A stretch of DNA of 64,000 nt from Candidatus Latescibacterota bacterium. Its GTDB lineage: Bacteria > Krumholzibacteriota > Krumholzibacteriia > WVZY01 > JAKEHA01. The stretch covers positions 1,280,001 through 1,344,000 of the forward strand of contig OY970173.1 in the NCBI GenBank assembly GCA_963707635.1, written 5' to 3'. Each line of letters opens with the position of its first letter. The first letter of the stretch is position 1. A model generated the notes under the pieces. That model was not told the DNA's origin. It saw only the letters and a list, made by a program, of their open reading frames with translations, and did not search any database. Made by a program: the position numbers and the translations under genes. This document shows, one piece after another, positions 1 through 64,000 of the stretch.

Positions 1-115
1 CCGCGCCGTGGACAAGCTCGAACAACAGATCAGGCGCTACGCCGGGCGGCTGAAGAAGCGCAAGCGCGCGCAGGGGCTGGGCGAGGTTTCGGGCGGGGTC
101 GTCGAGGGAGAATGA
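1..115 (+). CDS. hpf: Ribosome hibernation promoting factor (HPF/RaiA), 3' end only
   Basis: Frame from position 2 reads RAVDKLEQQIRRYAGRLKKRK...*, typical of the HPF C-terminal helix; directly upstream of hprK. Truncated by the window edge. Confidence 0.75.
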   Translation, partial: RAVDKLEQQIRRYAGRLKKRKRAQGLGEVSGGVVEGE

Positions 116-119
116 GCCG

Positions 120-1103
120 GTGAGCACGACGCCCAAGAAGACCATCACGGTTCGCCAGCTGCTCCTGGACACGCGGGAGGTGCTGGCGCTGGAGCAGGTC
201 AACGGCGTCGACGAAGGCCCCATCCCCATCACCGTCACCGACATCCACCGCCCGGGTCTGGCGCTCGCCGGGTTCATGCAGAACTACCTGAACGAGCGCA
301 TTCAGGTCCTGGGCGAGACCGAAGTCCTCTACCTCAACACCCGCGCCGACGACGTCCGCCGCGAGGCGGTCGACCGCCTGTTCTCCGCGCCGCTGGTGTG
401 CATCATCGTGACGCGCTCCCTGGACATTCCCAGGGAACTGCTGCAGGCGGCGACCCGGCACCACGTGCCGGTGTTGCGCAGCGCGATGCTCACGACCCCG
501 TTCATCCACCAGCTCACGAAGTACCTGGACGACGTCTTCGCGGACTCGTGCGAGATCCACGGCACCCTGGTCGACGTGTACGGGGTCGGGCTCCTGTTCA
601 GCGGCCGCAGCGGCATCGGCAAGAGCGAGATTGCGCTCGACCTGATCGAACGGGGCCACCGGCTGGTGGCCGACGACACCGTCCACGTCACCAAGATCGC
701 GGACGACGTGCTGATCGGACGGGGCAACCAGCACCTGCGGCACTTCATGGAGATCCGGGGTATCGGCATTATCAATGTTCAGGACCTCTTCGGCATCCGG
801 TCGGTCCGGGTGCAGAAGCGCATCGAGGTGGAGGTCCTGCTGGACGACTGGGACCCGAAGAAGGACTGGAACCGCGCCGGCCTCGAGGAACGCGCCACCA
901 CCATTCTCGGTGTCCAGCTGCCGCAGGTCGTAATTCCGCTTTTCCCGGGGAAGAACATCACGGTAATCTCGGAAGTAATCGCGATGAATCACATGTTGAA
1001 AGTCTACGGCGTCAACGCCGCCGAGAAGTTCAACACGCTGCTCATCGACATCATGAAGAGCGACCGGCAAACGAGGCAGTATTTGCGATACGACACTGAA
1101 TGA
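120..1103 (+). CDS. hprK: HPr(Ser) kinase/phosphorylase
   Basis: IHRPGLALAGF, Walker A GRSGIGKSE, LVADD, HFMEIRGIGII signature. Confidence 0.97.
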   Translation: MSTTPKKTITVRQLLLDTREVLALEQVNGVDEGPIPITVTDIHRPGLALAGFMQNYLNERIQVLGETEVLYLNTRADDVRREAVDRLFSAPLVCIIVTRSLDIPRELLQAATRHHVPVLRSAMLTTPFIHQLTKYLDDVFADSCEIHGTLVDVYGVGLLFSGRSGIGKSEIALDLIERGHRLVADDTVHVTKIADDVLIGRGNQHLRHFMEIRGIGIINVQDLFGIRSVRVQKRIEVEVLLDDWDPKKDWNRAGLEERATTILGVQLPQVVIPLFPGKNITVISEVIAMNHMLKVYGVNAAEKFNTLLIDIMKSDRQTRQYLRYDTE

Positions 1104-1522
1104 CCCGCGCGACAGCGACCACGAAGATGATATCGGCGATCGTCGTCACCCACGGCAGGCTCGCGGAGGAGTTCATCGCGACGGCGCGCAAGATCTATGG
1201 TGTCTTTCCCGGCGTGTACGCGGTCTCCAACGACGACAAGTCCCCGCAGGCGCTCGCGGCCGAGCTGGAGGCGGTGATCGAGGCCGGTGGCCCCGACGAC
1301 TGCTACGTCGTCTTCGTGGATTTCCTGGGCGGGAGCTGCGGGCACGCGACGCTGTCGGTCGAACGCCGCCACCGCAATGTGCGGGTCATCTCCGGGGTCA
1401 ACCTTCCCATGCTGCTCGCCTTCCTCAACAAGCGCACCGAGGTGAGCTTCGAACGGCTTCCGTCGGAACTGGCCTCGCGCGGGCGCGACAGCATCCAAGC
1501 GGTCGATTCCGACCAGCTCTAG
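1100..1522 (+). CDS. PTS mannose/fructose/sorbose family EIIA
   Basis: VVTHG phospho-His, VDFLGGS, SGVNLPML motifs; ATGA overlap with hprK. Confidence 0.92.
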   Translation: MTRATATTKMISAIVVTHGRLAEEFIATARKIYGVFPGVYAVSNDDKSPQALAAELEAVIEAGGPDDCYVVFVDFLGGSCGHATLSVERRHRNVRVISGVNLPMLLAFLNKRTEVSFERLPSELASRGRDSIQAVDSDQL

Positions 1523-1538
1523 CCATGGCGTGCCGGCC

Positions 1539-2015
1539 ATGCCCGTGAAGTTCGCTCGGATCGACGATCGACTCATCCACGGCCAGGTCGTGCTCGGCTG
1601 GGTCCCGGTGGTGAGGCCCGACCGCATCGTGGTGGCCAACGACCGCGTCGCCGGCAGCGACTGGGAGCGCCGGTTCTACGCGTCGTGCGTTCCTCCCGAG
1701 GTGCGGGTCTCCTTCTTCACCGTGGAAGACACCGCCCGCCAGCTCCACAGCAATCTGTTCGGGGACGAGGACCTGTTCCTGCTGTTCGAATCGGCGCGGG
1801 ACGTCCAGGCCCTGGTGAAGGCGGGGGTGGAGTTGAAGGAAGTCAACGTCGGCGGGCTGCATTACCGGGACGACTCCCTGGAGCTTCTGCCCTTCGTCTT
1901 TCTGACCGACGACGAGCGCGCCAGCCTGCGCGAGCTGGTGAAGCTCGGGGTCACGCTGGCCGCCCAGGACGTGCCCTCGAACCCCGCGCGGGTCATCAAC
2001 TCGCTGGTGGTATGA
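1539..2015 (+). CDS. PTS mannose family EIIB
   Basis: RIDDRLIHGQV and VNVGG motifs. Confidence 0.93.
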   Translation: MPVKFARIDDRLIHGQVVLGWVPVVRPDRIVVANDRVAGSDWERRFYASCVPPEVRVSFFTVEDTARQLHSNLFGDEDLFLLFESARDVQALVKAGVELKEVNVGGLHYRDDSLELLPFVFLTDDERASLRELVKLGVTLAAQDVPSNPARVINSLVV

Positions 2016-2701
2016 ACGTGTCGGAAGTCGTCTCCCTCGCCCTGATCGCCGGCCTGCTCGCGGTGGACGACCGCGCCGGGTGGCAGGGCCTCTTCGCCGA
2101 ACCGGTGTTCTCGTCGCTCCTGGTGGGAATGGTGACCGGGGCCGTCGGCCCCGCGCTCCACGTCGGGGTCGTGCTCCAGCTGGTCTGGCTCTCGATCGGA
2201 CAGGCCCGCGGCACGCGGCGACCCAACGTCGTCGTCGGCGGGCTGGTGGGGGCCGGCTCCGCGTGCCTGGCGCTCAATCGCACCGGGGACCCCAGCGACT
2301 CGTTCATCGTGGCGACGGCGGTCTTCTGGGGGCTCCTCGCCGGCGAGGCGGGGGCATTCATCGCCCGCGCGGCCGGCGGGTGGCGCGAACGCCGCCTCGG
2401 CGAGTTCAGGCTTCCCGGCGACGCCGAGACCGCCTCGCGCGACCTGACGCTCGCCGTCTTCGGGTCGGCGCTGTTCGTGTTCGCGGTCGACGCGCTCTCG
2501 GTGCTGGTGATGCTGCCCACGGCGGCCGTCGCCACGGTCGCGTTCACGGGCAGGGCCGCCAGCGCGGCGGCGGGGGCCGCGTGGTGGCTGACCAGCCTGC
2601 CCGCGATCGCCCTCCTGATCATGGCCCAGGCGTTCTACCAGACCCGTTCCGTTGCCCGTTTCGCCACGCTCGGCCTCTTGATCGCGCTGGTGGCGCTGTG
2701 A
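2012..2701 (+). CDS. PTS mannose family EIIC (divergent)
   Basis: ATG overlaps the EIIB stop; hydrophobic; D..AGWQGLFAEP..S...G...G...LQLVW resembles the EIIC-Man N-terminus; operon position. Confidence 0.78.
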   Translation: MNVSEVVSLALIAGLLAVDDRAGWQGLFAEPVFSSLLVGMVTGAVGPALHVGVVLQLVWLSIGQARGTRRPNVVVGGLVGAGSACLALNRTGDPSDSFIVATAVFWGLLAGEAGAFIARAAGGWRERRLGEFRLPGDAETASRDLTLAVFGSALFVFAVDALSVLVMLPTAAVATVAFTGRAASAAAGAAWWLTSLPAIALLIMAQAFYQTRSVARFATLGLLIALVAL

Positions 2702-3429
2702 GTAGCCGGCTGACGCGGCGCGATCTGGCCCGGGTCTTCACCCGGCTCCTGTTCCTGCAGGCGACCGTCCATCGCCGGGGCATGCAGAACATCGGGCTCA
2801 TGCACGCGCTCGACGCGGCCGCCCCGCGGTTGTCCAGAAACGGGACGTCGCTCCTGTCGCGCCACGCGGAGTACTTCAACACCAATCCGCACATGGCGCC
2901 GCTGGTGGTGGGGGGTGTGCTTCGCATCGAGGAAGAGGCCGAGTCGACCGGTCCCGCGTCGGTCTCGAGGTTCAAGCAGGCGGCCGCCAGCGCGCTGGCC
3001 GCCGCCGGAGACGTGTTCTTCTCGGGCGCGCTCAAGCCGCTTGCGTTGACTTTGGCCTGCTTGTCTGCTATATACAGCTTTTTCCCGGGGTTAGTCGGGA
3101 TACTCGTTCTCTACAACGCGGCCGTGTTCTACTGTCGGTACCGCGGCATCACCCTCGGGTACGCGCGGGGTTGGGGATTGGTGGAAGCGTTCTCGCGGCC
3201 GAGTGTGCAGCGGCTCCTCGGTATTGCGCGCGGGGTGGCCGCGTTTGCCGGCGGTCTGCTCGCCGGTGCGATCCTCTCACGGGCACGGACGGACGGAATT
3301 GCGACGGTGGCGATCCTGCTGGGAGTGACCGGGCTCGCCTGGCTCGCCTCGCGCCGCGGCATCACGGCGCCTCGCGTCGCGGTGATTCTGTTTCCGGTGT
3401 CGTGGATCGTCGCGATGGTGTTGAAGTAG
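2698..3429 (+). CDS. PTS mannose family EIID
   Basis: GTG overlaps the EIIC stop; MQNIG, RHAEYFNTNP, LAAAGDVFF motifs. Confidence 0.85.
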   Translation: MSSRLTRRDLARVFTRLLFLQATVHRRGMQNIGLMHALDAAAPRLSRNGTSLLSRHAEYFNTNPHMAPLVVGGVLRIEEEAESTGPASVSRFKQAAASALAAAGDVFFSGALKPLALTLACLSAIYSFFPGLVGILVLYNAAVFYCRYRGITLGYARGWGLVEAFSRPSVQRLLGIARGVAAFAGGLLAGAILSRARTDGIATVAILLGVTGLAWLASRRGITAPRVAVILFPVSWIVAMVLK

Positions 3430-3446
3430 GAACCGCTCGGAACGCA

Positions 3447-3719
3447 ATGCCTATGGTCGAATTCACCAGACAGGTCGGCAACAAGATCGGCCTCCACCTG
3501 CGAGCCGCGGGCGAGTTCGTCAAGATCGCGGCGCAGTTCTCGAGCGACATTCGCGTGTACAACGGGGACCGGTACGCGAACGGAAAGAGCATTCTCGGGC
3601 TCGCCAGCCTCGCGGCCGCCCGCGGCGCCCACCTGCGCATCGAGGTCGAGGGGGCGGACGAGGCCGCGGCGCAGAAGGCTCTCGAGGCCCTTTTCGACGC
3701 CAATTTTTACGAAGAGTAG
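3447..3719 (+). CDS. ptsH: Phosphocarrier protein HPr
   Basis: GLHLRAA (His15) and NGKSILG (Ser46). Confidence 0.95.
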   Translation: MPMVEFTRQVGNKIGLHLRAAGEFVKIAAQFSSDIRVYNGDRYANGKSILGLASLAAARGAHLRIEVEGADEAAAQKALEALFDANFYEE

Positions 3720-3789
3720 CGCGCCGGTCCGACCGGCCGCGTTCGGGTCGGCCGGGGTTCCATCCCGCTGCGCTCGACCCGCCAGGAAC

Positions 3790-5631
3790 ATGTCACGCAG
3801 CAAGACCAATAAACTCAACGGCCCCCCGAAGGGCGCGCGCGACGTGCACGTTTCCGCCGCACCGAAGCCGGAGGTGGAGAAGCACGGCATTTCGGCGTCG
3901 CCCGGCATCGTGATCGGGACCGCGTTCGTTCGCGACGCGGAACGCTTCTCGGTGCCTCGTTCCACCGTCGAGCCCGCGCGCGTCGAAGGCGAAGTGACAC
4001 GCTTCGTGGCGGCGCTCGCCGAGACCGGCAGGGAGCTCCGCGCATTCAAGGCCGACATCGCGCGGCGCATGGGGGACAACCACGCCCGTATCTTCGACGC
4101 CCACCTGCTCATCCTCGACGACAGCATGCTGGTCGACGAGACCTCGGCGGTGATTCGCACCGAGCGGCTGAACGCGGCGGCGGCGTTCGAGAAGGTGATC
4201 AACCGTTTCATCGCGTCCATCGCCGGCATCGAAGACGAGTACCTGAAGGAACGCACGATGGACGTGCAGGACGTGAAGAAGCGCGTGATCCGCAACCTCC
4301 TCGGGCACGACAACCGGGCGGCGACGCGGCCGACCGAGCCGAGCGTGATCGTGGCGCGCGAGCTCTCGCCGAGCGACACCGCCCAGCTTGATCGCCGCAC
4401 CGTGCTCGCGTACGTCACCGACCGCGGGGGCCGGACGTCACACACCGCGATCCTCGCGCGCTCGCAGGGCGTGCCGGCGGTGCTCGGCGTCGAGACCCTC
4501 TTCGAGCGGGTGGAGGCCGGAGATACGCTGGTCGTCGACGGCAACACCGGCACGGTCATCGTCAACCCGACGCCGGCCACGCTGGAGATCTACCGCCAGG
4601 AAATCGTGCGCTTCCACGAGCTCGAGGAGCAGCTGCTCACCCTCACCGGCTACCCCGCGCAGACGCTCGACGGGCGCGAGTTCATGCTGTGCGCGAATCT
4701 CGATTCGTCTGACGAGGTCGGGTCCGCGCTCGACCACGGCGCCCAGGGCGTGGGGCTGTTCCGAACCGAATACTTCTTCATCTCGCAGGAATACCTGCCG
4801 AGCGAGGAAGAGCAGTACAAGGTGTACCGCCAGCTGGCCGAAAAGATGGCGGGCGCGCCGGTCGTGATTCGCACCCTCGACGTGGGCGGCGACAAGATCG
4901 CGAGTTACCTGCACCGTTCGCCGGAGCTCAACCCCTTCATGGGGTGGCGCGGCATCCGTTTCTGCCTCACGCGCAAGGACATCTTCAAGACCCAGCTGCG
5001 CGCGATCTACCGCGCCAGCGCCCACGGCAACGTGAAGATCATGCTGCCGATGATCTCGCAGATCGAGGAAGTGCTGCGCACCCGGGAGATCTGCGCGGAA
5101 GTGCAGGAGGAGCTGCGGCGCGACCGCTACAAGTTCGCCGACAACGTGGAGCTGGGCATCATGGTCGAAACGCCGTCCGCGGTGGCGCTGGCGGACCAGC
5201 TGGCGAAGGAGGTGGCGTTCTTCTCGATCGGCACCAACGACCTGATCCAGTACACGATGGCGGTCGATCGCGGGAACAGCAAGATCGCCTACCTGTACCA
5301 GCACCTGCACCCGAGCATTCTGCGCCTGCTGCGGCTCACGGTGGAAGCGGCTCGGCGCCGCAAGGTGCACGTTAGCATCTGCGGAGAGATGGCGTGCGAC
5401 CCGCTGGCGGTGCCGATCCTGATCGGGCTCGGCCTCGACGAGTTCAGCGTGAGCCCGAACATGATTCCCGAGGTGAAGCGCATCATCCGCGCGGTGACGT
5501 ACGACGAGTGCCGGGCGCTGCTTCGGCGCGCGAGCCGTTTTCGCACCACCGCCGAGATCGAAGCCGAGGTCGAGGCGTTCCTGCGTTCGCACGTGCCCTC
5601 GGCGCTCGCGGCGGGGAAGCTGGGCACATGA
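3790..5631 (+). CDS. ptsI: PTS enzyme I
   Basis: GGRTSHTAIL, GLFRTE, RTLDVGGDK, ELNPFMGWRGIR, SIGTNDL, CGE motifs. Confidence 0.97.
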   Translation: MSRSKTNKLNGPPKGARDVHVSAAPKPEVEKHGISASPGIVIGTAFVRDAERFSVPRSTVEPARVEGEVTRFVAALAETGRELRAFKADIARRMGDNHARIFDAHLLILDDSMLVDETSAVIRTERLNAAAAFEKVINRFIASIAGIEDEYLKERTMDVQDVKKRVIRNLLGHDNRAATRPTEPSVIVARELSPSDTAQLDRRTVLAYVTDRGGRTSHTAILARSQGVPAVLGVETLFERVEAGDTLVVDGNTGTVIVNPTPATLEIYRQEIVRFHELEEQLLTLTGYPAQTLDGREFMLCANLDSSDEVGSALDHGAQGVGLFRTEYFFISQEYLPSEEEQYKVYRQLAEKMAGAPVVIRTLDVGGDKIASYLHRSPELNPFMGWRGIRFCLTRKDIFKTQLRAIYRASAHGNVKIMLPMISQIEEVLRTREICAEVQEELRRDRYKFADNVELGIMVETPSAVALADQLAKEVAFFSIGTNDLIQYTMAVDRGNSKIAYLYQHLHPSILRLLRLTVEAARRRKVHVSICGEMACDPLAVPILIGLGLDEFSVSPNMIPEVKRIIRAVTYDECRALLRRASRFRTTAEIEAEVEAFLRSHVPSALAAGKLGT

Positions 5632-6686
5632 CCCCCTCCATGACGGAGCTGCGGGGCCGGCTCGACGCTGCCGACATGCTCGGCCGGGTGCTGGGCTTTC
5701 CCGCCCAGATGGAGGCGGCGTGGAAGGTCGGCGCGGAGTTCGCGCGCCGGCTGGATGGACTGCGCGGTCGCCGCTTCGACCGCGTGGTGGTATGCGGCAT
5801 GGGTGGGTCGGCAATCGGCGGCGACCTCGCGCGCTCCTTTCTGGGCGCGCGTGCCTCGGTGCCCATCATGAGCTGCCGGGACTACGCGCTCCCCGCGAAT
5901 CTCGCTCGCGGCGCGCTCGTGATTGCCTCGAGCTACTCGGGCAACACCGGCGAGACGCTTTCGACGTACGACGCGGCGCGCGGCGTGGCCGGCGCGATCG
6001 TCGCCGTGACCAGCGGCGGCGAGATGGCGGCGCGCGCGGCGCGGGACTCGGTGCCGTGCTGCACGATTCCGGGCGGCATGCCGCCGCGTTCGGCAATCGG
6101 GTTCTCTCTCCTGCCGATGCTGCAGATTTTGCGCGCGGCCGGAATCGCGGAGTTCGACGACCACGAGTACGAGGAGGCGCGTGCCGTCGCGCGCGAGCGC
6201 TGCGAGGCCTACGGTCCCGGCTGCGCGGACAACGGCGCGATCGAACTGGCGCGCGACCTGCACGGGCGCACCGCGTTCGTGTACGCCGCGCCCGCGCTGC
6301 TCGAAGGCGTCGCGCGCCGCTGGGCCTGCCAGTTCAACGAGAACGCGAAGACGCTCGCGCACTTCGCGTTTTTCCCGGAGCTCAATCACAATGAGATCGT
6401 CGGGTGGGAAGTGGGCGACCATATAATGAAGCAGGCGGTGGTGGTTTCGATCGAGGACCGCGACGATCACCCCATGACTCGGCGCCACGCGGAAATCGGC
6501 TTGAGCCTGATGGCGCCGTTCGCAGGCAAGATCGAACGCCTGGAAACGCCCGGCGGGGGAAGGCTCGCGCGCATGCTGGCGATGATGTTGCTCGGCGATT
6601 TCGCCAGCGTCTACCTCGCCTACCTCAACGGCGTCGACCCGACGCCGGTGGAGAAGATCAACGCGCTGAAGAAGGCGATGGCTTGA
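5628..6686 (+). CDS. Bifunctional phosphoglucose/phosphomannose isomerase (SIS family)
   Basis: GMGGSAIGG, SYSGNTGET, QFNENAK, PELNHNE, GVDPTPV motifs. Confidence 0.92.
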   Translation: MTPSMTELRGRLDAADMLGRVLGFPAQMEAAWKVGAEFARRLDGLRGRRFDRVVVCGMGGSAIGGDLARSFLGARASVPIMSCRDYALPANLARGALVIASSYSGNTGETLSTYDAARGVAGAIVAVTSGGEMAARAARDSVPCCTIPGGMPPRSAIGFSLLPMLQILRAAGIAEFDDHEYEEARAVARERCEAYGPGCADNGAIELARDLHGRTAFVYAAPALLEGVARRWACQFNENAKTLAHFAFFPELNHNEIVGWEVGDHIMKQAVVVSIEDRDDHPMTRRHAEIGLSLMAPFAGKIERLETPGGGRLARMLAMMLLGDFASVYLAYLNGVDPTPVEKINALKKAMA

Positions 6687-6690
6687 AGAG

Positions 6691-6787
6691 GGGAGACGAT
6701 ATGTCGGGTTCCGCGCTCATGCGCTCGCGCGCACAAATTGGTACGCGCGACTCGCGAAATCGCACTTCACCCGACATATCGTCTCCC
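6691..6787. repeat. Intergenic hairpin module A, copy 1 (solo)
   Basis: Perfect 19-bp inverted repeat 6691-6709/6769-6787 encloses a core nearly identical to 23007-23104 and 28238-28334. Confidence 0.9.
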
Positions 6788-6813
6788 GCGACGCGAATGA
6801 GACAGGAGCAGCA

Positions 6814-7794
6814 GTGAAAGCAATCATCCCGGCAGCAGGTGTGGGCACGCGGCTTCGGCCGCACACGCACACGCTCCCGAAGGCGCTTCTGTACGTGGCG
6901 GGCAAGCCGATCATCGCCCACATCCTGGACGACGTCGTGCCGCTGAAGCCGTCGACCATCGTCCTCATCGTCGGCTACAAGGGCGAGTTGATCGAGCAGT
7001 GGGTTCGCAAGCAGTACCCGAAGCTGCCGGTCGAGTTCGTCTACCAGGCGGAGCGGCGCGGGATCGGCCACGCGGTGGATCTCACGCGCTCGGTGGCCGA
7101 CACCGGGGAGCCGCTGCTGATCGTGCTCGGCGACACCATCATCAAGACCGACCTCAACGCGGTCGTCAGCGGACCCACCAACGTGCTGGGCGTCAAGGAG
7201 GTCGGGGACCCGCGCCGGTTCGGGGTGTGCGAGGTGTCGGGCGGGCGCATCACCCGGCTGGTCGAAAAGCCGGAGACCCCACCCTCGAATCTGGCTCTGG
7301 TCGGCCTGTATTTCCTCCGCCAGGGGACCGGCCTCTTCCAGGCCGTCCGGGAGATCATCGAGCGCAACATCACCACCAACAACGAGTACCAGATCACGGA
7401 CGCCCTCCAGCTCATGATCGAGCGCGGGGTGGAGTTCGCACCCTTCGTGATCGACGAGTGGTTCGACTGCGGAAAGCCCGAAGCCATGCTTGAAACCAAT
7501 CGCAAATTGTTGAAGAATGCGCCCAGCGCACGCCCCATCGAGGGGTCGATCATCATCCCGCCGGTCTCGATCTCGCCGGGCGCGGAGATCGTGAACTCCA
7601 TCATCGGGCCGTATGTGTCGATCGCCGAGCGCGCGGTGGTGCACTCCTCCGTCATTCGGGACTCAGTTCTCGCGGAGGGGGCGACGGTCACGGACGCGTT
7701 GCTCGAGTCGAGCCTGATCGGGACCAACGCCGTCATTCGCGGCGGGTTCAAGAAGTTCGACGTGGGCGATTCGAGCGAGATCAGTTTTAAGTAG
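6814..7794 (+). CDS. Sugar-phosphate nucleotidyltransferase (glucose-1-phosphate thymidylyltransferase-like, with C-terminal beta-helix)
   Basis: IPAAGVGTRLRP, PKALL, EKP, YQITDA, WFDCG motifs. Confidence 0.9.
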   Translation: MKAIIPAAGVGTRLRPHTHTLPKALLYVAGKPIIAHILDDVVPLKPSTIVLIVGYKGELIEQWVRKQYPKLPVEFVYQAERRGIGHAVDLTRSVADTGEPLLIVLGDTIIKTDLNAVVSGPTNVLGVKEVGDPRRFGVCEVSGGRITRLVEKPETPPSNLALVGLYFLRQGTGLFQAVREIIERNITTNNEYQITDALQLMIERGVEFAPFVIDEWFDCGKPEAMLETNRKLLKNAPSARPIEGSIIIPPVSISPGAEIVNSIIGPYVSIAERAVVHSSVIRDSVLAEGATVTDALLESSLIGTNAVIRGGFKKFDVGDSSEISFK

Positions 7795-7880
7795 CGGCTC
7801 CCGGATAGGGCTGAACGACGCGCGCCTCGTCGGCCCTGCGCCCGCCAGCCGCGGGTGGCGGGTCGAGCTCCGATAAGCCC

Positions 7881-7951
7881 GAGCGGGTGGCGCCGAGAAG
7901 GGGCCCCCGCGAGGCGAAGCCCGCGGGGTGACGAGGCGACAGGACCCGCGA
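7881..7951 (+). repeat. Second intergenic element (fixed ends, variable interior), copy 1
   Basis: GAGCGGGTGGCGCCGA (7881-7896) and GGCGACAGGACCCGCGA (7935-7951) both recur on the minus strand at 11258-11164. Confidence 0.75.
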
Positions 7952-7972
7952 GTGGTTTGTTAAGGAGGCATC

Positions 7973-11110
<3,138 letters not shown>

Positions 11111-11163
11111 GGGCGACAAGGATACACGGGCTCGCCGTCTCGGGTCCACAGCTTGCTCTGACT

Positions 11164-11258
11164 TCGCGGGTCCTGTCGCCGACAGCCCGGGACGGCTCGT
11201 TTCGTCCGCGACGGCGCGCTAGACTCGCTCCCCGCCCGCCCGTCGGCGCCACCCGCTC
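11164..11258 (-). repeat. Second intergenic element, copy 2
   Basis: Reverse complement carries the same 16-nt and 17-nt ends as 7881-7951; begins within the TGA stop of the GWxTD gene. Confidence 0.75.
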
Positions 11259-12951
11259 AGTCCTGGTCCGGTTTTTCGCTGGGCTCGACGATCCGGAACG
11301 TCGCCTGGCGCAACTCGATCGACTGCCAGTATTCGTCCTTGATCCTCACCATGAAGTCGTAGAGACCGGGCTTCAAGTTCGCGCTCTGAATGGTCAAATG
11401 GAGCGGTTGGTTCGCGCTGTAGCCCGAACCGCGGAAGCTCGACGCGAACACGGTGGGCTCGTCGCGAAAGCGGTCGAGCGCCCCGCGCTTCTCCGGCGAG
11501 TGCGGCACCACGCGGTATTCCACCTCGTAGTTCGTGACCCCGCCCTGGTCGAGCCCGAGGTTGTAGACCTCGAAATACAACGACACCGGCGAGCCGACCG
11601 CGTAGCGCCGGATCGGGTGCGGGACGACTTCCAGCGCGCCGCGCGCGAACGGCGACGTCGTTTCTAGCGTCGCGATCTTCTGGGCGAAGAGCACGTCGCT
11701 GATCGCGAGGTCTTTGTCGAAGTTCCGCGTCGAGAGCGTGGTCTTGTAGGCGGAGGACAGCTTCTGGTCGCGATCCGCCACGCTCACCGCCACGCGATAG
11801 TAGCTGCGCGGGAGTGAAAACACGATCTGGGCGGGGACGAGCCGCGCCGCGCTTGAGGCGGGCAGTGGGAGCTTCAACTCGCGCGTCTGCTGGTCCACCA
11901 CCCGGTAGCCTTCGTCGAACACGGTCACGTCGGCGACGTAGGTGCGCTCCGCCGCCTCGCCCTCGGCGGGCTTGACGAAAAACTCGAGATTCACCTCCGC
12001 GCGAATCACGCCCTCGCCGCCTCGAAACTGTTCGACCCCGAAATAGAACGGGAACGCCGTCTTCGCGAAGTTGAACGGGTAGGACGACGGGGTGTCCTCG
12101 AGGACGCCCTCGAAATTCGACGCGAGCTCCTTCACCTGATCCTTGTCGAACACGACCGCGGGGTTGCCGGGGAGCGACCGCGCCCAGTCGGGGTCGACGA
12201 TCTCGTCCATGCCTTCGGTGGTTCCCCCGAGGCGGGGCCGCAGGAAGCGCTGCGGCTCGACCCCGATCAGCGCCTCGCGCACAGCTCCCCACTCCACGCC
12301 GGTCTCGTTGACCTCGGCGTCGCGGTAGAAATCGAGGTACTGGGGCGGGATCTGCTCCTGGATGGACTCCCGGGTATCGTAGACGAGGAACTCCGCCAGC
12401 TCGGGGCTGACGTCCTGCGCGTCGCCGAGGGGAGTGACGGCGTAGATGTAGTTGCCGTGCAGCGACTCGTCGCGGAACTGGACCATCATCTGGTGGCGCC
12501 GGTAATACCACAGCTCGCCCGGCGCGTGGACCTTGCGCGCGGTCACTTCGGCTTCGATCTTTCCCCGGTAGTCGGGGAATCCGTAACGAATGAGCACCTC
12601 TCCCCGCGTGTCCCAGCCGGGCCACTCGGCGCGCGCGAAGTCCGCGCGCGCGATGTCGGCGCGAAGGTAGTGTTCAAGCTTCATCTCGTTCTTCGGCGTG
12701 GTCGGCGTCGGGTCCTGCGCGGCCCAGAAGCGCTTGATCCATTGTGTGCGCGCGTCGTCGTCCGCCAGGCGAAAGAACTGACGGAGCTGGTAGGGATTCA
12801 TGACGTACTGGAGCGAGGCGACCTGGCGCTGCATGCGCGGCTCGAGACGGGCGAGATCGGCGGCGGTGACGTGGTACTCCGGGTCCGCGCTCGCGGGCCA
12901 CGCGCCGACGCACGCGGCGAGGAGTAAACACGGGAGTGCCAGGCGTCGCAT
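11257..12951 (-). CDS. GWxTD-domain secreted protein
   Basis: Signal peptide MRRLALPCLLLAACVGAWPASA; FWAAQDPTPTTPKNE and GWDTRGEVLIRYGFP (variant of GWxTDRG). Confidence 0.8.
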   Translation of the reverse strand: MRRLALPCLLLAACVGAWPASADPEYHVTAADLARLEPRMQRQVASLQYVMNPYQLRQFFRLADDDARTQWIKRFWAAQDPTPTTPKNEMKLEHYLRADIARADFARAEWPGWDTRGEVLIRYGFPDYRGKIEAEVTARKVHAPGELWYYRRHQMMVQFRDESLHGNYIYAVTPLGDAQDVSPELAEFLVYDTRESIQEQIPPQYLDFYRDAEVNETGVEWGAVREALIGVEPQRFLRPRLGGTTEGMDEIVDPDWARSLPGNPAVVFDKDQVKELASNFEGVLEDTPSSYPFNFAKTAFPFYFGVEQFRGGEGVIRAEVNLEFFVKPAEGEAAERTYVADVTVFDEGYRVVDQQTRELKLPLPASSAARLVPAQIVFSLPRSYYRVAVSVADRDQKLSSAYKTTLSTRNFDKDLAISDVLFAQKIATLETTSPFARGALEVVPHPIRRYAVGSPVSLYFEVYNLGLDQGGVTNYEVEYRVVPHSPEKRGALDRFRDEPTVFASSFRGSGYSANQPLHLTIQSANLKPGLYDFMVRIKDEYWQSIELRQATFRIVEPSEKPDQD

Positions 12952-12962
12952 CGCGGTCCAAC

Positions 12963-14045
12963 TCACCGGCTGGCGCGCTTCAGCAGCACCACGCCGACGA
13001 TCAGGAAGACGATGTTGCCGAGCTGGGCGGCGAAAAATGGAGGGAGCACGCCGTTGTGCCCCAGGGTCTGCCCCACCCGCAGCACCGCGTAGTAGAGAAA
13101 ACTCACGACCAACGTGAGACCGAACCCGGTGGCGATGGAGGGCTTGCGCTTGCCCGACGCAAGCGCCACGCCGATCAGAGAGAAGATCGAACCCGCGAGC
13201 GGAAAGCTGAATTTGAAGTGCATGTCGACGACGTACTTCTGCGCGTCCCCGCCGCTGCGTTCCACCCGGTGGATGTAGCGGCGCAGCTGCGCGATGTTCA
13301 TGTTCTCCTCGTCGATCTCTTCTTCCTCGAAGTCCTCCGGCCGCTCGCGCATCTCGCGGATGGTGAGCGTGTCGAAGGCCTCCACGCGCTCGCGGCCCTC
13401 GGCGAAATTCCTGACGTACCCGGCGGAAAACAGCCAGTGCGTGCCCTGCCACCTCGCCTTGCGCGCGTCGATGCGCCGGACCAGCGTGTTTCCGTCGAAC
13501 TGCTGCACCACCACGTCGTAGAGCGTGCGGTCTTCGTGGTTGTAGGTGCTGGCCAGGTAGACGAAGCCCGACGCGCCGAGGTAGCGGAAGTCCGTCTTGA
13601 CGTCGGGGTCCGCACGCACGCGTCCCTCGATGTCGTGGCGCATGATGTCGCTCTTCTTTCGATTCGCGTGCGCGACGATGGTGTCGTTGAAGTATACCGA
13701 GAATCCCGCGATGATCAGCGATACGGCGAAGATGGGGCGCGCGATCCGCGCCAGACTCACCCCGCACGCGAGCAGCGCGGTCAGCTCGTTGCGCCGCGCC
13801 AGGATGCCCATGGAGAACACGGTGCCGAGCAGGAGCGACACCGGCACCACGTACGTCAGGACAAAGGGGAGCGAGTAGAAGTAGTAGCGGGCAATGTTGA
13901 CGACCCTGGCGTTGTGATCGATGAAGTTGTCGATCTCCTCGAATACGTTCACCGTGACGTAGATCACGACGAAGGTCAGCACGCTGTATGCGAAGACCCG
14001 GAGAAAGCGCGTGAGCAGGTATCTATCGTGAATTCGCGGGCGCAT
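12963..14045 (-). CDS. lptG: LPS export ABC transporter permease LptG
   Basis: DRYL, NELTALLACGVS, six-TM layout with periplasmic domain; second of a tandem pair. Confidence 0.88.
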   Translation of the reverse strand: MRPRIHDRYLLTRFLRVFAYSVLTFVVIYVTVNVFEEIDNFIDHNARVVNIARYYFYSLPFVLTYVVPVSLLLGTVFSMGILARRNELTALLACGVSLARIARPIFAVSLIIAGFSVYFNDTIVAHANRKKSDIMRHDIEGRVRADPDVKTDFRYLGASGFVYLASTYNHEDRTLYDVVVQQFDGNTLVRRIDARKARWQGTHWLFSAGYVRNFAEGRERVEAFDTLTIREMRERPEDFEEEEIDEENMNIAQLRRYIHRVERSGGDAQKYVVDMHFKFSFPLAGSIFSLIGVALASGKRKPSIATGFGLTLVVSFLYYAVLRVGQTLGHNGVLPPFFAAQLGNIVFLIVGVVLLKRASR

Positions 14046-15468
14046 GACGACGGAACACCGAACGAATGACCGACAGCCAGGTCCAGTCCGTGACGGACTG
14101 TTCGCGCGCGGCCTTGCGGAGCAGGAGGACCGAACAGCCGCCGAACACGATGTTGGGCCCCCACATCGCCATGAAGGGGCTCGCGAGCCCGCGGTCCGCG
14201 AGCTTCTCGCCGCCGATCAGGCACACGTAGTAGACGAGGAAGAACACGAGGCTCAATCCGATCGCCATGTTCATCCCCGCACGACCCATGCGGATCGCGA
14301 GCGGTGCGCCGAGCATCACGAAAATCACGCACGCGAAGGGGATCGAGTACTTCTTCTGGATTTCGACGTTGTAGCGGTCGATCTGCTTGACGAACGACTC
14401 GTTCTGGTCGACCACGGTCTCGATGCGCTCGCGCGATATGTACTCGCTGCGCGCCGCGAGCGGGATCGGCGAGGCGGTGCCGGGCGTGCGCACGCCCGGC
14501 CGCACGCGCGGCGGTTCGCGGGTGGTGCGCGCCGCGGTGCTGGAGTCCTGCTCCGCGGCCCGGCGCGCCCGCGTGTTCGCGTCGAGCCACCCGAAGGTCT
14601 CGTCCATGGATTCCCGGGCGTCGCGAATCATCTTCTGACGACCGACCGCGATTTCAGTCCGAATCTCGGCGATCTTGTCGCGCATCATGCGCACGCTCAT
14701 CTCGCGGTCGCCCCGGTAATCGCGCTCGGTGCGCTGCAGCGAACGATCCACGTCGCGGATGTTCAGGGTGTACTCGCGGAAGGTGGTGCGACGATAGGTC
14801 TCGCGGTTCTTGCCGGCGGGGAGTTCATGGATCTCGCCGTTGATTAGATCGATACGCAGGACATTCTGCGCTTCGATGAACTGGAGATGTCCCGATTCCG
14901 CCACGATGGTGGTGGGGAGCTGATTCTTGTCGGCGTGCTTGAAGATCTGTACGTCGGTGATGTCGCCGGTGCGATCGTTTTTCTGCGCGAAATAGATGGT
15001 ATAGCCCTGCAGATCGTCGATGAAGCGGTTCTCGTGCAGCTCCATCGTCGGCTGCTTGCGATTGATGTCGATGAGGAGATTGAGGAGTCGGTGGTTCGAC
15101 TCGGGCAGCACGTGGTTGTTGTAGTAGGTCAGGCCGATGGTGAGGAAGATCGCTCCGATCAGCCCGGGGCGGATCATGCGGTAGATGCTGAAGCCGCATG
15201 CGCGCATCGCCGTGATTTCATTTTCGCCCGCCAGCGTGCCGTAGGTCATGAGCGTCGCGGGCAAAACGGCCATTGGTATGATCAATGCAAACATGTGACC
15301 GAGACTGAGCGTAAATGCTTGCAATACAATGTGAAACTTCACTCCCTTGCCCAGGAACAGATCGATGTAGCGGAGGATGAAATCCATTATGAACACGAAG
15401 GTTATTACCGCGATCGAGAAGAAGAACGGGCCAAGGTAGTTGCGAAGGATGTAGCGCTCGAAGATCAT
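14023..15468 (-). CDS. lptF: LPS export ABC transporter permease LptF
   Basis: ERYILR, ENEITAMRACG, KKYSIPFAC...LGAPL motifs; long periplasmic insertion. Confidence 0.88.
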   Translation of the reverse strand: MIFERYILRNYLGPFFFSIAVITFVFIMDFILRYIDLFLGKGVKFHIVLQAFTLSLGHMFALIIPMAVLPATLMTYGTLAGENEITAMRACGFSIYRMIRPGLIGAIFLTIGLTYYNNHVLPESNHRLLNLLIDINRKQPTMELHENRFIDDLQGYTIYFAQKNDRTGDITDVQIFKHADKNQLPTTIVAESGHLQFIEAQNVLRIDLINGEIHELPAGKNRETYRRTTFREYTLNIRDVDRSLQRTERDYRGDREMSVRMMRDKIAEIRTEIAVGRQKMIRDARESMDETFGWLDANTRARRAAEQDSSTAARTTREPPRVRPGVRTPGTASPIPLAARSEYISRERIETVVDQNESFVKQIDRYNVEIQKKYSIPFACVIFVMLGAPLAIRMGRAGMNMAIGLSLVFFLVYYVCLIGGEKLADRGLASPFMAMWGPNIVFGGCSVLLLRKAAREQSVTDWTWLSVIRSVFRRHAPANSR

Positions 15469-15802
15469 CGGCGGACGTCATGTCCGGGGAGGAATTTTCC
15501 CGACAGACCTCTGAATAATTACCCATAAGCGGTTTATCGACAAGACGTTTTATCGATGACGCCCCCTGACTCCGCGACGCGCGGTGGCGCCGATACGGAG
15601 GCAGTTTCACCGGGACGGTGGGGGTGTTTGGTCTTCCGGCTGGACCTGTCGCCGAAGAGCGACAGTTTCGCCGGACTCCGTCCCCGATTGTGGACGAGCC
15701 GAGCCCAGGATTCGATGCGCGGGCCCCACGAGAAGGTGATCCGAATCCACCATCGAGCAGACTGGAAGCGACGTGCCGAGCTGTTTTTCCTGGTTCTCCA
15801 CG

Positions 15803-18800
15803 ATGCGATTGAAGACCGCGTGTCGCGTTTCCCCGGCGTCTCTGCTCGCCGTCGCCGCCCTCGCCTTCGCGCTCATCGCTGACGCGCGCGCCCAGACCGT
15901 CGAGTCCATCCAGCCCTTCGCGATCGACCTCCGCGTTGTCGGAAAGTACTACGACACCCTCTATCACGACCCCGTCACCGGCGAGCTGACGGACTCGGTC
16001 GCCGTGTTCGACTGGGAGCACACTCGCTTCGGGACCCTCGGGTACCGGGTGAAAACTCTCCTGCCGACCGATGCCCGCGCGACGCGCGACGTGGTCGACT
16101 ACACCGTGGTGCCCGGCTACCGCGCACGCTTCACCGTGCCGCGCACCGCGTTCTTCGAATCCACCGAACAGGAACTCGGCGCGGTGCTCGTCATGCAGCC
16201 GCGCGACATGTCCATCCCGGACCTGCGCGTGGAGCTGACTCCGATGGACGACGTCGTCGACGAGATCGAGCGGCGATCGCGCCAGCAGGTGTGGGCAGAG
16301 ACCGCGCGCGCGTCGCTCGCCGCCGGCGTGGTATCCACCACCACGTCCGGCGGCATCGTCTTCAACATACCGCTCCCGATGCCCAAGAGCCTGGAGTCGA
16401 TATTCGGCCCCGGCGAGAAGACGAGCATCACCATCAAGGGGCGCGAAGAGATCACGCTGGCCGGAGAGACGAGCATCGTGGATCCCTTCATCGGCATCGA
16501 GGGCCGCGAGAACCAGTCGCTGTTTCCGTCGCTCGACATGCAGCAGAAACTCGACGTGAGTCTCACCGGAACCATCGGCGACAAGGTGAGCATCCAGGTC
16601 GACCACTCGAGCGAGGCGATCGGCGACGACGCCAATCGCGTGCGCCTGGCATACACGGGCTACGAAGACGAAGTCATCCAGCTGATCGAGCTGGGAAACA
16701 CGAGCCTCTCGCTCCCGGGCTCGCAGCTGGTGAGTTTCTCGACCAGCGCGCAGGGACTCTTCGGGGTCAAGATGCTGGCCAAGATGGGGGCGACCGACAT
16801 CACGCTGATCGCTTCGAAGCAGGAGGGCGAGCTTTCCAGCTCGGTGTTTTCGCCGACCGGCGGGACGCTGGGGCAGGCGGAAGCGCGCGTGATCCGCGAT
16901 ATCGACTACGTGAAGAACAAGTACTTCTATTTCGACAATCCGAGCAGCTTCATCGGGCCCGACGACGGAAAACTGATCGAGGTCTACCGGACCGTCACCC
17001 AGCAGGACCTGATCGTGAACCCGGGCATCAACCGGCTGCCGGGGTGGGCGATCGCGGATTCGCTGGGATACGGACAGGGCATCGACGAGGCGGTGGATTC
17101 GATCCGGGCGGGCGGCACACCGCGCGGCGCGCTCCAGCAGGACTTCCAGCTCCTCCAGAAGGACGTGGACTATTTCTTCATCCTCAATTCGAGGACCAAC
17201 GACGTGGTCGGACTCGAGCTGTCGGATGCGATCCCGGACGCCGCGCTCAAGTCGCTCGCGGTCCGCTACACGACGCGCGAGCTGGAGACGCCGGTGTTTC
17301 TGCCCTCGAAGCCGATCGGCGGCTCGTACTCGACCTACTCGCTCCCGCCCGACCCGGTGAAGGGGGACATGCTGATCCTGGAGATGTTGAAAGCGCCGGA
17401 GCCGCGCCCGACTCCATCGCTGTTCCCGGGGACGTGGGACCTCATGATCCGCAACATCTACAACCTCGGGCTCACCAACATCGACGGCAGCACGCTCGAG
17501 GTCACCATCGAGGACGTGTTCAACCCCCGGCTGAACCCGGCGCTGCCCGACACGTCCGACGTCCCCTACCTGCGCATCTTCGGCCTGGATCGCACCGACC
17601 GGACCGGCACCGGCAAACCCGACGATCGCATCGACCTGACGTCGGGACTGGTGAACCTGAATACCGGCGTGCTCCAGTTCCCGGTGCTCGAACCATTCAC
17701 CCCGCCGGCCGACAGCGTCGCCCGCTGGACCGACGGGCGCTTTTCGTTCACCGGCGCTGCCCGCACGGAGCAGTACAACACCTCCACGCGCATCTACAAC
17801 GAACGGCTCAATCCGACCACCGAGCAGGAGGTGCACCAGTACGTCATTAAGGTAACCGCGGTGTCGACCTCGAAGACCTTCCGTATCAACGCGCTCAATA
17901 TCGTCGAGAACAGCGAAACGATCACGATCAACAACGAAAAGCTCGCCCGCGGGACCGACTACGACATCGACTACGCGACCGGGGAAGTGACGCTCAAGGA
18001 AGGAGCGCTCACGAAGCTCACCCCCGACGCGCGCATCAGCGTCGAGTACGAGTTCAAACCGCTGGGTGGTGGGGGTTCGAGCACGCTCGCCGGCTTCGCG
18101 ACGACGTCGCAGCTCGGCCAGAACCTCCGCATCGGAACCTCGGGCCTCTACGAGTCGAAGAGCTCGAGCGACAACCGGCCGCGCCTGGGCGAGGAGCCGA
18201 CGCGCGCGATCGTCGGCGGCATCACGGCGAGCTATCAGCACCAGTCGCGGCTCCTGACCGACCTCGCGAACCTCCTGCCGTACGTGGACACCGACGCGCC
18301 CAGCACGATCAACCTGGATGGAGAGCTCGCGGCCAGCCTTCCCAATCCGAATACCAAGAACGAGGCGTACATCGACGACTTCGAAGGGATCGAAGACACC
18401 GACCGTATTTCGCTGGCGCGGCGCGCGTGGTACCCGGCGAGTCTCCCGTTCGACGCGGGTACGTACAAGGCGGCGTCGGACCGGCTCGATTTCATCTGGT
18501 ACAACATCGAACCGAACCTCGGCGTCCACCGGCGCGACCTGAACCCGACGTTGGACGAACAGGAAAACACGCTCGTGCAGTCGCTCGACATCGACGTGGG
18601 CGCGATGCCGGCGGTGGGCGATACCACGTCGTTCGCCGGGATCATCCTCGGCGTTCCCGGCGGTGGGCTGGATCTCTCGCAGGGCCAGTTCATCGAGCTG
18701 TGGGTGAACGACTTCAAACCCGACCCGATCATGCGGGGGGGAAAGCTCCACATCGATTTGGGCATCATCGACGAGAATTTCCACGACCCGGGGAACGAAG

Positions 18801-21800
18801 ACCCGAGCACGAATTTCGACGACGAGGACAAGCTGCGCGACGGGTTCGCGGCCGCCTTCGACGACACCGGGCTCGACGGCCTGTTCGACGCCGAAGAGCC
18901 CGGCTTCTCGGATTCGAACCCAGACCCCAACGGCGACGACATCCTCCTGTCGCGAATCGATGGGCGCTTCAGCAAGGCCAACGGCACCGAGGCCAACCTC
19001 AACTACGACACCGAGGACCTCGATCGCAACGGGCAGCTCACGCGCGAGAACGCCTACTTCAGCTACGTGATCGACCTGGCCGACACCGCGCAGATCGACA
19101 TCCGCGCCAGCTACCCCGGCTACGACGGGTTCGACGACGCCGGGCACGGGAACGACTCCTGGAGGCTCTACCGCGTGAAGCTCTCCAACCACACGGTGGT
19201 GGCGACGAGCGGGCTGCAGCCGCGCCTGGACGAGATCCGGCACGTGCGCATCTGGTTCGACGACGTCAGCGCGGTGGTGCGGGACGACAACGAAGTCGGC
19301 CGCCGCCGCCTTCAGATCTCGGAGTTTTCCATCGAAGGCAACCGCTGGGAGCTCGACGGCGTGCGCAACCTGTACGACGACGAAGTGACGGCCACCGGCG
19401 CCGATTTTGCGATCGGCGTGATTAGCACGAAGACGGACCCCGGCTACTACCACCCGCCGGTCGTGCCCAACCAGAAGAACGAAGTGTCGGACAAGGAATC
19501 CTCGCTGGCCCTTCGTTACACCGGGCTGCCCAACGGGACGTCGGTGCAGATCCTCAAGCGTTTCCCCGGCCAGGGGCTGAACCTGACCCTCTACCGCGAT
19601 CTCAATTTCTGGGCGCACACCGACTCGCTGCGCGCCGGCCTCGAGTACTACTTCCGCATGGGGTCGAACGAGGACAACTATTACGAGGTGGCGGTTCCGT
19701 TCACGGGAACCTACTACAACGAAACCGGCTGGGCGCGCGTCGTCTTGAGCCTCGCGGACCTGACCAACCTCAAGTTCGAAGCCCAGGACAGCGTCGTGAC
19801 CGGCACCGCGACCGACATCGCGGACCCGAGCCGCGTGTACCCGATTCGCATGCGCGGGCTCCCCAACCTGACCGGCGTCCGGTTTCTGTTCGCGGGCGTG
19901 CGCAACGTGAGCGGCGGGCCCGCGCGAGCAGGCGAGCTGTGGATGGACGACATCTTCACCGGCGACGTGATGCGCGACGCCGACCACGCGGAGCGCTTGA
20001 GCGCGAACGTGAGCCTGGCGGGTGGTGCGTTGAGCGTGGGCGGCAACTGGTCCCGCACTGGCGCGGACTACCACGGGCTGCGCCAGACGAGGGGAAGCGG
20101 GTCCGACCAGACCACGCTGGGACTCAACGCTCGCACCGATCTCCAGTACTTCATCCCGCTCGGCGGGTTCTCGATACCGATCTCGGGCAACTACGGGGTG
20201 TTCAGCTCGCGGCCCAAGTTCCCACCGAACAGCGACACCGAAATCCTCGACCCGGCGGTTGCCGACAGCTTGGGCACCGAGCGGAAGACGCGCACGTTTT
20301 CCACCTCGCTTTCCAAGCGATCCCCGTCGACGGGTTTTCTGATGCGCTATACGCTCGACCGGATCCGGCCGACGTTCGCGTATAGTGATCAACGCGGCAT
20401 CAGCCCGTCGGTGCGTGACACCACCACCAACATGTCCGGTTCCATCGGCTACCAGCTCACCTGGGGGGACAAGACCTTCAAGCTCTTTGGCAAGACCCGG
20501 ATGCGATGGATGCTCAACCAGATCGATTTTTCGGTCTCCGCGAACCGCCAGACCGCGACGCGCTGGACCTTCGTCAACGGCGTCTTCGTCGAGAGCCCCT
20601 ACCAGTACAGTGCGTCCATGCGGCAGCAGGGGTCGGTGCGCTACGCGCCGTTCCGGTCGCTCGACGGGAACTTCAACGGATTCGTGTTGCGCGACGTCGG
20701 CCTCGAGCACGAGTGGGCGGGGATCAACATCGGCCAGGAGATTGCGCGCGGCGAGAATCTCCACGTCTCGTTCGCGCCCAGGTGGATCGGCCTGCGCCTG
20801 TTTGAACCCACGATCGAAGTGCAGACGAACTACAACGAAGACTCCGGCCCCAACGTCAGGGGCTCGGGCGACCCGGAGGGCACGCGCAATGTTTCCGCCG
20901 CAAGGAACGACTCGGGCAAGCTGCGCTTCGACCTCGGGAAGCAACTCGCGACGCTGTTCAAGGTGTTCGGGTGGGAGCCCGGGGCGTTCACGGGGCGGGC
21001 CGCGCCCGCGAACCCGACCGACCCCTCCGGTCAGGCCGGCAGCGGAGAGCCGGCCGGCGCCGCGCCGGATTCGACCGCGCAAGAGCCGACAACCGCGCAG
21101 AAGCCCCGCCCGAGCATCGGCAGCCTCGGCACCCGGCTCGGCCAGATCATGGTGTCGGTCCGCCCGATCCAGTTCAACGTGCAACACCGGGAGAACACGT
21201 CCTACATGCGCATTCCGGATCGTCCCGACATCGCGTACCAGTTGGGGATCACGACCGACACGGGCCTCGAGGAGGACGGCGAGCCGATCGACCAGCCCGA
21301 CCAGCGCACCGAGAACTGGAGTTTCAGCCTGGACTCGAGCGTGCAGCTCTCGAAGACCTTCGACATGCAGGGGCGCTACTCGCGCCAGGTCTCCGACTCG
21401 GATTTTCGCGCCAGCCAGTCACGATCGAAAAACGTCTCCTGGCCCGACCTGCAGGCCAACTGGGACGGGCTCGGAAGTTTTCGCCCGCTGCGACCGATCG
21501 TGGAAAACGGACAGTTGACGATGAGCTATGGCAAGACGCACAACGAGTCCGGGCAACGCGACGAACCGCCCGTTTCCACCAACGAGACCCTCATTTTCAC
21601 GCCCGCGATCGTTCTGGGGTGGAAAAACCAGTTGAACACGACACTCAACTTCTCCTACTCGTCGAATACCAGCGAAACGCTCGGTTCGGCGTCCAAGTCC
21701 ACGTCCGGTAGCTTGAACCTAGACCTCAAGCGCAACTTTCGCGGTGGCGGCGGTCTCAACTTTTTTGGCAAGAAGATGGCGTGGAAGAACGAGATGGAGA

Positions 21801-22036
21801 CGAGCCTCATCCTCACGTACACGAGGTCGGGCGGCGAGCGCTCGACGCCCGGGTCATCGCTGGTAGAGCCGATTCCGTCCACAACGTCATTGCGCGTGGC
21901 CCCGACGGTGCGGTACTTCTTCTCCCGCAACATCAACGGCAGCGCGTTCGTCGACTTTTCGCGAAGCTTTGCCGAACAGTCCGACCAGACCACGACGGTG
22001 GTGCGGGTGGGCGTTTCGGCGGTGATCACGTTCTAG
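15803..22036 (+). CDS. sprA: SprA/Sov-like large outer-membrane protein (type IX secretion translocon homolog)
   Basis: About 2077 aa with signal peptide; GTIGDKVSIQVD, YTGYEDEVIQLIELGN, QGLFGVK, RPRLGEEP, AYIDDFE, DTEDLDRNG, GELWMDD motifs; C-terminal Phe. Confidence 0.88.
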   Translation: MRLKTACRVSPASLLAVAALAFALIADARAQTVESIQPFAIDLRVVGKYYDTLYHDPVTGELTDSVAVFDWEHTRFGTLGYRVKTLLPTDARATRDVVDYTVVPGYRARFTVPRTAFFESTEQELGAVLVMQPRDMSIPDLRVELTPMDDVVDEIERRSRQQVWAETARASLAAGVVSTTTSGGIVFNIPLPMPKSLESIFGPGEKTSITIKGREEITLAGETSIVDPFIGIEGRENQSLFPSLDMQQKLDVSLTGTIGDKVSIQVDHSSEAIGDDANRVRLAYTGYEDEVIQLIELGNTSLSLPGSQLVSFSTSAQGLFGVKMLAKMGATDITLIASKQEGELSSSVFSPTGGTLGQAEARVIRDIDYVKNKYFYFDNPSSFIGPDDGKLIEVYRTVTQQDLIVNPGINRLPGWAIADSLGYGQGIDEAVDSIRAGGTPRGALQQDFQLLQKDVDYFFILNSRTNDVVGLELSDAIPDAALKSLAVRYTTRELETPVFLPSKPIGGSYSTYSLPPDPVKGDMLILEMLKAPEPRPTPSLFPGTWDLMIRNIYNLGLTNIDGSTLEVTIEDVFNPRLNPALPDTSDVPYLRIFGLDRTDRTGTGKPDDRIDLTSGLVNLNTGVLQFPVLEPFTPPADSVARWTDGRFSFTGAARTEQYNTSTRIYNERLNPTTEQEVHQYVIKVTAVSTSKTFRINALNIVENSETITINNEKLARGTDYDIDYATGEVTLKEGALTKLTPDARISVEYEFKPLGGGGSSTLAGFATTSQLGQNLRIGTSGLYESKSSSDNRPRLGEEPTRAIVGGITASYQHQSRLLTDLANLLPYVDTDAPSTINLDGELAASLPNPNTKNEAYIDDFEGIEDTDRISLARRAWYPASLPFDAGTYKAASDRLDFIWYNIEPNLGVHRRDLNPTLDEQENTLVQSLDIDVGAMPAVGDTTSFAGIILGVPGGGLDLSQGQFIELWVNDFKPDPIMRGGKLHIDLGIIDENFHDPGNEDPSTNFDDEDKLRDGFAAAFDDTGLDGLFDAEEPGFSDSNPDPNGDDILLSRIDGRFSKANGTEANLNYDTEDLDRNGQLTRENAYFSYVIDLADTAQIDIRASYPGYDGFDDAGHGNDSWRLYRVKLSNHTVVATSGLQPRLDEIRHVRIWFDDVSAVVRDDNEVGRRRLQISEFSIEGNRWELDGVRNLYDDEVTATGADFAIGVISTKTDPGYYHPPVVPNQKNEVSDKESSLALRYTGLPNGTSVQILKRFPGQGLNLTLYRDLNFWAHTDSLRAGLEYYFRMGSNEDNYYEVAVPFTGTYYNETGWARVVLSLADLTNLKFEAQDSVVTGTATDIADPSRVYPIRMRGLPNLTGVRFLFAGVRNVSGGPARAGELWMDDIFTGDVMRDADHAERLSANVSLAGGALSVGGNWSRTGADYHGLRQTRGSGSDQTTLGLNARTDLQYFIPLGGFSIPISGNYGVFSSRPKFPPNSDTEILDPAVADSLGTERKTRTFSTSLSKRSPSTGFLMRYTLDRIRPTFAYSDQRGISPSVRDTTTNMSGSIGYQLTWGDKTFKLFGKTRMRWMLNQIDFSVSANRQTATRWTFVNGVFVESPYQYSASMRQQGSVRYAPFRSLDGNFNGFVLRDVGLEHEWAGINIGQEIARGENLHVSFAPRWIGLRLFEPTIEVQTNYNEDSGPNVRGSGDPEGTRNVSAARNDSGKLRFDLGKQLATLFKVFGWEPGAFTGRAAPANPTDPSGQAGSGEPAGAAPDSTAQEPTTAQKPRPSIGSLGTRLGQIMVSVRPIQFNVQHRENTSYMRIPDRPDIAYQLGITTDTGLEEDGEPIDQPDQRTENWSFSLDSSVQLSKTFDMQGRYSRQVSDSDFRASQSRSKNVSWPDLQANWDGLGSFRPLRPIVENGQLTMSYGKTHNESGQRDEPPVSTNETLIFTPAIVLGWKNQLNTTLNFSYSSNTSETLGSASKSTSGSLNLDLKRNFRGGGGLNFFGKKMAWKNEMETSLILTYTRSGGERSTPGSSLVEPIPSTTSLRVAPTVRYFFSRNINGSAFVDFSRSFAEQSDQTTTVVRVGVSAVITF

Positions 22037-22037
22037 C

Positions 22038-23003
22038 ATGGCGGTCAGCCCGGCGATTAGATCCCGGCGCGGTACCAGCCGCGACCGGCTCCTGGCGTGG
22101 CACGGCGTCGCCGCAGCACTCGCCCTGGTGGGGGCCGGGTGCGGAGACGCCGCCGAGCCGCCGGCGTTTTCCGCGGACAGCGTCATGGTCCACGTCGAGC
22201 GTCAGCTGTCGTTCGGCCCGCGCGTGCCCGGAACCGCCGCGCGCGACAGCGCGGCCGTGTACCTCGCGGGCGTGCTCCGGCGAGCGGGCGCGACAGTATC
22301 CGTGCAGTCGTTCGAGGTCGACGATCCCTACTCCGAGCGCCCGCTGCGGCTGTTCAACCTCGTCGGGAGCTTCGCTCCCGGGCGATCCCCGCGCGTGATG
22401 CTGGCCGCTCACTACGATTCGCGGCCGTGGGCCGACCAGGAGGCGGACTCGACTTTGTGGTCGCACCCGGTGCCGGCGGGCGTGGACGGCGCCTGCGCAT
22501 CGGCGATCCTGCTGGAAATCGCGCGCATCGTCGGCGCGCGCGCCCCGGACGTGGGCGTCGATGTCGTCCTCTTCGACGGTGAGGACTATGGAAAATCCAA
22601 GGACGTCGCCCACTACCTCCTCGGGTCGAAGCACTTTGCGGCCACGCTCGGCGGATACCGGCCCGCGTGCGCGGTTGTGATCGACATGGTGGGGGGAACG
22701 GGCACGCGCGTGCGCCGCGAAGGCTTCTCGAAACAGGAGGCGCCGCGTCTCGTCGAATGGGTGTTCGGGAGGGCGGCCTCGCTCGGGCTCGACTACTTCG
22801 AGGCGGTGGACGGCGCTCCCATGTACGACGACCACGTCCCGCTCCTGCAGGCGGGCATCCCGACCATCGACCTCTTCGGCTATGGCTACGCCGCCTGGCA
22901 CACACTGCGCGACGACGCGTCGCAGTGCGATCGCGCGAAGATCCAGCAGGTGGGCGTCCTCTTGCGCGACCTCGTCTACCATTTTGATTTCTCTCCGCAC
23001 TGA
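22038..23003 (+). CDS. M28 family zinc lipoprotein, glutaminyl-cyclase-like
   Basis: Lipobox GAGC; FGPRVPGT, AHYDSRP, DG, FDGEDYG, DMVG, DDHVP, WHT motifs. Confidence 0.85.
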   Translation: MAVSPAIRSRRGTSRDRLLAWHGVAAALALVGAGCGDAAEPPAFSADSVMVHVERQLSFGPRVPGTAARDSAAVYLAGVLRRAGATVSVQSFEVDDPYSERPLRLFNLVGSFAPGRSPRVMLAAHYDSRPWADQEADSTLWSHPVPAGVDGACASAILLEIARIVGARAPDVGVDVVLFDGEDYGKSKDVAHYLLGSKHFAATLGGYRPACAVVIDMVGGTGTRVRREGFSKQEAPRLVEWVFGRAASLGLDYFEAVDGAPMYDDHVPLLQAGIPTIDLFGYGYAAWHTLRDDASQCDRAKIQQVGVLLRDLVYHFDFSPH

Positions 23004-23006
23004 GGT

Positions 23007-23104
23007 TGGCGGTCGATATATCGGACTCCGCGCTCACCGCTCGCGCGCACAAGTTGGTACGCGCGACTCGCGAGATCGCGCTTCGCCCGACATATCGCCC
23101 GCCA
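23007..23104. repeat. Intergenic hairpin module A, copy 2
   Basis: 18-bp inverted repeat with 2 mismatches (23007-23024/23087-23104) around the conserved core. Confidence 0.9.
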
Positions 23105-23197
23105 GGGGTGGGATGCGCTCCCTCGGAAGCCAATCCGCAGTCGCGCATATCAACATGTGCGCGGGAGGACGGCGCCCGAGGGAGTGCATCCCACCCC
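23105..23197. repeat. Intergenic hairpin module B, copy 1
   Basis: 22-bp inverted repeat with one G-T pair (23105-23126/23176-23197); core shared with 28338-28433. Confidence 0.9.
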
Positions 23198-23209
23198 CTC
23201 CTAACCCCC

Positions 23210-23238
23210 TTGCGCTCGCCCGCCCCGTGTGGTATACA
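23210..23238 (+). promoter_or_regulatory. Sigma70-type promoter of the rimP-nusA-infB operon
   Basis: TTGCGC-N17-TATACA with extended -10 TG. Confidence 0.6.
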
Positions 23239-23262
23239 TTCCCCGGGTTGTTGTAGTGAATG

Positions 23263-23295
23263 AAGTGGGTGGCGGGGCCGCCCACTTTTTGTTTT
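23263..23295 (+). promoter_or_regulatory. rimP leader terminator-like hairpin
   Basis: AAGTGGGTGGC-GGG-GCCGCCCACTT followed by a T tract, between the promoter and rimP; such leader hairpins are commonly found upstream of rimP. Confidence 0.7.
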
Positions 23296-23327
23296 CCGCC
23301 GTCGGCAGACTGCCCGCCGACCCGATC

Positions 23328-23846
23328 GTGCAGCCACCGGAACTTTCAAAGCTGATCGGCTCCGAACTCGAGCTTCTCGGATTCGAGTGTGTGAAGCTCG
23401 AGGTCGTCGGAAGCGCGCGCAGCCCGATCGTGCGGCTGTTCATCGACAAACCCGGCGGGGTCACGGTGGGGGAGTGCGCGATGGTCAGTCGCACCCTCGG
23501 CCTGGTGCTGGATCGAGAGGATCCGTTTCCCGGGCGCTACCTGCTCGAGGTGTCCTCGCCAGGCAACAACCGCCCGCTGGTCACCGAGGCGCACTTTCAG
23601 CGTTTCGCGGGGAGCGAGGCGCGCGTGTCGACGGAGCGGGTGGGGGAGGGGAGAATCACGTATACAGGGCGTATTCGTTCCTGTACTAATGATGTACTCA
23701 CCCTCGAGACCGACGCCGGCGACGTGGAGATCGGACTTCGCGACGTGACCCGCGCCAACCTCATCAACCAGGAATACAAGATCGACAAGAAACGAGAGAA
23801 AGAGCGGCGCCCGTCACGCGACCAGAGGCGCAGAGGTGAAGAGTAG
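23328..23846 (+). CDS. rimP: Ribosome maturation factor RimP
   Basis: RLFIDKPGGVT..C, YLLEVSSPG..RPL motifs; GTG start at 23328 is uncertain. Confidence 0.93.
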   Translation: MQPPELSKLIGSELELLGFECVKLEVVGSARSPIVRLFIDKPGGVTVGECAMVSRTLGLVLDREDPFPGRYLLEVSSPGNNRPLVTEAHFQRFAGSEARVSTERVGEGRITYTGRIRSCTNDVLTLETDAGDVEIGLRDVTRANLINQEYKIDKKREKERRPSRDQRRRGEE

Positions 23847-25376
23847 ATGATCGGCCATTTCACAGAGGCGTTCAACCAGCTCGTTCGCGAGCGCCGACTG
23901 GACCGGGCGATGGTCCTGGAGAAGTTGACGCAGGCGTTCGCGTCCGCTGTGCGCCGCAAGTACGGCGCCAACGCCGAGGTCCGTATCGAAGACGACGGAC
24001 ACGGCGCGATCGAGCTTTTCCTGATTCGCAACGTCGTCGACACGGTCGAGGACCCGAGCACCCAGATTTCCGTCGCGGACGCCCAGGAGTACGCGGAGGG
24101 CGCCGAAGCGGGCGACGTGATCGAGATCAACCTTCCCTTCGAAGAATTCGGGCGCAACGCCATCCAGGTGGTGAAGCAGATCCTCACCCAGGGAGTCCGC
24201 GAGTTCGAGCGCGACCGCGTCTTCGAGGAGTACAAGGACCGCACCGGTGAAATCGTCTCCGGCAGCGTCCAGCAGGTGGATCGCACCGGCATCCTGGTCA
24301 ACCTGGGCAACGCGGAAGCGTTCATGCCCAAGAAGGACCAGATCCGCCGCGAGCGCTACCAGCAGGGCTCGTCGATACGCGCCGTGGTGATGAAGGTGGA
24401 CAAGGAGGCCAAGGGGCCGATGGTGATGCTCTCGCGCACCAGCCCCGAGTTCCTCAAGGCCCTCTTCACCCAGGAAGTGCCCGAGATCTATGAGGGCCTG
24501 ATCGAAATCAAGAGCATCGCGCGCGAGGCGGGGGGACGCTCCAAGATCGCCGTCTATTCGCGCGACGACCGCGTCGACGCCGTCGGCGCCTGCGTGGGGA
24601 TGAAGGGGTCGCGCGTGCAGGCGGTCGTGAACGAGCTTTCCGGCGAACGCATCGACATTGTCCCGTGGAACGACGACGTCTCGACGTTCATCTCGCGCGC
24701 CCTCTCGCCCGCGAAGATCTCCGGTGTCAAGGCGGACCTGGCCACGAAGTCGGTCATGGTCATCGTGGAAGAGGACCAGCTCTCGCTGGCGATCGGCAAG
24801 GAAGGCCAGAACGTCCGGCTGGCCTCGCGTCTCGCGGGCTGGCAGATCGAACTCGTTTCCTCGCGCCAGCTCGAGCAGCGCCAGCGCTTCCAGGAGCAGC
24901 TGCTCATGCCGATCGAAGAGATGGTCGGCGTCAGCGAGAAGATGGCCGAGAAGCTCCGCGAAGCCGGCATCAACACGGTGCAGAAGCTCATCAAGACATC
25001 CACCGAAGAGTTGCTCGCCATTCCCGGGTTCGGCGAGCGGACGGTGGAGAAGCTCAAGGAGACGGCGCAGGGCACCGTCAAAGAGCTCGAGAAGGCGATG
25101 GAGGAGCTCATCCGCAAGGAGAACGAGGAGAGGGAGCACCTGAAGCAGCAGGAGAAGCCGCTCTTCGACGAAAGTATCCTCGAGGCGGAACCCGAACCCA
25201 AGAAGGAAGAGAAGCCCAGGCTCACGGAGGCCATGCTGTTCCGGGATCCGTCGGAAGTGGAAGCCGAGGCGGAAGCGGAGGCCGCCGCCGAACCGGTCGA
25301 AGCGACCGAAGCGGCGCCGGTTTCGCCTGCGGCCGATACGCCGGCCGAGTCGGAGAACAAGGGCGCGGACGAATAA
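23847..25376 (+). CDS. nusA: Transcription factor NusA
   Basis: FGRNAIQ, S1 and KH domains (GACVGMKGSRV, AIGKEGQNVRLA), C-terminal HhH region and acidic tail. Confidence 0.97.
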   Translation: MIGHFTEAFNQLVRERRLDRAMVLEKLTQAFASAVRRKYGANAEVRIEDDGHGAIELFLIRNVVDTVEDPSTQISVADAQEYAEGAEAGDVIEINLPFEEFGRNAIQVVKQILTQGVREFERDRVFEEYKDRTGEIVSGSVQQVDRTGILVNLGNAEAFMPKKDQIRRERYQQGSSIRAVVMKVDKEAKGPMVMLSRTSPEFLKALFTQEVPEIYEGLIEIKSIAREAGGRSKIAVYSRDDRVDAVGACVGMKGSRVQAVVNELSGERIDIVPWNDDVSTFISRALSPAKISGVKADLATKSVMVIVEEDQLSLAIGKEGQNVRLASRLAGWQIELVSSRQLEQRQRFQEQLLMPIEEMVGVSEKMAEKLREAGINTVQKLIKTSTEELLAIPGFGERTVEKLKETAQGTVKELEKAMEELIRKENEEREHLKQQEKPLFDESILEAEPEPKKEEKPRLTEAMLFRDPSEVEAEAEAEAAAEPVEATEAAPVSPAADTPAESENKGADE

Positions 25377-27905
25377 ATGCGAATTCAAGAACTCGCCAAG
25401 AAGTACAACGTCACCGCCGAAGAACTGATCGCCCTCCTGAAGAAGGCGGGCCACAGCGTTTCGAGCACGACGGGTGTGATCGACTACGACATGTTGACCG
25501 CGCTCGACCGGCACTTCGCGTGGTCGAACACGGCCACCAAGAAGACGGCGAAGAAGTCCTCGGCGGCGGCGAAGAAGAAGGCGGGCAAGACGGTGGCGGT
25601 CGAGGAGGCTCCCGCCGCCAAGACGAAGGTCAAGCTGCGCAAGGCGCACGTCCCCGAGCCCGAACCGGCGCCGGCGCCGGAGAAGCCCAAGGTCAAGCTG
25701 GCGAAGGCGGTCAAGACCGCCGTCGCGGCGCCCGAGCCTGCGCCCGCACCCGCGAAGGCGGAATCGGCGAAAGCGGAAGCCCCGAAGGTCGAGGCCAAGA
25801 AGGAAGCGGCGAAAAAGGGGAAAGCGGCTGCGGAAGCCGCCGCGAAACCGGCGAAGAAGCCCGCCGGCGAAGAGCACCGGCCCGCGCCCAAGATTCCGCG
25901 GACCAAGACGCCGAGCGCGCTCGACGAGTTGTCGAAGGGTCCGCTCGATGTGCCGCTGATCGCCACCGAACCCGATACCCGCGAAGAGCTCGACCAGTGG
26001 ATGACCGCCGAGGCAGAGGCGCGACGGTTGGGCATCGCCAAGACGGCGGCCGCGGACCAGGTGCGCGAGAGCGTGCGCCGCACGCTGGCGAAGCTCGAAA
26101 CGACACGAAAATCGAAACGCCGCAAGACGCGGGGACCTGTGGAACCGGTCGCACTCCCGCCCGTGCGCGTGCCCGAGGGGGCCACGCCGGCGGTGCTCGC
26201 CGCTGCGCTGGGGATCGCCGTCGAAGACGTGCTCACGCGCGTCGCGCGGCTGGACATCGAAGCCGCGCCGGCCACCGCCCTGGGCCGCGAAGCGATCGAG
26301 CTGGTCGCGGAGGAACTGGGCCGCCACGTCGACGTCGAGGCTGCCTACGGCGAAACCCAGCTCAAGATCGACGCGCAGATCGACCCGGCCAAGCTCGCGC
26401 CCCGCGCGCCGGTCGTCACCATCATGGGTCACGTCGACCACGGCAAGACCTCGATCCTCGACTACATCCGCAAGGCGAACGTGGCCGCGGGCGAAGCGGG
26501 CGGCATCACGCAGCACGTCGGCGCCTACGAGGCCACGCTGCCGGCCGGCAAGATCACGTTCATCGACACGCCCGGCCACCAGGCGTTCACCGCCATGCGG
26601 GCGCGCGGTTCGAAGATCACCGACATCGTCGTGCTGGTGGTCGCGGCCGACGACGGTGTCATGCCCCAGACCATCGAGGCCATCAATCACACGCGGGCGG
26701 CGAAGGTGCCGATGATCGTCGCGATCAACAAGTCGGACCTGCCCAGCGCGAATCCGGCGAACGTCAAGCAGCAGCTCACGCAGCAGAGCGTGCTGGTCGA
26801 AGACTTCGGCGGCGACGTCGTGTCGGTGGAGATTTCGGCCCGCACCGGCAAGGGCATCGACAAGCTGCTCGAGATGATCCTGCTCCAGGCCGAGCTCGCG
26901 GAGCTCAAGGCCGACCCGACCGCACCCGCCCAGGGCGTGGTGGTGGAGGTGCGCAAGGAGGAGGGTCGCGGCATTCTCGTCACCGCGCTGATTCAGCAGG
27001 GGACGCTGCGCCTCGGCGACGTGTTCGTCGTGGGCAGCGAGTACGGCAAGGTGCGCTCGCTGTTCGACCACGCCGGCAAGGCGATCCGGCAGGCGGGGCC
27101 TTCTGTCCCGGTGGTCGTGCTGGGGCTCGACGGCCTGCCGGAGCCGGGCGACACGCTGATCGCGGTCAAGAACGAGCGCGAGGCGCGCGAGATCGCGCTC
27201 AAGCGCCAGGAGGTGCTGCGCCACAAGGGGCTCCAGCCCACCAAGGCGCTGACCCTCGAGGACCTCTACTCGCAGATCCAGGGCGGCGAGGTCAAGGAGC
27301 TCAACATCATCGTCAAGGGCGACACCAACGGCTCGGTGGAGGCGCTGCGCGACAGCCTGGCGCCGATGACCATCGAGTCCATCAAGATCAACGTCGTGCA
27401 CGCCGCGGTCGGCAACGTCTCCGACTCCGACATGCTGCTGGCGCAGAGCACGAACGCGCTGGTGATCGCGTTCAACACCAAGGTGACGCCGAGCGCGAAG
27501 GAGATCGCGAAGCTCAAGGGCATCGAGATCCGCAGCTACCAGATTATTTATGAGGTCATCGAGGACATCGACAAGGCCATGAAGGGAATGCTCGCTCCCG
27601 TGTTCGTCGAGCGCGTGCTCGGCCGCGCCGAGGTGCGCAAGCTCTTCCGCGTGACCCGTCTCGGCACCATCGCGGGCTCGATGGTGGTCGAGGGGTCGAT
27701 CGTCCGCAACGCCAACGCGCGCGTGCTTCGCGACGGCGAACTGATTTTTACCGGGAAGATTGCGTCGCTAAAACGCTTCCAGGACGACGCGCGCGAAGTG
27801 AACCAGAACTTCGAGTGCGGTATCGGGCTGGCGGGGTTCGACAACCTCATCGAGCGCGACATTATCGAAGCCTACGTCGTCGAAGAGAAGGCTCGCGTGT
27901 TCTAG
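25377..27905 (+). CDS. infB: Translation initiation factor IF-2
   Basis: [23 protein letters not shown] motifs; Ala/Lys/Pro-rich N-terminus. Confidence 0.98.
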
Positions 27906-27949
27906 GCGGACGAAGCCCGTGAGGCCGGCGAAATGCCGGGCGACCTCTG

Positions 27950-28231
27950 ATGTTCGTCAAACTACTGACCGTCGACCTGCTGATACCCGGCTGCTCCTCT
28001 CTCAAAGAAAAGCGTTTCGTGCTCTCGAGCCTCAAGGCCCGGTTGCGGGGCCGGTTCAACGCGTCCGTGGCCGAGGTCGACTATCAGGACAAGTGGCAGC
28101 GCTGCCTGATCGCGATCGCGATCGTGGGCGCGGACCACGGAGCGGTGGACGGGACCTGCGCGCAGGTTCGCCGTTTCATCGAGGGCGATCGCCGCGTGGA
28201 AGTAGCGGACGCGCTGGAGGAGTTCCGGTAG
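27950..28231 (+). CDS. DUF503 (YlxP-like) protein
   Basis: SLKEKR, FNASVAEVDYQDKWQR; canonical position between infB and rbfA. Confidence 0.9.
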   Translation: MFVKLLTVDLLIPGCSSLKEKRFVLSSLKARLRGRFNASVAEVDYQDKWQRCLIAIAIVGADHGAVDGTCAQVRRFIEGDRRVEVADALEEFR

Positions 28232-28237
28232 GCACCT

Positions 28238-28334
28238 GGCAGGCGATATATCGGACTCCGCGCTCATGCGCTCGCGCGCACAAGTTGGTACGCGCGACTC
28301 GCGAAATCGCGCTTCGCCCGATATATCGCCTGCC
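28238..28334. repeat. Intergenic hairpin module A, copy 3
   Basis: Perfect 17-bp inverted repeat (28238-28254/28318-28334) around the conserved core. Confidence 0.9.
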
Positions 28335-28337
28335 CGA

Positions 28338-28433
28338 TGGCGGGGATGCACTCCCTCAGACGCCAATCCGCAGTCGCGCATATCAACATGTGCGCGGGAG
28401 GACGGCGGCAGAGGGAGTGCATCCCAGCCGCCA
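28338..28433. repeat. Intergenic hairpin module B, copy 2
   Basis: GGGATGCACTCCCTC/GAGGGAGTGCATCCC stem; core GCCAATCCGCAGTCGCGCATATCAACATGTGCGCGGGAGGACGGCG identical to copy 1. Confidence 0.9.
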
Positions 28434-28451
28434 ACAAAGAGGACTGAGAGA

Positions 28452-28847
28452 ATGGCCAGATCAAGTCATAGACTCGAGCGCATCAACGCGATCATCAAGG
28501 AAGTCTTGAGCGAGATCGTGCTCAAAGAGGTCAAGGACCCGCGCGTCGGGCTCGTGACCATCGTGGGCGTGCGCGTGGCGCCCGACCTGTCGAGCGCGAA
28601 GGTGTTTTTCAGCGTGATGGGCGACGAGGCGCAGCGCCAGCTCACCGCCAAGGTGCTGCGCGGGGCCAGCGGCTACATGCGCCACGTGATCGCGGACGAA
28701 ATCGACGTGCGCACCGCGCCCGAGCTGCACTGGCAGTACGACGACTCGCTCGATCGCGCCTTCCGCATTGCGGAGATCCTCAAGGAGACCGGGACGACGC
28801 CGGACGTCGTCGCCGACGACGACGAGAAGGAACCGAAGTCCACGTGA
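28452..28847 (+). CDS. rbfA: Ribosome-binding factor A
   Basis: VKDPR, V.PDLSSAKVF, RTAPEL..YDDS motifs. Confidence 0.95.
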   Translation: MARSSHRLERINAIIKEVLSEIVLKEVKDPRVGLVTIVGVRVAPDLSSAKVFFSVMGDEAQRQLTAKVLRGASGYMRHVIADEIDVRTAPELHWQYDDSLDRAFRIAEILKETGTTPDVVADDDEKEPKST

Positions 28848-29809
28848 ACCGATTCGACAACCGCGTGTTCGTGGTCGACAAGGCCGCCGGCCCGACCTCG
28901 TTCGAGGTGGTGGCGGCCATGCGCCGTGTGACCGGGCTGCGCAAGGTGGGACACGCGGGCACACTCGACCCGCTCGCGCGCGGCGTATTGCTCGTGTGCA
29001 CCGGTCATGCGACGCGCGCGGTCGAACACTTCATGGACCTCGAGAAGGAATACGAGTTCGACGTGCTGCTCGGCGTCGAAACCACCACCCTCGACGCCGA
29101 GGGCGAGGTGGTCCGCCAAGCCCCGGTGCCCGACCTGTCGCTGGAGACGCTCCGCGAGGCAGGGGGCGGGTTTGTCGGCGACTACACCCTCACCCCGCCC
29201 GCGTTCTCCGCGCTCAAGCGGCGCGGGCAGCGATTCTACGCCCTGGCGCGGGCGGGCGAGGTCGCGGAGACGGCCGCGCCCCGGCGCGTGAAGATCTACG
29301 GGTTCGACGTTCTCTCCGCGGCGCTTCCGCACGTGCGCTGCGTGGTGCGCTGTTCGCGCGGCACCTATGTGCGCTCGCTGGCCAAGGACTTCGGCGCGAA
29401 GCTCGGGCTGCCGGCGTCGATTGCCACCCTCATGCGCCGCCGCATCGGTCCGTTCGCGCTGGCGGAGGCGTTTCCGTCGGAGAAGCTGGTCCCCTCGCAC
29501 GCGGACGAGCTCGCCGGCCACACCCTCGACGACGCGCTCGCGTTTCTCCCCGGCGTGGTGCTGACCGCCCGCGCGGCCACGCTCCTCAAGTTCGGTGTGC
29601 TTCCGCTGCGCCAGGACGTGATCGAAGTCGTGGGCGTGCCGCGCCCGGGTGCGCTCCGCCTCCTCGACGAGTCGCGCACGCTGGTCGCGGTGGGCACGCG
29701 CGAGGGCGAACGCGCGAAGGATCCGCTGCGCCTGGTCGACTCCTTCCGGCTCTACGTCGACAACGACGCCGACGAACCGGTGGCGCGCGTGGCGCGCCGG
29801 GTGGAGTAG
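28844..29809 (+). CDS. truB: tRNA pseudouridine(55) synthase
   Basis: KVGHAGTLDP, PPAFSALK, CSRGTYVRSL motifs. Confidence 0.95.
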   Translation: MNRFDNRVFVVDKAAGPTSFEVVAAMRRVTGLRKVGHAGTLDPLARGVLLVCTGHATRAVEHFMDLEKEYEFDVLLGVETTTLDAEGEVVRQAPVPDLSLETLREAGGGFVGDYTLTPPAFSALKRRGQRFYALARAGEVAETAAPRRVKIYGFDVLSAALPHVRCVVRCSRGTYVRSLAKDFGAKLGLPASIATLMRRRIGPFALAEAFPSEKLVPSHADELAGHTLDDALAFLPGVVLTARAATLLKFGVLPLRQDVIEVVGVPRPGALRLLDESRTLVAVGTREGERAKDPLRLVDSFRLYVDNDADEPVARVARRVE

Positions 29810-30759
29810 TGTTGGCGCTCAAGGTCGCGCGCAACCTCGACGAGCTACGCGCCCACGCCCCGCGCGAAAGCGCCGCGACCATCGGCGTATTCGACGGTGT
29901 GCACCGCGGCCACGCCGCGACCCTCGAGGCGCTGGTGGCGCGACGAGCCGCCGGCGCGGTCGACAGCGCGTGGGCGATCACATTCGACCCGCACCCACTC
30001 GCGGTCACGCACTCGCGCGCGATCCCGCCCATTCTCTCGACCATCGACGAGCGCATCGAGCTGCTGTCGAAGTCTTCGCTCGACGGCGTCTTCGTGCTTC
30101 ACTTCGACGAAGCGACGGCGAAGATCACCTACCAGGACTTCATCCAGCGCTTCTTTCTCGACGCGCTGGATATGCGCGAGCTGGTGATCGGCTACGACTG
30201 CCACTTCGGGCACCGGCGCGAGGGAAGCCCGGGGCGCGTCGCAGAGGAAGGCGCGCGCCGCGGATTCGGCGTCACCGTGGTCCCGCCGCTGCGCGTCGAG
30301 GGCGAGGTCGTCTCGAGCACGGCGATTCGCCAGGCGCTGCACGCCGCCGACCTGGACCGCGCCAATCGCCTGCTCGGCCACCCGTACCTCGTCCGCGGCA
30401 AAGTGGTCGAGGGGCAGGGGCGCGGGCGCGACCTCGGGTTTCCAACCGCCAACCTCGCCGTCGCCGACCCGCTGAAACTGTGGCCACCGGACGGCGTGTA
30501 TGCGGTTCGCGTCGGGTGGAAAGGCTACATCCATGAAGGGATGATGAATATCGGGCGCTCGCCCACCATGAAGCGGATCGAAAAGAGCGAGATCGAGGTC
30601 CACATATTCGACTTCGGTCACCATATCTACGGCGATGAAATCTCGGTGTATTGCGAGGCGTACCTCCGGCCGGAGCAGCGCTTCGCCACGGTGGCAGGGC
30701 TGATCGAACAGCTCAACGCCGACCGCCGGGAGGCCCGGGAACGCCTCGCCCGGCTCTAG
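29809..30759 (+). CDS. ribF: Riboflavin kinase/FAD synthetase
   Basis: [34 protein letters not shown] motifs. Confidence 0.95.
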
Positions 30760-30780
30760 GAGCCCCTGCACATTTGTTGC

Positions 30781-30809
30781 TTTACACCCCCGGAGGGGTG
30801 TGTTAGGGT
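30781..30809 (+). promoter_or_regulatory. Putative rpsO promoter
   Basis: TTTACA-N17-TAGGGT with extended -10 TG. Confidence 0.55.
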
Positions 30810-30889
30810 ACGCCGCAAGTCGGCGGCCGACCGGAAGGTCGGCTGCAGCCATCGTGTCGCGTACCGATGTACGAGGAGGTGATCAGACG

Positions 30890-31159
30890 ATGGCAATGAC
30901 TCCCGATCAGAAGCGGGATATTATTGGAAAATACAAGCTCCACGACAAGGACTCCGGCTCGGCCGAAGTTCAGATTGCTCTCCTCACTGAGCGAATCCGG
31001 ATGCTCACGGACCACTTTCAGGTCCACAAGAAGGACCACGCGTCCCGTCGCGGCCTATTGCAGATGGTCGGGCGGCGCAGAAAGCTCCTGGACTATCTGA
31101 AGAACAAGAAGATCGAAAGCTACCGCGAGATGATCAAGCAGCTCAACCTGCGCAAGTAG
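30890..31159 (+). CDS. rpsO: 30S ribosomal protein S15
   Basis: [24 protein letters not shown] motifs; SD GAGGAGG. Confidence 0.98.
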
Positions 31160-31266
31160 TTCTTTTTTTTACAGAACCCCTTTGCCGGTCGAACTTCGAT
31201 TCCTCACGGGCGCGTGCCTAGAGCGCGCGTATACCATGGGCCCTCATAGGCAGGTTTGATAACACG

Positions 31267-33453
31267 ATGACAAGTCATACAGTGACCCGAACAATTAACG
31301 GCCAGACCTTCGCGCTCGAAACCGGGCGCATGGCCAAACAAGCCGACGGCGCCGTCGTCGTGCGCATGGGCGACACGATGGTGCTGGTGGCGGTGGTGGC
31401 GGCCCAGAAGAAGACGGATCGTGACTTCTTTCCGCTCACCGTCGAATACCGCGAGAAGTTCTACGCCTCCGGCCGGATCCCCGGCGGGTTCTTCAAGCGC
31501 GAGGGGCGCCCCGGAGAGCGGGAGACGTTGACCTCGCGGCTGATCGACCGCCCGCTGCGTCCGCTCTTCGACAAGCATTTCATGTGCGAGACGCAGGTGA
31601 TCGCGACGCCGATCAGCTACGACAGCCAGAACTCACCCGACGTGCTCAGCATCGTCGGCGCCTCCGCGGCGCTGGCCCTTTCCGACATTCCGTTCACCGA
31701 CTTCGTGTCGGGTGTGCGCGTCGGCCGCGTGGAGGGGGCGTTCGTCGCCAACCCCACCGTCGAGCAGATGGAAACGAGCGATATGGACATCATCATCGCC
31801 GGCACCGACGACGCCGTCATGATGGTCGAAGGCGGCTGCGCCGAAGTGAGCGAGTCGCAGATGCTGGCGGCGGTCCGTTTCGGCCACGAAGAGATCAAGC
31901 GGCTCAACGCGCTCCAGCGCGAGTTGGTGGGCAAGGCCGGTGCGAAGCCGAAGCGCGTGGTGGAGGTCCCCGAGCGCCTGCACGAGCTCGACGGCAAGAT
32001 CGCGACCGACTTCAGCGACCGCATCGGCCAGGCACTCTTCATCGCACGCAAGCTGGACCGACAGGACGCGCTCAAGGTGATTCGCGACGAGGCGGTCGCG
32101 AAATACGAAGGCAACTACCCCGAGAAGGGCGCGTACGTCTCGCTGGTGCTCGAAGAGATCGAGAAGAAGCTGATGCGCGCGATGATTCTAGATCGCGGTG
32201 TACGCCTCGACGGTCGTGGCACCACCGATATCCGCCCGATCACGTGCGAGGTGGGCGTGCTGCCGCGAGCACACGGCTCGGCACTGTTCACCCGCGGCGA
32301 GACGCAGAGCCTCGTCACCACGACGCTGGGCACCAGCGATGACGAGCAGATGCTCGACACCATCGAGGGCGAGAGCTGGAAGCGCTATATGCTGCACTAT
32401 AATTTTCCGTCGTTCTCGGTCGGCGAGGTGGGCCGCTTCGGCGGACCCGGCCGGCGTGAGATCGGCCACGGCGCGCTGGCCGAGCGCGCGATCCGACCCA
32501 TGATCCCGGAGAAGGATGCGTTCCCGTACACGATCCGCATCGTCTCGGAGATTCTCGAATCCAACGGGTCCAGCTCGATGGCGTCGGTATGCGGCGGAAG
32601 CCTGGCGCTGATGGACGGCGGCGTGCCGGTGCCGAAGGCGGTCGCGGGCATCGCGATGGGCCTGGTCATCGAAGGAAACCGCGTGGCGGTCTTGAGCGAC
32701 ATCCTGGGCGCGGAAGATCATCTCGGCGACATGGACTTCAAGGTGACGGGGACCGCCGAAGGCATCACGGCGTTCCAGCTCGACACCAAGATCGCCGGGA
32801 TCTCGGACGAGATCATGATGAAGGCGCTCGACCAGGCCCACGTCGGTCGCCTCCACATCCTGGAAGTCATGAACCGGACCATCGCCGGTCCGCGCGCCGA
32901 CATCTCTCCGTTCGCGCCAAAGATCACCACCATCCAGATTCCGGTCGATAAGATCCGTGAGGTCATCGGCCCGGGCGGCAAGGTGGTCAAGCGAATCCAG
33001 GAGGAGTCGGGAGCGAAGATCGAGATCGAGGACAGCGGGACGGTGCGGGTGATCGCGGTCAACGCCGAAAGCTCGGAGATCGCGGTGGCGCGCATCAAGG
33101 AGATCACGGCGGAGCCGGAAATCGGGAAGGTCTACGAAGGGGAAGTGCGCAGCATCCTCGCCTTCGGCGCCTTCGTCCAGATTCTCCCCGGCAAGGACGG
33201 GCTCCTGCACATCTCGGAGATCGCGCACCGGCGCCTCGAACGTGTGGAGGAAGAGCTCAAGATCGGCGACATCGTCAAGGTCAAGGTGCTCGAGGTCAGC
33301 CCGGAAGGCAAGATTCGCTTGAGCCGCAAGGCGCTGATCGAGAAGCCGGAGGGGTACCAGGAGGAAAGCCACGGCGACCGGCCGCCTCGCGAACACCGCG
33401 AGCACGGCCGCGGCGGCGGCGGTGGACGGCCCCGCGAGCGCTCGCGTCGGTAA
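31267..33453 (+). CDS. pnp: Polyribonucleotide nucleotidyltransferase
   Basis: DFFPLTVEY, RREIGHG, ESNGSSS, DMDFKV motifs; KH and S1 domains. Confidence 0.98.
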   Translation: MTSHTVTRTINGQTFALETGRMAKQADGAVVVRMGDTMVLVAVVAAQKKTDRDFFPLTVEYREKFYASGRIPGGFFKREGRPGERETLTSRLIDRPLRPLFDKHFMCETQVIATPISYDSQNSPDVLSIVGASAALALSDIPFTDFVSGVRVGRVEGAFVANPTVEQMETSDMDIIIAGTDDAVMMVEGGCAEVSESQMLAAVRFGHEEIKRLNALQRELVGKAGAKPKRVVEVPERLHELDGKIATDFSDRIGQALFIARKLDRQDALKVIRDEAVAKYEGNYPEKGAYVSLVLEEIEKKLMRAMILDRGVRLDGRGTTDIRPITCEVGVLPRAHGSALFTRGETQSLVTTTLGTSDDEQMLDTIEGESWKRYMLHYNFPSFSVGEVGRFGGPGRREIGHGALAERAIRPMIPEKDAFPYTIRIVSEILESNGSSSMASVCGGSLALMDGGVPVPKAVAGIAMGLVIEGNRVAVLSDILGAEDHLGDMDFKVTGTAEGITAFQLDTKIAGISDEIMMKALDQAHVGRLHILEVMNRTIAGPRADISPFAPKITTIQIPVDKIREVIGPGGKVVKRIQEESGAKIEIEDSGTVRVIAVNAESSEIAVARIKEITAEPEIGKVYEGEVRSILAFGAFVQILPGKDGLLHISEIAHRRLERVEEELKIGDIVKVKVLEVSPEGKIRLSRKALIEKPEGYQEESHGDRPPREHREHGRGGGGGRPRERSRR

Positions 33454-33480
33454 TTGACCCCACATCGGGGCCGAACAGCG

Positions 33481-33523
33481 GCCCGCCCGCGAGCAGAGCT
33501 TGTGGGCGGGCGCAGTTGTTTTT
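33481..33523 (+). terminator. Probable intrinsic terminator after pnp
   Basis: 14-bp stem GCCCGCCCGCGAGC/GCTTGTGGGCGGGC followed by GCAGTTGTTTTT. Confidence 0.6.
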
Positions 33524-33532
33524 GAGGTGCAT

Positions 33533-34780
33533 ATGAAAGCAGCACGCGTTGCCAGAAAGATCGTCCTCCCGGGCGGGCTCACGATTCTCCACGAGAAGAA
33601 CCCGGTCTCGAAGGCGTTCTGCGTGGGGGTGTGGACGCGCACCGGCGCGCGCGACGAGCGCGCAGAAGATGCCGGTTTGTGCCATTTCCTCGAGCACATG
33701 CTTTTCAAGGGCACGGCCCGGCGCACCGCCAAGCAGATCTCGCAGGAGATCGAGCGGGTCGGCGGCTCGCTCGACGCCTTTACCACCAAGGACACTATGT
33801 GCGTCTACGCGCAGGTGCTCGAGAGCCAGCGCGCGGTCGCCTTCGACCTGATCGCCGACATGCTAAACGAGTCGCGCTTTGCCGATGACCAGGTGGCGCT
33901 GGAGCGCGGGGTCGTGCTCGAGGAGATCGGCGATGTCGACGACGCGCCCGACGACCTGATCCACGAACTCTTCGCCGCCTCCCTGTATCCGCGGCACCCG
34001 CTCGGCCGGCCCATCCTGGGCCTCAAGAGCACAGTGTCGCGCTTCGGGCGCACGGACCTGGTGCGTTACTCGCGGCGCGTGTTCCGCGCCTCGAATCTCG
34101 TCGTCGCCGTGTATGGCAACATCGACGAGAAGGAACTGCTCGAGGTCTGCCGGGAGCGCTTCCAGTTTCCGCGCGGCACGCTGGCGCGGGTGCCCGCGCG
34201 GCTTCCGGCGGCGCCTCCGAAGCGCCGCCACGTGCGCCGCAAGCTCCACCAGCAGCACATCGTACTCGGACGCCGGACGTTTTCGTTCCTCGACGAGCGC
34301 CGCTACGCGCTGATGGTGCTCAACGCCATGATCGGCGGCGGGATGAGCTCGCGCCTGTTCCAGAAGATCCGCGAGGAGATGGGGCTCGCGTACAGCGTGT
34401 TTACCTACGTGGACCATTCGCGGGACACGGGGATGTTTGCCGCGTGCATGGCGGTGCGTCCCGGCAACGCGGGGCGCGCCATCACGGCCGTGCGCAAGGA
34501 GCTCGAATCGGCCCGCAACGGCGGCCTCACGCGCCGCGAGCTCAAGGACACGAAGGAGCACATCAAGGGGAGAATCCTGCTCGGGCTGGAGACGTCGGCG
34601 TCGCGCATGATGCGGCTGGCCCGCAACGAGATCACCTTCGGCCGTCAGGTACCGGAGCGCGAGCTGATTCGCTGCATCGAAGCGGTGAAAATGGGCGACG
34701 TCACCGGCGTGGCGCGCGAGGTCCTGGACACGGGCGCGCACACGATCGTGAGCCTGGGGCCGTCGGCGGCAGGGCTCTGA
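33533..34780 (+). CDS. M16 family zinc peptidase
   Basis: HFLEHMLFKGT (HxxEH), GGGMSSRLFQKIRE..GLAYSV; usual position after pnp. Confidence 0.93.
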   Translation: MKAARVARKIVLPGGLTILHEKNPVSKAFCVGVWTRTGARDERAEDAGLCHFLEHMLFKGTARRTAKQISQEIERVGGSLDAFTTKDTMCVYAQVLESQRAVAFDLIADMLNESRFADDQVALERGVVLEEIGDVDDAPDDLIHELFAASLYPRHPLGRPILGLKSTVSRFGRTDLVRYSRRVFRASNLVVAVYGNIDEKELLEVCRERFQFPRGTLARVPARLPAAPPKRRHVRRKLHQQHIVLGRRTFSFLDERRYALMVLNAMIGGGMSSRLFQKIREEMGLAYSVFTYVDHSRDTGMFAACMAVRPGNAGRAITAVRKELESARNGGLTRRELKDTKEHIKGRILLGLETSASRMMRLARNEITFGRQVPERELIRCIEAVKMGDVTGVAREVLDTGAHTIVSLGPSAAGL

Positions 34781-34789
34781 CGCGGCCGG

Positions 34790-35974
34790 CTAGTCGAACT
34801 TGAACCCGCTGGCGCGGACTTTTTCGAGCAGGCGCTCGATCTGCTCTTCGTCGACCACCATCGAGATGCGCATGAAGTCTTTGCAGTGCGTGCCGAACGC
34901 CGAACCTGGCGACACGATCACGCCCGTCTTCTGGAAGAACTCCTTCGCGAAGTCTCCCGCGTCCGCGTAGCGCTTCGGCACCCGGTCCCAGATGTACATC
35001 GCGGCGCGCGGCGGGGTGAGTTTCCAGCCGAGCTTGCCGAAGCCCTCGATGAAGAGGTCGCGCCGGCGGCGGTAGAGCTTGCGCTGCGCCTCGGCGAAGT
35101 CGGTCTTGCTCTCCAGGATTTCCGCGCCCGTGCGCTGGATCGCCATGAAGGCGCTGAAGTCCATGTTCGCCTTGATCTTCACCAGGTTGGCGATGATTTC
35201 GCGGTTGCCGACCACCCAGCCCAGCCGCCAGCCGGCCATGTTGTAGCTCTTCGAAAACGAGTGGAACTCGACCGCGAGGTCCTTCGCGTTCGGGAGCTCC
35301 ATGATGCTGGGGGTGGGGCAGCCGGGCTCCAGCGCGAGTTCCGAGTAGGCCAGATCGCTCACCACCACGAAGTCGAACTTCTCCGCCAGCGCGAGCGCCT
35401 GCTTGTAGACCGGGAGGTCCGCGGTGGCGCCGATGGGATTGTTGGGATAGTTGAGGAACAGGAGCTTGGCCGCGCTCCACACCGAATGTGGGACCGCGTC
35501 GTAGTCGGGCAGGTAGTCGTTCTCCGGCCGCAGCGGCAGCTCCACCACCTTCGCCTCGACGATCTTCGCCGCGCCGAGGTAGGCCGGGTAGCACGGGGTG
35601 GCGATCACGATGGTGTCGCCCGGGTCGACGTAGGCGAGCATCAGCTTCGCGATGCCTTCCTTGGAGCCGATCAGCGGGAGTGCCTCGCCGTTGGGATCTA
35701 CCGGCACGCCGAAGCGCCGCTTGTACCAGTTCGCCACCGCGTTTCGAAACTCGGGCGCCCCGTCGAACGGCGAATAGCGGTGGTTCTGGTGCGTGGTCGA
35801 ACGGACCTGGCGGTTGAGCATGTCGAAGATGGCCGGGTCGGGCGGCTGGTCGGGGCTGCCCACACCCAGGTCGAAGATGTCGGCCGCCGGCCGCGGATCG
35901 GCGCGTTTCATCTGCGCGATCTCTTCGAAGATGTAGCGGGTCGACTTCTGAATGCGATGGGCCGGCGTGATCAT
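34790..35974 (-). CDS. Class I/II PLP aminotransferase (LL-DAP aminotransferase-like)
   Basis: GSKEG, NYPNNP, DLAY, SFSKSYNMAGWRLG motifs. Confidence 0.9.
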   Translation of the reverse strand: MITPAHRIQKSTRYIFEEIAQMKRADPRPAADIFDLGVGSPDQPPDPAIFDMLNRQVRSTTHQNHRYSPFDGAPEFRNAVANWYKRRFGVPVDPNGEALPLIGSKEGIAKLMLAYVDPGDTIVIATPCYPAYLGAAKIVEAKVVELPLRPENDYLPDYDAVPHSVWSAAKLLFLNYPNNPIGATADLPVYKQALALAEKFDFVVVSDLAYSELALEPGCPTPSIMELPNAKDLAVEFHSFSKSYNMAGWRLGWVVGNREIIANLVKIKANMDFSAFMAIQRTGAEILESKTDFAEAQRKLYRRRRDLFIEGFGKLGWKLTPPRAAMYIWDRVPKRYADAGDFAKEFFQKTGVIVSPGSAFGTHCKDFMRISMVVDEEQIERLLEKVRASGFKFD

Positions 35975-36068
35975 GGAATCGGGTACCTCCGTGCGGCGTG
36001 TCGTGGTGATCGATCCACCAGATTATCAGGTTTGCGCGCGGGCGTCAAAGTCGCTACCGTGAGTGCCC

Positions 36069-36956
36069 ATGAACGTTGCCGCCATTGCGGTCGCTGCAGG
36101 AATCCCAACCGCGCTGCACCTGATGTGGCGCTCGCGTTTCGGCTATCCGCCCGAAGACATTCCCCGCGTGCTGTGCTTTCACAAACTCTCGCGACACTTC
36201 TGCTGGGAAGGCACCTGGACCACGCCCGCGCGCTTCGCGGCCTACCTCGACCGGCTGCGCGCGCGCGGCTACACCTTCATCGACGAGTCGCAGTACCTGG
36301 CTGCACTGGACACCCGGCATGCCGGTGCCTCCCGGCAGCTGCTCCTGACCTTCGACGACGGCTACGACGATCTCTACGACCTCGCCTGGCCCATCCTGGC
36401 GGAGCGGCGGATTCCATTCCACGTGTTCGTGGTGTCGGACTACGCGGGCAGGACGAACGACTGGGATCTCTCGCTCGGGCGCCGGCCGTTTCGACATATG
36501 GACTGGAGTCGTGTGCGCGAGATGGCGGCGCGCGGCGTGACCTTCGGCTCCCACACGGCGTCGCATCGCGACGTCACCCGCATGGCGCCGGCGGAGCTGC
36601 ACGAGGATCTCGCGCGCTCGAAACGCGCCATCGAGGACGCAATCGGGGAGCCCGCGCGAACCCTTTCGTACCCGTTCGGCCGGTACCACGACGCGGCGGC
36701 GCGCGCCGTGCGTGAGGCGGGGTTCGCGGCCGCGTTCTCTCTGTACCCGTCGGGGCGCAACGCGGCCATCGACGGCTACGCACTGCGCCGCGAGGGTGTC
36801 TACATCATCGATCCGGTTTCGATGATCGAACGGAAGCTGGAAAAGAACTGGCTCTACGGGCTCGAAGAGATGAAGTGCCGCGCGATCAATGCGGTGGCGG
36901 TGCTGACGCCGCTGCTGAAACACCACCGCGGTGGCGGTGGCGGCGGCGGCGGCTAG
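36069..36956 (+). CDS. Polysaccharide deacetylase (CE4/NodB)
   Basis: LTFDDGY, GSHTASH, SYPFG motifs. Confidence 0.9.
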   Translation: MNVAAIAVAAGIPTALHLMWRSRFGYPPEDIPRVLCFHKLSRHFCWEGTWTTPARFAAYLDRLRARGYTFIDESQYLAALDTRHAGASRQLLLTFDDGYDDLYDLAWPILAERRIPFHVFVVSDYAGRTNDWDLSLGRRPFRHMDWSRVREMAARGVTFGSHTASHRDVTRMAPAELHEDLARSKRAIEDAIGEPARTLSYPFGRYHDAAARAVREAGFAAAFSLYPSGRNAAIDGYALRREGVYIIDPVSMIERKLEKNWLYGLEEMKCRAINAVAVLTPLLKHHRGGGGGGGG

Positions 36957-37915
36957 AACGGATAGCGGAGCTCGAAACGCCCGCGATAGTAGAAGCGCGC
37001 GGCCACCACGATCGGCACCACCAGCGCCAGCAACCAGGGATCCTTCCACGCCGCCATGGCCGCGACCATCGCCGTGGTCGCCCGCACCGCCAGCGCGCTG
37101 GCGGTGGTGCGCTCGAGCATGCGCACGGCCAGCTCGCGCCGTTCGGCGCGCTCGATGAATGCCGCCGCCGCCACGAACACGACCAGCGCGGCGGTCATCG
37201 CCAGCGCGGGACCGAGCGGTTTCCCGCGCAGGAACAGGAGCACCGCCGCGCCCAGCGCCGCTGCCGAGAGCAGCGCCGCCAGCCGCGCGGAACCGGTGAC
37301 GCCGATCGCCACCGACGTCGTGCGCTTGCCCGCCGCCGCGTCTCCGGCCACATCGAGGATGGTCGTGTGCAGGAAGGTGGCACCCACCAAAAAGATCCAG
37401 GGCAGCGCGGCCATCCACGCGCCCAGTGCGTCGCGGGAGATCGCCGAGGCGCCGAGCACGAACGCGAGCCCGCCGTAACCGAGCGCGTTGGCGGCGAGGT
37501 CGAACCACGGCCGCGCGCACAGGCGCAGTGGCGGGAGCGAGTAGGTGAGCGAAAGCAGCAGCGTTGCGATCAGCGGCCCGGTCTGCACCGGCGCCGCGCG
37601 GGAATAAAGGAGCGAGGCGCCCAGGAACGCAACCAGCGCCACCAGCACCATCGTTCGGGCCCGCAGGAGCCCGCGCGTGAGGTGGAGTCCCTTGTCGTTG
37701 AGGCGGTCGCTTTCCACGTCGATAATCTGATTGAGCACGTACGCGCAGGCCAGGACCGCCGTCATGCACCAGAAGCCGGGCTGGACGAGGGCGGTCGCCA
37801 CCGTGCGCCGCGACGCAGGCGTGTGCGCGCCGAGGACGTAGAGGCTCCACGCCGGAATCATGATCAGCGGGCGAAGGACGAAGAAGAAATCGGCGACGCG
37901 CAGTAGGATGGCCAT
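36953..37915 (-). CDS. UbiA family prenyltransferase
   Basis: NQIIDVESDRLN, YSLPPLRL, DVAGDAAAGKRT motifs; multiple TM segments. Confidence 0.88.
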   Translation of the reverse strand: MAILLRVADFFFVLRPLIMIPAWSLYVLGAHTPASRRTVATALVQPGFWCMTAVLACAYVLNQIIDVESDRLNDKGLHLTRGLLRARTMVLVALVAFLGASLLYSRAAPVQTGPLIATLLLSLTYSLPPLRLCARPWFDLAANALGYGGLAFVLGASAISRDALGAWMAALPWIFLVGATFLHTTILDVAGDAAAGKRTTSVAIGVTGSARLAALLSAAALGAAVLLFLRGKPLGPALAMTAALVVFVAAAAFIERAERRELAVRMLERTTASALAVRATTAMVAAMAAWKDPWLLALVVPIVVAARFYYRGRFELRYPF

Positions 37916-37965
37916 GCGCCGGACCGGGAGGGCGGTGGGTTTGAGAGCAACTGTCGGGTCGATAG

Positions 37966-39054
37966 CTAGAGCAGCGTAAAGGCGGTCCCGTCGCGCGTCA
38001 ACTTGTATCTCAAGTCCTGGTCGGCGGCGCGAGCCAGCAGGTCGCGACTCGCGAGACCGCTGCTCAAGAGCGCGTCGAGCGAAGCGGGGTAGACGCCGTT
38101 CTCCGCGCGGTACGCTTCGACGAGCCAGCGCACGCGATACTCGATTCGCGCCTTGGCGGCCGAGTCGGTGGCGACCAGACCGTCGCTGACGACGCTCAAC
38201 GCCGTGTCGGTGTGGCGGTACGCGCCGCCCAGGAGACAGGCGGTAAAGACGAACCACGCGGCCACGAACGTCAGCGGGTTGCCGCGCTGACGGCGTCGCT
38301 TTTGCGCGGTTGCCGAAGCCTCGGCGTCGTGGAGGAACTGGGCGTCCTGCTCGACGACGATGCAGTTCTTCTCCTTGAGGAGCTTGAGCGCTTCGTAGGT
38401 ATCGAAGGCGGGGAGCTTCGCGCGCGCGATGATGTCGCGAACCGCGCGCGCCTGCTTGACGATCGCGAGCACGTCGCGCTCGCTCTGCATCATCTCGACT
38501 TCCGGCCCGGGCTCGCGGCCGATGGCGGCGATCTTGATCCCCTGCGCGGGGAACGCCTCCAGCAGCATCGGGAACTCGTCGATGCGCCGCATGCATTCCA
38601 TCAGCAGCGGCTCCACCATGTGATCGCCGATCGACTTGACCCCGGCGACCACCTCTTCACCTGCGACGAACTTGTACGTGCACTGGTCCCAGGTGAGGAC
38701 GTCGTGGAGGGTCTCCTGGATGTGGTTGCGCCAGTGCCGCGGCAGCAGCTTCTCGTCGATGAGCTTTTCGGAGGCGAGCACGTCGAGCAGATCGAGCTTC
38801 GACTGCGACGTCATCTGGGTGATGCGCACCAGCTCCTCGCGCCCGAGCACGCCGTAGCGGGTCAGGTAGTCGCGGAAGGGGTCGCGCGTGCGGCTGCGGC
38901 GATCGCGCGTGGAGATGATCTTGCCGTCACGGAAATACAGAACCGTGGACTTGTCGGTCGCGTTGACCGATAGCATGCCCGTCTTCTGCTGGACGGCGAT
39001 GAGCTGGAGGATTTCCTCCAGCCCGAATGAACCCAGATTGCCTTCAAGCGCCAT
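37966..39054 (-). CDS. DUF4388-domain membrane protein
   Basis: MALEGNLGSFGLEEILQLI...KTGML, LLMECMRRIDE; one TM; pilin-like C-terminus YRAENGVYPASL. Confidence 0.82.
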   Translation of the reverse strand: MALEGNLGSFGLEEILQLIAVQQKTGMLSVNATDKSTVLYFRDGKIISTRDRRSRTRDPFRDYLTRYGVLGREELVRITQMTSQSKLDLLDVLASEKLIDEKLLPRHWRNHIQETLHDVLTWDQCTYKFVAGEEVVAGVKSIGDHMVEPLLMECMRRIDEFPMLLEAFPAQGIKIAAIGREPGPEVEMMQSERDVLAIVKQARAVRDIIARAKLPAFDTYEALKLLKEKNCIVVEQDAQFLHDAEASATAQKRRRQRGNPLTFVAAWFVFTACLLGGAYRHTDTALSVVSDGLVATDSAAKARIEYRVRWLVEAYRAENGVYPASLDALLSSGLASRDLLARAADQDLRYKLTRDGTAFTLL

Positions 39055-39069
39055 GGTGGTTCCTCGTCG

Positions 39070-40959
39070 TTACGCCGACTGCGACGTCGAGTCCTCGTTC
39101 ACGCTCTCGCTGCTGCGCACCCGGGTGGTGCCCGTTCGCGTCGTGCGCGTCTCGAACAGCTGCCGCGACATGATGGCGATCGCGTAGGATACCGCGATGC
39201 CGAGCGACGGTAGAATCCACTTCCACAGCGGGGTGGCGCTCGAGAGCGTCGTCCAGTGCGGGAGCGGGTACCCGCGCATCCACAGGGTCAGGAGCGAGAA
39301 CGAGAACAGTGAGGCGAGCGCGAAGCCGCTTGCGAAGCGCCCGTAGAAGATGTGCCGCACGCCCGGCAGCCACGCGGTCAGCCAGCGCATCGATTTCCGC
39401 CGGCGCACGATCACGCTCTGGCGCCGCTGCCGCAAGAGCGCGTCGAGCACCTTGTCGGAGGTGACCCCGCCAACCGCCTGCGCGCACGCCTGGCAGACGA
39501 ACGAGCCGCGGTCTCCGCTGCAGCACCCGTCGCAGGTGATCTCGCCGCAGTTGCCGCACTGGAACGCGATCCCGTGGCGCTTCACGAAGCGCAGGCTGGC
39601 GAGCGCCGCCGCCAGGCCGGCGAGCGCGATCCAGAAGCTCACCCGCGGCGACTGCCACATCGCGCTCTCGAGCGCGTGCGCGAGCACGCCGGGGTTCTTG
39701 TTGCAACCCTCGGCGAGCGCCATGCCCCAGAGGTCGCCGCGGTCGTAGATGCGCGGGTAGACCGCCCAGGTGGCGCGGGAGGCCACGGCGAATTCTTCGC
39801 TCTCGCGGGTAAAGCCGATCTTGGAGGCGCGTTCGAGAGCGTGCGACGACTCGCTCATCAGGAGCGTCTTGATGTAGGCCTGCGCGAGATTGTACTGGCC
39901 GATCGCGTCGGTCGAGTCCACCTGCTCCGCCTTGCGGTAGCCTTCCAGCGCCTTGTTGTACTGCGCGTTGACGTAGTAGACGTTGCCGACGTTCACGTAC
40001 GCGATCGCCTTGTAGGGCTTGAGCGAGATCGCGGCGATGAAATGCTCCACCGCCCGCTCGTCGTCGTGCCCGCGCATGGCGAGCATCCCCAGCGCCGTCT
40101 CACGCTCGGCGCCGAGCCCCGGCACGTCGACCGCTTCGATTCTCCCGGCCAGTTCGGGATTGGCCGCGGATTCGTTGGCACGCGCGATCAGCGAGACCAG
40201 CGACGTCGGGTCGGCGACGGTGCTGAATCGATCCAGCCACGGGGCGAACCACATGAGCGCCGCGAACACGCCGGTGAGGATGAAGGTGAACACGCGTTCG
40301 CGCTGGCGCATGAACGAGAAGGTGGCGACCAGAACCAGCGCCATCGCCGTCGCGTAGCCCGGCATCAGCGCCAGCGGGGCGAGCAGCAGCAGGAACGCGC
40401 ACACCCGCGGGGCCGCCGCGTTGAACTTGTTCTTGAGCGTCTCGCCGATGCGGTGCGCGAGAAACGGCAGGTAGCGCATGGCGAGCGAGATCCACACGAT
40501 CGCCAGCGCGAGCAAGAACACCAGCGAGATCATGACCCCAGCGTTCACCGCGAACGCGCTCTGGGCGTCGAAATTCGAGAGCGTTACCAACACGCCCTGG
40601 GTGAAATGATAGACCGCGTCCGGGCTGAAGCGCGCCGCGTAGAGACGGGCCAGCGTGAAGTGGGCATCCGGGTAGCTGGGCAGGAGCGCGAGGGCGTTCT
40701 CCAGGTGCTTTTCGGCCGCTTCCGGCTCGCCGCGCTTGAGCGCTTGGACGCCGTAGCGGTACTCGAGCTGGGCCGGGAGGGTGAGGGTCACGGCCCCGCC
40801 GCGGACCTGCGCGTTCGTGTACCGGGTAAGATTTTCCGAGTCGGCGAATCCCGCGTCCGCATGCCCCGCGAGGACAACCACGCCCGTGCAGAATGCGAGC
40901 GCGAGGCGACGGCAAACGTCGCCCCGGCGAAGGGTCCTGCGGCTGGCGATCGGGTTCAT
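39070..40959 (-). CDS. TPR-containing membrane protein with Cys-rich zinc finger
   Basis: TPR-like helices (AHFTLARLY, AYVNVGNVY, YNLAQAY), several TMs, CGNC..C..CC..CQAC. Confidence 0.8.
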   Translation of the reverse strand: MNPIASRRTLRRGDVCRRLALAFCTGVVVLAGHADAGFADSENLTRYTNAQVRGGAVTLTLPAQLEYRYGVQALKRGEPEAAEKHLENALALLPSYPDAHFTLARLYAARFSPDAVYHFTQGVLVTLSNFDAQSAFAVNAGVMISLVFLLALAIVWISLAMRYLPFLAHRIGETLKNKFNAAAPRVCAFLLLLAPLALMPGYATAMALVLVATFSFMRQRERVFTFILTGVFAALMWFAPWLDRFSTVADPTSLVSLIARANESAANPELAGRIEAVDVPGLGAERETALGMLAMRGHDDERAVEHFIAAISLKPYKAIAYVNVGNVYYVNAQYNKALEGYRKAEQVDSTDAIGQYNLAQAYIKTLLMSESSHALERASKIGFTRESEEFAVASRATWAVYPRIYDRGDLWGMALAEGCNKNPGVLAHALESAMWQSPRVSFWIALAGLAAALASLRFVKRHGIAFQCGNCGEITCDGCCSGDRGSFVCQACAQAVGGVTSDKVLDALLRQRRQSVIVRRRKSMRWLTAWLPGVRHIFYGRFASGFALASLFSFSLLTLWMRGYPLPHWTTLSSATPLWKWILPSLGIAVSYAIAIMSRQLFETRTTRTGTTRVRSSESVNEDSTSQSA

Positions 40960-41098
40960 TCTGTGGGTCCTGGCCTTCGTTCGGTCATGGCGCGAAGCGC
41001 CGATAACTCATTAGCTACGAAGGGCGTTCGGCAAGAAGCGTGCCGGGTGGAGGGCGGGAAAAGCAGCGCCGCAGGGCGCGAGGCGGGTGGACTGGAAA

Positions 41099-41509
41099 CT
41101 AGAAGTTGAGCTTCAGGGTCAGGCGCGGTTCGAGGGCTCCGTCCGTGCGCTTAAGGCCGGGCACGAGCTTCAGTTGATGGGTTCCCAGCTGCTCGCTCTT
41201 GCTTTCACGGGTGAGAAGGATGCTGTAGAGGCCCAATCCCATCGCGATCCCACCCGTGCTGGTGAGCCATTCCCCGTCTTCGGTCGTCAAGCCGACGGCC
41301 ATCGACAGCGCCCCCACACCCACGCCAATCCAGCCCATCGCGGGGCCGCGATCGCCGCCAAACGCCGTGCTGGTGTTCGCCGCGACGGAGACCGCGTCCG
41401 CAAGCAACAACGGTACTTTCGCGGAACCGAGGCTATCCGTGCCTGCCGACGCCTGCGGGGCGGCGAGTCCAACCAGAATGACGACGAGGAGCCAGAGGCG
41501 GGTTTTCAT
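41099..41509 (-). CDS. Hypothetical secreted/membrane protein
   Basis: Signal peptide, hydrophobic segments, C-terminal LTLKLNF; own promoter. Confidence 0.65.
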   Translation of the reverse strand: MKTRLWLLVVILVGLAAPQASAGTDSLGSAKVPLLLADAVSVAANTSTAFGGDRGPAMGWIGVGVGALSMAVGLTTEDGEWLTSTGGIAMGLGLYSILLTRESKSEQLGTHQLKLVPGLKRTDGALEPRLTLKLNF

Positions 41510-41519
41510 TATCTCCCAC

Positions 41520-41548
41520 AACCTAGTCACGTTTCCCGTAACTGTCAA
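41520..41548 (-). promoter_or_regulatory. Sigma70 promoter with palindrome in the spacer
   Basis: TTGACA-N17-TAGGTT on the minus strand; AGTCACG-N5-CGTAACT imperfect inverted repeat in the spacer. Confidence 0.65.
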
Positions 41549-41630
41549 TTCCCCGCGGTCACCACCCCCCCCGGCGTGCCGGGCTACCCCGGGCTGGCCG
41601 GCCCCTCGTCCGGCGTGGTATAAGTAAGCC

Positions 41631-42935
41631 ATGTCTACACTTCCGATCGTTTACATTTCCGACCTTCGCATCCATGCCGGCAAGCCCGTCGAGCTGCGGG
41701 GGTGGGTATACAACAGCCGTTCCGGCGGGAAGGTCCGCTTCCTCATCCTGCGCGACGGGACCGGCTACCTCCAGTGCGTCGCCAGCGCGGCCGACGTGAG
41801 CCCCGAGGACTTCGAGACCCTCGGGCATCTCACCCAGGAATCCAGCGTAATCGTCACCGGTGTCCCGCGCGAAGACAAGCGCGCGCCCGGCGGGATGGAG
41901 CTGACCTTGAAGAGCGTGCGGCTCATCGCGCGTGCCGACGATTTTCCCATCACGCCCAAGGAGCACTCGTCGTCGTTCCTTCTCGACCACCGGCACCTGT
42001 GGCTGCGCAGCAAGAAGCAGCACGTTGTGCTCAAGGTGCGCCATCACACCGTGAAGGCGATCCGCGACTATCTCAACAGCCACGGTTTCACCAACCTCGA
42101 CACGCCCATCTTCACGCCCAACGCGTGCGAAGGGACCAGCACCCTCTTCGAGACCGACTATTTCGGCGACAAGGCGTACTTGTCTCAAAGCGGGCAACTA
42201 TATAACGAGGCCACCGCGGCCGCGTTCGGGAAGGTGTACTGCTTCGGGCCCACGTTTCGGGCGGAGAAGTCCAAGACGCGGCGCCATCTCACCGAGTTCT
42301 GGATGGTCGAGCCCGAGGTTGCGTACATGGAGCTGCCCGAGCTGATCGAGCTGTGCGAGGACTTCTTCTGCTATGTCGTGGCGCGCGTGATGGAGACCTG
42401 CGGCGGAGAGATTCGCGAGACTCTGGAGCGAGACACGACCAAACTCGCGGCCGTGAAGAAACCGTTCCCGCGTATCCACTACAAGGACGCCGCCGCGTTC
42501 CTGCTGAAAAAGGGACTCCCGTTCGAAGTCGGCGGAGACTTCGGCGCGCCCGATGAGACCGCGCTCACCGAAGACCATGCGACTCCGGTCTTCGTCCATC
42601 ATTTCCCGACCGCCATCAAGGCGTTCTACATGGCGCCCGATCTGAAGGAGCCGGAGTATTGCCTGTCCGTCGACATGCTCGCGCCGGAGGGGTACGGGGA
42701 AGTCATCGGCGGGGGACAGCGCACCGCCGATCTCGACCTGCTGGAGAAGCGAATCAAGGAGCACAACCTCCCGCGCGCGGCGTTCGAGTGGTACCTGGAT
42801 CTTCGCAAGTACGGCTCGGTGCCGCACTCCGGCTTCGGGATGGGAGTGGAGCGAACGGTGGCATATCTGTGCGGGCTGCAGCACCTCCGCGAGGCGATTC
42901 CATTCCCGCGGATGTTGAATCGGTTGACTCCGTAG
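41631..42935 (+). CDS. asnS: Asparagine--tRNA ligase
   Basis: [47 protein letters not shown] motifs. Confidence 0.96.
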
Positions 42936-42942
42936 GGATGCC

Positions 42943-43398
42943 GTGACAGAGGGGAACCTGGAGAGACTTCTCTCTCGGCGCTGGCCCTACGCCGAAGCCG
43001 ACCCCGCTGCCGTGACAGAGCTGGGCCGTCGCGTGGCCGAAGTGGGGCGCCGACAGGGCCTGATTCACTATTCAGACCTCGTGAGTGGTCTCGTCCTGCG
43101 CATGCCTAATGTTGACTCTGGGTCTCCGTTCGAGCTGGGCGTGCCCGAATGGCGAGACCTCGATCGCAACATTCTCGGCGACCTACTGGGGCGGTTGTCC
43201 CTGGAGAGCTACGCCAGGGGCGGATTTCTCGCTACGGCCCTCGTCACATCGAAGGAAACGCGGGAGCCGAGCGAGGGGTTCTGGAACCTGGTCACGGAAC
43301 TGGGACTGTTGAAATCCAGCAGTCAGAACCGCCGGCTGGTATTCTGGAGCGCGCAGGTTCGTTTTGCCTATGACTGGTATGCCGGCAATTCATGGTAG
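42943..43398 (+). CDS. Hypothetical protein (winged-helix-like)
   Basis: IHYSDL...LG..LG....ALV.SK...PSEGFW pattern; more A/T-ending codons than the neighbours. Confidence 0.65.
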   Translation: MTEGNLERLLSRRWPYAEADPAAVTELGRRVAEVGRRQGLIHYSDLVSGLVLRMPNVDSGSPFELGVPEWRDLDRNILGDLLGRLSLESYARGGFLATALVTSKETREPSEGFWNLVTELGLLKSSSQNRRLVFWSAQVRFAYDWYAGNSW

Positions 43399-43401
43399 GG
43401 C

Positions 43402-44091
43402 GTGGAGCCCATGCCCCTCCTGATCTCTGTCAAGCTCGCCATCTACGACACCCTGGCGACGACCACCCACGCTCCAACCGTCTTTGACATCGCGCAGAAA
43501 CTCAACGCCCCGATCGAAGACGTCCAATCTGCCTTCGACGAGCTACACAAGAAACGCCTCCTCGTTCCCGAGCCTGGCGACCCCACTCGCATCCGGATGG
43601 CTCCGCCGTTCTCGGGTGTCGAGACGCCGTTTCGCGTGACCATCGGCGACAAGGTCTACTACGCCCCTTGCGCGTGGGACTCGCTGGGCATTCCGGTCGC
43701 CCTTCATGCGGATGGTGTAATCGAGACAACAGACGGGCACACGGGAAAGCCGATTACTCTCATGGTCCAAAACGGCGCGCCGGTGCCGGAGCCGTGCGTC
43801 ATCCACATCGCCGTGCCCGCCGCGCACTGGTGGGACGACATCATCTACACATGAGCGACGATGCTGCTCTTCCGGTCGGAAGAGACGGTGGGTGCGTGGT
43901 GCAACGCGCGGAGACTTCCGAAGCGGCCGTTCGTGAGCCTGGACCAGGTGTGGGTGCTGGCGCGCGAGTGGTACGAGAACCGCCTCACGGTCGACTCGCG
44001 CCGGCCGGGGCCGGACGAAATGGTCGAGATCTTGTCAAGGATCGACCTGACGGGCCCGTTCTGGGACCCGAAGTCGGATCGATGGGGATAG
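43402..44091 (+). CDS. MerB-like organometallic lyase, probable selenoprotein (in-frame TGA at 43852-43854)
   Basis: N-terminal HTH, MAPPFS, YAPCAWD (catalytic Cys/Asp), WWDDIIYT-TGA-ATMLLFRSEE; the frame continues without shift to TAG 44091; hairpin 12 nt after the TGA. Confidence 0.8.
43862..43890 (+). promoter_or_regulatory. Candidate bacterial SECIS element
   Basis: CTCTTCC-GGTC-GGAAGAG (43867-43884) with a G-initiated apical loop, plus a wobble lower stem TGCTG/CGGTG. Confidence 0.68.
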
Positions 44092-44156
44092 AAGTGTGTG
44101 GTAGATGACAGGTGCACTCGGATATCCTTGTCGATGCTTTGAAAGAGGAGGTTCCA

Positions 44157-44660
44157 ATGAAGCGCTATTTCGTATTGTCGATGGTTCTGATGGCTGCGTT
44201 GTCCGGTTGCGCCAAGAAGGCGGACATCGAGGCGGAACGCACCGCACTTCGGCAGGCCGATGCGGACTGGGCGAAGACGGTGGCCGAGAAGAACGCGGAC
44301 GCATTCACGGGCTACTTCACGGCAGACGGCGTCGTCATGGCTCCGAACCTGCCGGCCGTCAGCGGGACGGACGCGATTCATGCGTGGGTCTCCGCGAACA
44401 TGGCGTTGCCGGGATTCGCGGTGACGTGGGAGGCCACATCGGCGGAAGTCGCGGCATCGGGAGATATCGGCTACACGCTGGGCAACTTCACGTTCCAGAT
44501 GTCGATGCCGGACGGGTCTCCGCTCAATGATCACGGCAAGTACGCGACCATCTGGAAGAAGCAGGCCGACGGGACCTGGAAGATCGCCGCCGACATCTTC
44601 AACTCGGAGATCCCGATGACGGCGATGCCGAGTGACACGACGGCGGTCCAGGGGCAGTAG
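44157..44660 (+). CDS. NTF2-like (DUF4440/SnoaL) lipoprotein
   Basis: Lipobox LSGC; SGDIGYT, GKYATIWKKQADGTWKI..D motifs; SD GAGGAGG. Confidence 0.88.
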   Translation: MKRYFVLSMVLMAALSGCAKKADIEAERTALRQADADWAKTVAEKNADAFTGYFTADGVVMAPNLPAVSGTDAIHAWVSANMALPGFAVTWEATSAEVAASGDIGYTLGNFTFQMSMPDGSPLNDHGKYATIWKKQADGTWKIAADIFNSEIPMTAMPSDTTAVQGQ

Positions 44661-44820
44661 TTTGTCCTGGCTGAAAGACCCGGCGAAATAGAAGACGACG
44701 GCGATTCTTCGCCAAACGCCGTCATGCGGCGGCGTAAGACAAGAGCTTTGGGGCTTGTGCCGCCGAGTCGCCCGGGTATACGCTTCTCACTGCGCCAGAA
44801 GTCAACGGGCGTCGGTGGCC

Positions 44821-47800
44821 ATGCTGACACAATCCCGGAGCAAGCCGCCTCCCAGGCTCCTGCGGTTGTTCCTCCTCGGCCTGGGAGCAGCGGCCATTCA
44901 AGTCGGATCCGCACCGGTTCCGGCTCTCGCCCAGGGCGCGAGCATCGGGATCTACAGCGACCAATCGGGTAACATCTGCAGTTTCTCCGGGAACAGCCCC
45001 GGGACATTCACCGCGTACATCGTCTGTCGTCCGAACGTGAACGGAGTCACGGCCGTCGAGTTTGCGGCCCCGCCGCCGTCGTGCCTCGGGGCCGTGATCG
45101 AGGAAGAGATTCTCCCGATCGGGGCGCTGGCGATTGGCTCGGTGGAGACGGGCATTTCGATCGTCCTCCCGCAATGCTCGATGCTCCCGACCACGGTGCT
45201 CAAGGTCATCTACTCGCGCACCGGCTCGACGACGCCGTGCTGCGAGTATCCGATCGTGGCCGATTTGGTGCCCGGTGTTTTGTCCACCGTGGATTGTGCG
45301 GGAGTCGAGGTATCGACTTCCGGCGTGGTGAGCCATTTCAACGCCGACGCTTCCTGCCCTTGTGCCGGCAATAGCCAGCCGTCCATGCCGGACAATCCGA
45401 TGCCGAACGACTTGGCCGTCGGGCTAAGCGTGATGTCGAGCATGAGCTGGACCGGGTCGGACATCGATGGCAACCTCGCGGAATTTGATCTCTACCTGGG
45501 GACGAGTTCCTCTCCGCCGCTCGTCGCGGCCGGCCTCACGCAGCCCGGCTACACTCCACCTTCTCCGCTCGAGCCGCTGACGCGCTATTACTGGCGCGTG
45601 GTCGCGCGCGACGCGCTCGGGCTCGAGACGTCGGGTTTCATATGGACCTTCACCACGCGGCTGGTCAACTCGCCACCGGGCTCTCCACGGCCCCTGGACC
45701 CATTGAACGGGGCGCAGGCAGTGCCGCTGGACGTCATTGTCAGGTGGATGGCTGCAGACATCGATGACGACCCGCTCGTGTTCGACCTGTATTTCGGGAC
45801 GTCGCCGACACCTCCCCTCGTTGCCACGGACTTCGCCTTGACCGAGTATTCGCCCGGCCAGCTGAGCTACGAAACCACGTATTACTGGCGCGTGGTCGCC
45901 CGCGATCCGCTGGGTCAGGAGACGTCAGGCCCGGTGTGGAGCTTTGTCACGCGACCTGTCAACTTTCCGCCGGACCCACCGGAGAACGTGTCGCCATACA
46001 GCGGGGCGAACAATCAGCCGGTGACGGTCACCCTGACGTGGTCGGCGACCGATGCGGATAACGATACGCTGGTGTTCGACGTTTATCTTGGAACGGTCGT
46101 TCCACCGCCACTCGCAGCGACCGGCGTCAACACCAAGTACTATTCCCCCGGCGTTCTCGCCTTCGGAACGAAGTACTACTGGCGGATCGTGGCGCGCGAT
46201 GGTCACGGCGGTGCTACCTCCGGCACTACCACGTCGTTCACCACGCGACCGGAGAATTATCCGCCGACGGCGCCGTCGAATCCGGTGCCCGCCAATGGAG
46301 CGACGAATCAGCTGGTGACGACCACGCTCGCGTGGCAGTCCAGCGATCCCGACGGCCACGCGATCACCTACGACGTGTACTTCGGAACGACGTCACCACC
46401 GCCGCTGATCGCGAGCAACGTCACCACGAAGACGTACGCGCCGGGGCTGCTCGCGTTTGCGACGACGTACCGCTGGAAGATCGTGGCGCGGGATGAGCTT
46501 GGCGCCACGACCTCGGGCTCGATCTGGAGCTTCAGCACGAGAGTGGCGAACTATCCGCCGAGCGCACCGTCGAGTCCTTCGCCTGCCAACAACGCGACGA
46601 ACAGGCCGGTGACGACCACGCTGGGGTGGCAGTGCAGCGACTCGGACGGCGACGCGATCACCTACGACGTGTACTTCGGCACGGCGTCACCCCCGCCGCT
46701 GGTGGCGAGCAACGTCGCGACGAAGGCGTACGCGCCGGGGCCGCTCGCGTTCGCGACGACGTACCGGTGGAAGATTGTCGCGCGGGATGCGCCTGGCGCC
46801 GAGACCTCGGGCCCGATCTGGAGCTTCACCACCAAAGCCAATTCCGCACCGACTGCGCCGTCGAACCCGAACCCGCCGAACAACAGCGCGTCGCTGCTTT
46901 CGCCGACGCTCTCATGGACGTCGACGGATGTCGACGGACAGCCGCTGACACACAGCGTCTACTTTGGCACAACCTCGGCTCCGCCGATGGTTGCATCGGG
47001 ACTCACGGCGCCCAGCTACACGCCCGGCACCCTGGAGGCCACCGTGCAGTATTTCTGGCGGGTAGTGGTTTCCGACGGCGTACTGTCGACGAGCGGCCCG
47101 ACGTGGAAGTTCACCGCCTTTCGACCGGGAGACGTCGATGCGGACGGCGTGATTACCCTCGCCGACGCCTCGTGCGCTCTAAAGCTCTTCGTCGGGACCG
47201 GCGATTGCGCCGCCGGGGGCGGTGCGGTCGCCGCCGATATCAACTGCAGTGGGTTCGTCACCCCGCGCGACGCGCGATGCATCCACAAACACGTCCTAAA
47301 CGGGTCCTGCACGTTCTGCGGAGAATCCGGAGAGGAGCCTGCCTCCGCTGCATCGACCCCGCTGGTCACTGCCGGTCCGGTGTGGGAGAGCGATGACACC
47401 CTGAATGTGAGCCTGTTCGTGGCGGGCGTTCCCTCACTGGAGTCATTCGGTTTCAATCTGATCCACGATCCTACGGCGCGGCTGGTGGGGCTCGTTCGGC
47501 GAAGTGTCACCACCGCCTTCGAGGCGATGGAGGTGGGCGTGGAGGTCGCGTGGGAACCCATCTGGATAGGTGGTTATACGCTCGGGGGCGTGCCGGCTGT
47601 TTCCACAGTCGAACTCGTTCGACTGCGCTTCGTGATCGACTCCGGTAATGGCGGCAGTGTGCTCGTCAGAGACTTCGTCGACGACCTGGAGGGCGCGAAT
47701 CCGTTGTTTGTTGTGTTGGGAGGTGGCGGGTCAGTTCCCGTGTTGTTTACGCGCTTCGACGCCGTGCTCGAGGATGGCGGCGTCGACGTGCGCTGGGAGC

Positions 47801-48306
47801 TGACGAACGACGAAGCGATGGAGAGCTTCGCTCTTTATCGCCGCGAAGGTGCCGCTCCACTCGCAGACGTGATTGCGCAGGGGCCGGTCAATACCGGCGC
47901 GGGGTCGTACCTCGATCGTTCGGCCGGGGCCGGAAAGACGTATCGCTACGAGATGCTGGTCCAAACGCAGGATGGGGACGCGTTCCGCTCACCGGTTGCC
48001 ACGGTGACGACGCCGGCGAGCTCGCTCGTGCTCGGGCAGAACCATCCCAACCCGTTCAATCCCCAGACAACGATTCCTTACGAGCTGCCGAGCACGGCGC
48101 AGGCGGTGCATGCACGGCTCGTGATCCTGGATACCGCCGGCCGGGTCGTGCGAACGCTGGTCGATGAGGACCAGGCAGGTGGTTCGCGCGAGGCGGTGTG
48201 GAACGGCCGGAACGATGCCGGCGGCACCGTCTCGAGCGGCGTCTATTTCTATGTGCTGGACGCGGGCGGGGAGCGTAGAACGCGGAAGCTCGTCCTGCTA
48301 AAGTAA
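44821..48306 (+). CDS. Secreted protein: six Fn3-like repeats, dockerin-like module, FlgD-Ig/T9SS type A-like C-terminal domain
   Basis: Signal peptide; six ~98-aa units (..DVYFGT..PP...Y.W..VARD...W.F.T); GDVDADGVITLADA / ADINCSG..TPRDA; QNHPNPFNP...SGVYFY...RKLVLLK. Confidence 0.88.
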   Translation: MLTQSRSKPPPRLLRLFLLGLGAAAIQVGSAPVPALAQGASIGIYSDQSGNICSFSGNSPGTFTAYIVCRPNVNGVTAVEFAAPPPSCLGAVIEEEILPIGALAIGSVETGISIVLPQCSMLPTTVLKVIYSRTGSTTPCCEYPIVADLVPGVLSTVDCAGVEVSTSGVVSHFNADASCPCAGNSQPSMPDNPMPNDLAVGLSVMSSMSWTGSDIDGNLAEFDLYLGTSSSPPLVAAGLTQPGYTPPSPLEPLTRYYWRVVARDALGLETSGFIWTFTTRLVNSPPGSPRPLDPLNGAQAVPLDVIVRWMAADIDDDPLVFDLYFGTSPTPPLVATDFALTEYSPGQLSYETTYYWRVVARDPLGQETSGPVWSFVTRPVNFPPDPPENVSPYSGANNQPVTVTLTWSATDADNDTLVFDVYLGTVVPPPLAATGVNTKYYSPGVLAFGTKYYWRIVARDGHGGATSGTTTSFTTRPENYPPTAPSNPVPANGATNQLVTTTLAWQSSDPDGHAITYDVYFGTTSPPPLIASNVTTKTYAPGLLAFATTYRWKIVARDELGATTSGSIWSFSTRVANYPPSAPSSPSPANNATNRPVTTTLGWQCSDSDGDAITYDVYFGTASPPPLVASNVATKAYAPGPLAFATTYRWKIVARDAPGAETSGPIWSFTTKANSAPTAPSNPNPPNNSASLLSPTLSWTSTDVDGQPLTHSVYFGTTSAPPMVASGLTAPSYTPGTLEATVQYFWRVVVSDGVLSTSGPTWKFTAFRPGDVDADGVITLADASCALKLFVGTGDCAAGGGAVAADINCSGFVTPRDARCIHKHVLNGSCTFCGESGEEPASAASTPLVTAGPVWESDDTLNVSLFVAGVPSLESFGFNLIHDPTARLVGLVRRSVTTAFEAMEVGVEVAWEPIWIGGYTLGGVPAVSTVELVRLRFVIDSGNGGSVLVRDFVDDLEGANPLFVVLGGGGSVPVLFTRFDAVLEDGGVDVRWELTNDEAMESFALYRREGAAPLADVIAQGPVNTGAGSYLDRSAGAGKTYRYEMLVQTQDGDAFRSPVATVTTPASSLVLGQNHPNPFNPQTTIPYELPSTAQAVHARLVILDTAGRVVRTLVDEDQAGGSREAVWNGRNDAGGTVSSGVYFYVLDAGGERRTRKLVLLK

Positions 48307-48373
48307 CAGCGCCTTTCTCTCGCCCGCCGCGCGTGCGGCACACCCAATCTGAACGGCTTTGAAGGGAGACACC

Positions 48374-49012
48374 ATGAAGATCGGAATCCTCGGGTCCGGT
48401 GACGTCGCGAGAGCCCTCGCGATCGGATTCCTCAAGTACAGGCACGAGGTGTTGCTGGGCACGCGCAGCGCCGGGAAGCTTGCGGAATTCGTGAAGCAGC
48501 ACCCGGGTGTCCGTGTCGGCACGGTCGCGGATGCGGCCGAGTTTGGCGAAGCGCTCGTGCTTGCTGTCCGGGGGGCGCCGGCGGCGGACGTCCTGCGCGC
48601 GGCGGGCAAGGCCAACCTCACCGGCAAGGTCGTGATCGACGCCACCAATCCGATTCTGGATGGGCCGCCGGTGAACGGCGTGCTCAAGTACTTCACGACC
48701 TACGACGAGTCGCTGATGGAACGGCTTCAGCGAGAGTTTCCGGACGCGCGCTTCGTGAAGGCGTTCAACTCGGTGGGGAGCGCGTTCATGGTGGATCCGA
48801 AGTTCAAAGGCGGCAAGCCCACCATGTTCATCTGCGGCAACGACGACGCGGCGCGCAAGACCGTGACCGGGATCCTGGAGCAGTTCGGCTGGGAGGCGTC
48901 CGACATGGGCAAGGCGGAGGCGGCCCGCGCCATCGAGCCGCTGGCCATTCTGTGGTGCATCCCGGGCTTTCTGCGCGACGACTGGACGCACGCATTCAAG
49001 GTCTTGAGCTAG
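48374..49012 (+). CDS. NADPH-dependent F420 reductase-like oxidoreductase
   Basis: GILGSGDV, VIDATNP, VKAFN, CGND motifs. Confidence 0.88.
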   Translation: MKIGILGSGDVARALAIGFLKYRHEVLLGTRSAGKLAEFVKQHPGVRVGTVADAAEFGEALVLAVRGAPAADVLRAAGKANLTGKVVIDATNPILDGPPVNGVLKYFTTYDESLMERLQREFPDARFVKAFNSVGSAFMVDPKFKGGKPTMFICGNDDAARKTVTGILEQFGWEASDMGKAEAARAIEPLAILWCIPGFLRDDWTHAFKVLS

Positions 49013-49109
49013 AACGGCCCCGCGAGGGCGCTACGCGGCGCCGGAGTCCGTAGAATCCGGGCTCGCGCAAACGGCACCAGGATTGCTCGTCGGGGAACGG
49101 TGGTCCCCG

Positions 49110-49433
49110 ATGAGCGATTTCGAGCTTGCCCAGGAGTTTCGCAGACGCCGCCGCGTGACACGCTGGTGCGTGTTTGCCAGCGCGGTCGTGCTGCTCCTGG
49201 CCTGGCGGCTCGACCCATACGGCCGGTTCATCGCGAGCACCCTCGGTGCCTCGCTGTTTGTGACTGCGGTTCTGCTCTATTTCAGGTGGTGCAACCGGTG
49301 CCCCCGCTGCGGCGCGTCGCTCTCCAGGGCTCCCGAATACGCCAGCGATGAGACCGGCGGCCTGCCGTTGCTCAATTCGATTGCCTCCTGTCCGTTCTGC
49401 AAACAGGATCTGAAGGGAAGAACCTACCGCTAG
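49110..49433 (+). CDS. Small membrane protein with zinc ribbon
   Basis: Two TM segments, CPRC and CPFC. Confidence 0.6.
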   Translation: MSDFELAQEFRRRRRVTRWCVFASAVVLLLAWRLDPYGRFIASTLGASLFVTAVLLYFRWCNRCPRCGASLSRAPEYASDETGGLPLLNSIASCPFCKQDLKGRTYR

Positions 49434-51346
49434 AGGTGGGGCCTCACAGCCGCCGGCTCTGTGGCGGAGTGCGATTCCGTTCTGCGCTGGAAACGACTCA
49501 TCTCGTCCATGGCCATGCGGGCCAGATCCCCGCGCATGGCGCCCGCCTTCGCGCCGATGTCCCAGAGCTTGTACTTCTGCATGTACATCGGGTAGACCAC
49601 GTATACGTCGTCGCCCATCACGACGGCGTGGTTCACATAACTGGTCATGACGATCGGGCGCTCTCCGCCCAGCGGAGCGAAGAGGTTGCGTCCGTTGCTG
49701 TAGTCGCCGATGTCCTGCCCGCAGCCGAGTCCTTCGACCATGAGCGTGGGCGGGATGTCGACGTGCGCCGTCACCTCGGTGACGCGGCGCGGCTTCTCCC
49801 ACGGCACGTAGACGATCAGAGGCACACGGGTCTGGTAACCTGTGAAATTGCTGGTGTGTCCCCAGTAGTTGGCGTGATTGTCGTTGAACTCCTCGGCGTG
49901 GTCCGAGGTGATCACGACGATCGTGTGCTCAAGGATACCGGACGCGTCGAGCGAGTCGATGAGTTCGCCCACCAGGCCGTCCACGTAGCTGACGGAGTTT
50001 CGATAGTCGTTCATCACCGGCGCCGGGTCGCGCTCGCGCGAGGCGAGCGCGGGGTTGAGCTTGTGCGCCGGGTGGAAGCGCGCCGAGTCTTTCGGGTAGT
50101 AGTAGCTAAAGTGCGTCGACTTGTAGAACGCGAATCCGAAGAACGGCTTTCCCGCACGGTCCTGTTCGCTGGCAAATGCGATCAGCCGGTTGGTGAGATC
50201 CCGGTCCTTGGCGTCCGCGCTCGAGCCCGCGAACGACTCCTGGACCTCGATCCCCCGAAACACGGTGTCCTTGATCTTGTGGCGCTGAAAGTGCGAGTCG
50301 GCGAAAATTCCGAACGCGTAGCCGTTGGCCTCCAGCGCGTCGATCAGGACCGGGTTGTCGATGGCGGAGCTGTTCGCCTTGACCGCGGTCCAGTAGGTGG
50401 GATGAATGCCGTAGAAGATCCCGAAGATGCCGCTCGGCGTGGAGTTCCCGGAGCTGAAGTGGTTCAGGAACACCGACGACCGGCGCGAGAACGCCTCCAT
50501 GCGCGGTGAGACGACCTCGTCCATCGTATCGAAGCGCCAGCTCTCGAGGACGATCATGAGGATATTCGGGAGCCGTCTTCCCACCGGTGCAACCATCGGC
50601 ACCTCACGAAGCGGATACGCGAGGGACAGCGACGAGCCCGAGTCCGACGACGTTCCCGTGTCGGCGATCATGGGCAGGAGGCTCGCGTATTTCACCGCGT
50701 CGCGGTGGGACGTGATCGGATAATAGAAGGGCAGCCGCGGCGTGATGTCGGTGAAGCGGGTGTCGTTCTTCTCGTACGCCACGATGTGGAGCGCCTGGCT
50801 GGCCGCGAAGGCCGCGACGGCGACGATGGTGGCGCCGATCACGAAGCGCCGGCGGTTGGGCAACCGCTTGGCGAGCCGAAACAGGAGCCACTCGAGGCCC
50901 ACGACGCACGCCAGCACGACGACGGCGGTGGCCACCAGGCGCCCGGAGATGCCGATGCCGCTGAAGGACGTAAACGCGAATTCCAGCCAGAACGCGTTCA
51001 GGTGGAACCGGTAGACCGGGTACACGAAGCTGTCGAGAACGAAGAAGTACAACGCGACGGCGAGGAATGTCCCGCAGAGCGCCACGGCGACCCGCGTCGA
51101 GAACGCCGTCACGGCGAACACGAGTGTTACGAGGACGAGGAGAACGAGCACGTAGTAGCCAACCAGCACGAGGCCCGCGTAGACACCCGCCAGGCTGGTG
51201 AGGTCCACGCCCACGAGGTGGCGCATCAGGGCCAGCACGAGGAACGGCGTGGTCAGGCACAGCGCGGCGACGACGCGCGAGTACTCCGAGGCTCGTTTCG
51301 AGAGCCACGCGTGCAGGGGAGAAGTGCTGCCGGGCGTTTCAGACAT
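49430..51346 (-). CDS. YejM/PbgA-like membrane sulfatase-superfamily protein
   Basis: Five N-terminal TMs, FHLN, PFYYP, NHFSSGNST..GIFGIFYG, TSDHAEEF, YWGH motifs. Confidence 0.82.
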   Translation of the reverse strand: MSETPGSTSPLHAWLSKRASEYSRVVAALCLTTPFLVLALMRHLVGVDLTSLAGVYAGLVLVGYYVLVLLVLVTLVFAVTAFSTRVAVALCGTFLAVALYFFVLDSFVYPVYRFHLNAFWLEFAFTSFSGIGISGRLVATAVVVLACVVGLEWLLFRLAKRLPNRRRFVIGATIVAVAAFAASQALHIVAYEKNDTRFTDITPRLPFYYPITSHRDAVKYASLLPMIADTGTSSDSGSSLSLAYPLREVPMVAPVGRRLPNILMIVLESWRFDTMDEVVSPRMEAFSRRSSVFLNHFSSGNSTPSGIFGIFYGIHPTYWTAVKANSSAIDNPVLIDALEANGYAFGIFADSHFQRHKIKDTVFRGIEVQESFAGSSADAKDRDLTNRLIAFASEQDRAGKPFFGFAFYKSTHFSYYYPKDSARFHPAHKLNPALASRERDPAPVMNDYRNSVSYVDGLVGELIDSLDASGILEHTIVVITSDHAEEFNDNHANYWGHTSNFTGYQTRVPLIVYVPWEKPRRVTEVTAHVDIPPTLMVEGLGCGQDIGDYSNGRNLFAPLGGERPIVMTSYVNHAVVMGDDVYVVYPMYMQKYKLWDIGAKAGAMRGDLARMAMDEMSRFQRRTESHSATEPAAVRPHL

Positions 51347-51544
51347 CGGTCGATCCACACGAAACCGGATCGGTGACGAGCGGGACGCTCGTACTCGACA
51401 GCATTATATAGGCCGACGCGAGGTCAAAATCAAGGGGTGCATTGCCGGGGGACCGTCGGGCCGGCCTGAATTTCCGTTGCGGCGCCTGGATCGTGTACAA
51501 TGTCAACTCGGATTCATGCCGGCCGCGCCAGTCGAGGGTTGACC

Positions 51545-52745
51545 ATGCCCGTCCGTCCCGCCCTGAAGGCAGTAATAGCTGCGCTATCGGTGTTCGCCGT
51601 CGCATGCGCGGGTACCGCCGTTCCGATCGAGTACGACTCCATTTCGGCTCTCGAAAGCCGACTTCGCGACCTCGCCCACCAGGAGGACATCCCCGCTCTC
51701 ACCGTGCTGGCGGTCCGCGGTGAAGCGGATCGCGTGGGCATACTCCACCGGAGCCGCGGACCTGCGGCGACACATCGATGCGGATACGAGCACCGTCTAC
51801 TGGTGGTATTCGCTCACCAAGATCGTGACCGCGACCGCCATCATGCAACTCGCCGAGAAGGGACTCGTTGATCTCGACGCGCCCGTTCGGCGCTATGTTC
51901 CGTACTTCACACCGGAGCCTCACGCACGAACGGATCGGGAAGCAATGGTGCGACACCTGTTGACCCACAGCAGCGGACTGGGCGACCGGGAGTGGCAGGC
52001 CGCGCGATGGTATCGTCTCGAGTCGCAGCCGAGCCCCGATCCGGAAGCGCAACTCAAAGACCTGCTGTCGAAGTACCACAAACTCAAGTCCAACCCCGGC
52101 GAGAAGCGCCGCTATTCCAATGTGGGCTACGCGCTTCTGGGAGAGATCGTTGCGCGTGCGTCCGGGATGCCGTACCGAGAGTACGTGGAGCAGAACATCC
52201 TCGCGCCGCTCGGCATGTCGCGCACCGGATTCACCGTCGATGACGCGATGGGGTTCGACGTGGCCGTGGGGTACGAAAAACCATGGAGCATGATGGGCGT
52301 TGTACTCCGCATCGTCTCGGGAGGCGGCGCCATCGAGGAAAACGACAACGGCTTGCTCGCGTTGAAACGCCTCCATCCGCGCGCGTCGTCGTACGCGGGA
52401 CTGATCGGACCCGCCAACGATCTCGCGCGGTTCGTAATCGCCCACACCAACGACGGCGCCTGTCTCGGGCGACGCATTCTCTCCGCCGCGTCCACGCACG
52501 CCATGCAGGAACCGCAGCTGAACAGCAAGGGCGAGTATCTGCGGGCACTCGGCTGGTACCGCGTCGGAGACGGGGCCGCCGTCTTCGTCGGTCACCGGGG
52601 CGGGGGACCCGGGTTCCGCTGCGAGGTTCGCATCTATCCGGAGAAACACCTGGCCGTCGTCGTGCTCGGCAACCGGACGTTTGACTCCTGGCCCGTGGCC
52701 GATCTGGTGGCGGCCAACGAACGCCTGTTCACTGTGTTAGAATGA
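51545..52745 (+). pseudogene. Serine hydrolase (beta-lactamase family) lipoprotein with a +1 frameshift near 51723
   Basis: The lipobox N-terminus (AVAC...IPALTVLAVRG) is in one frame; SLTK, HLLTHSSG, YSN and GHRG are in the next frame. Confidence 0.75.
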
Positions 52746-52771
52746 CCCGCAAGACCCAGGGAGGAAGCCGC

Positions 52772-53137
52772 ATGTTCCGCGGATTGCGAACCGTCATCTA
52801 TCACGTCGATAATCTGGACAAGGGGAAGGCCTGGTACGCCGGCGTGCTCGATCGCGCGCCCTACTTCGACCAGCCCTACTATGTCGGCTTCCAGGTGGGT
52901 GGCTTCGAGCTGGGGCTGGTGCCGGACGGGAAGTCGGGTCCGGGCGGAACGGTGGCCTACTGGGGGGTTGCCGACGCCGCCAAGACGCTCGCCCGGCTGG
53001 AGTCTCACGGCGCCGCCGTGCGTGAAAAGTTGCAGGACGTCGGCGAAGGCATCAAAGTCGCCGCGGTGGCGGACCCCTTCGGCAATACCATCGGGATCAT
53101 CGAGAATCCCAATTTCGATACCAAGAAGGTCGGTTGA
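52772..53137 (+). CDS. VOC/glyoxalase family protein
   Basis: YVGFQVGGFELGL, DVGEGI, DPFGN motifs. Confidence 0.9.
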   Translation: MFRGLRTVIYHVDNLDKGKAWYAGVLDRAPYFDQPYYVGFQVGGFELGLVPDGKSGPGGTVAYWGVADAAKTLARLESHGAAVREKLQDVGEGIKVAAVADPFGNTIGIIENPNFDTKKVG

Positions 53138-53140
53138 CTC

Positions 53141-53527
53141 ATGGGCGTCTCATATACCATCGATAAGAATCTTCTCAGGCTGAACATGGAGGGCGAATAC
53201 GCGACCGAAGACATCGTCCGGCAATTCCTGGTCGCGATCGACGACCCGAAGTGCCCGAAGCCGGTGGCGCTGCTCGTGGACGTCAGTCGCTCCGCGTCGC
53301 TCGCGACACGCCCGGTCGAACAGATCCGCCTGATCGCCGAGCGACTCGGCGAATACTCCGAACGGATCGGCGGACGCTGTGCCGTGCTGGCCTCATCGGA
53401 CGTGAATTTCGGGTTGAGCCGGCTGGGGTCGGTGTACAGCGAAGGCGTCGGGGTGAGCACGAGTGTGTTCCGGGACCTGCCGGAGGCGCTGGCATGGCTC
53501 GGTGTCACACCCCCGAAGTCCCCGTGA
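53141..53527 (+). CDS. Hypothetical protein (STAS/SpoIIAA-like)
   Basis: LLVD, AVL, FGLSR, VFRDLPEALAWL pattern. Confidence 0.68.
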   Translation: MGVSYTIDKNLLRLNMEGEYATEDIVRQFLVAIDDPKCPKPVALLVDVSRSASLATRPVEQIRLIAERLGEYSERIGGRCAVLASSDVNFGLSRLGSVYSEGVGVSTSVFRDLPEALAWLGVTPPKSP

Positions 53528-54825
53528 TGCACGCGCGAACCGATTCTGTGACGCGCGCGGCGTGGAACCTGCGCGCTGCCGTCGTGCTGGCTGCGCTCGC
53601 CCTGGCCGCGCCGGCGGTCCGTGCCGCGGACATCGCGGAGCAGATCGACGCCTACGTCAAGCCGTTCGCGGACGCCGGACAATTTTCCGGTTGTATCCTG
53701 GCCGTGCGCGGGGGAAAGGTGGTCTATCAGCGCGCGTTCGGCATGGCGGACGCCGAGCACCGCGTCCCGAACACCCTCGACACGCGCTTTTGCATCGCGT
53801 CGGTCACCAAGAACATGACGCGCGCGCTGGCGATCCGGCTGATCGAGGAGAAGAAACTCTCGCCGGCGGACTCCATCGCGAAATGGATCCCCGACTTTCC
53901 ACGCGGCAACGAGATCACGGTCGAGATGCTGATGCGGCATCAGTCCGGGATTCCGCACCGCGTGACCACCGACGAAGAAGAGACCCGGCGCACCACCTCG
54001 GCGGCAATGGTGGAAAAGGCGAAGCGCGCCCCGCTTTCGTTCTCGCCGGGCGAGAAGCGACTCTACAGCTCCACCGGGTACACGGTGCTCGCCCGCGTGC
54101 TCGAGCTCGCCACCGGCAAGTCGTTCTCCTCGCTGCTGGAGAAGTACATCTTCGAGCCGGCGCACATGACCGGAACGGTCGACTTCGACGGCAAGCGCAA
54201 GATCCCGAGCCGCGCTCACGAGTATCTGCTCCAGGAGACGGGCGCGGTGCCCGCGCCTCCCAAGGACTACTCGTTTCTGGTCGGCGCGGGATCGCTCTTC
54301 AGCACGGTGGGCGACGTGCGCCGCTTCTGCGACGCGGTGCTCGACAGCGTGTACGGCAACGGCGTGCGTTTCTCGCTTTCGCAGAATGGACAGACGGGCG
54401 CCAACGGCGCCGTGAACGGCTACCGCTGCTTTGCCGCGTTCGATCGAGGGCAAGGGTACGGCCTCGTGGTTGCCGCCAACCTGGAATCGGGGGCCAACGA
54501 CCTCCTGCAGCGCGACCTGCCGCAGATCCTTTCGGGGAAGAAAGTGCCCGTCCCGATGGTCCCGAAGGTGGCGCCGGTGGCGATCGACGCCGCGCGCCTG
54601 ACGGAGTACGTCGGGACCTACGACATGTCGGGATCCACCTTCGAAATACTCGTCGAGGGTGACCACCTCTACGCGGGACGGTTCCGCCTCATGCCGATCG
54701 GGAACGACCGCTTCTATTCCTGCGGGGGCTACGCCGAGATCGCGTTCTTCCGCGAAGGCGCCAGCGTGACGGGCCTGTCGTGGGCCGGGCCCGCCGGAAC
54801 CTCGGAGTGGCGCCGGCTGCCATGA
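53527..54825 (+). CDS. Serine hydrolase (beta-lactamase family), secreted
   Basis: Signal peptide; IASVTK, HQSGIP, YSS motifs; TGATG coupling with the upstream gene. Confidence 0.88.
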   Translation: MHARTDSVTRAAWNLRAAVVLAALALAAPAVRAADIAEQIDAYVKPFADAGQFSGCILAVRGGKVVYQRAFGMADAEHRVPNTLDTRFCIASVTKNMTRALAIRLIEEKKLSPADSIAKWIPDFPRGNEITVEMLMRHQSGIPHRVTTDEEETRRTTSAAMVEKAKRAPLSFSPGEKRLYSSTGYTVLARVLELATGKSFSSLLEKYIFEPAHMTGTVDFDGKRKIPSRAHEYLLQETGAVPAPPKDYSFLVGAGSLFSTVGDVRRFCDAVLDSVYGNGVRFSLSQNGQTGANGAVNGYRCFAAFDRGQGYGLVVAANLESGANDLLQRDLPQILSGKKVPVPMVPKVAPVAIDAARLTEYVGTYDMSGSTFEILVEGDHLYAGRFRLMPIGNDRFYSCGGYAEIAFFREGASVTGLSWAGPAGTSEWRRLP

Positions 54826-57452
54826 TCGGCGAGACGATTTCCCATTACCGCATTCTCGAGAAGCTCGGGGAGGGCGGGATGGGGGTCGTCTACCGGGCCG
54901 AAGACACGCGGCTCGGACGCATGGTCGCGCTGAAGTTCCTCCCCGCCGACGTCAACCAGGACGAGAACGCCCGACACCGCTTCCTGCGCGAGGCCAGAGC
55001 CGCGTCCGCGCTCGACCATCCCAACATCTACACGATCCATGAAGTCGACGAGACGGCGGACGGCCGCGCGTTCATATGCATGGCGTATTACGACGGCGAG
55101 TCCCTGCAGTCGAAGCTTCGCGGCACGCCGCTCCCGGTGGATGAGGCGGTTGCCATCGCGGCCCAGGTGGCGGACGGCCTCTCCAGCGCGCACGCCGCCG
55201 GGATCGTGCACCGGGACATCAAACCCGAAAACGTCATGATCACCCGGGACGGTGTCGCGAAGATCGTGGACTTCGGACTGGTCAAGCGAGCGAGCGACGC
55301 CCGCCTCACCACCGACGGCGCGGCGCTGGGAACGGTGGCCTACATGTCGCCGGAGCAGGTGCGCGGCGAGGACGTCGACGCGCGCTCCGACCTGTTTTCG
55401 CTGGGGGCGGTGCTCTACGAGATGCTCACCGGCCGGCCCCCGTTTCGCGGCGACCACCCGGCCTCCGTTCTCTATTCGATAACCAACGACCCGGTCGACG
55501 CGCCGTCGCACACCAACCACCGGGTGCCGGCGGAGCTGGATCGGATCGTCGTCAAGGCGCTCGCGAAGGATCTGGGCTCGCGCTACGCGTCGGCGTCGCA
55601 GCTCTCCGCGGACCTCCGCGGGCTCGGCCTCGCGACAGTCGCCGCGACACCGGCGCGCGCCGGGCGGCGCCTGCTCTGGACGCTCGCGCTCGCGGCCATC
55701 GCCGTGGTGGTGGCCCTCGGCGTCATATGGACCCAGCGCCGGAGTGCGACGGATATCGCCCGCGTGACGCACGACACCCCCGCCGGTGCGCCCGCAAGCC
55801 GGCGCACCACCTCGCAGCTCACCTTCGGCTCGAGCCTGGAGGACTGGCCCGCGTGGTCGCCCGACGGCGCGCGACTGGCTTACAGCGCGGAGGCAGACGG
55901 ATTCAAGCACCTCTTCGTGTGGTCCCGGGATTCCGGTAACGCCGGGCAGGTGACGCGCGGCGACTTCGACGATATCCAGGCGGCGTGGTCACCCGACGGG
56001 AATGCGATCGCGTTTGTGCGCGCGAACACCGCCGCGGGCAAGCTCTCCCCGACCGACGTGCTCGGTTATTTCAACGAAAGCGCACATGTCTACGTGCTGG
56101 ATGTCGCCGCCGGCGCCACCCGGAAGCTGATCGACAACGCATTCAACCCGTCGTATTCGCCGGACGGATCCACAATTCTCGTCGACGCGGCGTGGGCGGG
56201 GGCTCGGCGCATCTGGACGACCGACGCGCGCGGACGCAACCCGAAGCAGCTCACCACCGACGCGTCCGAGGCCGTCGTCCACGTGTCGCCCGCGTGGTCC
56301 CCGGACGGCACGCGCGTGGTCTATTGCCGCGTCCAGAATACGCGCGCCGACATCGAGGTCTTCGATCTCGCGACGCAGACCACTGTCCGCCTCACGGACG
56401 ATTGGTTCAACGATCTCGACCCGGTGTGGTCGCCGAGTGGACGCTACGTCTACTTCTCGTCGAACCGTGGCGGCGGGCTCAACCTCTGGCGCGTGGCGGT
56501 GGATGGTTCCACCCCGCGTGCACCGGAGCAGGTCACGACCGGCGCGGGCGATGACCTCCAGCCGTCGATCTCGCCCGACGGGTCGCGCCTCGCGTTCGTC
56601 GCGCTGGGATTGAACTCGGATCTGTGGCGTCTGCCGCTCGACCCAAAATCCGGCAAGCCGACTCGCGCGGCAGACGCTCTGATCGCCACCACGCGCGAAG
56701 ACAGCCGCGCCGCGTGGTCTCCCGACGGGAGCACGATCGCGTTCAACTCCGACCGGCTGGGCGACATGAATCTGTGGCTTCATTCGCTTCTGGACGGGAG
56801 CGAGCGCCGGCTGACCACCGGCGCGGGCGGCGACTACCAGGCGAACTGGTCGCCGGACGGGCAGAGGATCGCGTTTTTCTCTTCGCGGTCGGGAAACCTG
56901 GACATCTGGACGGTGGGTCTCGCGGACAGCGCGATGCGACAACTCACGTCGGATCCCGGCCTCGACGTGAATCCGTTCTTCTCGCCCGACGGAACCATGA
57001 TCGCGTTTCAATCGGATCGCGGGGGGCGCTCGGAGTTGTGGGTCATGCAATCGGACGGCACGCTCCCGCGACCGGTCGCCAGTGTCGAAGCGAACGGCCA
57101 CTTCGTGTGCTGGCGTGATAGTCGCCGGATCATGTTCGCATCGGGATGGGGCGCGGATCGTGTGATCTACAACGTCGACGTGGAGAACGGGGCGCTCGAG
57201 ACCATGCCGAAGATTAAGAGTGGCGCCCACATGTCGTTCTCTCCGGACGGCACACTCGTTCTGGACGTCACGGGGCACAAAGCGCTCTGGATCAACCCGC
57301 TGAGCGGCGCGGAGCCCACGAAGATTTTCGAGTTCGACAGCCCCGACATCCGGATCGACTACCCGAGGTGGTCGCCCGACGGCCGCTGGGCCGTCTTCGA
57401 CCGCGTCGCCCCCCAGGGCGGAGACATCTGGTCGATCGAAGGGTTGGAATAA
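54822..57452 (+). CDS. Hanks-type Ser/Thr kinase with TM and TolB-like PD40 beta-propellers
   Basis: GEGGMGVV, VALK, HRDIKPEN, DFG, YMSPEQ motifs; many WSPDG repeats. Confidence 0.93.
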   Translation: MIGETISHYRILEKLGEGGMGVVYRAEDTRLGRMVALKFLPADVNQDENARHRFLREARAASALDHPNIYTIHEVDETADGRAFICMAYYDGESLQSKLRGTPLPVDEAVAIAAQVADGLSSAHAAGIVHRDIKPENVMITRDGVAKIVDFGLVKRASDARLTTDGAALGTVAYMSPEQVRGEDVDARSDLFSLGAVLYEMLTGRPPFRGDHPASVLYSITNDPVDAPSHTNHRVPAELDRIVVKALAKDLGSRYASASQLSADLRGLGLATVAATPARAGRRLLWTLALAAIAVVVALGVIWTQRRSATDIARVTHDTPAGAPASRRTTSQLTFGSSLEDWPAWSPDGARLAYSAEADGFKHLFVWSRDSGNAGQVTRGDFDDIQAAWSPDGNAIAFVRANTAAGKLSPTDVLGYFNESAHVYVLDVAAGATRKLIDNAFNPSYSPDGSTILVDAAWAGARRIWTTDARGRNPKQLTTDASEAVVHVSPAWSPDGTRVVYCRVQNTRADIEVFDLATQTTVRLTDDWFNDLDPVWSPSGRYVYFSSNRGGGLNLWRVAVDGSTPRAPEQVTTGAGDDLQPSISPDGSRLAFVALGLNSDLWRLPLDPKSGKPTRAADALIATTREDSRAAWSPDGSTIAFNSDRLGDMNLWLHSLLDGSERRLTTGAGGDYQANWSPDGQRIAFFSSRSGNLDIWTVGLADSAMRQLTSDPGLDVNPFFSPDGTMIAFQSDRGGRSELWVMQSDGTLPRPVASVEANGHFVCWRDSRRIMFASGWGADRVIYNVDVENGALETMPKIKSGAHMSFSPDGTLVLDVTGHKALWINPLSGAEPTKIFEFDSPDIRIDYPRWSPDGRWAVFDRVAPQGGDIWSIEGLE

Positions 57453-57494
57453 GCGGATGGGTGTACTATTCCTCTATCCAGGAGGTTCATTGCC

Positions 57495-58073
57495 ATGTCG
57501 AAGACGATTCTGCAACTCGTCGGCGACTTCGCCGAAGACTACGAAGTCATGGTCCCGTTCCAGGCGCTGCAGATGGTCGGGCACACCGTCCACGCCGTCT
57601 GTCCCGACAAGAAGGCGGGAGAGAAGATCCGAACTGCCATCCACGATTTCGAAGGAGATCAAACCTACAGCGAGAAGCGGGGGCACGACTTTGCGCTCAA
57701 CGCAACGTTTGCCACGGTCAAGCCCCAGGACTACGACGCGCTGGTCATCTCGGGCGGCCGCGCGCCGGAGTACATCCGTCTCAACCCGCGCGTGCTCGAG
57801 CTGGTGCGTCACTTTTTCGACGCCGGCAAGCCGGTGGCCGCCGTGTGCCACGGCGCGCAGGTGCTGACCGCCGCCGGCGTCGTCAAGGGACGCACCGTGT
57901 CGGCCTATCCGGCAGTGGGTCCGGAAGTCAAGGCCGCGGGCGGCGAATACGCCGACATTCCGATCAGCGATGCCGTGACGGACGGGAACCTGGTGACAGC
58001 TCCGGCATGGCCGGCCCACCCGGCGTGGCTGGCGCAGTTTCTCAAGGTGTTGGGGACGAAGATCACCGGCTGA
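57495..58073 (+). CDS. DJ-1/PfpI family protein
   Basis: DFAEDYE, GGRAPEY, AVCHG motifs; SD AGGAGG. Confidence 0.93.
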
Positions 58074-58311
58074 ACTCCGGCCCGGGGCCTCGGTCGAAAC
58101 GTTAGGTAATTGCGGGCGCCCGCCCCGGCAGGTTATTCTCTCTGCAGCCGCATTCGCACCGCCTGCCCAAACCGGTCGGCGGCTCGTCGGGGAGTTGTGT
58201 CGTCGGCGAGTTCGTCGCGGCTCGTCAGAATTCGTAGTATAATTCCGGGCTCCTCGGACCGGTGGCGTTCCACCGCACGGGGTGTCCGCACCCCAGGGAG
58301 ACTCTCGTATC

Positions 58312-59436
58312 ATGTTGAAGCGCATTGGCATAGTGGTCGCGATCATCATCGTCATCGTCGGGGCGCTCGCGTTCGTGAAGTACCGCCAGATCAAGGCCGC
58401 CATGTCGGGCGGAGCCTGGTCACCGCCGCCGGAGGCGGTCACCACCGTGGTGGCGAAGGAAGACAGCTGGCAGGGAACCCAGCACGCCATCGGCAGCGCG
58501 ACCGCGGTGAGCGGAGTCACCGTGAGCGCGGACCTTCCCGGGATCGTGCAGGAAATCACCTTCGTCTCGGGCCACGCCGCGAACGCGGGTGACGTGCTCG
58601 TGCGCCTGGACACGACCCAGGAGCGCGCGCAGCTGGCCGCGTCCGAGGCCCAGCGGGACCTCGCCCACTTGAATCTCGATCGCGCGAAGGATCTCAAGGA
58701 GAAGGAAGTCATCTCGCAGGCCGAGTTCGACCGCGTCAACGCGGAGGCGAAGGGCGCGGACGCCAACGTGGAAGAGGTGCGCGCGGTCATCGAACGCAAG
58801 ACCATCCGCGCGCCGTTCCGGGGAATTCTCGGGATCCGGCGCGTGAATCTCGGCCAGTACCTCTCTGGCGGCGACCCGGTGGTGTCGCTGCAGGCGCTCG
58901 ACCCGATCTACGTGAACTTCGGCGTGCCGCAGCAGGCGACCGGCACGCTGCGCGTGGGCAACGAGGTGCAGGCCGTCGTCGAAGGCGTCGACGGCGTGGC
59001 GGCGACCGGGAAGATCACGGCGATCAACTCGGTGGTGGACGAGGCCACCCGCAACGTCGAGGTCCAGGCCACCTTCGCCAACCCGAAGGGTGTCCTGCGC
59101 CCCGGCATGTTCGTGGAGATCGACATGCTCCTGGATTCCAAGAGCGTGATGGTGGCGCTGCCGTCATCGGCGATCAACTTTGCGCCGTACGGCAACTCGG
59201 TGTTCATCGTGGAAGACGTAAAGGGCCCCACCGGCGCGACCTACCGCGGCGTGCGCCAGCAGTTCGTCAAGCTCGGCCCCGCGCGCGGTGATCAGGTGTC
59301 CGTCCTCTCCGGGGTCAAGCCCGGCGAGGAAGTGGTGAGCTCGGGCGTGTTCAAGCTCCGGCCCGGCGCCGCGGTCGAGGTCAACAATGAGATCCAGCCG
59401 TCCAACGATCCGGCGGCGAAGCCCGAGGACAGCTAG
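58312..59436 (+). CDS. RND efflux periplasmic adaptor subunit
   Basis: IRAPFRG, LRPGMF motifs; N-terminal anchor; TATAAT at 58238-58243. Confidence 0.93.
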   Translation: MLKRIGIVVAIIIVIVGALAFVKYRQIKAAMSGGAWSPPPEAVTTVVAKEDSWQGTQHAIGSATAVSGVTVSADLPGIVQEITFVSGHAANAGDVLVRLDTTQERAQLAASEAQRDLAHLNLDRAKDLKEKEVISQAEFDRVNAEAKGADANVEEVRAVIERKTIRAPFRGILGIRRVNLGQYLSGGDPVVSLQALDPIYVNFGVPQQATGTLRVGNEVQAVVEGVDGVAATGKITAINSVVDEATRNVEVQATFANPKGVLRPGMFVEIDMLLDSKSVMVALPSSAINFAPYGNSVFIVEDVKGPTGATYRGVRQQFVKLGPARGDQVSVLSGVKPGEEVVSSGVFKLRPGAAVEVNNEIQPSNDPAAKPEDS

Positions 59437-62400
59437 ATGAAGATCACCGACGTCTTCATACGCCGGCCCGTCTTCGCGGTCGTCCTCAACCTGGTCATCC
59501 TGATCGCGGGCCTGCAGTCGATCCGCTCGCTCTCCGTGCGCCAGTACCCGCGCAGCGACATCGCCGTGATCTCCGTGACGACGGCGTACATCGGCGCGAA
59601 CGCCGACCTGGTGCGCGGTTTCATCACCACCCCGCTCGAGCGCGTGATTGCGAGCGCCGACGGCATCGACTTCATGGAGTCGTCGAGCGTGCAGGGGCTG
59701 AGCACCATCACGGTGCACCTGAAGCTCAACTTCGACACCAGCGCGGCGCTCACGCAGATCCAGTCCAAGGTGGCGCAGGTGCGAAACGACCTCCCGCCCG
59801 AGGCGGAGGCACCGATCATCCAGGTCAGCACCGCGGACGACGAATTCGCCGCGATGTACCTCGGGTTCTCCTCCGAGGACCTCGACCAGAACCAGATTAC
59901 GGACTATCTCACGCGCGTGGTGCAGCCGAAGCTTTCCGCTGTGAGCGGAGTGCAGCGCGCGGAGATTCTCGGCGCGCGGACCTTCGCGATGCGGGTGTGG
60001 CTCAAGCCGGAGAAGATGGCCGCGCTCGGCATCGCACCGTCGACGGTGCGCGACGTGCTCGCGGACAACAATTACCTCTCCGCGCTGGGCAGCACGAAGG
60101 GGTCGATGGTGTCGGTCAACCTGGTCGCCAACACCGACCTCAAGACCGCGGACGAGTTCCGCAAGATGGTCGTCAAGGAAGAGGGTGGGGCGGTGGTCCG
60201 GCTGGGCGACATCGCCGACGTCCAGCTCGGCGCGGAGAACTACGAGCAGGACGTCCGCTTCAATGGGCAGTCGGCCACCTTCATCGGCATCTGGGTGCTT
60301 CCCACCGCGAACTCGCTCGAGGTGGTGGGCCGGGTGCGCGAGCTCATGCCCGATATCCAGGCGCAGCTGCCCCGGGGCATGACCGCCGGCATCCCGTACG
60401 ATTCGACCGAGTACATCGAGCACGCCATCCGGGAAGTGTTGAAGACGCTCTCCGAGACCCTGCTTATCGTCATCGCGGTCATCTTCATGTTCCTGGGCTC
60501 GTTGCGCGCCATGATCATCCCCGTGGTGGCGATCCCGATTTCGCTGATCGGCACGGTGTTCCTGATGGCGTTGGCCGGCTTCACCATCAACCTGCTCACA
60601 CTGCTCGCGGTGGTGCTGTCGGTCGGACTGGTGGTCGACGACGCGATCGTCATGGTGGAGAACATCGAGCGGCACCTGCACATGGGGGAGAGGCCGCTGC
60701 GCGCGGCCACCAAGGCGGCGCGCGAGCTGGTGGGTCCGATCGTCGCGATGACCATCACGCTGGCCGCGGTGTACACGCCGGTGGCCATCCAGGGCGGTCT
60801 CACCGGCGCGCTCTTCCGCGAGTTCGCGTTCGCGCTCGCAGGAGCTGTGATCGTGTCCGGGGTGGTGGCGCTGACGCTCTCGCCGGTGATGGGGGCGAAG
60901 ATGCTCCGCTTCGGGGACACCGAGCGGGGCTTCGCGGGCTTCGTCAACCGGCGCTTCGAGAGCCACCGCCGTCTCTACGTGCGCATGCTCACCAACACGC
61001 TCAAGTACCGGCCCGCCGTGTTCATCGTGTGGGCCGTGGTGGTCGCGCTGATGGGCCCATTCTACATGTTCTCACAAAAAGAGCTCGCGCCCGCTGAGGA
61101 CCAGTCCATTGTCTTCGGGATCGTGCAGGCCGCCGCGAATTCGACCCTCGACCAGACGATGCTCTTTGCGAGCGAGGTCAACAAGGTCTACGCGGCGTTT
61201 CCGGAGACCAAGGCGACGTTCCAGATCACGTTTCCCACCTTCGGGTTCGGCGGCATGGTGACGAAGCCGTGGAGCGAGCGCAAGAAGAGCACCTCGCAGC
61301 TCCACATGGAATCGTCGGTGGCGCTAGCGAAGATTCCCGGTGTCCGCGTCATTCCGATGGTCCCGCCCGCGCTCCCGGGCGGCAGCGGTTTTCCGGTGGA
61401 TTTCGTGATCGCGTCGACGGCGGAGCCGCAGCAGCTGGTCGATTTCGCGAATCAGCTCGTGGGCAAGGCATACCAGAGCGGGATGTTCATGTACGCGGAC
61501 ACCGACCTCAAGTTCGACCAGCCTCAGGCCGAGGTGGTCTTCAACCGCGACAAGGTCCGCTCAGAAGGCATCGACATGAGTCTCGTCGGCCGCGACCTCT
61601 CCACGCTCTTGAGCGGGAACTACGTGAATCGCTTCAGCATTCAGGGGCGCAGCTACAAGGTCATCCCGCAGATCAAGCGCAGCGAACGCCTGACCCCGGA
61701 CCAACTCGCCGACATCTACGTCTCCGGACCGGAGGGCCGGCTGGTCCCGCTGTCGACGTTTGCGACTCTCGCGACCTCCACGGAGCCGCGCGAGCTCAAG
61801 CGCTTTCAGCAGCTCAACGCCGTGCGCGTGCAGGGGGTCATTCCGCCAGGGGTGTCGCTCGACAAGGCGCTGCGCTTCCTGGAGGACGAGTCGCGAAAGA
61901 TCCTGCCGCCGGGCTACTCGATCGACTACGCCGGCGAGTCGCGGCAGCTGCGCAAAGAGGGCAGCAAGTTCCTCGGCGTGTTTCTGCTGTCGGCGATTCT
62001 CATCTACCTCGTGCTCGCGGCGCAGTTCGAGAGCTTCCGCGACCCGTTCGTGATCCTGGCCGGCTCGGTCCCGCTGGCCCTTTCCGGCGCGCTCACGTTC
62101 TCGTTCCTCGGGTTCACGACGCTCAACATCTACAGCCAGGTGGGTTTGATCACGCTCGTCGGACTGGTGGCAAAGAACGGCATTCTGATCGTCCAGTTCG
62201 CGAACGAACTGCAGCTGGCGGGAAAAGCGAAACTCGCCGCGGTCATCGAGGCGGCGGGCACGCGCTTGCGTCCGATCTTGATGACCACCTCCGCGACGGT
62301 GGTTGGCCACTTGCCGCTGGTGTTCGCGAGCGGACCGGGTGCGGGAGCGCGCAACTCGATCGGCATCATGCTGGTGAGCGGGATGATCATCGGGTCGGCC

Positions 62401-62508
62401 TTCACGCTGTTCGTCGTGCCGTCGATCTACATGCTGATCGCCCGCACCCGCGGACCTGCGGTCGCGGACGCCGAGGAAATCGAGCTTGCGGCCGCGGAAG
62501 CCGTCTAG
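59437..62508 (+). CDS. RND efflux permease (AcrB/MexW-like)
   Basis: FIRRPV, GLVVDDAIVMVEN, AKNGILIV, RLRPILMT motifs. Confidence 0.95.
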   Translation: MKITDVFIRRPVFAVVLNLVILIAGLQSIRSLSVRQYPRSDIAVISVTTAYIGANADLVRGFITTPLERVIASADGIDFMESSSVQGLSTITVHLKLNFDTSAALTQIQSKVAQVRNDLPPEAEAPIIQVSTADDEFAAMYLGFSSEDLDQNQITDYLTRVVQPKLSAVSGVQRAEILGARTFAMRVWLKPEKMAALGIAPSTVRDVLADNNYLSALGSTKGSMVSVNLVANTDLKTADEFRKMVVKEEGGAVVRLGDIADVQLGAENYEQDVRFNGQSATFIGIWVLPTANSLEVVGRVRELMPDIQAQLPRGMTAGIPYDSTEYIEHAIREVLKTLSETLLIVIAVIFMFLGSLRAMIIPVVAIPISLIGTVFLMALAGFTINLLTLLAVVLSVGLVVDDAIVMVENIERHLHMGERPLRAATKAARELVGPIVAMTITLAAVYTPVAIQGGLTGALFREFAFALAGAVIVSGVVALTLSPVMGAKMLRFGDTERGFAGFVNRRFESHRRLYVRMLTNTLKYRPAVFIVWAVVVALMGPFYMFSQKELAPAEDQSIVFGIVQAAANSTLDQTMLFASEVNKVYAAFPETKATFQITFPTFGFGGMVTKPWSERKKSTSQLHMESSVALAKIPGVRVIPMVPPALPGGSGFPVDFVIASTAEPQQLVDFANQLVGKAYQSGMFMYADTDLKFDQPQAEVVFNRDKVRSEGIDMSLVGRDLSTLLSGNYVNRFSIQGRSYKVIPQIKRSERLTPDQLADIYVSGPEGRLVPLSTFATLATSTEPRELKRFQQLNAVRVQGVIPPGVSLDKALRFLEDESRKILPPGYSIDYAGESRQLRKEGSKFLGVFLLSAILIYLVLAAQFESFRDPFVILAGSVPLALSGALTFSFLGFTTLNIYSQVGLITLVGLVAKNGILIVQFANELQLAGKAKLAAVIEAAGTRLRPILMTTSATVVGHLPLVFASGPGAGARNSIGIMLVSGMIIGSAFTLFVVPSIYMLIARTRGPAVADAEEIELAAAEAV

Positions 62509-62546
62509 GGAGCGATCGCGGCGTCGCCCGGCGCGAAATCCTCTAG

Positions 62547-62575
62547 TTGACGTCCGCCGGGCCCGGAGCTAGCCT
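62547..62575 (+). promoter_or_regulatory. Putative sigma70 promoter
   Basis: TTGACG-N17-TAGCCT. Confidence 0.55.
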
Positions 62576-62653
62576 CCCCCCGACGGTCCAGAATTCGCTG
62601 CATCCTCCTGTCAGACCGCATCTGAGCAGTGCGTAACCGGCGAGGGGGCGGGT

Positions 62654-62920
62654 GTGGGACAGCCATACGAGTGCGCCGACTGCAAGCATGCCTTCGCAGT
62701 CGACTTTTCCGACGAGGAAGCTTCTTCGTCCATCCACGAAGGGCGTCTGGACGAGTGTCCCCAGTGCGGACAGCGAGTGGGCCACGGTCGCGTCGAGTGC
62801 GGGCGATGCACGCACCCGTTCGTGGTGCACCTGCCCCACTGGCATCGACACTGCGACCTGGCGAGTGCCAAGTGTCCGATGTGCAGCGAGGCCTTCGTCG
62901 GATTCTGTTCCTGCTCGTGA
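62654..62920 (+). CDS. Small Cys/His-rich zinc-finger-like protein
   Basis: Four CxxC, HWHRHC and terminal CSC in 88 aa. Confidence 0.65.
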   Translation: MGQPYECADCKHAFAVDFSDEEASSSIHEGRLDECPQCGQRVGHGRVECGRCTHPFVVHLPHWHRHCDLASAKCPMCSEAFVGFCSCS

Positions 62921-62971
62921 AATCGGTTTGAGCGCTTGTGACCCGGCCGCGGAATCGCAGGGAACTCCGTC

Positions 62972-63397
62972 ATGGATAAGCGAACCCTCGTCGACCACCT
63001 GAACCAGGATCTCGCCGGCGAGCTCGGAGCCATCATTCAATACCTCACGTACGCCGCCAAGACGACCGGGCCTTACCGCCCGCAACTTTCGCAGTTCTTT
63101 CTCACCGAAGTGGCCGACGAACAGTTGCACGCGCAGTACCTGGCCAACAAGATCGTCGCGCTGGGAGGCGAGCCGACCACCCAGCCGCGGCCGGTCCCGG
63201 CCGCGCGCACCAATCGCGAGATGCTGGAAGCGGTGCTTGCCGCCGAACGACAGGCCACCCAGGACTACTCCGAACGCGCGCGCGAAGCGGACGCCGTCGG
63301 CGACAAGGGCCTCGCGGTCCAGCTCGAAGACATGGTGCGGGATGAGAGCGGGCACGCGGACGAGACGGAGCGGATCTTGCGCGACTGGCCGCTGTAG
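62972..63397 (+). CDS. Ferritin-like (bacterioferritin family) protein
   Basis: E..AIIQY, DEQLHA, E....Y, DESGH di-iron ligands. Confidence 0.88.
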   Translation: MDKRTLVDHLNQDLAGELGAIIQYLTYAAKTTGPYRPQLSQFFLTEVADEQLHAQYLANKIVALGGEPTTQPRPVPAARTNREMLEAVLAAERQATQDYSERAREADAVGDKGLAVQLEDMVRDESGHADETERILRDWPL

Positions 63398-63432
63398 GTC
63401 GTGGGTGCGGCGCCGGCGGGCGCGCCGCGAAC

Positions 63433-63458
63433 GAAACATCCGCGATCGCCCGACCGTA
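63433..63458 (+). promoter_or_regulatory. Candidate ECF sigma promoter
   Basis: GAAAC-N17-CGTA upstream of the ABC ATPase. Confidence 0.4.
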
Positions 63459-63548
63459 CATACTGCTGTTTCCAACCGACGCGCGCGTTAGTCCCGGCGC
63501 GAGCCGCCGAGGCGGCGCGAGCGTACCCCGATTTGCCAGGAGGTCCCC

Positions 63549-64000
63549 GTGTTAAGCACCCGTGGTCTTACCAAGATCTATCCCGGTCCCGTCACCGCCC
63601 TCAATGGCATCGACCTCGACGTTCCGGCCGGCATGTTCGGGCTCCTCGGGCCCAACGGCGCGGGGAAGTCCACCTTCATGAAAATTCTGGCGGGACTCTT
63701 GGAACCGACGTCGGGCAGCGTGACCCTCGACGGGGTGGATATCCTCAACGATCCCGAGTCGCTGTGGCCGCGTCTCGGCTATCTCCCGCAGGAATTCGGC
63801 TTCTATCCGCACCTTTCGGGGGAGGCAATGCTGTCGCATCTGCTCGCCCTCAAGGGCGTCGACGCGCCGCAGGGACGCAAGCAGCTGGTGAAGGAACTGC
63901 TCGAGCGCGTGAACCTCACCTTTGCGGCCAAGCGTGCGCTGAAGGGTTACTCCGGCGGCATGCGCCAGCGACTGGGCATCGCGCAGGCGATCGCCGGGGA
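63549..64000 (+). CDS. ABC transporter ATP-binding protein, 5' part
   Basis: SD AGGAGG, GTG start, [27 protein letters not shown]; runs off the window. Confidence 0.92.

Follow-up and report, generated by a model that had tools for sequence, protein, structure and literature searches.

In the window, by which we mean the whole 64,000-nt stretch of DNA that was analysed, two adjacent forward-strand ORFs appear to form one gene, in which an in-frame TGA is very probably read as selenocysteine (Sec), judging by its conservation and that of the hairpin behind it. The product, 226 residues long and modelled with a MerB fold, would probably act as a stand-alone metal–carbon lyase.

A single gene across an in-frame TGA

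ORFs 43402–43854 and 43861–44091 share one frame and are separated by a single TGA; the junction reads TGA GCG ACG ATG, with the translation WWDDIIYT*ATMLLFRSEE, as the initial annotation had described (Table 1). That annotation proposed one 229-aa protein; the single read-through frame bears out the one protein, probably of slightly shorter length. Among the 120 closest database homologues, 93 carry 147 residues ahead of the stop, which makes ATG 43411 a likelier start than GTG 43402. Residues are numbered here from ATG 43411 (C87, D90 and U148; C90, D93 and U151 from GTG 43402). In line with the expectation that gene callers would split the gene, 119 of the closest 120 database proteins end at the TGA codon.

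The genome is a single contig (96 % complete, 66 % GC), and this is its only MerB locus. A promoter and terminator scan at the locus found none, and none were expected; composition around the gene revealed no island edge. The gene is patchy within its genus, with matches in 7/16 other genomes. Assembly or sequencing error was rejected, as public run X2, which possibly shares its campaign with the window, has a 121-nt contig that crosses the TGA with zero differences, and each of the same-genus matches that reach the site (6/6) has one TGA there. Relatives and the X2 contig therefore carry TGA and not the TGC or TGT that had been named as a sign of error or recent mutation.

Table 1. Features of the locus and its neighbours, in window coordinates
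Feature	Position	Strand	Basis or remarks
MerB-fold protein gene (predicted)	43411..44091	+	Single gene, 226 aa (229 aa from GTG 43402), one TGA read through, stop TAG
N-terminal winged-helix-like domain	43411..43602	+	Residues ~1–64; LexA/IdeR-type matches, Z 7–9
Cys87, MerB Cys96 equivalent	43669..43671	+	Alignment to MerB chains; invariant 67/67
Asp90, MerB Asp99 equivalent (proton donor in MerB)	43678..43680	+	Alignment; invariant 67/67
In-frame TGA, putative Sec148 (TU motif), MerB Cys159 column	43852..43854	+	Alignment; TGA in 80/80 related loci
Putative bacterial SECIS	43867..43884	+	7-bp stem, GGUC loop; extendable to 43863–43889; fold, synonymous freeze, pairing
Cys164, extra cysteine, not at a MerB catalytic column	43900..43902	+	Cys in 80/80 loci; T/S/C/A in Cys sister clade
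151-aa ORF ending 3 nt before GTG	42943..43398	+	No Pfam/NCBIfam match at E 0.1; no counterpart next to the gene in kin
DUF4440/SnoaL-like protein	44112..44660	+	Lipoprotein-like start
1183-aa ORF	44755..48306	+	About six internal repeats; C-terminal domain of secreted-protein type

Conservation of the TGA and its cysteine counterparts

Scanning with just the N-terminal 147 residues retrieved 352 relatives, the best 80 of which were fetched. In these loci (79 genomes, 12 named phyla), the column is TGA in 80/80 and never TAA or TAG; without the unpublished genomes G013, G031 and G056, the count is 77/77. Acidobacteriota (26), Gemmatimonadota (13), Chloroflexota (10), Verrucomicrobiota (9) and Planctomycetota (6) contribute most loci, and five are unlabelled. 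The residue before the TGA is Thr in 79 and Ala in one, an ATG stands at +3 in all 80, and the frame continues for 74–88 codons past the TGA in 76; of the four loci without a full second half, two lie at contig ends and two have early stops. Kinship inflates all conservation and co-occurrence counts given here. In loci L011 and L034 (L128), the TGA and hairpin are kept but the frame ends after a further 14 and 36 codons, which probably reflects frameshifts or assembly errors. In the consulted part of their preprint, Haft and Gwadz ask of a selenoprotein family that TGA be present in 100 % of at least ten examples and that homology run through the site (bioRxiv 10.1101/2022.07.06.499078); both are found here, with TGA in all of the best 80 of 352 relatives. 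A recent nonsense mutation was rejected on the same count across 12 named phyla.

Among the best 150 representatives at 50 % identity, 66 end exactly at the column (as protein records, these do not carry the identity of the stop codon), 55 are full length and 29 are fragments or other forms. The initial annotation had reasoned that Trp or another non-Cys residue in homologues would count against Sec; the full-length representatives have Cys in 48 cases, Trp in two, another residue in four and a gap in one, and a Cys sister clade has Cys at the column in 120/120. Full-length database proteins P0254 and P0256, with Trp at the column, are possibly cases of TGA translated under code 4 by the gene caller. 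Cys and stop forms interleave on a tree built from the N-terminal part (115 rows, few columns), with 11 changes, only three to four of which are forced by strong branches. A search around G045 aimed at Cys forms returned mostly TGA forms.

It is very improbable that the TGA is a real stop, whether in a split gene that is conserved and restarts at ATG 43861, or through a nonsense mutation, or that it is a Trp codon. The invariant ATG at +3, the two Trp-bearing representatives and the 147-aa form listed in databases would agree with one or other of these readings; however, the codon is always TGA, and a split gene would delete a catalytic residue. Met at +3 is also found in 120/120 proteins of the Cys clade, which identifies the conserved ATG as coding for an ordinary residue and not as a restart, and it is missing from some TGA loci in which the hairpin persists (L170 and the two-Sec forms described below are examples); on these grounds, the split gene with a restart was rejected. 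A code with TGA as Trp was likewise rejected, as TGA is the commonest stop of the genome (462 of 956 long frames).

A frameshifted, degraded copy with TGA at the column and a broken hairpin is present on plasmid 1 of the cultured organism Rubrobacter radiotolerans (L157:2000–2400), where it is annotated as a 90-aa merB.

A hairpin downstream of the TGA

The stem CTCTTCC (43867–43873), loop GGTC (43874–43877) and stem GGAAGAG (43878–43884) were confirmed as first described; the stem begins 12 nt after the TGA, and the distance to the loop is 19 nt. The consulted part of a recent selenoprotein review gives as constraints for bacterial SECIS elements a loop of 3–9 nt, a stem of 4–16 bp, G within the first two loop nucleotides, a distance of 16–37 nt from the UGA and a minimum free energy of at most −7.5 kcal/mol (PMC13188914); the hairpin has a loop of 4, a stem of 7, GG, 19 nt and −15.0 kcal/mol. 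This energy, for 31 nt, corresponds to a z of −3.59 (0/200 shuffles as good), but the signal fades to weak or non-significant values once the folded stretch, counted from the UGA, is lengthened (49 nt, z −1.83, 9/200; 79 nt, z −0.37; 109 nt, z +1.21). A generic G-loop hairpin follows 4694 of the 69,478 TGA triplets in the genome (6.8 %); an exact GGTC loop with a stem of at least six pairs follows 14. As generic hairpins are common after TGA and long windows fold weakly, the fold alone is weak evidence, and the claim rests on conservation. An Rfam scan of 43300–44200 returned no match at E ≤ 10.

Codons F+6, R+7 and S+8 are each represented by one codon in 75/76 sequences, whereas neighbouring conserved V, P, A and T columns draw on four. 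Across 66 distinct TGA contexts, a set that includes 13 from distant two-Sec relatives and leaves out SaoL and L108, 96.1 % of cells are paired (50–65 % in slid controls), with two-sided changes in 3/7 pairs, one of which is a compensatory change that converts Arg to Trp; the outermost pair is broken in 16/66. The covariation score was reached by 0/500 shuffles, a test that relatedness inflates. In Cys-form genes (n=4), the hairpin is absent (2–4 of 7 pairs, no GGTC). The hairpin is thus, to judge by its synonymous freeze, its compensatory pairs and its absence from the four Cys-form genes, under selection as RNA, which answers the initial annotation's call for a check of its conservation in relatives. 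Locus L083 keeps the TGA and has a different loop.

Selenocysteine machinery

A genome lacking the Sec machinery would have spoken against the reading, and the search for selA, selB, selC and selD suggested by the initial annotation found all of them: selA, selB and selD score over their cut-offs and a tRNA-Sec is present. Together with the invariant TGA and the conserved hairpin, this supports the original claim that the TGA encodes Sec. The SelD of the genome (G000:C1:1039917–1040846) has one TGA itself, reads ACAG-TGA-ASK and has a G-loop hairpin in the same register, suggesting that it is likely a selenoprotein too. A motif scan of the genome for further selenoproteins was swamped by chance matches.

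Among the 79 genomes with TGA-form loci (the three unpublished ones included), selB scores over the cut-off in 69, and SelA is found in the remaining 10/10. A phylum sample of 301 genomes around G032 has selB in 17, the two TGA-form genomes included (one of them by design, as the sample centre), and its one Cys-form genome returned no selB match. In the window's own class, selB is near-universal (59/61 genomes), so co-occurrence says little there.

MerB fold and catalytic columns

Read through, the protein scores 99.3 bits against Pfam MerB (PF03243; gathering cut-off 27) and covers the model from 1 to 126 of 126, while its halves score 61.3 and 18.4. A structure model built from 67 read-through sequences has a pLDDT of 96.1. 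With this model, the best Foldseek match was MerB2 (5c17, E 2.8e-11), all 11/11 matches at E ≤ 0.001 were MerB chains, and the top match of a wide VIA-align search was again MerB2 (Z 18.7, rmsd 3.4, 187 aligned). Residues 1–64 match LexA, IdeR and MntR domains and give weak HTH Pfam hits (E 0.03–0.09), which could indicate a metal-sensing DNA-binding protein with a winged helix and a MerB-type sensor. We regard this as highly unlikely: the predicted matches to solved MerB span residues 1–193 and so already include the winged-helix-like domain, and no target gene recurs beside the gene.

Cys96, Asp99 and Cys159 are described as the essential MerB residues, with Cys96 and Cys159 binding R-Hg and Asp99 protonating the carbon (PMC10114901, consulted part). 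The CAWD motif had been read as Cys96 and Asp99, and alignment places Cys87 and Asp90 there; Asp is also found at the Asp99 column in 64/66 representatives truncated at the TGA column. The proposal that the TGA occupies the Cys159-equivalent site likewise held, since it aligns with the Cys preceding Ser in the MerB C160S chain and homologues have Cys there. Asp108 aligns with MerB Cys117, a column that is Asp in 33/67 and Cys in 34/67 sequences. A canonical MerB signature, as given in the consulted part of PMC8261052, includes Cys159 and Cys117; the window protein has TGA and Asp at these positions and retains Cys96 and Asp99.

The large Cys-only sister clade (L102 in G099, P0122–P0241, L156 on a Ralstonia megaplasmid and L177) has a CxWC motif. 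In 120/120 of its proteins, Cys replaces the catalytic Asp99, giving three cysteines at the metal site, and the wider group may for this reason do other chemistry.

Relationship to SaoL and curated MerB

In the consulted part of its description, SaoL is a MerB-like selenoprotein of anaerobes with Sec at the Cys159 column, a CU motif and a nine-gene operon (bioRxiv 10.1101/2022.07.06.499078). It shares with the window protein the MerB fold, the Cys96 and Asp99 equivalents, the putative Sec at the Cys159 column and the shortening in databases. However, the window protein has TU for CU and scores 39.2 bits against the SaoL model NF040728 (cut-off 140; true SaoL 174.9), the best of 67 family members reaches E 4.7e-16 against 1.1e-51 for true SaoL, and identity to true SaoL is 27 % over 127 aa. 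On the tree, the two lie on opposite sides of a 100/99 branch, and a joint clade was rejected (p-AU 0.0066; a 33-row tree with one SaoL sequence and long branches, run after a quick tree had been seen). The nine-gene SAO neighbourhood is absent beside the window gene; a SaoC model gave no match in the genome, with the control likewise silent. Hosts of the TU branch are mostly the five phyla that contribute most loci, whereas SaoL is reported, in the source consulted, only from anaerobes.

With MerB (EC 4.99.1.2; PF03243, NF033555, NF009710; PDB 3F0O, 3F2F, 1S6L; MerB2 5C17), the modelled protein shares the fold (TM 0.56–0.65, Z 14.4–18.7), the CxWD motif and the third ligand column. Identity to characterised MerB is about 20–26 %, and scores fall short of the curated cut-offs (35.3 vs 200 bits for NF033555 and 45.8 vs 193 bits for NF009710). 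The window protein further differs in its putative Sec for Cys159, the lack of a Cys160, Asp at the Cys117 column and ~30 extra C-terminal residues past the aligned range, and no mer operon or MerA was found for it. Long-form Cys proteins annotated as ‘alkylmercury lyase family’ (P0242, P0122, P0193; Ralstonia, Flavobacterium) have the same 220–235-aa architecture with a WxD/NxxxTC motif and lie on the same side of the tree, but have Cys for the TGA and no hairpin; some have Cys at the Asp99 column. Our searches found no characterised member among them.

By these comparisons, the TU family is a separate large branch that belongs to neither SaoL nor curated MerB. Sec at the Cys159 column is already known from SaoL, and the TU branch is, on sequence grounds, new beside it. 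The initial annotation was thus right that MerB-related selenoproteins had been reported, but the novelty it placed in lineage and context lies in a separate large branch and not in SaoL found elsewhere. NCBIfam 20.0 holds no curated model for the branch, and no paper on it was found in the literature searched, outside which most subscription journals lay. SaoL is the only MerB-like entry in a 119-family selenoprotein table of 2026 (PMC13188914 Table 1), from which the TU branch, as a large selenoprotein group, appears to be absent; BSepDB member lists and the SaoL paper supplements lay outside this comparison, and some members may be filed under SaoL. A term search of the consulted text of PMC13326102 (including its supplement) and PMC12013277 found no mention of MerB.

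Genomic context and proposed function

The gene is flanked by an Asn-tRNA ligase-type gene, an ORF of no known family and a DUF4440 protein, and no flank family recurs in more than 6/81 loci. DUF4440-like genes, sometimes paired, flank the gene in the same-genus loci L098 and L101, and relatives of the 1183-aa ORF do so in a few loci. The statement that no mer operon surrounds the gene holds well beyond the window: of the 141 nearest ORFs of 77 loci, 74 have Pfam hits, which are scattered and never mer-related, and 67 have no Pfam hit. No metal transporter, regulator or reductase partner recurs in the flanks of the loci examined.

MerA was sought in 80 genomes (76 of the 79 locus genomes, the window's own and three kin); none scored over the cut-off, with at most 17 candidates scored per genome and many genomes incomplete, and 2/14 controls passed. 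The best match in the window's genome reached 370.6 against 454.45 bits. A terminal Cys pair is a mark of MerA, and C-terminal cysteines are absent in this match and in 7/8 top loci. The genome returned no MerT match and no HgcA-model match. The examined genomes offer no link between the gene and mercury; cases of MerB lacking a MerA partner are also on record (PMC8261052, consulted part).

We propose that the gene is an accessory, solitary scavenger outside any mer or SAO operon, and that its product would work in three steps. SelB would, with near certainty, bind the GGUC hairpin and bring Sec-tRNA to the UGA. By analogy with MerB, the Cys87 thiolate and Sec148 selenolate would then hold an R-metal cation, R-Hg+ being the likeliest, while Asp90 would protonate the carbon with release of RH, a step that we consider fairly likely as a whole. 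Last, and only tentatively, the metal might stay on the S/Se ligands or go to cell thiols, unreduced, since no MerA was found. It is doubtful, though conceivable, that this amounts to MerA-independent methylmercury demethylation in soil and sediment bacteria, in which a selenolate MerB would cleave trace organomercury and mercury would end up locked on selenium. Very tight Hg–Se binding could block turnover.

The missing MerA would also suit a selenoprotein that traps or chaperones a metal or metalloid (Hg, Cu, As, Sb), binding it without cleaving a carbon bond, as would the best structural match to MerB2, since MerB variants bind other metals and the activity of MerB2 is much reduced (PMC8261052 and PMC10114901, consulted parts). 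Yet 67/67 family members and nearly all truncated representatives have Asp at the proton-donor column, and the lack of a recurring transporter or regulator is likewise at odds with a trap, which we consider unlikely. We give still less credence to a redox or C–S/C–Se cleaving centre formed by Cys87 and Sec148, perhaps with Cys164, and acting on a non-metal substrate. To our knowledge, no redox activity has been described for the MerB fold, the clear fold matches are MerB chains only and no reductase partner recurs nearby; set against this are the extra invariant Cys164, relatives with Sec at both catalytic columns, the solitary, mer-free contexts and the view that most bacterial selenoproteins are redox enzymes (PMC13188914, consulted part).

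On the preferred reading, a likely metal–carbon lyase has been overlooked because databases shorten a widespread family at its TGA. According to the consulted parts of PMC12484752 and PMC8261052, merB surveys use standard gene calling and then require Cys96, Asp99 and Cys159; they would discard the TU family, as standard calling cuts at the TGA and Cys159 is required. If methylmercury is cleaved, the genetic potential for demethylation would be undercounted, and a MerB role without MerA would gain a testable case. Should that reading be true, the family, SaoL and the two-Sec relatives together would show that selenium was brought into the MerB metal site more than once. The effect of selenium at a mercury-binding site could be tested directly by comparing the Cys, one-Sec and two-Sec forms that occur naturally.

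Further relatives with putative Sec

A SaoL search also yielded MerB-fold proteins in which the Cys96 column and the Cys159 column both carry TGA, at 21 of the 25 loci fetched (L107, L109, L110, L112–L127, L129 and L130). They lie in 20 of the 301 genomes of a phylum sample centred on G025, the locus of which bears the title Thermodesulfobacteriota. The two tested reach no NCBIfam cut-off, and 14 wider regions revealed no strongly conserved neighbour. Their motifs are AA-U-AxD or GQ-U-xxE, and U-xxxxF-F[RW]SE, with a hairpin after each TGA in most, and they form two separate groups on the tree.

Single-TGA forms at L108:1852–1896 and L111 (RAYT-U-PL and ARSL-U-RK, respectively), with a different hairpin in L108, branch among canonical mer-type MerB proteins, a placement that suggests Sec has been put to use at the Cys159 column in other cases as well.
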